In this document: piece after piece, positions 1 to 4,322 of the stretch
Layout of the letters: every line of letters starts with the position of its first letter
How positions within the stretch are numbered: position 1 is the first letter of the stretch
Source of the DNA: a virus
Lineage: Duplodnaviria; Heunggongvirae; Uroviricota; Caudoviricetes
Reading direction: 5' to 3' (one strand)
IMG/VR virus record: IMGVR_UViG_2609459856_000002
DNA: 4,322 bases
Made by a program: the position numbers and the translations under genes
The notes under the pieces: generated by a model
What the model was told of the DNA's origin: nothing
Seen by the model: the letters and a program-made list of their open reading frames with translations, nothing else
Database searches by the model: none

Positions 1-413
1 AACGCCAGGTGGTGAAGGATGCTTTTTATATTCATCAGCATAAAGGAACCACCAGTGCCGTGCGGCGGGGGGTGGAGCCGTTCGGCTTTCTGATCCGCAT
101 TATTGAGTGGTGGCAGACCGGAGAAACACCAGGCACGTTTCGCCTGGATATCGGCGTGCAGGATCAGGGCATCACTGAAGATACCTATCTGGAACTTGAG
201 CGACTGATAAGCGATGCCAAACCATGTAGCCGTCACATGATCGGCATGTCCATCAATCTGCAGACCAGCGGCCCGCATTGGGTGGGAGCCGCCAGTTATC
301 TTGGCGAAGAAATCACGATCTATCCGTATATCAACGAAACAATTATTTCCGGCGGCACCGCGCATGAAGGCGGGGCGGTCCATGTTATTGACACAATGAG
401 AGTGAATCCATGA
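1..413 (+). CDS. Phage baseplate/tail protein, P2 gpI-like; 5'-partial (frame open to the window start, stop TGA 411-413)
   Basis: The ORF frame has no stop between the window start and 413, so the gene probably begins upstream. Its stop overlaps the start of the downstream tail fibre gene (ATGA at 410-413), typical of coupled phage late genes. The gpI assignment is from position immediately upstream of a gpH-like fibre gene; I do not recognise the protein sequence itself with certainty. Confidence 0.55.
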
Positions 414-1810
414 GCACAAAATTTTATACCCTGCTGACGGATATTGGCGCGGCGAAACTTGCCAGCGCCGCCGCGCTCGGTGTGCCTTTAAAAATTACCC
501 ATATGGCGGTCGGCGATGGCGGCGGAACATTACCAACGCCGGACGCAAAGCAGACAGCACTGGTAAATGAGAAACGCCGGGCTGCGCTGAATATGCTCTA
601 TATCGACCCGCAGAACAGCAGCCAGATTATTGCTGAACAGGTGATCCCTGAAAACGAGGGCGGTTGGTGGATACGTGAAGTGGGCTTGTTTGATGAGTCC
701 GGGGCATTGATTGCCGTGGGTAACTGCCCGGAAAGCTATAAGCCGCAACTGGCTGAAGGCAGTGGGCGTACCCAGACCGTGCGCATGGTGCTGATTACCA
801 GCAGTACGGACAATATCATCCTGAAAATCGACCCTGCTGTAGTGCTGGCAACCCGCAAGTATGTGGATGACAAGGCACTGGAGCTGAAGGTGTACGTGGA
901 TGACCTGATAGCAAAACATCTTGCCGCACTGGACCCGCATTCACAGTATGCACCCAAAGAAAGTCCGACATTTACCGGAACCCCCAAAGCGCCAACGCCA
1001 GCGGCGGGGAATAATACCACTCAGCTTGCGACCACCGCATTTGTTCAGGCGGCACTGACGGCCCTGATTAATGGTGCGCCAGCCACGCTGGACACGCTGA
1101 AAGAAATAGCCGCAGCCATTAACAATGACCCGAAATTCAGTACCACCATTAACAATGCGCTGGCACTGAAAGCGCCGCTGTCGAGTCCGGCACTCACCGG
1201 AACGCCAACAGCCCCCACGGCGGCGCAGTCGGTCAACAATACACAGATTGCCACTACGGCTTTTGTGAAATCGGCGATTGCGGCAATGGTGGGTTCTGCA
1301 CCTGCGGCACTGGATACACTGAACGAACTGGCGGCGGCACTGGGGAATGATCCGAACTTTGCCACGACAATGCTTAATGCGCTGGCAGGTAAACAACCGC
1401 TGGACAATACGCTGACTAATTTGAGTGGAAAGGATGTAGCTGGTCTTCTCACATACCTTGGTTTGGGAGAAGCGGCAAAAAGGAATGTGGGGACAGGGAC
1501 GAATCAGATACCTGATATGGGTAGCTTCACGCTTTCTGTTTCAGGTACTGGATATCAAAAATTACCATCTGGTTTTATTCTTCAGTGGGGCTCAATCGGC
1601 GCACCAGGCATTGCACAGGATGTGGTAACCCATTTTCCGATTGCATTTCCAAACAGATGTCTGCGTGTTTTGGTCTCACAAGACTACACACCAGATAGCG
1701 GGGCTGTTGGTTATATTGCCTGTGCAGGTTTTAGTCCCGACCCGGTTAAATTTATATCCAGAGCCAGTACTCCTGGCCTCGGCGCTTCATTTTTAGCGTT
1801 AGGCTGTTAA
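410..1810 (+). CDS. Tail fibre protein (P2 gpH-like): constant N-terminal part (codons 1-349) fused to the currently expressed variable C-terminal cassette (codons 351-466)
   Basis: 466-aa ORF. The N-terminus [18 protein letters not shown]...HMAVGDGGG...AEGSGR has the hallmark pattern of P2 gpH-family fibre N-termini. There is an internal Ala/Thr-rich tandem repeat. The left crossover site falls in codon 350, so sequence downstream of 1459 belongs to the invertible segment. The C-terminal part carries a [14 protein letters not shown] motif that I recall from fibre tip domains. Confidence 0.9.
962..1402 (+). repeat. Intragenic tandem duplication, 2 x ~74 codons, in the tail fibre shaft (962..1183 and 1184..1402)
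   Basis: Protein repeats [73 protein letters not shown] and [73 protein letters not shown] align end to end. The DNA copies have diverged, so the duplication is old. It resembles the repeat unit common in P2-type fibre shafts. Confidence 0.6.
1446..1471. other. Left crossover site for the DNA invertase (gix/cix/pix/hix-like, 26 bp): TTCTCACATACC-TT-GGTTTGGGAGAA
   Basis: Two 12-bp half-sites with dyad symmetry (TTCTCaCAtACC versus the reverse complement TTCTCcCAaACC) flank a 2-bp core TT at 1458-1459. This matches the known architecture and TTCTC/TTATC...AAACC half-site pattern of Hin/Gin/Cin/Pin sites. A partner site lies in inverted orientation at 3314..3339. Confidence 0.75.
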
Positions 1811-1831
1811 TTTAGCTATATGGAGTGAAAA

Positions 1832-2272
1832 ATGAATTACATATATTCCGCGACTACAAACTCTTTCTATCCGCTGGAGATGAAAGAGGATTACACTCAA
1901 GCTGACTCATGGCCAGATGATGCTGTTGAAGTTGATGAGCAAGTGTATATTGAGTTTTCCGGATTACCACCAAAAGGAAAAATCCGTATCGCTGGAGAAA
2001 ATGGTTTTCCTGCATGGTCTGAAATTCCACCACCAACACATGAGGAACAGATTGCTGCAGCCGAACTGGAAAAGCAGCAACTGATTAATCAGGCCAACGA
2101 TTATATGAACAGTAAACAATGGCCTGGTAAAGCGGCTATTGGTCGTCTGAAAGGTGAGGAACTGGCGCAATATAATTTGTGGCTGGATTATCTGGACGCA
2201 CTGGAACTGGTTGATACCTCCAGTGCTCTAGATATTGAATGGCCTACGCCTCCGGCAGTTCAGGCCAGATGA
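1832..2272 (+). CDS. Tail fibre assembly protein (chaperone), cassette currently in the expressed orientation
   Basis: 146-aa ORF directly downstream of the fibre gene, with a GGAG Shine-Dalgarno at 1822-1825 six nt before the ATG. The C-terminus ...LDYLDALELVDTSSALDIEWPTPP is the conserved C-terminal signature of phage tail-fibre assembly (Tfa) proteins. Confidence 0.85.
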   Translation: MNYIYSATTNSFYPLEMKEDYTQADSWPDDAVEVDEQVYIEFSGLPPKGKIRIAGENGFPAWSEIPPPTHEEQIAAAELEKQQLINQANDYMNSKQWPGKAAIGRLKGEELAQYNLWLDYLDALELVDTSSALDIEWPTPPAVQAR

Positions 2273-2846
2273 CATTCGGCGCGGTGCTGGTATCTGTTGC
2301 CGTCACTGCGTCAATGTAATCCAGCACAGCGTTAAGTCGGGTGGTTTCTGCCTGCGTCAGCTTCCGTCCGGCCTGTAGTTTCAGTTGAATCAGACTAATG
2401 GAAGCCATTGCTGCATCAATCAGTGACTGGCGCAGTGCTTCTGCCGCGTCTACTGCGGCATTATGCTGTGCCTCAGTATCTGTCACCCATTTCTCACCAT
2501 CCCATTCATCGTATGGCGTTAACGGGGCGATAGTGGTCGTATTTTCAGGATAATCACCCGGACCTGTGATTTCTTTCGATTCTCCTGTTTCGGTGCTATA
2601 AACGATTTCACCGCGATGGTCTGGCACATATTCCCATGAGTTTAAATCCATCGAACGGCAGATAGCATAACCCGCCTTATGTGTGCCAGGGGCATCTAAA
2701 CAGGAATATGCAGGGATACCGACACCAATGGCAAGATATTCATTTGAAGTGGAAATATATTCCCGAGTTTCACCATCATAGTTATAGACGGTAATATTCC
2801 CCGCCTTCGTGGCAATAAGCTCGCTATTTAATACGGCGTTATCCAT
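2244..2846 (-). CDS. Tail fibre assembly protein (chaperone), alternate cassette in the silent orientation
   Basis: 200-aa ORF on the - strand. The C-terminus ...LDYIDAVTATDTSTAPNVIWPELPEA shares the Tfa signature with the + strand chaperone. Its ATG overlaps the stop of the upstream fibre cassette by one base (TAATG on the - strand at 2848-2844). Confidence 0.8.
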   Translation of the reverse strand: MDNAVLNSELIATKAGNITVYNYDGETREYISTSNEYLAIGVGIPAYSCLDAPGTHKAGYAICRSMDLNSWEYVPDHRGEIVYSTETGESKEITGPGDYPENTTTIAPLTPYDEWDGEKWVTDTEAQHNAAVDAAEALRQSLIDAAMASISLIQLKLQAGRKLTQAETTRLNAVLDYIDAVTATDTSTAPNVIWPELPEA

Positions 2847-3367
2847 TATGCAGCCCTCACGATAAAGTTAAATGCAATATTTCGTGGACGGGTTTCACTC
2901 CCGCCAGTATTACCGATACTCCCTCGTGAATGAAGTGTCGGTGATGGGATCAGACTCCCTCCTGTATTTGTGGCATCAAGTCCCCGTCCTTGTGTGTATG
3001 TCTTTTTGAAAATCGTAGCCAGTTCCCATTCATCTTTTGTGTCGTAACCATCATTGGCAACAACAATATGACGGTGCTTTTCCAGCATCCCAGCCTGAAG
3101 GCTCAATAAAGCACGTCCTGCATCAATACCGCGCCCGTCATCCCAGCCACGAATAAACTCACCGCGTAAATCAGGTAATTTATTTGCCGGGTAAGCCTTT
3201 GCCAGTTTCGGGTATTCTTCAGCAGAAAAAGGAGCACCGTTGCATTTCAGCCAGCCTGTTGGAGGTGTCTCAGAAGGCCACGGAACAGGCGCACCAATAG
3301 GTAATGCTGAACCTTCTCCCAAACCAACGTTTATGAAAGTGCAGAGATAATGGCTAACTGGCATCAT
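2846..3367 (-). CDS. Alternative tail fibre C-terminal cassette (Sv'), silent in this orientation; the functional part is 2846..3325, and codons upstream of the crossover lie outside the segment
   Basis: The - strand ORF ends ...ETRPRNIAFNFIVRAA and contains DLRGEFIRGWDDGRG, closely resembling the C-terminal collar-type domain of Mu S / P1 S-type fibres as I recall them (ending NIAFNYIVRLA). It has no constant N-terminal domain of its own. It is in frame with the fibre constant region across the crossover site: after inversion the junction would read ...[18 protein letters not shown].... Confidence 0.8.
   Translation of the reverse strand: MMPVSHYLCTFINVGLGEGSALPIGAPVPWPSETPPTGWLKCNGAPFSAEEYPKLAKAYPANKLPDLRGEFIRGWDDGRGIDAGRALLSLQAGMLEKHRHIVVANDGYDTKDEWELATIFKKTYTQGRGLDATNTGGSLIPSPTLHSRGSIGNTGGSETRPRNIAFNFIVRAA
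3314..3339. other. Right crossover site for the DNA invertase (26 bp): TTCTCCCAAACC-AA-CGTTTATGAAAG
   Basis: The reverse complement of 3313..3327 is identical to 1458..1472 (TTGGTTTGGGAGAAG, 15/15). The inner half-site TTCTCCCAAACC matches the family consensus; the outer half-site (reverse complement CTTTCATAAACG) is degenerate. It lies 55 bp upstream of the invertase ATG. Confidence 0.7.
3346..3351 (+). promoter_or_regulatory. Candidate -10 hexamer (GATAAT) for the invertase promoter
   Basis: GATAAT lies 44 bp upstream of the invertase ATG and 7 bp downstream of the right crossover site. Any -35 element at standard spacing would overlap the crossover site; that region (AACCAA) is a poor match to TTGACA. 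Sequence-only guess. Confidence 0.25.
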
Positions 3368-3394
3368 CCCCGGTTTTTATTCAGGGGATTGATC

Positions 3395-3961
3395 ATGCTT
3401 ATTGGCTATGTACGCGTGTCAACAAATGACCAGAACACCGATTTGCAACGTAATGCACTGAACTGCGCGGGATGTGAGCGGATTTTTGAGGACAAAATCA
3501 GTGGTACTAAGTCCGACAGACCGGGGCTTAAAAAACTGCTCAGGACACTATCGGCAGGTGACACACTGGTTGTCTGGAAGCTGGACAGGTTGGGGCGCAG
3601 TATGCGGCATCTTGTTACTCTGATAGAAGAGTTGCGCCAGCGCGGCGTGAATTTCAGAAGTCTGACTGACAGTATTGATACCAGTACCCCAATGGGCCGT
3701 TTCTTTTTTCATGTCATGGGTGCCCTGGCTGAAATGGAACGCGAACTGATAGTTGAACGTACCAGGGCAGGGCTGGCTGCAGCTCGTGCTAAAGGCAGAG
3801 TAGGTGGACGCCGTCCTAAGTTGACCACCGAACAGTGGGCACAGATTGGACGTTTACTAGAGGTCGGAGAATCAAGACAGCGTATTGCACTGATTTTTGA
3901 TGTGGGCGTTTCTACCATTTATAGAAAATTTCCGGCAAATAAGAGCAGTGAATCCCCCTGA
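3395..3961 (+). CDS. Site-specific DNA invertase, serine recombinase of the Gin/Cin/Pin/Hin family
   Basis: 188-aa product starting MLIGYVRVSTNDQNTDLQRNAL, with the catalytic serine at residue 9 (codon 3419-3421). Conserved blocks VVWKLDRLGRS, SLTDSIDTSTPMGRFFFHVMGALAEMERELIVERT and GRVGGRRPKL, plus a C-terminal helix-turn-helix, are near-identical in pattern to Gin/Pin. Shine-Dalgarno AGGGGA at 3383-3388. The ORF track starts at 3350 (MANWHH...), but family N-termini begin at MLIGY, so 3395 is the likely start. Confidence 0.93.
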   Translation: MLIGYVRVSTNDQNTDLQRNALNCAGCERIFEDKISGTKSDRPGLKKLLRTLSAGDTLVVWKLDRLGRSMRHLVTLIEELRQRGVNFRSLTDSIDTSTPMGRFFFHVMGALAEMERELIVERTRAGLAAARAKGRVGGRRPKLTTEQWAQIGRLLEVGESRQRIALIFDVGVSTIYRKFPANKSSESP

Positions 3962-4009
3962 ATCAGCATAATTTTGATTATCCCTGCAAGTAGACAAATA
4001 CCGTCATTT

Positions 4010-4027
4010 TGTGTGAATAACGGTACA
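4010..4027 (+). promoter_or_regulatory. P2 late-promoter-like activator dyad (TGT-N12-ACA) upstream of the tail sheath gene
   Basis: TGTGTGAATAACGGTACA is an exact TGT-N12-ACA, the motif described at about -55 in Ogr/Delta-activated late promoters of P2/P4/186. It sits about 77-94 bp upstream of the sheath ATG, with a -35-like TTGTCA at 4043-4048 and a weak -10-like CAACAT at 4063-4068. The spacing is plausible but unverified. Confidence 0.4.
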
Positions 4028-4103
4028 ACTGCGCTTAGCTGTTTGTCAGGCACAATCACTTCAACATAGGGCGAAGCCTAATCCAATCAGGAGGTTCGCC
4101 ACT

Positions 4104-4322
4104 ATGGCTCAGGATTACCACCACGGGGTGCGCGTTGTTGAAGTCAACGAAGGCACCCGATCCATTACCACGGTGAGCACCGCCATCGTGGGTATGGTCT
4201 GCACGGGCGATGATGCCGATACAAAAATGTTTCCTCTTAATAAACCCGTGCTGATCACTGATGTGCTGACTGCCAGCGGTAAAGCGGGTGAGTCCGGTAC
4301 TCTGGCCCGTTCGCTGGATGCC
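4104..4322 (+). CDS. Tail sheath protein (P2 gpFI-like), 3'-partial (runs off the window end)
   Basis: ATG at 4104 is preceded by CAGGAGG (4088-4094). The frame is open for 73 codons to the window end: [54 protein letters not shown].... This closely resembles the N-terminus of P2 FI-family sheath proteins (MSDYHHGVQVLEINEGTR...[12 protein letters not shown]...[10 protein letters not shown] as I recall it). It is absent from the ORF track only because there is no stop in the window. Confidence 0.85.

Follow-up and report, generated by a model that had tools for sequence, protein, structure and literature searches.

Conflicting contig junctions point to an invertible tail-fibre switch in a P2-like prophage of Escherichia coli 3-267-03_S1_C2

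Introduction

Does the tail-fibre region of a P2-like prophage encode a DNA switch that chooses between two fibre tips, and does this switch still turn over in its host strain? The window, i.e. the whole stretch of DNA analysed here, is a complete contig of 4322 bp, both ends of which lie within genes (I and FI). An earlier note, based on the sequence alone, had proposed that it harbours a complete Gin/Cin/Pin-type switch. According to our analysis, the window very probably (at a probability of roughly 0.88) carries a Pin/Gin/Cin-type site-specific inversion switch, which determines the receptor-binding tip at the C-terminus of the tail fibre in a P2-like prophage of E. coli 3-267-03_S1_C2. 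As the earlier note had recognized, this class of system is already known from its counterparts in e14, Mu and P1; it is an ordinary phage device.

Results

Anatomy of the locus

The anatomy is established: the two inverted 26-bp sites, the two head-to-head cassettes and the invertase of the proposed switch were all located, and the following features could be assigned.

1-413, + strand: 3' part of a P2 gene I homologue (baseplate protein; Pfam Tail_P2_I, E=5.8e-23), cut by the contig end according to the gene caller
410-1810, + strand: tail-fibre gene in the orientation of the window (466 aa; protein KDT95960.1)
410-1459, + strand: constant part of the fibre, P2 H-like, 350 codons (Pfam Phage_tail_fib N-terminal domain, E=5e-64)
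1446-1471, + strand: left crossover site, TTCTCACATACC-TT-GGTTTGGGAGAA, core TT at 1458-1459, inside the fibre reading frame
1460-1810, + strand: cassette A, fibre C-terminus of 116 codons plus stop (Pfam Gp53-like_C, E=1.2e-13)
1832-2272, + strand: chaperone A, tail-fibre assembly protein of 146 aa, co-oriented with cassette A (Pfam Caudo_TAP, E=3.7e-37)
2244-2846, - strand: chaperone B, tail-fibre assembly protein of 200 aa, co-oriented with cassette B (Pfam Caudo_TAP, E=1.9e-30)
2846-3325, - strand: cassette B, silent fibre C-terminus of 159 codons with a tail-collar domain (Pfam Collar, E=1.2e-14; ORF 2846-3367)
3314-3339, + strand: right crossover site, TTCTCCCAAACC-AA-CGTTTATGAAAG, core AA at 3326-3327
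3395-3961, + strand: serine DNA invertase of the Pin/Gin/Cin type, 188 aa (Pfam Resolvase, E=2.5e-53, and HTH_7)
3413-3484, + strand: putative Fis-binding recombinational enhancer, situated in the invertase gene at its 5' end, assigned by position and conservation
3416-3430 and 3465-3479: candidate 15-bp Fis cores inside the putative enhancer
4104-4322, + strand: 5' part of the tail sheath gene, P2 FI homologue (Pfam Gp18_domIII_N, E=1.4e-7), cut by the contig end

Judged by its protein domains (Tail_P2_I, the P2 fibre N-terminal domain and the sheath), the setting is P2-like, in agreement with the tail cluster proposed before. To the right, the inserted switch module is bordered by the sheath gene; in prophages L005 and L008 the invertase gene is followed by a full-length sheath gene, and complete P2-like prophages carry the same module.

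The crossover sites preserve the fibre reading frame

The two sites are inverted to each other and their TT and AA cores are compatible in the inverted alignment, as is the case for pix and cix. A repeat finder returned this pair as the longest inverted repeat of the window (1449-1472/3313-3336, 24 nt, 88%), and a degenerate invertase-site pattern matched at exactly two places, i.e. the crossover sites, with 0 matches in 200 dinucleotide-preserving shuffles. The inner half-site GGTTTGGGAGAA is the same in both. The right site shares 25/26 bases with pixR of e14 and the left site 22/26 with pixL, including an identical inner half; by sequence, the sites are homologous to characterised ones, which answers the objection that their resemblance could be coincidental. 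The outer half of the right site fits the half-site consensus weakly, with 5 of 12 positions deviating, and the outer half of the functional pixR site likewise fits poorly. In the fibre frame both sites translate to Gly-Leu-Gly-Glu and, therefore, inversion of the intervening segment preserves the frame. The second site lies 1.87 kb downstream of the first, resulting in an invertible segment of ~1.9 kb.

The fibre constant part is expressed whichever way the segment points; its residues 181-340 are 80.6% identical to residues 253-412 of P1 S. Cassette A, which is the one expressed in the orientation of the window, shares only 29% identity with the C-terminus of e14 StfP, and the C-terminal 102 aa of chaperone A are 60% identical to e14 TfaP. 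Over its entire 200 aa, chaperone B shares 90.5% identity with e14 TfaE, and its 3' end overlaps chaperone A by a computed 29 nt, an overlap that recurs in e14. The cassette sizes given in the earlier note proved exact, and the Caudo_TAP domains confirmed both chaperones. When the segment was inverted in silico, cassette B, which carries no disabling mutation, joined the constant part in frame to yield a 509-aa fibre. The claim that inversion would express a Mu/P1 S-like 159-codon cassette with a 200-aa chaperone thus stood as far as sizes and fusion are concerned, whereas the likeness to S had to be given up: similarity of cassette B to Mu S, Mu S' and P2 H was not significant (E 0.18-0.57) and BLAST gave no match to P1 S. 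Cassette B is instead e14 StfE-like (57% identity).

The invertase appears intact

The invertase gene starts 55 bp outside the right crossover site. Its product is 84.8% identical to PinE, 77.4% to Cin and 73.4% to Gin, and aligns with the Gin crystal-structure chain 3UJ3 at E=1.4e-92; together with the pix-like sites, this upholds the type assignment and establishes homology to characterised enzymes. All catalytic residues are present (Y5, R7, S9, D64, R65, R68), among them the serine that had been pointed out before. In addition, the protein possesses basic helix-B residues (K46/K47/R50) and a Q-x-x-R-L motif (Q150/R153/L154), features reported to be specific to Fis/enhancer-dependent invertases (PMC3798978). 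His106 and Met114, positions discussed for activated mutants, are wild type, and no disabling mutation was seen. A simple scan of the upstream region did not find a sigma-70 consensus promoter. The P1 record places an enhancer at nt 19-90 of cin; the putative enhancer occupies the equivalent position and is 78% identical to it, with 88% identity to the corresponding part of pinE and 72% to that of gin. The G-N13-C cores of the candidate Fis sites are conserved in position; these sites are predicted from position and conservation, within a coding stretch that is strongly conserved as a whole.

Both orientations are present in one assembly

Lack of any support for the inverted orientation would, according to the earlier note, have spoken against a switch. 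The flipped left junction, however, is present on a second contig of the same assembly. The 509-aa fibre generated in silico matches exactly KDT95045.1 of E. coli 3-267-03_S1_C2, the strain that also yields the 466-aa fibre of the window. KDT95045.1 is encoded by contig JNMN01000058.1 (L007; 2047 bp), which agrees with the flipped window at 2046/2047 nt. This contig diverges from the native window from nt 1473 onward, with the breakpoint in the left site; the constant part is identical in both contigs, and the 575 nt that the second contig has of the flipped segment match the silent cassette of the window without a single difference. No annotated protein was found for the flipped right junction. 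Since both left junctions occur in one assembly, both orientations exist in the DNA of the isolate. From the two contigs we infer that they co-exist in one culture and, as the draft genome holds both orientations, the switch has probably been flipping in strain 3-267-03_S1_C2.

Alternatively, the strain could carry two nearly identical copies of the P2-like prophage, one locked in either orientation, in which case the switch was active once and not necessarily is now. Within the shared flank the contigs are identical at 1471/1472 bases, the sole difference being nt 70 (G versus T), which could reflect a sequencing error or a second prophage copy. Moreover, the two contigs share their starting base within gene I, and the window breaks off in FI, as expected for repeat boundaries between several P2-like prophages, and many E. 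coli genomes contain several matching places (median 2, up to 11). Nevertheless, we regard two fixed copies as unlikely: nt 70 is part of a G-rich run at a distance of 70 nt from the contig end, the near-perfect agreement of flank and flipped cassette is at odds with the 3-6% divergence of related prophages in other strains, every part of the switch is intact, and a second, unrelated assembly (L009) likewise shows conflicting junctions.

Orientation varies among relatives

Of the complete E. coli genomes, 52 were found to have the native arrangement and 59 the flipped one. In E. coli W12-1, a complete P2-like prophage (L005) has the whole module flipped, and the blocks of its alignment with the window switch strand, without gaps, only within 1446-1472 and 3313-3336, which establishes that the orientations differ by breakpoints in the sites. 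Orientation varies in isolated phages, too. No identical record was found in the collections searched, the best full-length match being 94.6%. Experiments have demonstrated inversion for e14 and for P2-like EPEC prophages (PMC4272514).

Discussion

Could the switch have been kept for the benefit of the host, or belong to a tail-like bacteriocin with switched killing range? When the P segment of e14 inverts, the protein StfE2 is reportedly made, which blocks T2 adsorption (PMC12529663), and an inverted fibre fusion might similarly block the receptors of other phages; relatedness of cassette B and chaperone B to StfE and TfaE fits this idea, as does the window's content of tail genes only. However, the closest complete relatives are full P2-like prophages because capsid, terminase, lysis and ogr genes are present, the isolated phages Cartapus, 500465-1 and KP12 carry the same module, and the fibre has the full P2-type N-terminal domain for baseplate attachment, while the e14 genes are truncated. 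Both variants thus appear improbable. Even less credible is a frozen remnant, whose invertase is not expressed or whose degenerate outer half-sites are no longer bound, so that orientation differences would be old: the failure to find a consensus promoter and the poor right outer half-site would fit this reading, but the same right site with one base changed serves the e14 P segment, for which inversion was observed experimentally, both orientations are about equally frequent in complete genomes and occur together in one assembly, and enzyme and silent cassette lack disabling mutations.

We therefore favor an active inversion switch, whose operation can be pictured by analogy with the Hin/Gin literature. 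The 350-codon constant part would read into the first 26-bp site, with the inverted second site downstream and, in between, two head-to-head cassettes, each comprising a fibre C-terminus and then its own chaperone. The invertase, encoded just beyond the right site, would bind both sites as dimers and assemble with the Fis-bound enhancer in its own 5' coding region. Both sites would be cut with a 2-bp stagger at the TT/AA cores, one subunit pair would rotate by 180 degrees, and religation would leave the segment turned over. The fibre tip would be the 116-residue gp53-like domain with co-transcription of the 146-aa chaperone in the orientation of the window, and the 159-residue collar domain with co-transcription of the 200-aa TfaE-like chaperone after inversion. 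From the same literature we infer Fis/enhancer dependence, the strand-exchange chemistry and the host-range consequence: if the mechanism is true, a lysogen population would release particles with two adsorption specificities.

Comparison with known systems

Phage P2 has the same tail gene order, I-H-G followed by the FI sheath operon. In P2, however, the H/G pair is fixed and the non-essential fun(Z) lies between G and FI, a slot that the window fills with silent cassettes and the invertase; the C-terminus of P2 H shows no similarity to cassette B.

The G segment/Gin of Mu and the C segment/Cin of P1 likewise combine a constant S part with two head-to-head Sv plus U cassettes, 26-bp sites within the fibre frame and an adjoining invertase (73-77% identical to that of the window). 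P1 also shares the TT/AA cores of cix and an enhancer in the 5' end of the invertase gene. At 1.87 kb, the segment of the window is shorter than those of Mu (~3 kb) and P1 (4.2 kb). Mu further differs by the TC/GA core of gix, and cassette B lacks detectable similarity to S or S' of Mu. In P1, cin is located on the other side, its 3' end abutting cixL.

The P segment/PinE of e14 in E. coli K-12 has the same order of fibre constant part, cassette, chaperone, inverted chaperone, inverted cassette and invertase. Besides the invertase (84.8%), right site (25/26), inner half-sites, TfaE (90.5%) and the 29-nt overlap, the DNA is 82-89% identical across 2095-2896 and 3094-3856 of the window. In contrast, e14 is a defective lambdoid remnant whose fibre genes are truncated, stfE carrying a pseudogene annotation, while in the window the module belongs to a P2-type tail cluster and the N-terminus of the fibre is complete. 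Cassette A and StfP are, at 29% identity, unrelated in detail, and the last ~65 residues of cassette B diverge, the DNA similarity stopping between 2896 and 3094.

Closely related modules occur in Peduoviridae, for example Escherichia phages Cartapus, 500465-1 and pro483, Klebsiella phage KP12 and the P2-like prophages of EPEC E2348/69, with 94-97% identity over the flanks and most of the module; between fibre and sheath genes, their annotation gives a DNA invertase and two genes for tail-fibre assembly. In contrast to the window, other cassettes or three sites, arranged as in a shufflon, are found in some of these P2-like relatives; phase variation of P2-like prophages has been demonstrated by sequencing and PCR (PMC4272514).

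Two alternative fibre tips between inverted crossover sites

The window corresponds to the entire contig JNMN01000052.1 (4322 bp) of assembly GCA_000700365.1, which originates from Escherichia coli 3-267-03_S1_C2. It carries the following features:

1-413: homologue of P2 gene I (Pfam Tail_P2_I), of which the 3' part is present
410-1810: tail fibre of 466 aa with a P2-type N-terminal fibre domain (Phage_tail_fib) and a C-terminal Gp53-like_C domain
1832-2272, plus strand: chaperone A, a fibre assembly chaperone of 146 aa (Caudo_TAP)
2244-2846, minus strand: chaperone B, 200 aa (Caudo_TAP)
2846-3367, minus strand: open frame with a tail-collar domain (Pfam Collar), which contains the silent cassette B
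3395-3961: resolvase-family invertase of 188 aa with an HTH_7 domain
4104-4322: 5' start of the tail sheath gene (sheath domain)

The earlier note had proposed that two inverted 26-bp crossover sites delimit the switch. Both sites were found, the left one at 1446-1471 (TTCTCACATACC-TT-GGTTTGGGAGAA) and the right one at 3314-3339 (TTCTCCCAAACC-AA-CGTTTATGAAAG, in which AA reads TT on the other strand), and a repeat search returned 1449-1472 and 3313-3336 as the longest inverted repeat of the window. A degenerate pattern for invertase sites matched in exactly these two places and in none of 200 shuffled sequences. Looser matches at 3358 and 3511 contain two core mismatches each and lack the half-site flanks. 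A shufflon, which employs more than two crossover sites, is rejected, as the pattern search gives two sites only. The sites are inverted relative to each other and each is an imperfect palindrome around a 2-bp core, as expected for Fis/enhancer-dependent invertases; the inner half-site does not differ between left and right. On the plus strand, the cores TT and AA are complementary to each other and therefore match once the sites are aligned as inverted repeats. Matching cores are needed for religation after the 2-bp staggered cut. When compared to the sites of the P segment of e14 (E. coli K-12), the right site agrees with pixR in 25/26 positions. For the left site and pixL the number is 22/26, the inner halves being identical. 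The pix sites and the cix sites of the P1 C segment have TT/AA cores like the sites studied here, whereas the gix sites of the Mu G segment have TC/GA.

In the fibre frame, both sites encode Gly-Leu-Gly-Glu. Inversion of 1460-3325 in silico, yielding the arrangement subsequently designated flipped, generated an uninterrupted fibre of 509 aa, whose frame crosses the junction without a stop, as compared to 466 aa in the native orientation. A 509-aa fibre is also annotated in two complete P2-like prophages, namely that of E. coli W12-1 (L005) and a further relative (L008), and on a second contig of the window's own assembly. Counted from the site, the expressed cassette A comprises 116 codons and cassette B 159 codons, which are exactly the sizes claimed previously. 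Each cassette is accompanied by a co-oriented Caudo_TAP chaperone, and the two sets lie head to head with their 3' ends facing; gene positions and domains thus agree with the proposed pair of alternative fibre C-terminus and chaperone cassettes. The tips carry unrelated domains, i.e. Gp53-like_C in cassette A versus Collar in cassette B.

One label did not hold. The 159-codon cassette had been described as Mu/P1 S-like, but this is wrong, because cassette B is not significantly similar to Mu S, Mu S' or the C-terminus of P2 H in BLASTP (E 0.18-0.57), and P1 S matches the constant part of the fibre only. Residues 181-340 of this constant part are 80.6% identical to residues 253-412 of P1 S, and the P1 fibre and the constant part therefore have a module in common. 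Of note, the constant part contains, at 962-1402 of the window, two tandem repeats of ~74 residues (aa 185-257 and 258-331; 45/74 identical).

The frame of cassette B stays open for 14 codons past the crossover site (minus strand, 3326-3367), up to an ATG at 3367 (MMPVSHYLCTFINV...). As a consequence, gene callers report a free-standing 'tail fiber protein' of 172-173 aa, comparable to stfE of e14, but this ATG is most likely not a genuine start. The two chaperone genes converge and have the last 29 nt of their 3' ends in common (2244-2272), and an overlap of equal length is annotated for tfaP and tfaE of e14. A further inverted repeat, 2182-2203 and 2304-2325, reflects the homologous C-termini of the chaperones (LDYLDAL and LDYIDAV).

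Both orientations occur in the assembly of E. coli 3-267-03_S1_C2

An exact-sequence look-up identified the 509-aa fibre constructed in silico as KDT95045.1, 'phage Tail Collar domain protein [Escherichia coli 3-267-03_S1_C2]', while the 466-aa fibre of the window is KDT95960.1 of the same strain. KDT95045.1 is encoded on JNMN01000058.1, a contig of 2047 bp from the window's assembly. This contig starts with the first base of the window, has its first 1472 nt in common with it and diverges from the native arrangement at nt 1473, i.e. at the inner edge of the left site; past nt 1472, it is the exact reverse complement of window 3312-2738. In comparison to the flipped construct, 2046 of its 2047 positions are identical. 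The exception, which is at the same time the sole difference within the shared 1472 nt, is nt 70 in a G-rich run, where the window has G (GGCGGGGGGTGG) and JNMN01000058.1 has T (GGCGGGTGGTGG). Support for the inverted orientation, on which the earlier note had made its proposal depend, is hence present in the form of a flipped left junction in the same assembly. For the flipped right junction of this assembly, the predicted ORFs of 129 aa and 130 aa were absent from the protein collection.

These data are explained most simply if the DNA that was sequenced contained both orientations side by side and the assembler retained both paths. The difference at nt 70 could be a sequencing error or the sign of a second prophage copy. 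Two near-identical prophage copies residing in the genome in opposite orientations would be compatible with this single mismatch as well as with the start common to both contigs, but we regard such a constellation as improbable beside the simpler mixture of orientations. Accordingly, the switch is probably live in E. coli 3-267-03_S1_C2, and phage released from this isolate should therefore represent a mix of two fibre types.

Both orientations are also found across genomes. When the native window was compared to phage records by megablast, just 57% of the query was covered in phages such as KP12, Kp4845-2 and 500465-1, while the flipped window was covered to 81-84% in the same records. The opposite pattern was obtained for CP019275 and Cartapus, in which the native window was covered better than the flipped one. 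Among complete E. coli genomes, 52 match the native and 59 the flipped arrangement (positions 1000-3800 as query, at least 80% coverage in one place). The best flipped match is E. coli W12-1, which harbors a complete P2-like prophage adjoining ssrA and encoding the 509-aa fibre. It aligns with the window in three gap-free blocks (1-1472 plus, 1446-3336 minus and 3313-4322 plus). As the overlaps between these blocks are confined to the two sites, window and W12-1 are related by a clean inversion, the breakpoints of which lie within the predicted sites.

In a second, unrelated assembly (GCA_002977195.1), one scaffold connects two junction types across ten Ns (7380-7577). On one side of the Ns, invertase, right site and start of the collar cassette form a native-type right junction; on the other, genes V-W-J-I and a 509-aa H-collar fusion form a flipped-type left junction. 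Conflicting junctions of this kind are as expected of a culture with mixed orientations. In one E. coli genome (NZ_CP060065.1, 1156874-1160444), the flipped module is broken by an IS1A element and represents a disrupted copy of the switch.

The invertase and its candidate enhancer

The claim of a Gin/Cin/Pin-type invertase stands. The 188-aa protein has the architecture of small serine recombinases, which comprise about 185-195 aa and combine an N-terminal resolvase domain bearing the nucleophilic serine with a C-terminal helix-turn-helix (Pfam Resolvase, E=2.5e-53; HTH_7, E=1.2e-14). It possesses Tyr5, Arg7, Ser9, Asp64, Arg65 and Arg68, and shares 84.8% identity with PinE, 77.4% with Cin and 73.4% with Gin. 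It matches the chains of the Gin crystal structure with E=1e-92, as compared to 3e-34 for gamma-delta resolvase. In Hin, the basic residues 47, 48 and 51 as well as Gln151, Arg154 and Leu155 contact Fis and the enhancer; they are conserved only among Fis/enhancer-dependent invertases and distinguish these from resolvases (PMC3798978). The equivalent residues of the window protein, K46, K47, R50, Q150, R153 and L154, all match this invertase-specific set (Hin numbering equals window numbering + 1 according to the 1HCR alignment). For catalysis of inversion by this protein, the two orientations seen within one assembly and across genomes, with breakpoints in the sites, are indirect evidence; dependence on Fis and supercoiling would be predicted. 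Its cluster at 90% identity comprises 2365 sequences, and the exact protein is encoded on 94 contigs.

A simple scan upstream of 3395 gave no consensus promoter for the invertase; inspection by eye revealed a -10-like GATAAT at 3346-3351, for which a good -35 is absent. With the in-frame ATG at 3350 as start, the invertase would be 203 aa long, but the gene caller and the homologues begin at 3395. The interval from the right site to the start of the invertase contains a terminator-like hairpin followed by a T-run (3356-3375).

In the P1 record, the Cin enhancer is annotated at nt 19-90 of cin. The equivalent stretch of the window, 3413-3484, aligns without gaps and shares 78% identity with the cin enhancer; the values for pinE and gin are 88% and 72%, respectively. 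It contains two position-conserved G-N13-C 15-mers (3416-3430 and 3465-3479), which are 49 bp apart. From the centre of the proximal 15-mer to the right core, the distance is 96.5 bp, similar to the corresponding spacing of ~100 bp reported for Hin (PMC3798978). At synonymous positions, 17/24 are identical to pinE inside this stretch and 72/140 outside. Since 3413-3484 at the same time codes for that part of the invertase which is conserved best, conservation alone is no proof, and we consider the stretch a putative recombinational enhancer with candidate Fis sites.

Judging from homology with Hin and Gin (PMC3798978), invertase dimers would occupy both sites and, at a supercoil branch, form a synapse on the enhancer bound by Fis, giving rise to an active tetramer. 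The tetramer would cut all four strands with a 2-bp stagger via phosphoserine links, and one pair of subunits would rotate by 180 degrees prior to religation. The late transcript of the fibre, starting upstream of the window, would then read either cassette A and chaperone A or cassette B and chaperone B. While the anatomy of the module and natural products of its inversion are directly visible, the chemistry, the dependence on Fis and an effect on host range are those predicted for a switch of this type.

The P2-like setting

Tail_P2_I, Phage_tail_fib, Caudo_TAP and sheath domains follow each other in P2-like order, corresponding to baseplate I, fibre H, chaperone G and sheath FI. P2 and the complete relatives L005 and L008 show a matching order of tail genes, and both relatives possess full P2 gene sets including GPO, the P2 capsid protein, V, W, J, T, U, D and Ogr. 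The contig terminates within a conserved P2 gene at either end (I and FI), suggesting borders of repeats that are shared with other P2-like prophages of the genome.

In P2, the activator site of the late promoter pF is annotated 69-97 nt upstream of FI. The only TGT-N12-ACA dyad of the window (TGTGTGAATAACGGTACA) is located at 4010-4027, i.e. 77-94 nt upstream of the sheath start codon, and about one chance match of this kind is expected per window of such size. Homology to pF was rejected, as the region upstream of the sheath gene aligns poorly to P2 and just the dyad is present.

In L005, genes for an AAA-family ATPase and a DUF4435 protein lie on the opposite strand between the homologue of tail gene S and baseplate gene V (6783-8886). 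This pair looks like an anti-phage system of the PARIS type residing in a hotspot of P2. A DUF6216 gene occupies its position in L008.

Relation to known inversion systems

The earlier note had assigned the module to a known class of systems, and this is borne out by the literature and by GenBank. Inversion has been demonstrated for the e14 P segment and for segments of P2-like prophages in EPEC (PMC4272514), and phages bearing the module are already deposited with the invertase annotated. The system is thus already known and the present instance is an ordinary member of a common E. coli prophage family. Its mechanism is textbook matter and carries little weight for discovery; the sole added value is the evidence of switching in E. 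coli 3-267-03_S1_C2. In draft assemblies, inversion switches leave a recognisable trace, either as short additional contigs or as contradictory scaffold joins with one flank in common, and searching for such traces could reveal active inversion without reads.

A role on the side of the host has a very slim chance. Inversion of e14 P is reported to yield a receptor-masking protein, StfE2 (PMC12529663), and the collar-tip fusion arising from inversion of the present module might likewise mask receptors against other phages. As the window sites are nearly identical to pix of e14, the invertase may in addition cross-act with other Pin-type segments of the cell. If true, the switch would toggle a defence of the host and not be a phage host-range device alone.

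In P2, the slot between G and FI is occupied by the non-essential gene fun(Z), whereas the window carries the silent cassettes and the invertase in the same place. The gene order of e14 equals that of the window, i.e. stfP, tfaP, tfaE (inverted), stfE (inverted) and pinE. TfaE is 90.5% identical to chaperone B, and StfE is 57% identical to cassette B with the final ~65 residues diverging. TfaP is 60% identical to chaperone A in its C-terminal part, and the C-terminus of StfP shares just 29% identity with cassette A.

Follow-up and report, generated by a model that had tools for sequence, protein, structure and literature searches.

Can a single phage tail-fibre gene be joined to either of two alternative tips, and does the locus considered here carry what is needed to exchange one tip for the other? 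The question is raised by a stretch of 4,322 nucleotides of Caudoviricetes DNA (IMG/VR virus record IMGVR_UViG_2609459856_000002), referred to below as the window, that is, the whole of the DNA that was analysed. In it two pairs of tip and chaperone coding regions face one another on opposite strands, and the gene for a serine DNA invertase lies alongside (Table 1). An ORF listing combined with Pfam scans places the window at the tail-fibre end of a P2-like prophage. Invertase-driven switching of fibres has been known since work on Mu, P1 and e14 in the 1980s, and the type of feature is already known from those elements and from P2-like prophages; closely related copies of the present locus are already annotated in hundreds of genomes. 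We consider it very probable that the window contains the fibre module of a P2-like prophage in which a Pin/Gin-type invertase flips a segment of 1866 bp and so swaps fibre tips. Nothing in the window sequence contradicts such a reading.

Table 1. Features of the window, with position, strand and the evidence for each.
Feature	Position	Strand	Evidence
Baseplate gene I, 3' part	9-413	+	Tail_P2_I
Tail-fibre gene, 466 aa	410-1810	+	Phage_tail_fib N-terminal domain, E=5e-64; Gp53-like_C at residues 384-466
Constant part of the fibre gene (Sc), codons 1-350	410..1459	+	Phage_tail_fib N-terminal domain, E=5e-64
Left 26-bp crossover site, TTCTCACATACC TT GGTTTGGGAGAA	1446..1471	.	Core TT at 1458-1459; inner half identical to e14 pixL
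Invertible segment, 1866 bp between cores	1460..3325	.	In-silico inversion; collinearity with strains N96 and W12-1
Variable cassette (Sv), 116 C-terminal residues, expressed in the window orientation	1460..1810	+	Pfam Gp53-like_C, E=1.2e-13
Sv assembly chaperone, 146 aa	1832..2272	+	Pfam Caudo_TAP, E=3.7e-37; 60% identity to e14 TfaP over 102 aa
Sv' assembly chaperone, 200 aa, silent in the window orientation	2244..2846	-	Pfam Caudo_TAP, E=1.9e-30; 91% identity to e14 TfaE
Silent cassette (Sv'), 159 codons, GLGEGSALPIGAPVPWP...NIAFNFIVRAA	2846..3325	-	Pfam Collar, E=1.2e-14; 57% identity to e14 StfE cassette
173-aa ORF with phage tail Collar domain	2846-3367	-	ORF listing, Pfam
Right 26-bp crossover site, TTCTCCCAAACC AA CGTTTATGAAAG	3314..3339	.	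Core AA at 3326-3327; 25/26 positions match e14 pixR
Serine DNA invertase, 188 aa	3395..3961	+	Pfam Resolvase + HTH_7
Putative Fis-dependent recombinational enhancer, 5' end of invertase gene	3413..3484	.	Homology to P1 cin annotation
Tail sheath gene, start	4104 onward	+	Gp18 domain III

The genomic context is that of genes H and G of P2, where gpI is likewise followed by a fibre, a chaperone and then the sheath gene FI (in the order I-H-G, fun(Z), FI) and where the N-terminus and shaft of the fibre are homologous to those encoded here. Alignment of the constant part with P2 H gives 198 identities in 375 columns, and the protein is P2 gpH-like at its N-terminus and along its shaft. The usual H-G pair is, however, replaced in the window by a two-cassette module of the e14/Mu type, complete with invertase. 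P2 itself has no invertase, second cassette or partner site, and its fibre is consequently fixed. Two features of the coding regions may be recorded at this point. Within the constant shaft (approximately 980-1400, residues ~190-330) a stretch of about 70 residues is duplicated, and the motif TGTPxAPT...TTAFV...APAxLDTLxExAAAxxNDPxFxTT..NALAxKxPL is present twice, and there is also a short direct repeat, D8. The two chaperone genes are convergent and overlap at their 3' ends by 29 bp (2244-2272), and this overlap is flanked by a 22-nt inverted repeat, I2 (2182-2203 / 2304-2325), which derives from the homologous chaperone C-termini encoded on opposite strands (LDYLDAL and LDYIDAV).

If the tips are exchanged by recombination, the position of the crossover relative to the reading frame is of central importance. 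An earlier interpretation, made from the letters of the window without database searches (the sequence-only reading), had put the left site inside codon 350 of the fibre gene, with the TT core forming the second and third positions of that codon, and this placement holds: in the ORF at 410-1810, codon 350 is CTT (Leu) and occupies 1457-1459. It had further stated that both sites share 15 bp inward and encode the same peptide there. This too is borne out, as the core together with 13 inner bases (TTGGTTTGGGAGAAG) is common to the two sites once the right one is reverse-complemented, and GLGE is encoded after the core at both. The two sites lie in inverted orientation and the left core is the reverse complement of the right, so that the locus has what defines the invertase class, namely two 26-bp, imperfectly palindromic, inverted sites with matching non-palindromic cores of 2 bp.

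Scans with a 26-bp invertase-site consensus find matches in the window only at the two sites of Table 1, and in 200 shuffles they find none. The same pattern also marks the annotated boundaries of the Mu G segment, P1 cixL and the ends of the e14 segment, and the annotated crossover of P1 cixL falls within its central dinucleotide. In the right site, 3 positions of the outer half do not conform to the pattern. A third crossover site was not found in the window even when 3 mismatches were allowed, and a scheme of multiple inversions through such a site was dropped because the window holds two sites only.

The consequences of inversion can be followed directly in silico. When positions 1460-3325 are reverse-complemented, a single ORF of 509 codons results, free of frameshift or stop, and the gene for the 200-aa chaperone comes directly after it, with an ATG that overlaps the fibre stop codon (TAATG); both outcomes had been anticipated from the sequence. 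The 509-aa fusion, which replaces the 466-aa fibre, reads ...TYLGLGEGSALPIGAPVPWP...NIAFNFIVRAA and ends TRPRNIAFNFIVRAA. Because the left core is the reverse complement of the right core, the product is the same whether the core bases are included in the inverted segment or left in place. Following the constant positions 1440-1459, the junction letters are GCGGCAAAAAGG for Sv and GGTTCAGCATTA for Sv'. The constant part can thus be joined, with the frame intact, to one or other of two cassettes that lie in opposite orientations, each accompanied by its own chaperone, and two fibre products can be read from the locus, one of 466 aa with a Gp53-like_C tip and a 146-aa chaperone, the other of 509 aa with a Collar tip and a 200-aa chaperone. 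The proposal that an invertase-driven crossover site lies within the fibre gene, with both orientations in frame, is supported by five observations taken together: the fit to the site pattern, the invertase gene beside the right site, the tip domains and separate chaperones of the two cassettes, the occurrence of the predicted inverted arrangement in natural genomes, and a codon phase found also in Mu and e14.

The weight to be placed on frame preservation is a separate matter. The sequence-only reading regarded it as the property that distinguishes a genuine fibre-switching site from a chance inverted repeat, which proves to be overstated, since preservation of the frame is needed but does not discriminate. 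Five other inverted repeats in the window were tested by inverting the sequence between their arms, and two of them also give long in-frame fusions: I4 (1003-1018/2790-2805) continues in frame for 180 codons past the junction and I10 (1069-1080/3288-3299) for 146 codons, the I10 fusion arising because both arms encode G-A-P in frame. With arbitrary right breakpoints, some 12% give at least 100 further codons. Such fusions arise because the minus strand of the segment is mostly coding. The inverted repeat alone is likewise modest evidence, as an exact 15-bp inverted repeat is found in 2 of 200 shuffles (about 1%) and the window contains other imperfect inverted repeats, of 16-22 nt, that are of similar quality. 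These observations lend something to the idea that the sites are a chance inverted repeat, or a by-product of homologous cassettes lying head to head, and that the in-frame fusion is coincidental. The idea is nevertheless extremely improbable, and is refuted by the site pattern, which occurs nowhere else in the window nor in the shuffles, together with the exact inversion product that is present in natural genomes; it also leaves to coincidence an invertase gene that lies 68 bp away at a Mu-like spacing. It is the combination of site pattern, adjacent invertase and naturally flipped copies that discriminates between a switching site and a chance repeat.

The natural copies come from complete E. 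coli genomes, against which both the window and its in-silico inverted version were searched, with matches counted when they extended over at least 80% of the length. By this measure 142 genomes contain the window orientation and 168 contain the inverted construct. Strain N96 is collinear with the window from end to end in a single alignment piece (94.6% identity), and strain W12-1 is collinear in the same way with the inverted construct (96.3% identity). The fibre gene of W12-1 is annotated as 1530 nt, that is, 509 codons plus a stop, and both of its junctions agree base for base with the construct. Matches of the W12-1 type therefore establish that the predicted inversion product exists in nature, with breakpoints within the shared block of 15 bp. 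Inversion is seen here at the population level only, in that related E. coli genomes hold each orientation and differ with breakpoints at the sites. Outside these genomes, several P2-like phages of Klebsiella and Escherichia are better matches to the inverted version, with a query cover of 84% compared with 57% when the window orientation is used; identity of the flanks to P2-like phages from these two genera is about 96%. A close full-length match to the window was absent from the complete E. coli genomes and the phage records, the best being 94.6-96.3% identical. That copies with 93-96% identity are found in near-equal numbers in the two orientations (142 vs 168) suggests that switching is frequent.

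The enzyme encoded beside the right site belongs to the small serine invertases, with a Resolvase domain (Pfam E=2.5e-53) that contains the nucleophile Ser9, and a C-terminal helix-turn-helix (HTH_7), in a protein of 188 aa. It matches the Mu Gin crystal-structure sequence (3uj3) over its full length (E=1.4e-92) and is 86% identical to e14 PinE, 79% to P1 Cin and 76% to Mu Gin. The spacing between its start codon and the right-site centre is 68.5 bp, compared with 67.5 bp in Mu. The basic residues of helix B, K46, K47 and R50, correspond to positions 47, 48 and 51 of Hin, whose numbering is one higher. In Hin, K47, R/K48 and R/K51 are the helix-B residues that contact the enhancer, and they are conserved only in the subclass of invertases that depends on Fis and an enhancer (PMC3798978); the protein in the window has the residues of this subclass. 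Upstream of the invertase start codon, and beyond the right crossover site, is a terminator-like hairpin with TTTTATT after it (3356-3375, + strand); it might keep transcripts of the fibre operon from running on into the invertase gene. A simple promoter scan gave no convincing promoter for the invertase (sigma-70) or for the silent cassettes.

The enhancer of these invertases lies towards the 5' end of the invertase gene and has two Fis sites with a spacing of about 48 bp. In the window the corresponding stretch, 3413-3484, can be aligned to the annotated enhancer of P1 cin (+19..+90) with no gaps and with identity at 56 of 72 bases, but it also encodes the conserved active-site region, and because active-site coding constrains the same bases this conservation is not independent evidence. 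A scan with a degenerate Fis consensus finds a Fis-like 15-mer centred at +78 both in this invertase gene and in Mu gin; the second Fis site fits the consensus loosely, with no clean match. Likeness to the P1 sequence makes 3413-3484 a candidate recombinational enhancer.

Taken with what is established for Gin, Hin, Cin and Pin, from which the cleavage chemistry is borrowed, these components suggest how the switch may operate. Dimers of the invertase would bind both inverted 26-bp sites (1446-1471 and 3314-3339) and pair them, probably on a Fis-bound enhancer within the invertase gene. Staggered cuts of 2 bp would then be made through Ser9 at the TT/AA cores, one half of the complex would rotate by 180 degrees and the DNA would be religated, leaving the 1866-bp segment flipped. 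Depending on orientation, the late operon upstream would read through the 350 constant codons into Sv and its 146-aa chaperone or into Sv' and its 200-aa chaperone, and the tip and chaperone pair that is not read, for which no promoter was detected, would stay silent. The shaft joins to either tip in frame because the core occupies codon positions 2-3 and GLGE is common to both ends of the segment. The likely outcome is two alternative receptor specificities in the phage population. Dependence on Fis and the enhancer, present activity of the switch in the source strain and an actual change of host range would, we infer, go with such a mechanism.

A less favourable view of the locus is that it is a decayed remnant, frozen in one state, in which the switch is dead and the two orientations found in E. 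coli reflect old events or recombination between prophages. The window does display a single orientation, whereas highly similar copies elsewhere occur in both, in the near-equal numbers given above. The 3 outer-half positions of the right site that are off the pattern might be taken as decay, but the site is identical at 25 of 26 positions to pixR of e14, which is documented to invert (PMC4272514; PMC12529663). The failure of the scan to find a clear sigma-70 promoter upstream of the invertase, and the fact that the closest relative, e14, is itself a defective prophage, have to be set against six genes that are all intact and an invertase that retains Ser9, the basic residues of helix B and the helix-turn-helix. 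On balance we regard a frozen remnant as very improbable and prefer a module that is still invertible.

Comparison with known systems shows how closely this invertible module conforms to them. By every measure its closest relative is the P segment of e14 (pinE, stfP/ycfK, tfaP, tfaE, stfE), which has the same order, Sc-site-Sv-tfa / tfa'-Sv'-site-invertase, the same TT/AA core, again forming the last two bases of a Leu codon (CTT) with GLGE encoded after it, and identical inner half-sites; the e14 segment is 1825 bp long as against 1866 bp here. When the e14 segment is inverted in silico, the fusion ends RNIAFNYIVRAA, almost the same ending as that of the 509-aa fusion from the window. There are nonetheless clear differences. 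In e14, a defective prophage, the constant part is truncated and inversion yields an ORF of just 262 aa, whereas here the shaft is complete at 350 codons and the module is flanked by gpI and the FI sheath gene in a P2-like tail operon that appears intact. The gp53-like cassette that is expressed in the window, moreover, shares only 28% identity with the StfP tip of e14. The G segment of Mu, inverted by Gin, has the same mechanism and layout, with two 26-bp sites flanking Sv-U / U'-Sv' and, as here, an invertase gene whose start is about 68 bp beyond the right site. The Mu core is TC rather than TT, and its cassettes, of about 320-330 aa compared with 116 and 159 aa, have no significant similarity to those of the window. 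In the C segment of P1, unlike the present locus, cin is on the other side of the segment, adjoining cixL.

The placement of the crossover within the codon can be traced through this group. In the window the TT core forms positions 2-3 of CTT (Leu350) and the junction reads YLGLGE; at e14 pixL the TT core again forms positions 2-3 of CTT (Leu), with the junction NLGLGE; and at Mu gixL the TC core forms positions 2-3 of CTC (Leu), with the junction NLGLQE. Gene H of P2, in a phage without an invertase, retains a relic of the site, TTATCGAATATC TC GGTTTACAGGAA (L013 1124-1149), with an inner half identical to that of Mu gixL and a TC core at positions 2-3 of CTC (Leu) in the junction YLGLQE. Mu, e14, P2 H and the window accordingly have the LGL junction and the codon phase in common, and it follows that the frame-preserving placement is inherited among fibre genes of this family, the crossover site falling on a conserved LGL motif at which shaft and tip join.

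Active, invertase-driven exchange of fibre C-termini has been described in other prophages, to which the window can be likened from their descriptions. In P2-like prophages of E. coli E2348/69, sequencing and PCR showed the exchange to be active: alternative orientations coexist in the population, and the four variants of a three-repeat locus have been validated by PCR (PMC4272514). In an Enterobacter prophage (phage FRphi), the fibre was fixed in a single state once gin had been deleted (PMC13418256). Some of the E2348/69 and FRphi loci have three sites and three tips and undergo multiple inversions, whereas the window has only two sites.

The locus opens no new biological question, and its value is chiefly one of annotation. 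The Sv' reading frame runs through the right site as far as an ATG at 3367/3364, which gives the 173-aa ORF of Table 1, and RefSeq calls the equivalent ORFs of relatives (L002 3146-3664 and L001 3275-3667) as independent genes for a 'phage tail protein' and a 'gp53-like domain-containing protein'. It is more likely that these stand-alone ORFs are unexpressed fibre cassettes than that they are independent genes. Where genes with such names are annotated beside the invertase in related genomes they can be read as silent fibre cassettes, and the fibre of such a prophage has two forms. Both products of P2-like prophages can be predicted by a simple rule, that the core provides positions 2-3 of the Leu codon in LGL. 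The flipped form may have a further role. In e14, inversion joins the StfE cassette to the constant part, and the resulting protein, StfE2, reportedly prevents phage T2 from adsorbing (PMC12529663). Given the 57% identity between StfE and the silent collar-type cassette of the window, the 509-aa fibre of the flipped state might conceivably also act as a switchable barrier of the lysogen against other phages, an analogy that we consider a long shot.

Finally, short exact matches were sought in a collection of species-representative genomes. The 22-mer ACATACCTTGGTTTGGGAGAAG gave no match in this collection, and a 19-mer gave 6 loci, which is about the number expected by chance; among these loci only two contigs of Escherichia sp. 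MOD1-EC7003 match the window by BLAST. These exact-match scans yield no useful tally of the module over species. One contig, of 1860 bp (L010 1-1860), has long inverted repeats at its ends, and within these repeats are the constant fibre region's 3' end and a variant half-site, GGTTTTGGAGAA, which suggests that the MOD1-EC7003 assembly broke at an invertible segment with long repeats of the P1 type. In the second contig (L007 7540-8000) there is a related fibre whose orientation is the flipped, collar-type one.

What the first reader, a model, noticed from the sequence alone, without database searches (positions are those of the whole stretch)
2846..3325. The two alternative receptor-binding cassettes appear to be unrelated domain types
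The silent cassette ends with a collar-type signature (DLRGEFIRGWDDGRG ... NIAFNFIVRAA), like Mu/P1 S-type fibres. The expressed cassette has a [14 protein letters not shown] motif and a different C-terminus. Apart from the GLGE junction they show no obvious similarity, implying that the switch toggles between structurally different tips and probably different receptors. My recall of these families is imperfect.
Basis: partly seen in the sequence, partly recalled or inferred. Interest (0 to 1): 0.45.

Follow-up and report, generated by a model that had tools for sequence, protein, structure and literature searches.

The report
Tail-fibre inverton with two unrelated tips
A P2-like prophage carries a DNA flip-switch that swaps the end of its tail fibre between two unrelated receptor-binding domains; this is real, but it is the usual arrangement for such switches and is already present in the e14 element of E. 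coli K-12.

Summary
The expressed tip (nt 1460-1810) is a Pfam Gp53-like_C domain. The silent tip (2846-3325, minus strand) is a Pfam Collar domain with the T4 gp37/gp12-type C-terminal strand. BLASTP and profile-profile comparison align only the LGLGE junction, which is encoded by the crossover site itself. Profile searches against solved structures give disjoint hits: AP22 gp53 and R-pyocin fibres for one tip, T4 gp37 and gp12 for the other.

There is an intact Pin/Gin-type serine invertase and two 26-bp sites in inverted orientation. Inversion in silico gives an in-frame 509-aa fibre. Each tip has its own chaperone, and the flipped state exists in other E. coli genomes.

It is not unusual. 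The e14 P segment of E. coli K-12 (StfP/StfE/PinE) has the same Gp53-like_C plus Collar pair. This was the commonest pairing (12 of 38) in a survey of related invertons. Mu and P1 also toggle between different Pfam families.

Different receptors are inferred, not shown. Both AlphaFold models failed, so fold differences rest on sequence links to solved structures.

The parts
1..413 (+). 3' part of a P2 gpI-like baseplate gene, cut by the contig start
   Evidence: PF09684 Tail_P2_I, E 5.8e-23. Gene order matches E. coli N96 and phage Cartapus.
410..1810 (+). Tail-fibre gene (P2 gpH-like, 466 aa) in its current state: a constant shaft fused to the Gp53-like tip
   Evidence: PF12571 Phage_tail_fib at aa 1-150 (E 5e-64) and PF21882 Gp53-like_C at aa 384-466 (E 1.2e-13).
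1446..1471 (+). Left crossover site (gix/pix-like, 26 bp): TTCTCACATACC|TT|GGTTTGGGAGAA, core at 1458-1459. It encodes ..TYLGLGE..
   Evidence: Inverted repeat I1. Exact 15-mer twice against 0 expected. Coordinates checked. The same core repeat is reported for e14 in PMC12529663.
1460..1810 (+). Expressed tip cassette: [16 protein letters not shown] linker plus the Gp53-like_C domain (nt 1559-1807)
   Evidence: Pfam. Profile of 22 such tips hits PDB 4mtm at E 1.7e-14 and R1/R2 pyocin fibres at about 1e-9.
1832..2272 (+). Tail-fibre assembly chaperone (146 aa, short type) cognate to the Gp53-like tip
   Evidence: PF02413 Caudo_TAP, E 3.7e-37. Of 27 Gp53-like tips surveyed, 17 are followed by a TAP with this N-domain and none by the long type.
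2244..2846 (-). Tail-fibre assembly chaperone (200 aa, TfaE-like long type) cognate to the Collar tip. Its 3' end overlaps the other TAP gene convergently by 29 bp.
   Evidence: PF02413 at aa 78-199. PF28596 Caudo_TAP_N is precomputed for it. It is annotated tfaE in relatives. Of 23 Collar tips, 19 are followed by this type.
2846..3325 (-). Silent tip cassette. Collar domain (Pfam match nt 3152-3295), hypervariable insert (about 2891-3094), conserved C-terminal strand RPRNIAFNFIVRAA (2849-2890), stop codon 2846-2848.
   Evidence: PF07484, E 1.2e-14. T4 gp37 tip 2xgf at E 3.9e-19, including the C-terminal strand. Alignment A1 shows the conserved / variable / conserved layout.
3314..3339 (+). 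Right crossover site: TTCTCCCAAACC|AA|CGTTTATGAAAG, core at 3326-3327, inverted relative to the left site
   Evidence: It aligns with the e14 pinE-proximal site and the Mu gix site.
3326..3367 (-). 14-codon leader with ATG (MMPVSHYLCTFINV) that stays beside the invertase and heads whichever cassette is silent
   Evidence: ORF 2846..3367. After in-silico inversion it heads a 130-aa ORF that is 95% identical to database protein P0021.
3395..3961 (+). Pin/Gin/Cin-type serine DNA invertase (188 aa from MLIGYVRVST)
   Evidence: PF00239 Resolvase (E 2.5e-53) plus PF02796 HTH_7 (E 1.2e-14). It is 86% identical to e14 PinE, 79% to P1 Cin and 75% to Mu Gin.
4104..4322 (+). 5' part of the tail-sheath gene (P2 FI-like), cut by the contig end
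   Evidence: PF22671. Synteny with relatives.

Best explanation
This is a Pin/Gin-type invertible segment (1866 bp between the crossover cores, nt 1460-3325) inside the tail-fibre gene of a P2-like prophage.

The serine invertase encoded next to it (3395-3961) recombines two 26-bp sites that lie in inverted orientation. Both sites encode the peptide L-G-L-G-E in the fibre reading frame.

In the orientation sequenced, the constant shaft (aa 1-350) is fused to a 116-aa tip that ends in a Gp53-like_C domain. In solved relatives this domain is a lectin-like beta-sandwich. The tip is followed by its short chaperone.

After inversion the same shaft is fused in frame to a 159-aa tip. That tip consists of a collar domain, a hypervariable insert and a returning C-terminal strand, as in T4 gp37 and gp12. 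It is followed by its long TfaE-like chaperone.

A lysogen population would therefore release virions with one or the other tip, which is bet-hedging on host range.

Shown here: the parts, their family assignments, the in-frame fusion, tip-chaperone co-variation, and the existence of both orientations among related genomes. Inferred: that inversion occurs in this strain, that the two tips bind different receptors, and which receptors those are.
For: The crossover sites are an exact inverted 15-mer with 0 matches expected by chance.

In-silico inversion yields a 509-aa in-frame fibre and a 130-aa silent ORF. That ORF matches a 205-member database cluster at 95% identity.

The flipped junction (P2-like shaft fused to a collar domain) is contiguous in 377 of 5426 complete E. 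coli genomes. The probe covers only the conserved collar part, so it matches any Collar-type tip. The window-state junction is contiguous in 24.

E. coli ST130 carries the same type of prophage with the Collar tip and tfaE expressed and a gp53-like cassette silent. The in-silico inverted window aligns to it colinearly over nt 1-2819 at 94.8%.

The tips are unrelated by BLASTP (E 0.1), by hhalign (14.6%, junction only) and by disjoint PDB hit lists.

The chaperones share only about 70 C-terminal residues (35% identity) and have unrelated N-domains. The N-domain type tracks the tip family with no exception in 96 surveyed tips. This fits the modular Tfa model of North et al. 2019, as summarised in PMC9608196.

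Inversion of the homologous e14 segment and of invertible loci in P2-like prophages has been observed experimentally (PMC4272514; PMC12529663).

R-pyocin fibres have a lectin-like beta-sandwich at the C-terminus, and LPS-core sugars are part of their receptor sites (PMC6116203).
Against: There is no direct evidence that this particular copy inverts. The window is a single 4322-bp contig in one orientation.

No receptor is identified for either tip.

Both AlphaFold2 models failed (pLDDT 39 and 35). The statement that the folds differ therefore rests on sequence-profile links to solved structures, not on models of these proteins.

Fis-enhancer function could not be tested.
Confidence: 0.85

Rival explanations
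1. The two tips are very distant homologues with the same fold, diverged beyond sequence recognition. The switch would then toggle between variants of one domain type.
For: Both are C-terminal trimeric fibre tips grafted at the same junction, and both use a Caudo_TAP chaperone with a shared C-terminal module. No usable structure models were obtained, so fold identity was not excluded directly.
Against: hhalign probability is 14.6%, restricted to the site-encoded junction. The profiles hit non-overlapping sets of solved structures at E 1e-14 and 1e-25. Domain layouts differ: one is a compact C-terminal domain, the other a collar, an insert and a returning strand. The chaperone N-domains are also unrelated and family-specific. 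One natural cassette (L018) carries Collar and Gp53-like_C in tandem, so they behave as separate modules.
Confidence: 0.03
2. The switch is a fossil. The silent cassette and/or the invertase no longer function, and only the Gp53-like tip is ever made.
For: Only one orientation is seen in this contig. Related records include a frameshifted invertase (CP019275) and truncated silent cassettes (for example vB_EcoM-611R5).
Against: All five ORFs are intact and full length compared with their relatives. The invertase keeps the N-terminal YVRVST motif and is 86% identical to PinE. The inner half-sites and core dinucleotides of the two sites match exactly. The silent tip is 92-98% identical to proteins found in the expressed configuration elsewhere.
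Confidence: 0.07
3. The segment mainly serves the host. Inversion changes which free tip fragment is made in the lysogen, and that fragment masks surface receptors against other phages, as proposed for e14 StfE2.
For: PMC12529663 reports that inversion of the homologous e14 P segment yields StfE2, a leader plus the gp53-like domain. StfE2 reduces T2 adsorption. The same kind of ATG-headed leader ORF exists here (173 aa now, 130 aa after inversion).
Against: Here the segment sits in what looks like a complete P2-like tail module: I, H, chaperones, then sheath, tube and tape measure in the closest relative. The virion host-range role is therefore the direct reading. No sigma-70-like promoter was found for the leader ORF. 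In the e14 work the receptor-blocking step rests on docking only. The two roles are not mutually exclusive.
Confidence: 0.1

Closest known systems
P segment of the e14 element of E. coli K-12 (stfP/ycfK, tfaP, tfaE, stfE, pinE)
   Same: Gene order is identical. The domain pair is the same: StfP is Gp53-like_C (E 8.4e-16) and StfE is Collar (E 1.4e-15). The silent tip is 57% identical to StfE. The long chaperone is TfaE-like. The invertase is 86% identical. The core repeat TTGGTTTGGGAGAAG is the same.
   Different: In e14 the constant part is a short fragment of about 96 aa in a defective lambdoid element. Here it is a 350-aa P2 gpH-type shaft in a P2-like tail module. The Gp53-like tip is only about 30% identical to that of StfP.
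P2-like prophages and phages with a tail-fibre inverton (E. coli N96 and ST130 prophages, plasmid-prophage CP019275, phage Cartapus, Klebsiella phage KP12)
   Same: Same tail module and invertase at 94-97% DNA identity. N96 has the same cassettes in the same orientation. ST130 has the Collar tip expressed.
   Different: The cassettes are swapped modularly between relatives. Cartapus pairs a weak Gp53-like tip with a Gp53-like tip. No complete genome in the collection is more than 94.6% identical over the whole window.
G segment of phage Mu and C segment of phage P1 (S/U and S'/U', Gin/Cin)
   Same: Same mechanism: a serine invertase, 26-bp sites that encode the junction peptide (NLGLQE / NLGLRE), alternative fibre C-termini each with its own Caudo_TAP chaperone, and alternative tips from different Pfam families.
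   Different: The Mu/P1 tips are Gp34_trimer and gp37_C, two to three times longer (320-535 aa), and unrelated to either tip here. P1 has 0.6-kb inverted repeats.
T4 gp37 long-fibre tip and gp12 short-fibre tip (PDB 2XGF, 1OCY)
   Same: The silent tip shares the collar domain and the C-terminal NIAFNYIVR strand (E 3.9e-19; profile E 2.3e-25). It has an H-x-H motif right after the collar.
   Different: The insert between the collar and the returning strand is only about 68 aa here, far shorter than the corresponding stretch of gp37. It is hypervariable among relatives. It uses a Caudo_TAP chaperone encoded downstream.
AP22 gp53 and R1/R2 pyocin fibre C-terminal domain (PDB 4MTM, 6CL5, 6CL6, 6CXB, 6CT8)
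   Same: The expressed tip belongs to the same Pfam family, and its profile matches these chains over the whole domain. Pyocin fibres also need a downstream chaperone (PMC6116203).
   Different: Pairwise sequence similarity is low (single-sequence E about 1e-3). The knob and shaft domains of the pyocin fibre were not found here.

Membership tests
Gin/Cin/Pin/Hin-type DNA inversion system | Small serine recombinase: Resolvase catalytic domain plus a C-terminal HTH | tested here: met
   PF00239 E 2.5e-53 and PF02796 E 1.2e-14. N-terminal MLIGYVRVSTNDQ carries the serine motif. 86% identical to PinE, 79% to Cin, 75% to Gin.
Gin/Cin/Pin/Hin-type DNA inversion system | Two 26-bp sites with a 2-bp core, in inverted orientation, bounding the segment | tested here: met
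   Sites at 1446-1471 and 3314-3339, with cores TT and AA. Exact 15-mer twice against 0 expected. They align with the e14 and Mu sites.
Gin/Cin/Pin/Hin-type DNA inversion system | Fis-dependent recombinational enhancer in the 5' part of the invertase gene | tested here: inconclusive
   The first roughly 120 nt of the gene are highly conserved with e14 pinE and Mu gin. They correspond to the annotated P1 cin enhancer position, nt 18-89 of cin. Fis binding cannot be tested here.
Gin/Cin/Pin/Hin-type DNA inversion system | The segment is actually found in both orientations | tested here: inconclusive
   This contig shows one orientation only. Both states occur among related E. coli genomes. Inversion is reported experimentally for e14 and for invertible loci in P2-like prophages.
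Pfam Collar (PF07484) / T4 gp37-gp12-type tip | Match to the family HMM above the gathering score | tested here: met
   54.5 bits against a cut-off of 24.
Pfam Collar (PF07484) / T4 gp37-gp12-type tip | The chain returns to the collar: conserved C-terminal strand (NIAFNYIVR) | tested here: met
   It aligns to the last 24 residues of 2xgf and to the gp12 C-terminus. It is invariant or nearly so in 21 relatives.
Pfam Collar (PF07484) / T4 gp37-gp12-type tip | Metal-binding H-x-H motif and an intertwined trimeric head formed by the insert | not testable with these tools
   An HRH motif is present after the collar, but it is not conserved across alignment A1. The monomer AF2 model failed (pLDDT 34.7). 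The role of the motif in gp12 and gp37 is from my own knowledge of those structures.
Pfam Gp53-like_C (PF21882) | Match to the family HMM above the gathering score | tested here: met
   51.9 bits against a cut-off of 24.9, over profile positions 1-84 of 84.
Pfam Gp53-like_C (PF21882) | Lectin-like beta-sandwich fold, as in 4MTM and 6CL5 | not testable with these tools
   The sequence profile matches 4mtm at E 1.7e-14 and the pyocin fibres at about 1e-9 over the full domain. The AF2 model failed (pLDDT 39.2), so no fold search was run.
   Mu S and P1 S are PF21446. Mu S' and P1 S' are PF12604. BLASTP of the silent tip against Mu S and S' gives E 0.57 and 0.38.
Caudo_TAP tail-fibre assembly chaperones (PF02413) | HMM match, with a conserved C-terminal module and a tip-specific N-terminal domain | tested here: met
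   E 3.7e-37 and 1.9e-30. Only the last 72 residues of the two chaperones align. The N-domain type co-varies with the tip family.
P2-like (Peduoviridae) tail module | Order gpI - gpH - chaperone(s) - (invertase) - sheath FI, with the P2-type fibre N-terminus | tested here: met
   PF09684, PF12571 and PF22671. Colinear with phage Cartapus (Peduoviridae) and the N96 prophage, which continues into tube, tail assembly proteins and tape measure.

The most novel reading that the evidence does not exclude
The cassette beside the invertase may not be truly silent. The fixed 14-codon ATG leader (3326-3367, minus strand) would let the lysogen make a free tip fragment: 173 aa Collar-type now, 130 aa Gp53-like after inversion. 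Each flip would then change both the virion tip and a cell-made receptor-masking protein. Kirigo et al. 2025 propose this for e14 StfE2.
Probability: 0.08. Interest if true: 0.5.

Novelty: already known. Interest (0 to 1): 0.15.

Why it matters
Its value is mostly as a correct annotation. The contig encodes a phase-variable phage tail fibre with two receptor-binding modules, and the fibre gene in related assemblies should be read in both orientations.

The survey adds three points of context:
- The LGLGE-type junction works as a general graft point. At least seven different tip families are joined to fibre shafts through it.
- Collar plus Gp53-like_C is the commonest pairing among these Enterobacterales invertons.
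- Each tip family travels with its own chaperone N-domain.

These points may help anyone engineering phage or tailocin host range. None of this changes current understanding of these systems.

Tried and rejected
**AlphaFold2 on both tips.** Only near-identical E. coli homologues (87-98% identity) could be placed in the alignments. Both models failed (pLDDT 39.2 and 34.7), so no fold search was run.

**Third protein search, with a profile of 22 diverse Gp53-like tips.** It was meant to add alignment diversity but returned the same set of near-identical E. coli sequences.

**NCBIfam scan.** Nothing above cut-off for the fibre, the tips or the chaperones. The invertase hit only sub-threshold recombinase models.

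**Promoter and terminator scan.** No promoter-like site for the silent ORF, and counts were not above the shuffled expectation.

**Loose clustering of tips.** Single linkage at 40% coverage merged Collar and Gp53-like tips into one cluster, because of shared linkers and one natural chimera (L018). It was replaced by a criterion of 70% mutual coverage.

**First inverted-repeat finder.** It picked spurious repeats in several loci. It was replaced by a site-motif search with a fixed reading frame.

**First in-silico inversion.** It was off by one base and gave a frameshift. It was corrected after re-indexing the sites.

**Literature on a 'collar domain' in Ur-lambda.** This refers to a different structure and was not used.

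Full report
**What is in the window.** The 4322 bases are a complete small contig, JNMN01000052.1 of assembly GCA_000700365.1. It carries part of a P2-like tail module. In order, the features are:
- The end of a gpI-like baseplate gene (1-413).
- A 466-aa gpH-like tail-fibre gene (410-1810).
- A 146-aa tail-fibre assembly chaperone (1832-2272).
- On the other strand, a 200-aa chaperone (2244-2846).
- A promoter-distal fibre C-terminal cassette (2846-3325).
- A 188-aa serine recombinase (3395-3961).
- The start of the tail-sheath gene (4104-4322).

The closest complete genome is E. coli N96. It has the same genes in the same order at 94.6% identity. There the module continues into tube, tail assembly proteins and tape measure. 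Phage records with the same module include Escherichia phage Cartapus (Peduoviridae) and several Klebsiella and E. coli P2-like phages.

**The switch.** Two 26-bp sites lie in inverted orientation. The left site is 1446-1471, TTCTCACATACC|TT|GGTTTGGGAGAA. The right site is 3314-3339, TTCTCCCAAACC|AA|CGTTTATGAAAG. The shared 15-mer occurs exactly twice, against zero expected in shuffles. It is the same core repeat reported for the e14 P segment.

Inverting the 1866 bp between the cores in silico gives two products. One is an in-frame 509-aa fibre ending in the second cassette. The other is a 130-aa invertase-proximal ORF that is 95% identical to a 205-member protein cluster in public data.

The recombinase has Resolvase and HTH_7 domains. 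It is 86% identical to e14 PinE, 79% to P1 Cin and 75% to Mu Gin. Its 5' coding region is conserved with pinE and gin where P1 cin has its annotated enhancer.

**Checking the observation.** The quoted motifs are at the stated places.

*Family assignment.* Pfam puts the expressed C-terminus in Gp53-like_C (PF21882, E 1.2e-13). It puts the silent cassette in Collar (PF07484, E 1.2e-14). Both scores are roughly twice the gathering threshold.

*Similarity between the two tips.* BLASTP between them is not significant (E 0.1). I assembled 21 diverse Collar-type tips (A1) and 22 diverse Gp53-like tips (A2) from related invertons. hhalign between the two alignments gives 14.6% probability, and only the junction columns align.

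*Links to solved structures.* Profile A2 hits AP22 gp53 (4mtm, E 1.7e-14), the R1/R2 pyocin fibres (6cxb, 6ct8, 6cl5, 6cl6, about 1e-9) and a short tail fibre, gp92 (9zd7, 7.8e-08). Profile A1 hits the T4 gp37 tip (2xgf, 2.3e-25), another short tail fibre (9cuy, 1.7e-23) and T4 gp12 (about 1e-5). The two lists do not overlap.

**Anatomy of the two tips.** The Collar-type tips have three parts:
- A conserved collar of about 80 residues.
- A hypervariable insert of roughly 35-100 residues (about 68 here).
- A nearly invariant C-terminal RPRNIAFNYIVRAA strand.

The last strand aligns to the end of T4 gp37 and gp12. In the T4 proteins the chain returns to the collar after forming the receptor-binding head. 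The insert is therefore the likely specificity determinant here, which is an inference.

The Gp53-like tips have a conserved AAKR.VG...QIPDM linker. It is followed by the G..LP.G.IIQWG and FP..FPN motifs and a C-terminal WIAIGY-like end. In R-pyocin fibres the homologous domain is a lectin-like beta-sandwich. LPS-core sugars are part of the R-pyocin receptor sites (PMC6116203).

My two AlphaFold2 runs failed because only near-identical homologues could be used (pLDDT 39 and 35). The difference in fold therefore rests on these sequence-to-structure links.

**Chaperones.** Both are Caudo_TAP proteins. They share only the last 72 residues or so (35% identity), and their N-terminal parts are unrelated. 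One search gives the pattern across 96 surveyed tips:
- 19 of 23 Collar tips are followed by a 196-215-aa chaperone with the long N-domain seen here, and none by the short type.
- 17 of 27 Gp53-like tips are followed by a 139-152-aa chaperone with the short N-domain, and none by the long type.
- A natural Collar plus Gp53-like chimera (L018) has the short type, so the chaperone follows the C-terminal-most domain.

This fits the modular chaperone model of North et al. 2019, as summarised in PMC9608196.

**Is the flipped state real?** A probe for the inverted junction (P2-like shaft fused to a collar domain) is contiguous in 377 of 5426 complete E. coli genomes. This probe covers only the conserved collar part, so it counts any Collar-type tip. 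The junction as it stands in the window is contiguous in 24.

E. coli ST130 has the same type of prophage with a 509-aa fibre plus tfaE expressed and a gp53-like cassette silent. The in-silico inverted window aligns to it colinearly. Inversion of e14 and of invertible loci in P2-like prophages has been seen directly in cultures (PMC4272514; PMC12529663). For this contig itself only one orientation is available.

**How ordinary is it?** E. coli K-12 itself carries the same pair. In e14, StfP is Gp53-like_C and the stfE cassette is Collar, 57% identical to the silent tip here. TfaP, TfaE and PinE stand in the same order. The gp53-like nature of the StfP C-terminus is already noted in the literature.

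Mu and P1 also toggle between different families. S is Gp34_trimer and S' is gp37_C, and only the junction is similar.

I surveyed relatives of the invertase in one genome per species, adding Mu, P1, e14 and several phage records. I located sites by motif, translated the tips in the fixed frame, clustered them, and Pfam-scanned one representative per cluster. Among 38 distinct multi-cassette invertons:
- Collar plus Gp53-like_C was the commonest pairing (12). Either member could be in the expressed position. In two of the 12, the Gp53-like label is below Pfam's threshold.
- At least 22 invertons pair different families.
- 10 invertons pair the same family.

Other families joined through the same junction are Peptidase_S74, Phage_tail_C_2, Gly_rich_2 and gp37_trimer. 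The sample is biased towards Enterobacterales relatives of this invertase.

The silent cassette is not 'like Mu/P1 S-type fibres'. It has no similarity to Mu S or S', and those proteins belong to other families.

**Verdict.** That the two tips bind different receptors is likely and untested.

One less ordinary reading remains open. The invertase-proximal ORF might be expressed as a free receptor-masking fragment, as proposed for e14 StfE2. I found no promoter-like site for it.

Noticed in passing
L018:5344-5916 (-) (Siccibacter colletis, NZ_JMSQ01000001.1): One 191-aa silent cassette carries both a Collar domain (E 1.5e-14) and a Gp53-like_C domain (E 3.4e-11) in tandem. The partner cassette is plain Collar, and the inverted repeat there is 213 bp long because both cassettes share the collar part. 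Its chaperone is the short, Gp53-type one.
   Followed up: partly
L008, L014, L016, L019, L021, L027, L031, L033, L036, L039, L040, L042 and others: In about 25 of 79 loci the contig ends within about 200 bp upstream of the invertase gene. Assemblies seem to break at the invertible segment, probably because of mixed orientations or repeated prophages. The window itself is a whole 4322-bp contig that ends inside conserved P2-like genes.
   Followed up: no
L045, L046, L050-L053, L055, L072, L079 (Enterobacter, Buttiauxella, Citrobacter, Pseudocitrobacter): A second class of invertons uses longer tips (220-360 aa) of the Peptidase_S74 (intramolecular chaperone) and Phage_tail_C_2 (PF25670) families. 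In most of these loci the two cassettes abut or overlap, and none has a Caudo_TAP gene.
   Followed up: partly
L060:2568-5927 (Pantoea allii); L032:66-1062 (Escherichia sp. MOD1-EC7003): Some invertons have more than two cassettes. L060 has one Collar and two Gly_rich_2 tips with three sites. L032 has two Collar cassettes in tandem on the same strand. This resembles the multi-inversion systems reported for a P2-like prophage in EPEC.
   Followed up: no
window 2182-2203 / 2304-2325 and 2244-2272: The two chaperone genes converge and overlap by 29 bp. A 22-nt imperfect inverted repeat (82%) lies on either side of the overlap. It reflects the conserved C-terminal LDY(L/I)DA motif encoded on both strands, not a terminator.
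   Followed up: partly
window about 970-1400 (fibre aa 188-330): The shaft contains two tandem copies of a roughly 72-aa unit (..TG(T)P.APT(P)AA...NTTQ(L/I)ATTAFV...AP(A)(T/A)LDTL.E(I/L)AAA(I/L).NDP.F.TT..NAL..K.PL). These also show up as short direct DNA repeats (families D8 and D9).
   Followed up: no
proteins P0144, P0174, P0190, P0195: Several database copies of the Collar-tipped fibre carry misleading source names: 'integrase' and 'microcystin-dependent protein'.
   Followed up: no
The same two tips, at 93-100% identity, sit mostly on short fibres of 213, 229 or 256 aa. These lengths match an e14-like short constant part of about 97 aa, though I did not examine the N-termini. The cassette pair therefore appears to move between short-fibre and P2-like shafts.
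   Followed up: partly

What the first reader, a model, noticed from the sequence alone, without database searches (positions are those of the whole stretch)
3314..3351. Right crossover site is asymmetric and overlaps the probable invertase promoter
The inner half-site is a perfect TTCTCCCAAACC, but the outer half-site is degenerate (about 7 of 12 match the other half). The only plausible -10 element for the invertase (GATAAT, 3346-3351) is 7 bp away, so a -35 would lie within the site. Invertase binding at this site could therefore repress its own transcription, and the weak outer half-site could tune inversion frequency. Both are inferences.
Basis: inference. Interest (0 to 1): 0.45.

Follow-up and report, generated by a model that had tools for sequence, protein, structure and literature searches.

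The report
Tail-fibre switch site abutting invertase promoter

Summary
The sequence facts hold. A 26-bp crossover site lies at 3314-3339 (TTCTCCCAAACC AA CGTTTATGAAAG). Its partner lies at 1446-1471. The outer half matches the inner half at 7 of 12 positions. GATAAT sits at 3346-3351.

The promoter assignment does not hold. Only 13 of 113 related loci keep the final T of GATAAT; most read GATAAC, GGTAAC, AATAAC or GATTAC. Mu, e14 and YP3 have no such element.

A different layout is conserved in 20 of 37 diverged lineages, including Mu gixR-gin and E. coli K-12 e14 pix-pinE:
- the site;
- a -35-like (A/G)TGnnn that starts on the site's last base (3339-3344);
- a 17-nt unconserved spacer;
- TGgCAnnnT (3359-3367, an extended -10);
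- a GC-rich stretch and T-run;
- the start codon at 3395.

The predicted start of transcription is about 3373-3374, not 3358. A recombinational enhancer homologous to the one annotated in P1 cin lies at 3413-3484.

The outer half-site scores within the range of half-sites of the Mu and P1 systems, so the asymmetry is normal for this family. Autoregulation by the invertase is geometrically possible but untested. Overall this is an ordinary member of a well-known family, with a corrected promoter.

The parts
1446..1471 (+). Left crossover site inside the tail-fibre gene: outer half TTCTCACATACC, core TT (1458-1459), inner half GGTTTGGGAGAA.
   Evidence: The inner half is the exact reverse complement of 3314-3325. 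It lies at the join between the constant and variable parts of the tail-fibre ORF 410-1810.
1459..3326 (.). Invertible segment between the two core dinucleotides. It carries one tail-fibre C-terminus plus Tfa on the + strand, and an alternative Tfa' (2244-2846) and fibre C-terminus (2846 to about 3325) on the - strand.
   Evidence: ORFs. Pfam Gp53-like_C, Caudo_TAP (twice) and Collar. In E. coli genomes, homology to the window often begins at 3311-3313, at the edge of the site.
3314..3339 (+). Right (invertase-proximal) crossover site: inner half 3314-3325 TTCTCCCAAACC, core AA 3326-3327, outer half 3328-3339 CGTTTATGAAAG.
   Evidence: CCTTCTCCCAAACCAA (3312-3327) is identical to the e14 P-segment repeat reported in PMC12529663. 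Family weight-matrix scores are 17.6 bits (inner) and 11.0 bits (outer). G3339 is private to the window: 1 of 113 loci, all others having A.
3339..3344 (+). -35-like hexamer GTGCAG (ATGCAG in close relatives). Its first base is the last base of the crossover site.
   Evidence: The TG at hexamer positions 2-3 shows 88% mean pairwise identity over 17 lineages, against 34% for positions 4-6 and 40% for the spacer. The distal sites of Mu and of the window lack this TG.
3346..3351 (+). It lies inside the unconserved 17-nt spacer (3345-3361) and is not supported as the promoter.
   Evidence: At this position 113 loci read GATAAC 37, GGTAAC 16, GATAAT 13, AATAAC 11, GATTAC 10, or unrelated sequence. 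Weight-matrix score 0.2-0.6 bits.
3359..3367 (+). Extended -10 element TGgCATCAT (TG 3359-3360, hexamer CATCAT 3362-3367).
   Evidence: TGGCA lies exactly 33 nt after the core in 20 of 37 lineages chosen without promoter criteria. T1, G2, G3, C4, A5 and T9 are invariant in 38 aligned sequences, while positions 6-8 vary. It is the top weight-matrix hit in 3250-3400.
3368..3378 (+). GC-rich stretch CCCCGG followed by a T-run. The predicted start of transcription is about 3373-3374.
   Evidence: The start is inferred from the position of the -10. In 17 of 17 lineages a GC-rich stretch (3-6 G/C in the first 6 nt) precedes a T-run that starts 5-7 nt after the -10. No start site has been mapped.
3384..3388 (+). 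Shine-Dalgarno sequence GGGGA, 6 nt before the ATG at 3395.
   Evidence: Sequence. Homologues Cin and Gin start at the same MLIGY codon.
3395..3961 (+). Serine DNA invertase gene (188 aa, Gin/Cin/Pin type, Ser9 in VRVSTNDQ).
   Evidence: Pfam Resolvase (2.5e-53) plus HTH_7 (1.2e-14). Gin structure 3uj3, E = 1.4e-92. 79% amino-acid identity to P1 Cin and 75% to a Mu-type Gin (phage Mu_3F6).
3413..3484 (+). Probable recombinational enhancer inside the invertase gene, with Fis-like sites GTGTCAACAAATGAC (3416-3430) and GCGCGGGATGTGAGC (3465-3479).
   Evidence: Aligns with the enhancer annotated in P1 cin, nt 19-90, at 56 of 72 identities. The two Fis-like 15-mers match P1 at 13 and 14 of 15. From the site centre to the proximal centre is about 96.5 bp.

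Best explanation
Shown from sequence and homology: 3314-3339 is the invertase-proximal crossover site of a Gin/Pin-family tail-fibre inversion switch in a P2-like prophage. A serine invertase would bind each 12-bp half-site and exchange strands at the central AA/TT with the partner site at 1446-1471. The enhancer inside its own gene (3413-3484) would assist.

Inferred from conservation: the site is fused to a weak sigma-70 promoter of the extended -10 type. The -35-like hexamer GTGCAG (3339-3344) begins on the last base pair of the site. A 17-nt spacer follows, then TGgCATCAT (3359-3367). Transcription would start near 3373-3374 and give a leader of about 21 nt with a free Shine-Dalgarno sequence before the ATG at 3395. 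GATAAT (3346-3351) is spacer sequence that happens to resemble a -10 in this lineage.

Inferred from geometry only: an invertase dimer on the site would cover about -60 to -35 and touch the upstream edge of the promoter. The promoter lies inside the roughly 97-bp loop between the site and the enhancer. Invertase binding and recombination-complex assembly could therefore interfere with transcription, and the reverse. The direction and size of any effect are unknown.
For: - Site and partner. The inner half plus core is identical to the e14 P-segment repeat.
- Invertase identity.
- Enhancer homology to the enhancer annotated in P1.
- Promoter position: of 37 lineages (<80% identical downstream of the core, chosen only for having a site and an invertase start), 20 have TGGCA exactly 33 nt after the core.
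- Promoter conservation: across 17 such lineages the spacer shows 40% pairwise identity. The -35 TG shows 88%, and A(-11) and T(-7) 100%. Positions -10 to -8 vary (62%). This is the pattern expected for sigma-70 recognition.
- Same layout in Mu gixR-gin, YP3 and K-12 e14 pix-pinE.
- The e14 segment inverts in K-12 under standard growth, so pinE is expressed from a defective prophage (PMC4272514).
- Length changes of 1 nt occur only in the leader (25, 26 or 27 nt), never in the spacer.
- Lineage L040 has lost the TG extension but has TTGCAT as its -35. A second invertase class has TTGCCN-17 nt-TAACTT abutting the site in the same way.
- The distal sites lack the flanking TG.
- The annotated Cin binding region in P1 extends 1-4 bp beyond the 26-bp core.
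Against: - No start site has been mapped here or found in the literature that could be reached.
- In the window the promoter scores only 4.98 bits, below the median best score of shuffled sequence. Its -35 matches 2 of 6 positions. The stricter scan finds nothing.
- Lineages were partly selected on TGGCA, so the invariance of those five bases in the 17-lineage set is by construction.
- The fixed spacing could partly reflect a constraint on the site-to-enhancer distance rather than on the promoter.
- C at -12 is non-consensus yet invariant, which the promoter reading does not explain.
- In 6 of 37 lineages TGGCA lies 9-21 bp further from the site, and 9 lack it altogether, so the overlap is not universal.
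- Repression is not implied by position: the monomer on the outer half-site would be centred near -40.5, where class II activators bind (established knowledge).
Confidence: 0.65

Rival explanations
1. GATAAT (3346-3351) is the invertase -10, the -35 lies within the crossover site around 3323-3328, and transcription starts near 3358. Invertase bound to the site then directly occludes the promoter.
For: GATAAT matches TATAAT at 5 of 6 positions, with A at position 2 and T at position 6. Its -10 sub-score (5.07 bits) is higher than that of CATCAT (2.9 bits). It could act as a minor, lineage-specific second promoter. A start at 3358 would also place the GC-rich stretch in the mRNA, allowing the weak pairing with the Shine-Dalgarno region seen.
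Against: The essential final T is present in only 13 of 113 relatives. There is no equivalent element in Mu, e14 or YP3, which share the rest of the layout. The -35 candidates match 1-2 of 6 positions, there is no TG extension, and the total score is 0.2-0.6 bits.
Confidence: 0.1
2. There is no dedicated promoter in 3339-3394. The invertase is made from transcripts that start upstream, either in the invertible segment or by read-through from the late tail-fibre operon. The conserved motifs serve another purpose, such as a leader element or part of a terminator.
For: No promoter passes single-sequence thresholds. A terminator-like hairpin with a T-run is called at 3356-3375. The stretch from the -10 to the ATG folds somewhat better than shuffles in 17 lineages (mean z about -1.3).
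Against: The stretch from the -35 to the T-run shows no consistent stability across lineages (z near 0). RNAalifold finds no consensus structure in 38 sequences. There is no Rfam match. No + strand promoter-like site lies between 2272 and 3314. The e14 segment inverts in a defective prophage that has no late transcription programme. The conservation pattern (TG, A-11, T-7, free -10 to -8) is that of a promoter, not of a helix.
Confidence: 0.1
3. TGGCA is the -24 element of a sigma-54 promoter (TGGCAC-N5-TTGC).
For: TGGCA(C/T) is invariant. In 18 of 38 aligned sequences GC stands at the expected -12 position. One lineage (L072) reads TGGCACAATTCTTGCT, a full consensus match.
Against: The window and its closest relatives have GG, not GC, at the -12 position. 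GC is present in only 47% of sequences, whereas it is nearly invariant in real sigma-54 promoters (established knowledge). The invariant T at motif position 9 has no role in sigma-54 recognition.
Confidence: 0.03
4. TGGCAT is conserved because its complement, ATGCCA, is a start codon for a reverse-strand ORF. That ORF would read through the site into the silent tail-fibre C-terminus (ORF 2846-3367 on the - strand).
For: In the window and in Mu this ATG is in frame with the silent fibre segment. GeneMark extended the Mu S' ORF past the G-segment boundary.
Against: In-frame stop codons interrupt this reading in 8 of 18 lineages that keep the motif.
Confidence: 0.02

Closest known systems
E. coli K-12 cryptic prophage e14: P-segment site (pix) and pinE
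   Same: The inner half plus core (CCTTCTCCCAAACCAA) is identical. The outer half is CGTTTATGAAAA. The join is the same: ATGAAG, a 17-nt spacer, TGgCATCAT, then the pinE start. The invertible segment is likewise flanked by tail-fibre and Tfa genes.
   Different: The window has G instead of A at the last base of the site. Its spacer sequence differs and happens to read GATAAT. It sits in an apparently intact P2-like tail module (gpI, fibre, sheath) rather than a decayed lambdoid remnant.
Phage Mu: gixR and gin
   Same: Gene order is invertible segment, site, then invertase transcribed away from it. TGGCATGAT lies 33 nt after the core, ATGGTC/ATGGTT starts on the last base of gixR, and the leader is 26 nt. 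The invertase is 75% identical to that of a Mu-type phage (Mu_3F6).
   Different: In Mu the 34-bp repeats make both gix sites identical over all 26 bp, so there is no inner/outer asymmetry between the two sites. In the window only the inner halves and the core are shared.
Phage P1: cixL and cin
   Same: The invertase is 79% identical. The enhancer is annotated at the same place in the gene. cixL also has an outer half that departs from consensus (CAATCCTAAACC, 8.8 bits).
   Different: cin is transcribed towards the C segment. cixL overlaps the 3' end of cin, not its promoter, and the promoters predicted for cin lie upstream, unrelated to any cix site.
Tn3 / gamma-delta resolvase and res
   Same: A serine recombinase of the same fold (1gdt, 2gm4) whose recombination site overlaps its own promoter region. 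Resolvase represses tnpR and tnpA (established knowledge, recalled and not verified here).
   Different: res has three dimer-binding sites and no Fis enhancer, and it resolves rather than inverts. Repression has been demonstrated there and is untested here.
Salmonella hixL and hin
   Same: A 26-bp site about 100 bp from a two-site Fis enhancer inside the invertase gene (PMC3798978). I recall reports that Hin lowers its own expression through hixL, but could not verify this in the papers available.
   Different: hin lies inside the invertible segment, and the switch moves a flagellin promoter rather than tail-fibre coding ends.

Membership tests
Fis-dependent DNA invertase systems (Gin/Cin/Pin/Hin) | Small serine recombinase with an N-terminal resolvase catalytic domain, an active-site serine and a C-terminal helix-turn-helix domain | tested here: met
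   Pfam Resolvase 2.5e-53 and HTH_7 1.2e-14. VRVSTNDQ with Ser9. Gin structure 3uj3, E = 1.4e-92 over residues 1-184.
Fis-dependent DNA invertase systems (Gin/Cin/Pin/Hin) | Two 26-bp sites in inverted orientation, each with 12-bp half-sites around a 2-bp core, the cores being identical when the sites are aligned | tested here: met
   1446-1471 and 3314-3339. The cores are TT and AA on the + strand. This is the longest inverted repeat in the window.
Fis-dependent DNA invertase systems (Gin/Cin/Pin/Hin) | Recombinational enhancer with two Fis sites in the 5' part of the invertase gene, about 100 bp from the nearby site | tested here: met
   By homology only. 3413-3484 aligns with the enhancer annotated in P1 (56 of 72 identities). 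The two Fis-like 15-mers are conserved at 13 and 14 of 15. The proximal centre is 96.5 bp from the site centre. Fis binding itself is not testable here.
Fis-dependent DNA invertase systems (Gin/Cin/Pin/Hin) | The segment actually inverts | not testable with these tools
   The window shows a single orientation. Indirect support: contigs of relatives repeatedly end in or next to the site. The near-identical e14 system inverts in K-12 (PMC4272514; PMC12529663).
Sigma-70 promoter of the extended -10 type | TG at -15/-14, A at -11 and T at -7 | tested here: met
   TGgCATCAT at 3359-3367. These four bases are invariant in 38 aligned relatives, while -10 to -8 vary.
Sigma-70 promoter of the extended -10 type | -35 element at 16-18 bp | tested here: inconclusive
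   GTGCAG at 17 nt matches 2 of 6 positions. The TG of that hexamer is conserved (88% pairwise). Extended -10 promoters tolerate a poor -35 (established knowledge).
Sigma-70 promoter of the extended -10 type | Transcription starts 6-9 nt downstream of the -10 | not testable with these tools
   No start-site data could be obtained: supplements of the E. coli start-site papers were not held or lacked pinE.
Self-repressed serine recombinase (Tn3/gamma-delta res type) | The recombinase binding site overlaps its own promoter | tested here: inconclusive
   The 26-bp core shares 1 bp with the -35-like hexamer. The annotated Cin binding region in P1 extends 1-4 bp beyond the core. There is no footprint for this site.
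Self-repressed serine recombinase (Tn3/gamma-delta res type) | The recombinase lowers transcription of its own gene | not testable with these tools
   Needs a reporter assay with and without invertase.
Sigma-54 promoter | GG and GC separated by 10 nt (TGGCAC-N5-TTGC) | tested here: not met
   The window reads TGGCATCATCCCCGG, with GG at the -12 position. Only 18 of 38 relatives have GC there.

The most novel reading that the evidence does not exclude
The crossover site, the invertase promoter and the Fis enhancer form one compact unit in fixed register. The promoter lies inside the roughly 97-bp loop that must close to build the recombination complex. Site-to-gene distances across lineages fall on a lattice of about 10.4 bp (38, 59, 68, 79, 90, 121 nt). 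Transcription of the invertase gene and DNA inversion would then exclude each other. The conserved GC-rich stretch and T-run at the predicted start would tie invertase synthesis to growth phase or nucleotide supply, in step with Fis abundance.
Probability: 0.15. Interest if true: 0.5.

Novelty: new member of a known kind. Interest (0 to 1): 0.25.

Why it matters
It matters little for new biology. Tail-fibre inversion switches of this family have been studied since the 1980s. The 131-nt stretch holding this site, promoter and gene start has a match in 1411 of 5426 complete E. coli genomes.

The useful outcome is a correction. Anyone mapping or engineering invertase expression in these prophages should target TGgCATCAT and the base pair shared by the site and the -35. 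GATAAT is a look-alike found in this lineage. The conserved join also gives a clean, testable case of a recombination site and a promoter competing for one base pair: A favours the site, T favours the promoter, and the window's G favours neither.

Tried and rejected
- Consensus RNA hairpin in the leader: RNAalifold on 38 sequences gave no structure. Single-sequence folds show only a modest tendency of the GC-rich stretch to pair with the Shine-Dalgarno region (mean z about -1.3).
- Terminator at 3356-3375 shielding the invertase from late read-through: called in the window. The equivalent stretch shows no consistent stability in 17 lineages (z near 0).
- Sigma-54 promoter: rejected.
- Reverse-strand ORF starting at ATGCCA: stop codons in 8 of 18 lineages.
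- Known RNA family: none in 3200-3520 at E <= 1.
The Johnson 2015 review and the Plasterk 1983 and 1985 papers are not held.
- Public E. coli K-12 start-site tables for pinE: supplements were not held or had no entry.
- Reading the Salmonella hixL-hin interval: the one locus with the hixL-matching sequence has a different context.

Full report
**What the window is.** The 4322 bases hold the tail end of a P2-like prophage morphogenesis block.
- The 3' part of baseplate gene I lies at 9-413 (TIGR01634).
- A tail-fibre gene lies at 410-1810 (Phage_tail_fib and Gp53-like_C), followed by a fibre assembly gene at 1832-2272.
- On the opposite strand lie a second assembly gene (2244-2846) and a second fibre C-terminus (2846 to about 3325, Collar domain).
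- A 188-aa serine recombinase gene lies at 3395-3961, and the start of a tail sheath gene at 4104.
- The recombinase has Resolvase and HTH_7 domains. It matches the Gin crystal-structure sequence at E = 1.4e-92. It is 79% identical to P1 Cin and 75% identical to the Gin of a Mu-type phage, Mu_3F6.
- The best phage match over the whole window is a P2-like element (93.7% over 83%).

**Checking the observation.**
- The right site is 3314-3339: TTCTCCCAAACC, AA, CGTTTATGAAAG.
- The left site is 1446-1471: TTCTCACATACC, TT, GGTTTGGGAGAA.
- The inner halves are exact inverted copies and the cores are compatible. The pair is the longest inverted repeat in the window.
- The outer half matches the inner half at 7 of 12 positions.
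- GATAAT is at 3346-3351.
- CCTTCTCCCAAACCAA (3312-3327) is identical to the repeat reported for the e14 P segment (PMC12529663).
- Many E. coli genomes share the invertase side of the window but lose similarity at 3311-3313, at the edge of the site. This is what shuffling at a crossover point produces.

**Is the asymmetry unusual?** I built a weight matrix from the inner and outer halves of 31 diverged lineages.
- The window's inner half scores 17.6 bits and its outer half 11.0 bits.
- The outer half of its closest relatives (TTTTCATAAACG) scores 13.5.
- The median is 11.6 for outer halves and 13.8 for inner halves.
- Of the five mismatches between the two halves, three fall at positions 3, 6 and 7, which vary in this family. 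One falls at position 12, where C and G are equally common among outer halves.
- The one unusual base is G at 3339. All 112 other loci with this layout have A there. The exact window variant occurs in only one public viral contig, probably the source.
- The site is therefore asymmetric, but ordinarily so.

**Where is the promoter?** Single-sequence prediction is weak.
- The consensus scan finds nothing in 3200-3500.
- A rough sigma-70 weight matrix, built from recalled textbook frequencies, ranks GTGCAG-17 nt-TGgCATCAT first at 4.98 bits and the GATAAT candidates at 0.2-0.6 bits. Both lie below the median best score of shuffled sequence, 6.17.

I therefore collected 160 related loci from genomes and viral contigs, plus records for Mu, P1, YP3, ENT90, SJ46 and K-12 e14.
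- At the window's GATAAT position, 113 loci read GATAAC 37, GGTAAC 16, GATAAT 13, AATAAC 11, GATTAC 10, or unrelated sequence. The T that a -10 cannot do without is usually absent.
- I chose 37 lineages only for having a crossover site and an invertase start, each under 80% identical to the others downstream of the core. In 20 of them TGGCA lies exactly 33 nt after the core.
- In 17 such lineages the 14 variable spacer bases show 40% mean pairwise identity, and -35 positions 4-6 show 34%. The TG at -35 positions 2-3 shows 88%. The T at -7 is invariant. Positions -10 to -8 vary freely (62%).
- TGG and CA are invariant in that set by construction, since the lineages were picked on TGGCA. The -35 TG and the -7 T were not selected for.
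- This pattern is the footprint of a sigma-70 promoter of the extended -10 type: TG, A at -11 and T at -7 held, the rest free, and a spacer of fixed length with free sequence.
- The same layout is present in Mu (gixR, ATGGTC, 17 nt, TGgCATGAT, gin) and in K-12 e14 (pix, ATGAAG, 17 nt, TGgCATCAT, pinE).
- One-nucleotide length changes occur in the leader (25, 26 or 27 nt) but never in the spacer.
- Lineage L040 has lost the TG extension and has TTGCAT as its -35. A second invertase class carries TTGCCN-17 nt-TAACTT abutting the site in the same way.
- The distal sites of Mu and of the window lack the flanking TG. That TG therefore belongs to the invertase-proximal side, not to invertase binding in general.

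**Resulting anatomy.**
- The -35-like hexamer is 3339-3344. Its first base is the last base of the site.
- The spacer is 3345-3361 and contains GATAAT.
- The TG extension is 3359-3360 and the -10 hexamer 3362-3367.
- A GC-rich stretch lies at 3368-3373 and a T-run starts at 3374.
- The predicted start of transcription is about 3373-3374, the Shine-Dalgarno sequence 3384-3388, and the ATG 3395.
- Relative to that start, the site spans about -60 to -35.
- The segment 3413-3484 aligns with the enhancer annotated in P1 cin and keeps both Fis-like 15-mers.
- The promoter therefore sits within the roughly 97-bp stretch between the site centre and the proximal Fis-like site. This is the same short loop described for hixL and its enhancer (PMC3798978).

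**Mechanism: what is shown and what is inferred.**
- Shown by sequence and homology: a Gin/Pin-type switch with its two sites, invertase and enhancer.
- Inferred from conservation: the promoter assignment.
- Inferred from geometry only: any regulatory coupling.

The annotated Cin binding region in P1 reaches 1-4 bp beyond the 26-bp core. Bound invertase here would plausibly touch 3340-3343, the conserved TG of the -35. That could hinder RNA polymerase, as resolvase does at res (recalled knowledge). However, the monomer on the outer half would be centred near -40.5, where class II activators sit, so the sign of any effect is open. In 6 of the 37 lineages TGGCA lies 9-21 bp further from the site, and in 9 it is absent, so the overlap is not obligatory. 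The e14 segment inverts in K-12 under ordinary growth. This shows the invertase is expressed without a phage late programme (PMC4272514).

**Rivals tested.**
- Sigma-54 promoter: the window has GG where GC is required, and only 18 of 38 relatives have GC.
- Reverse-strand start codon (ATGCCA): in-frame stop codons in 8 of 18 lineages.
- Conserved leader hairpin: no consensus structure and only a modest single-sequence tendency.
- Terminator at 3356-3375: no consistent stability in other lineages.
- Known RNA family: none.

**Comparison with what is known, and verdict.** The feature is a member of the Fis-dependent invertase family and meets all sequence-testable criteria. Its nearest relatives are e14 pix-pinE and Mu gixR-gin, with which it shares the site-promoter join. 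P1 differs because cin is transcribed towards the segment. I could not retrieve the early gin, pin or hin papers or the Johnson review to see whether this promoter was mapped. My recollection that Hin, like resolvase, limits its own synthesis through its site is unverified. The finding is a new member of a known kind. Interest is low to moderate.

Noticed in passing
window 3326-3395; loci L002-L164: The distance from the core of the invertase-proximal site to the invertase start codon falls into classes of 38, 59, 67-69, 77-80, 89-90 and 120-122 nt over 37 lineages. Circular statistics give R = 0.95 at a period of about 10.3-10.5 bp, p about 0.002 against a uniform spread, with classes defined after the fact. 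This suggests a helical-phase constraint on the short loop between the site and the enhancer.
   Followed up: partly
window 3339: G here is private to the window: 1 of 113 loci, found otherwise only in viral contig L170. All others have A, which is both the last base of the half-site (GAnAA) and the first base of the -35. Class-2 loci and L040 have T there, which gives a better -35 and a worse half-site. G suits neither role.
   Followed up: partly
window 3368-3381; 17 lineages: In all 17 lineages a GC-rich stretch (3-6 G/C in the first 6 nt after the -10) is followed by a T-run that begins 5-7 nt after the -10. That is where transcription should start. The arrangement recalls supercoiling- or nucleotide-sensitive promoters, but this was not tested.
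   Followed up: no
L004, L134, L111, L120 (proximal sites): These loci carry rearranged sites. L004 has 16 nt (GGTATGCGAGAAGACC, a left-site outer half plus flank) inserted after the core. In L134 the outer half is replaced by GGTATGCGAGAA. In L111 and L120 the inner half is replaced, with the junction exactly at the core. These look like products of recombination with secondary sites.
   Followed up: no
L009, L015, L022, L035, L038, L042, L050, L064, L073, L075, L153 and others: At least 15 genome or viral contigs end inside the crossover site or within a few nucleotides of it. This is expected if both orientations were present in the sequenced populations and the assembly forked there.
   Followed up: partly
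window 3350-3394: The ATG within GATAATGG opens a 15-codon in-frame extension of the invertase ORF (listed as 3350-3961, 203 aa). It exists only in the GATAAT variants, lacks a Shine-Dalgarno sequence, and lies upstream of the predicted transcription start. Homologues start at MLIGY.
   Followed up: partly
window 4010-4027: TGT-N12-ACA lies 77 nt upstream of the tail sheath start (4104). It resembles the activator-binding dyad of P2-type late promoters. That consensus is recalled and was not tested.
   Followed up: no
window 2244-2272: The two convergent fibre assembly ORFs (1832-2272 on the + strand, 2244-2846 on the - strand) overlap tail to tail by 29 nt. A nearby 22-nt inverted repeat (2182-2203 / 2304-2325, 82%) reflects their related C-termini.
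   Followed up: no
window 3290-3420: This 131-nt stretch (site, promoter and start of the invertase gene) has a match in 1411 of 5426 complete E. coli genomes, with up to 6 copies per genome. The best identity is 98.5%; none is identical.
   Followed up: yes
L171 9373-9398 (- strand): A viral contig carries the 26-bp sequence I recall as Salmonella hixL (TTCTTGAAAACCAAGGTTTTTGATAA), but in a different context, with no invertase gene immediately downstream.
   Followed up: no
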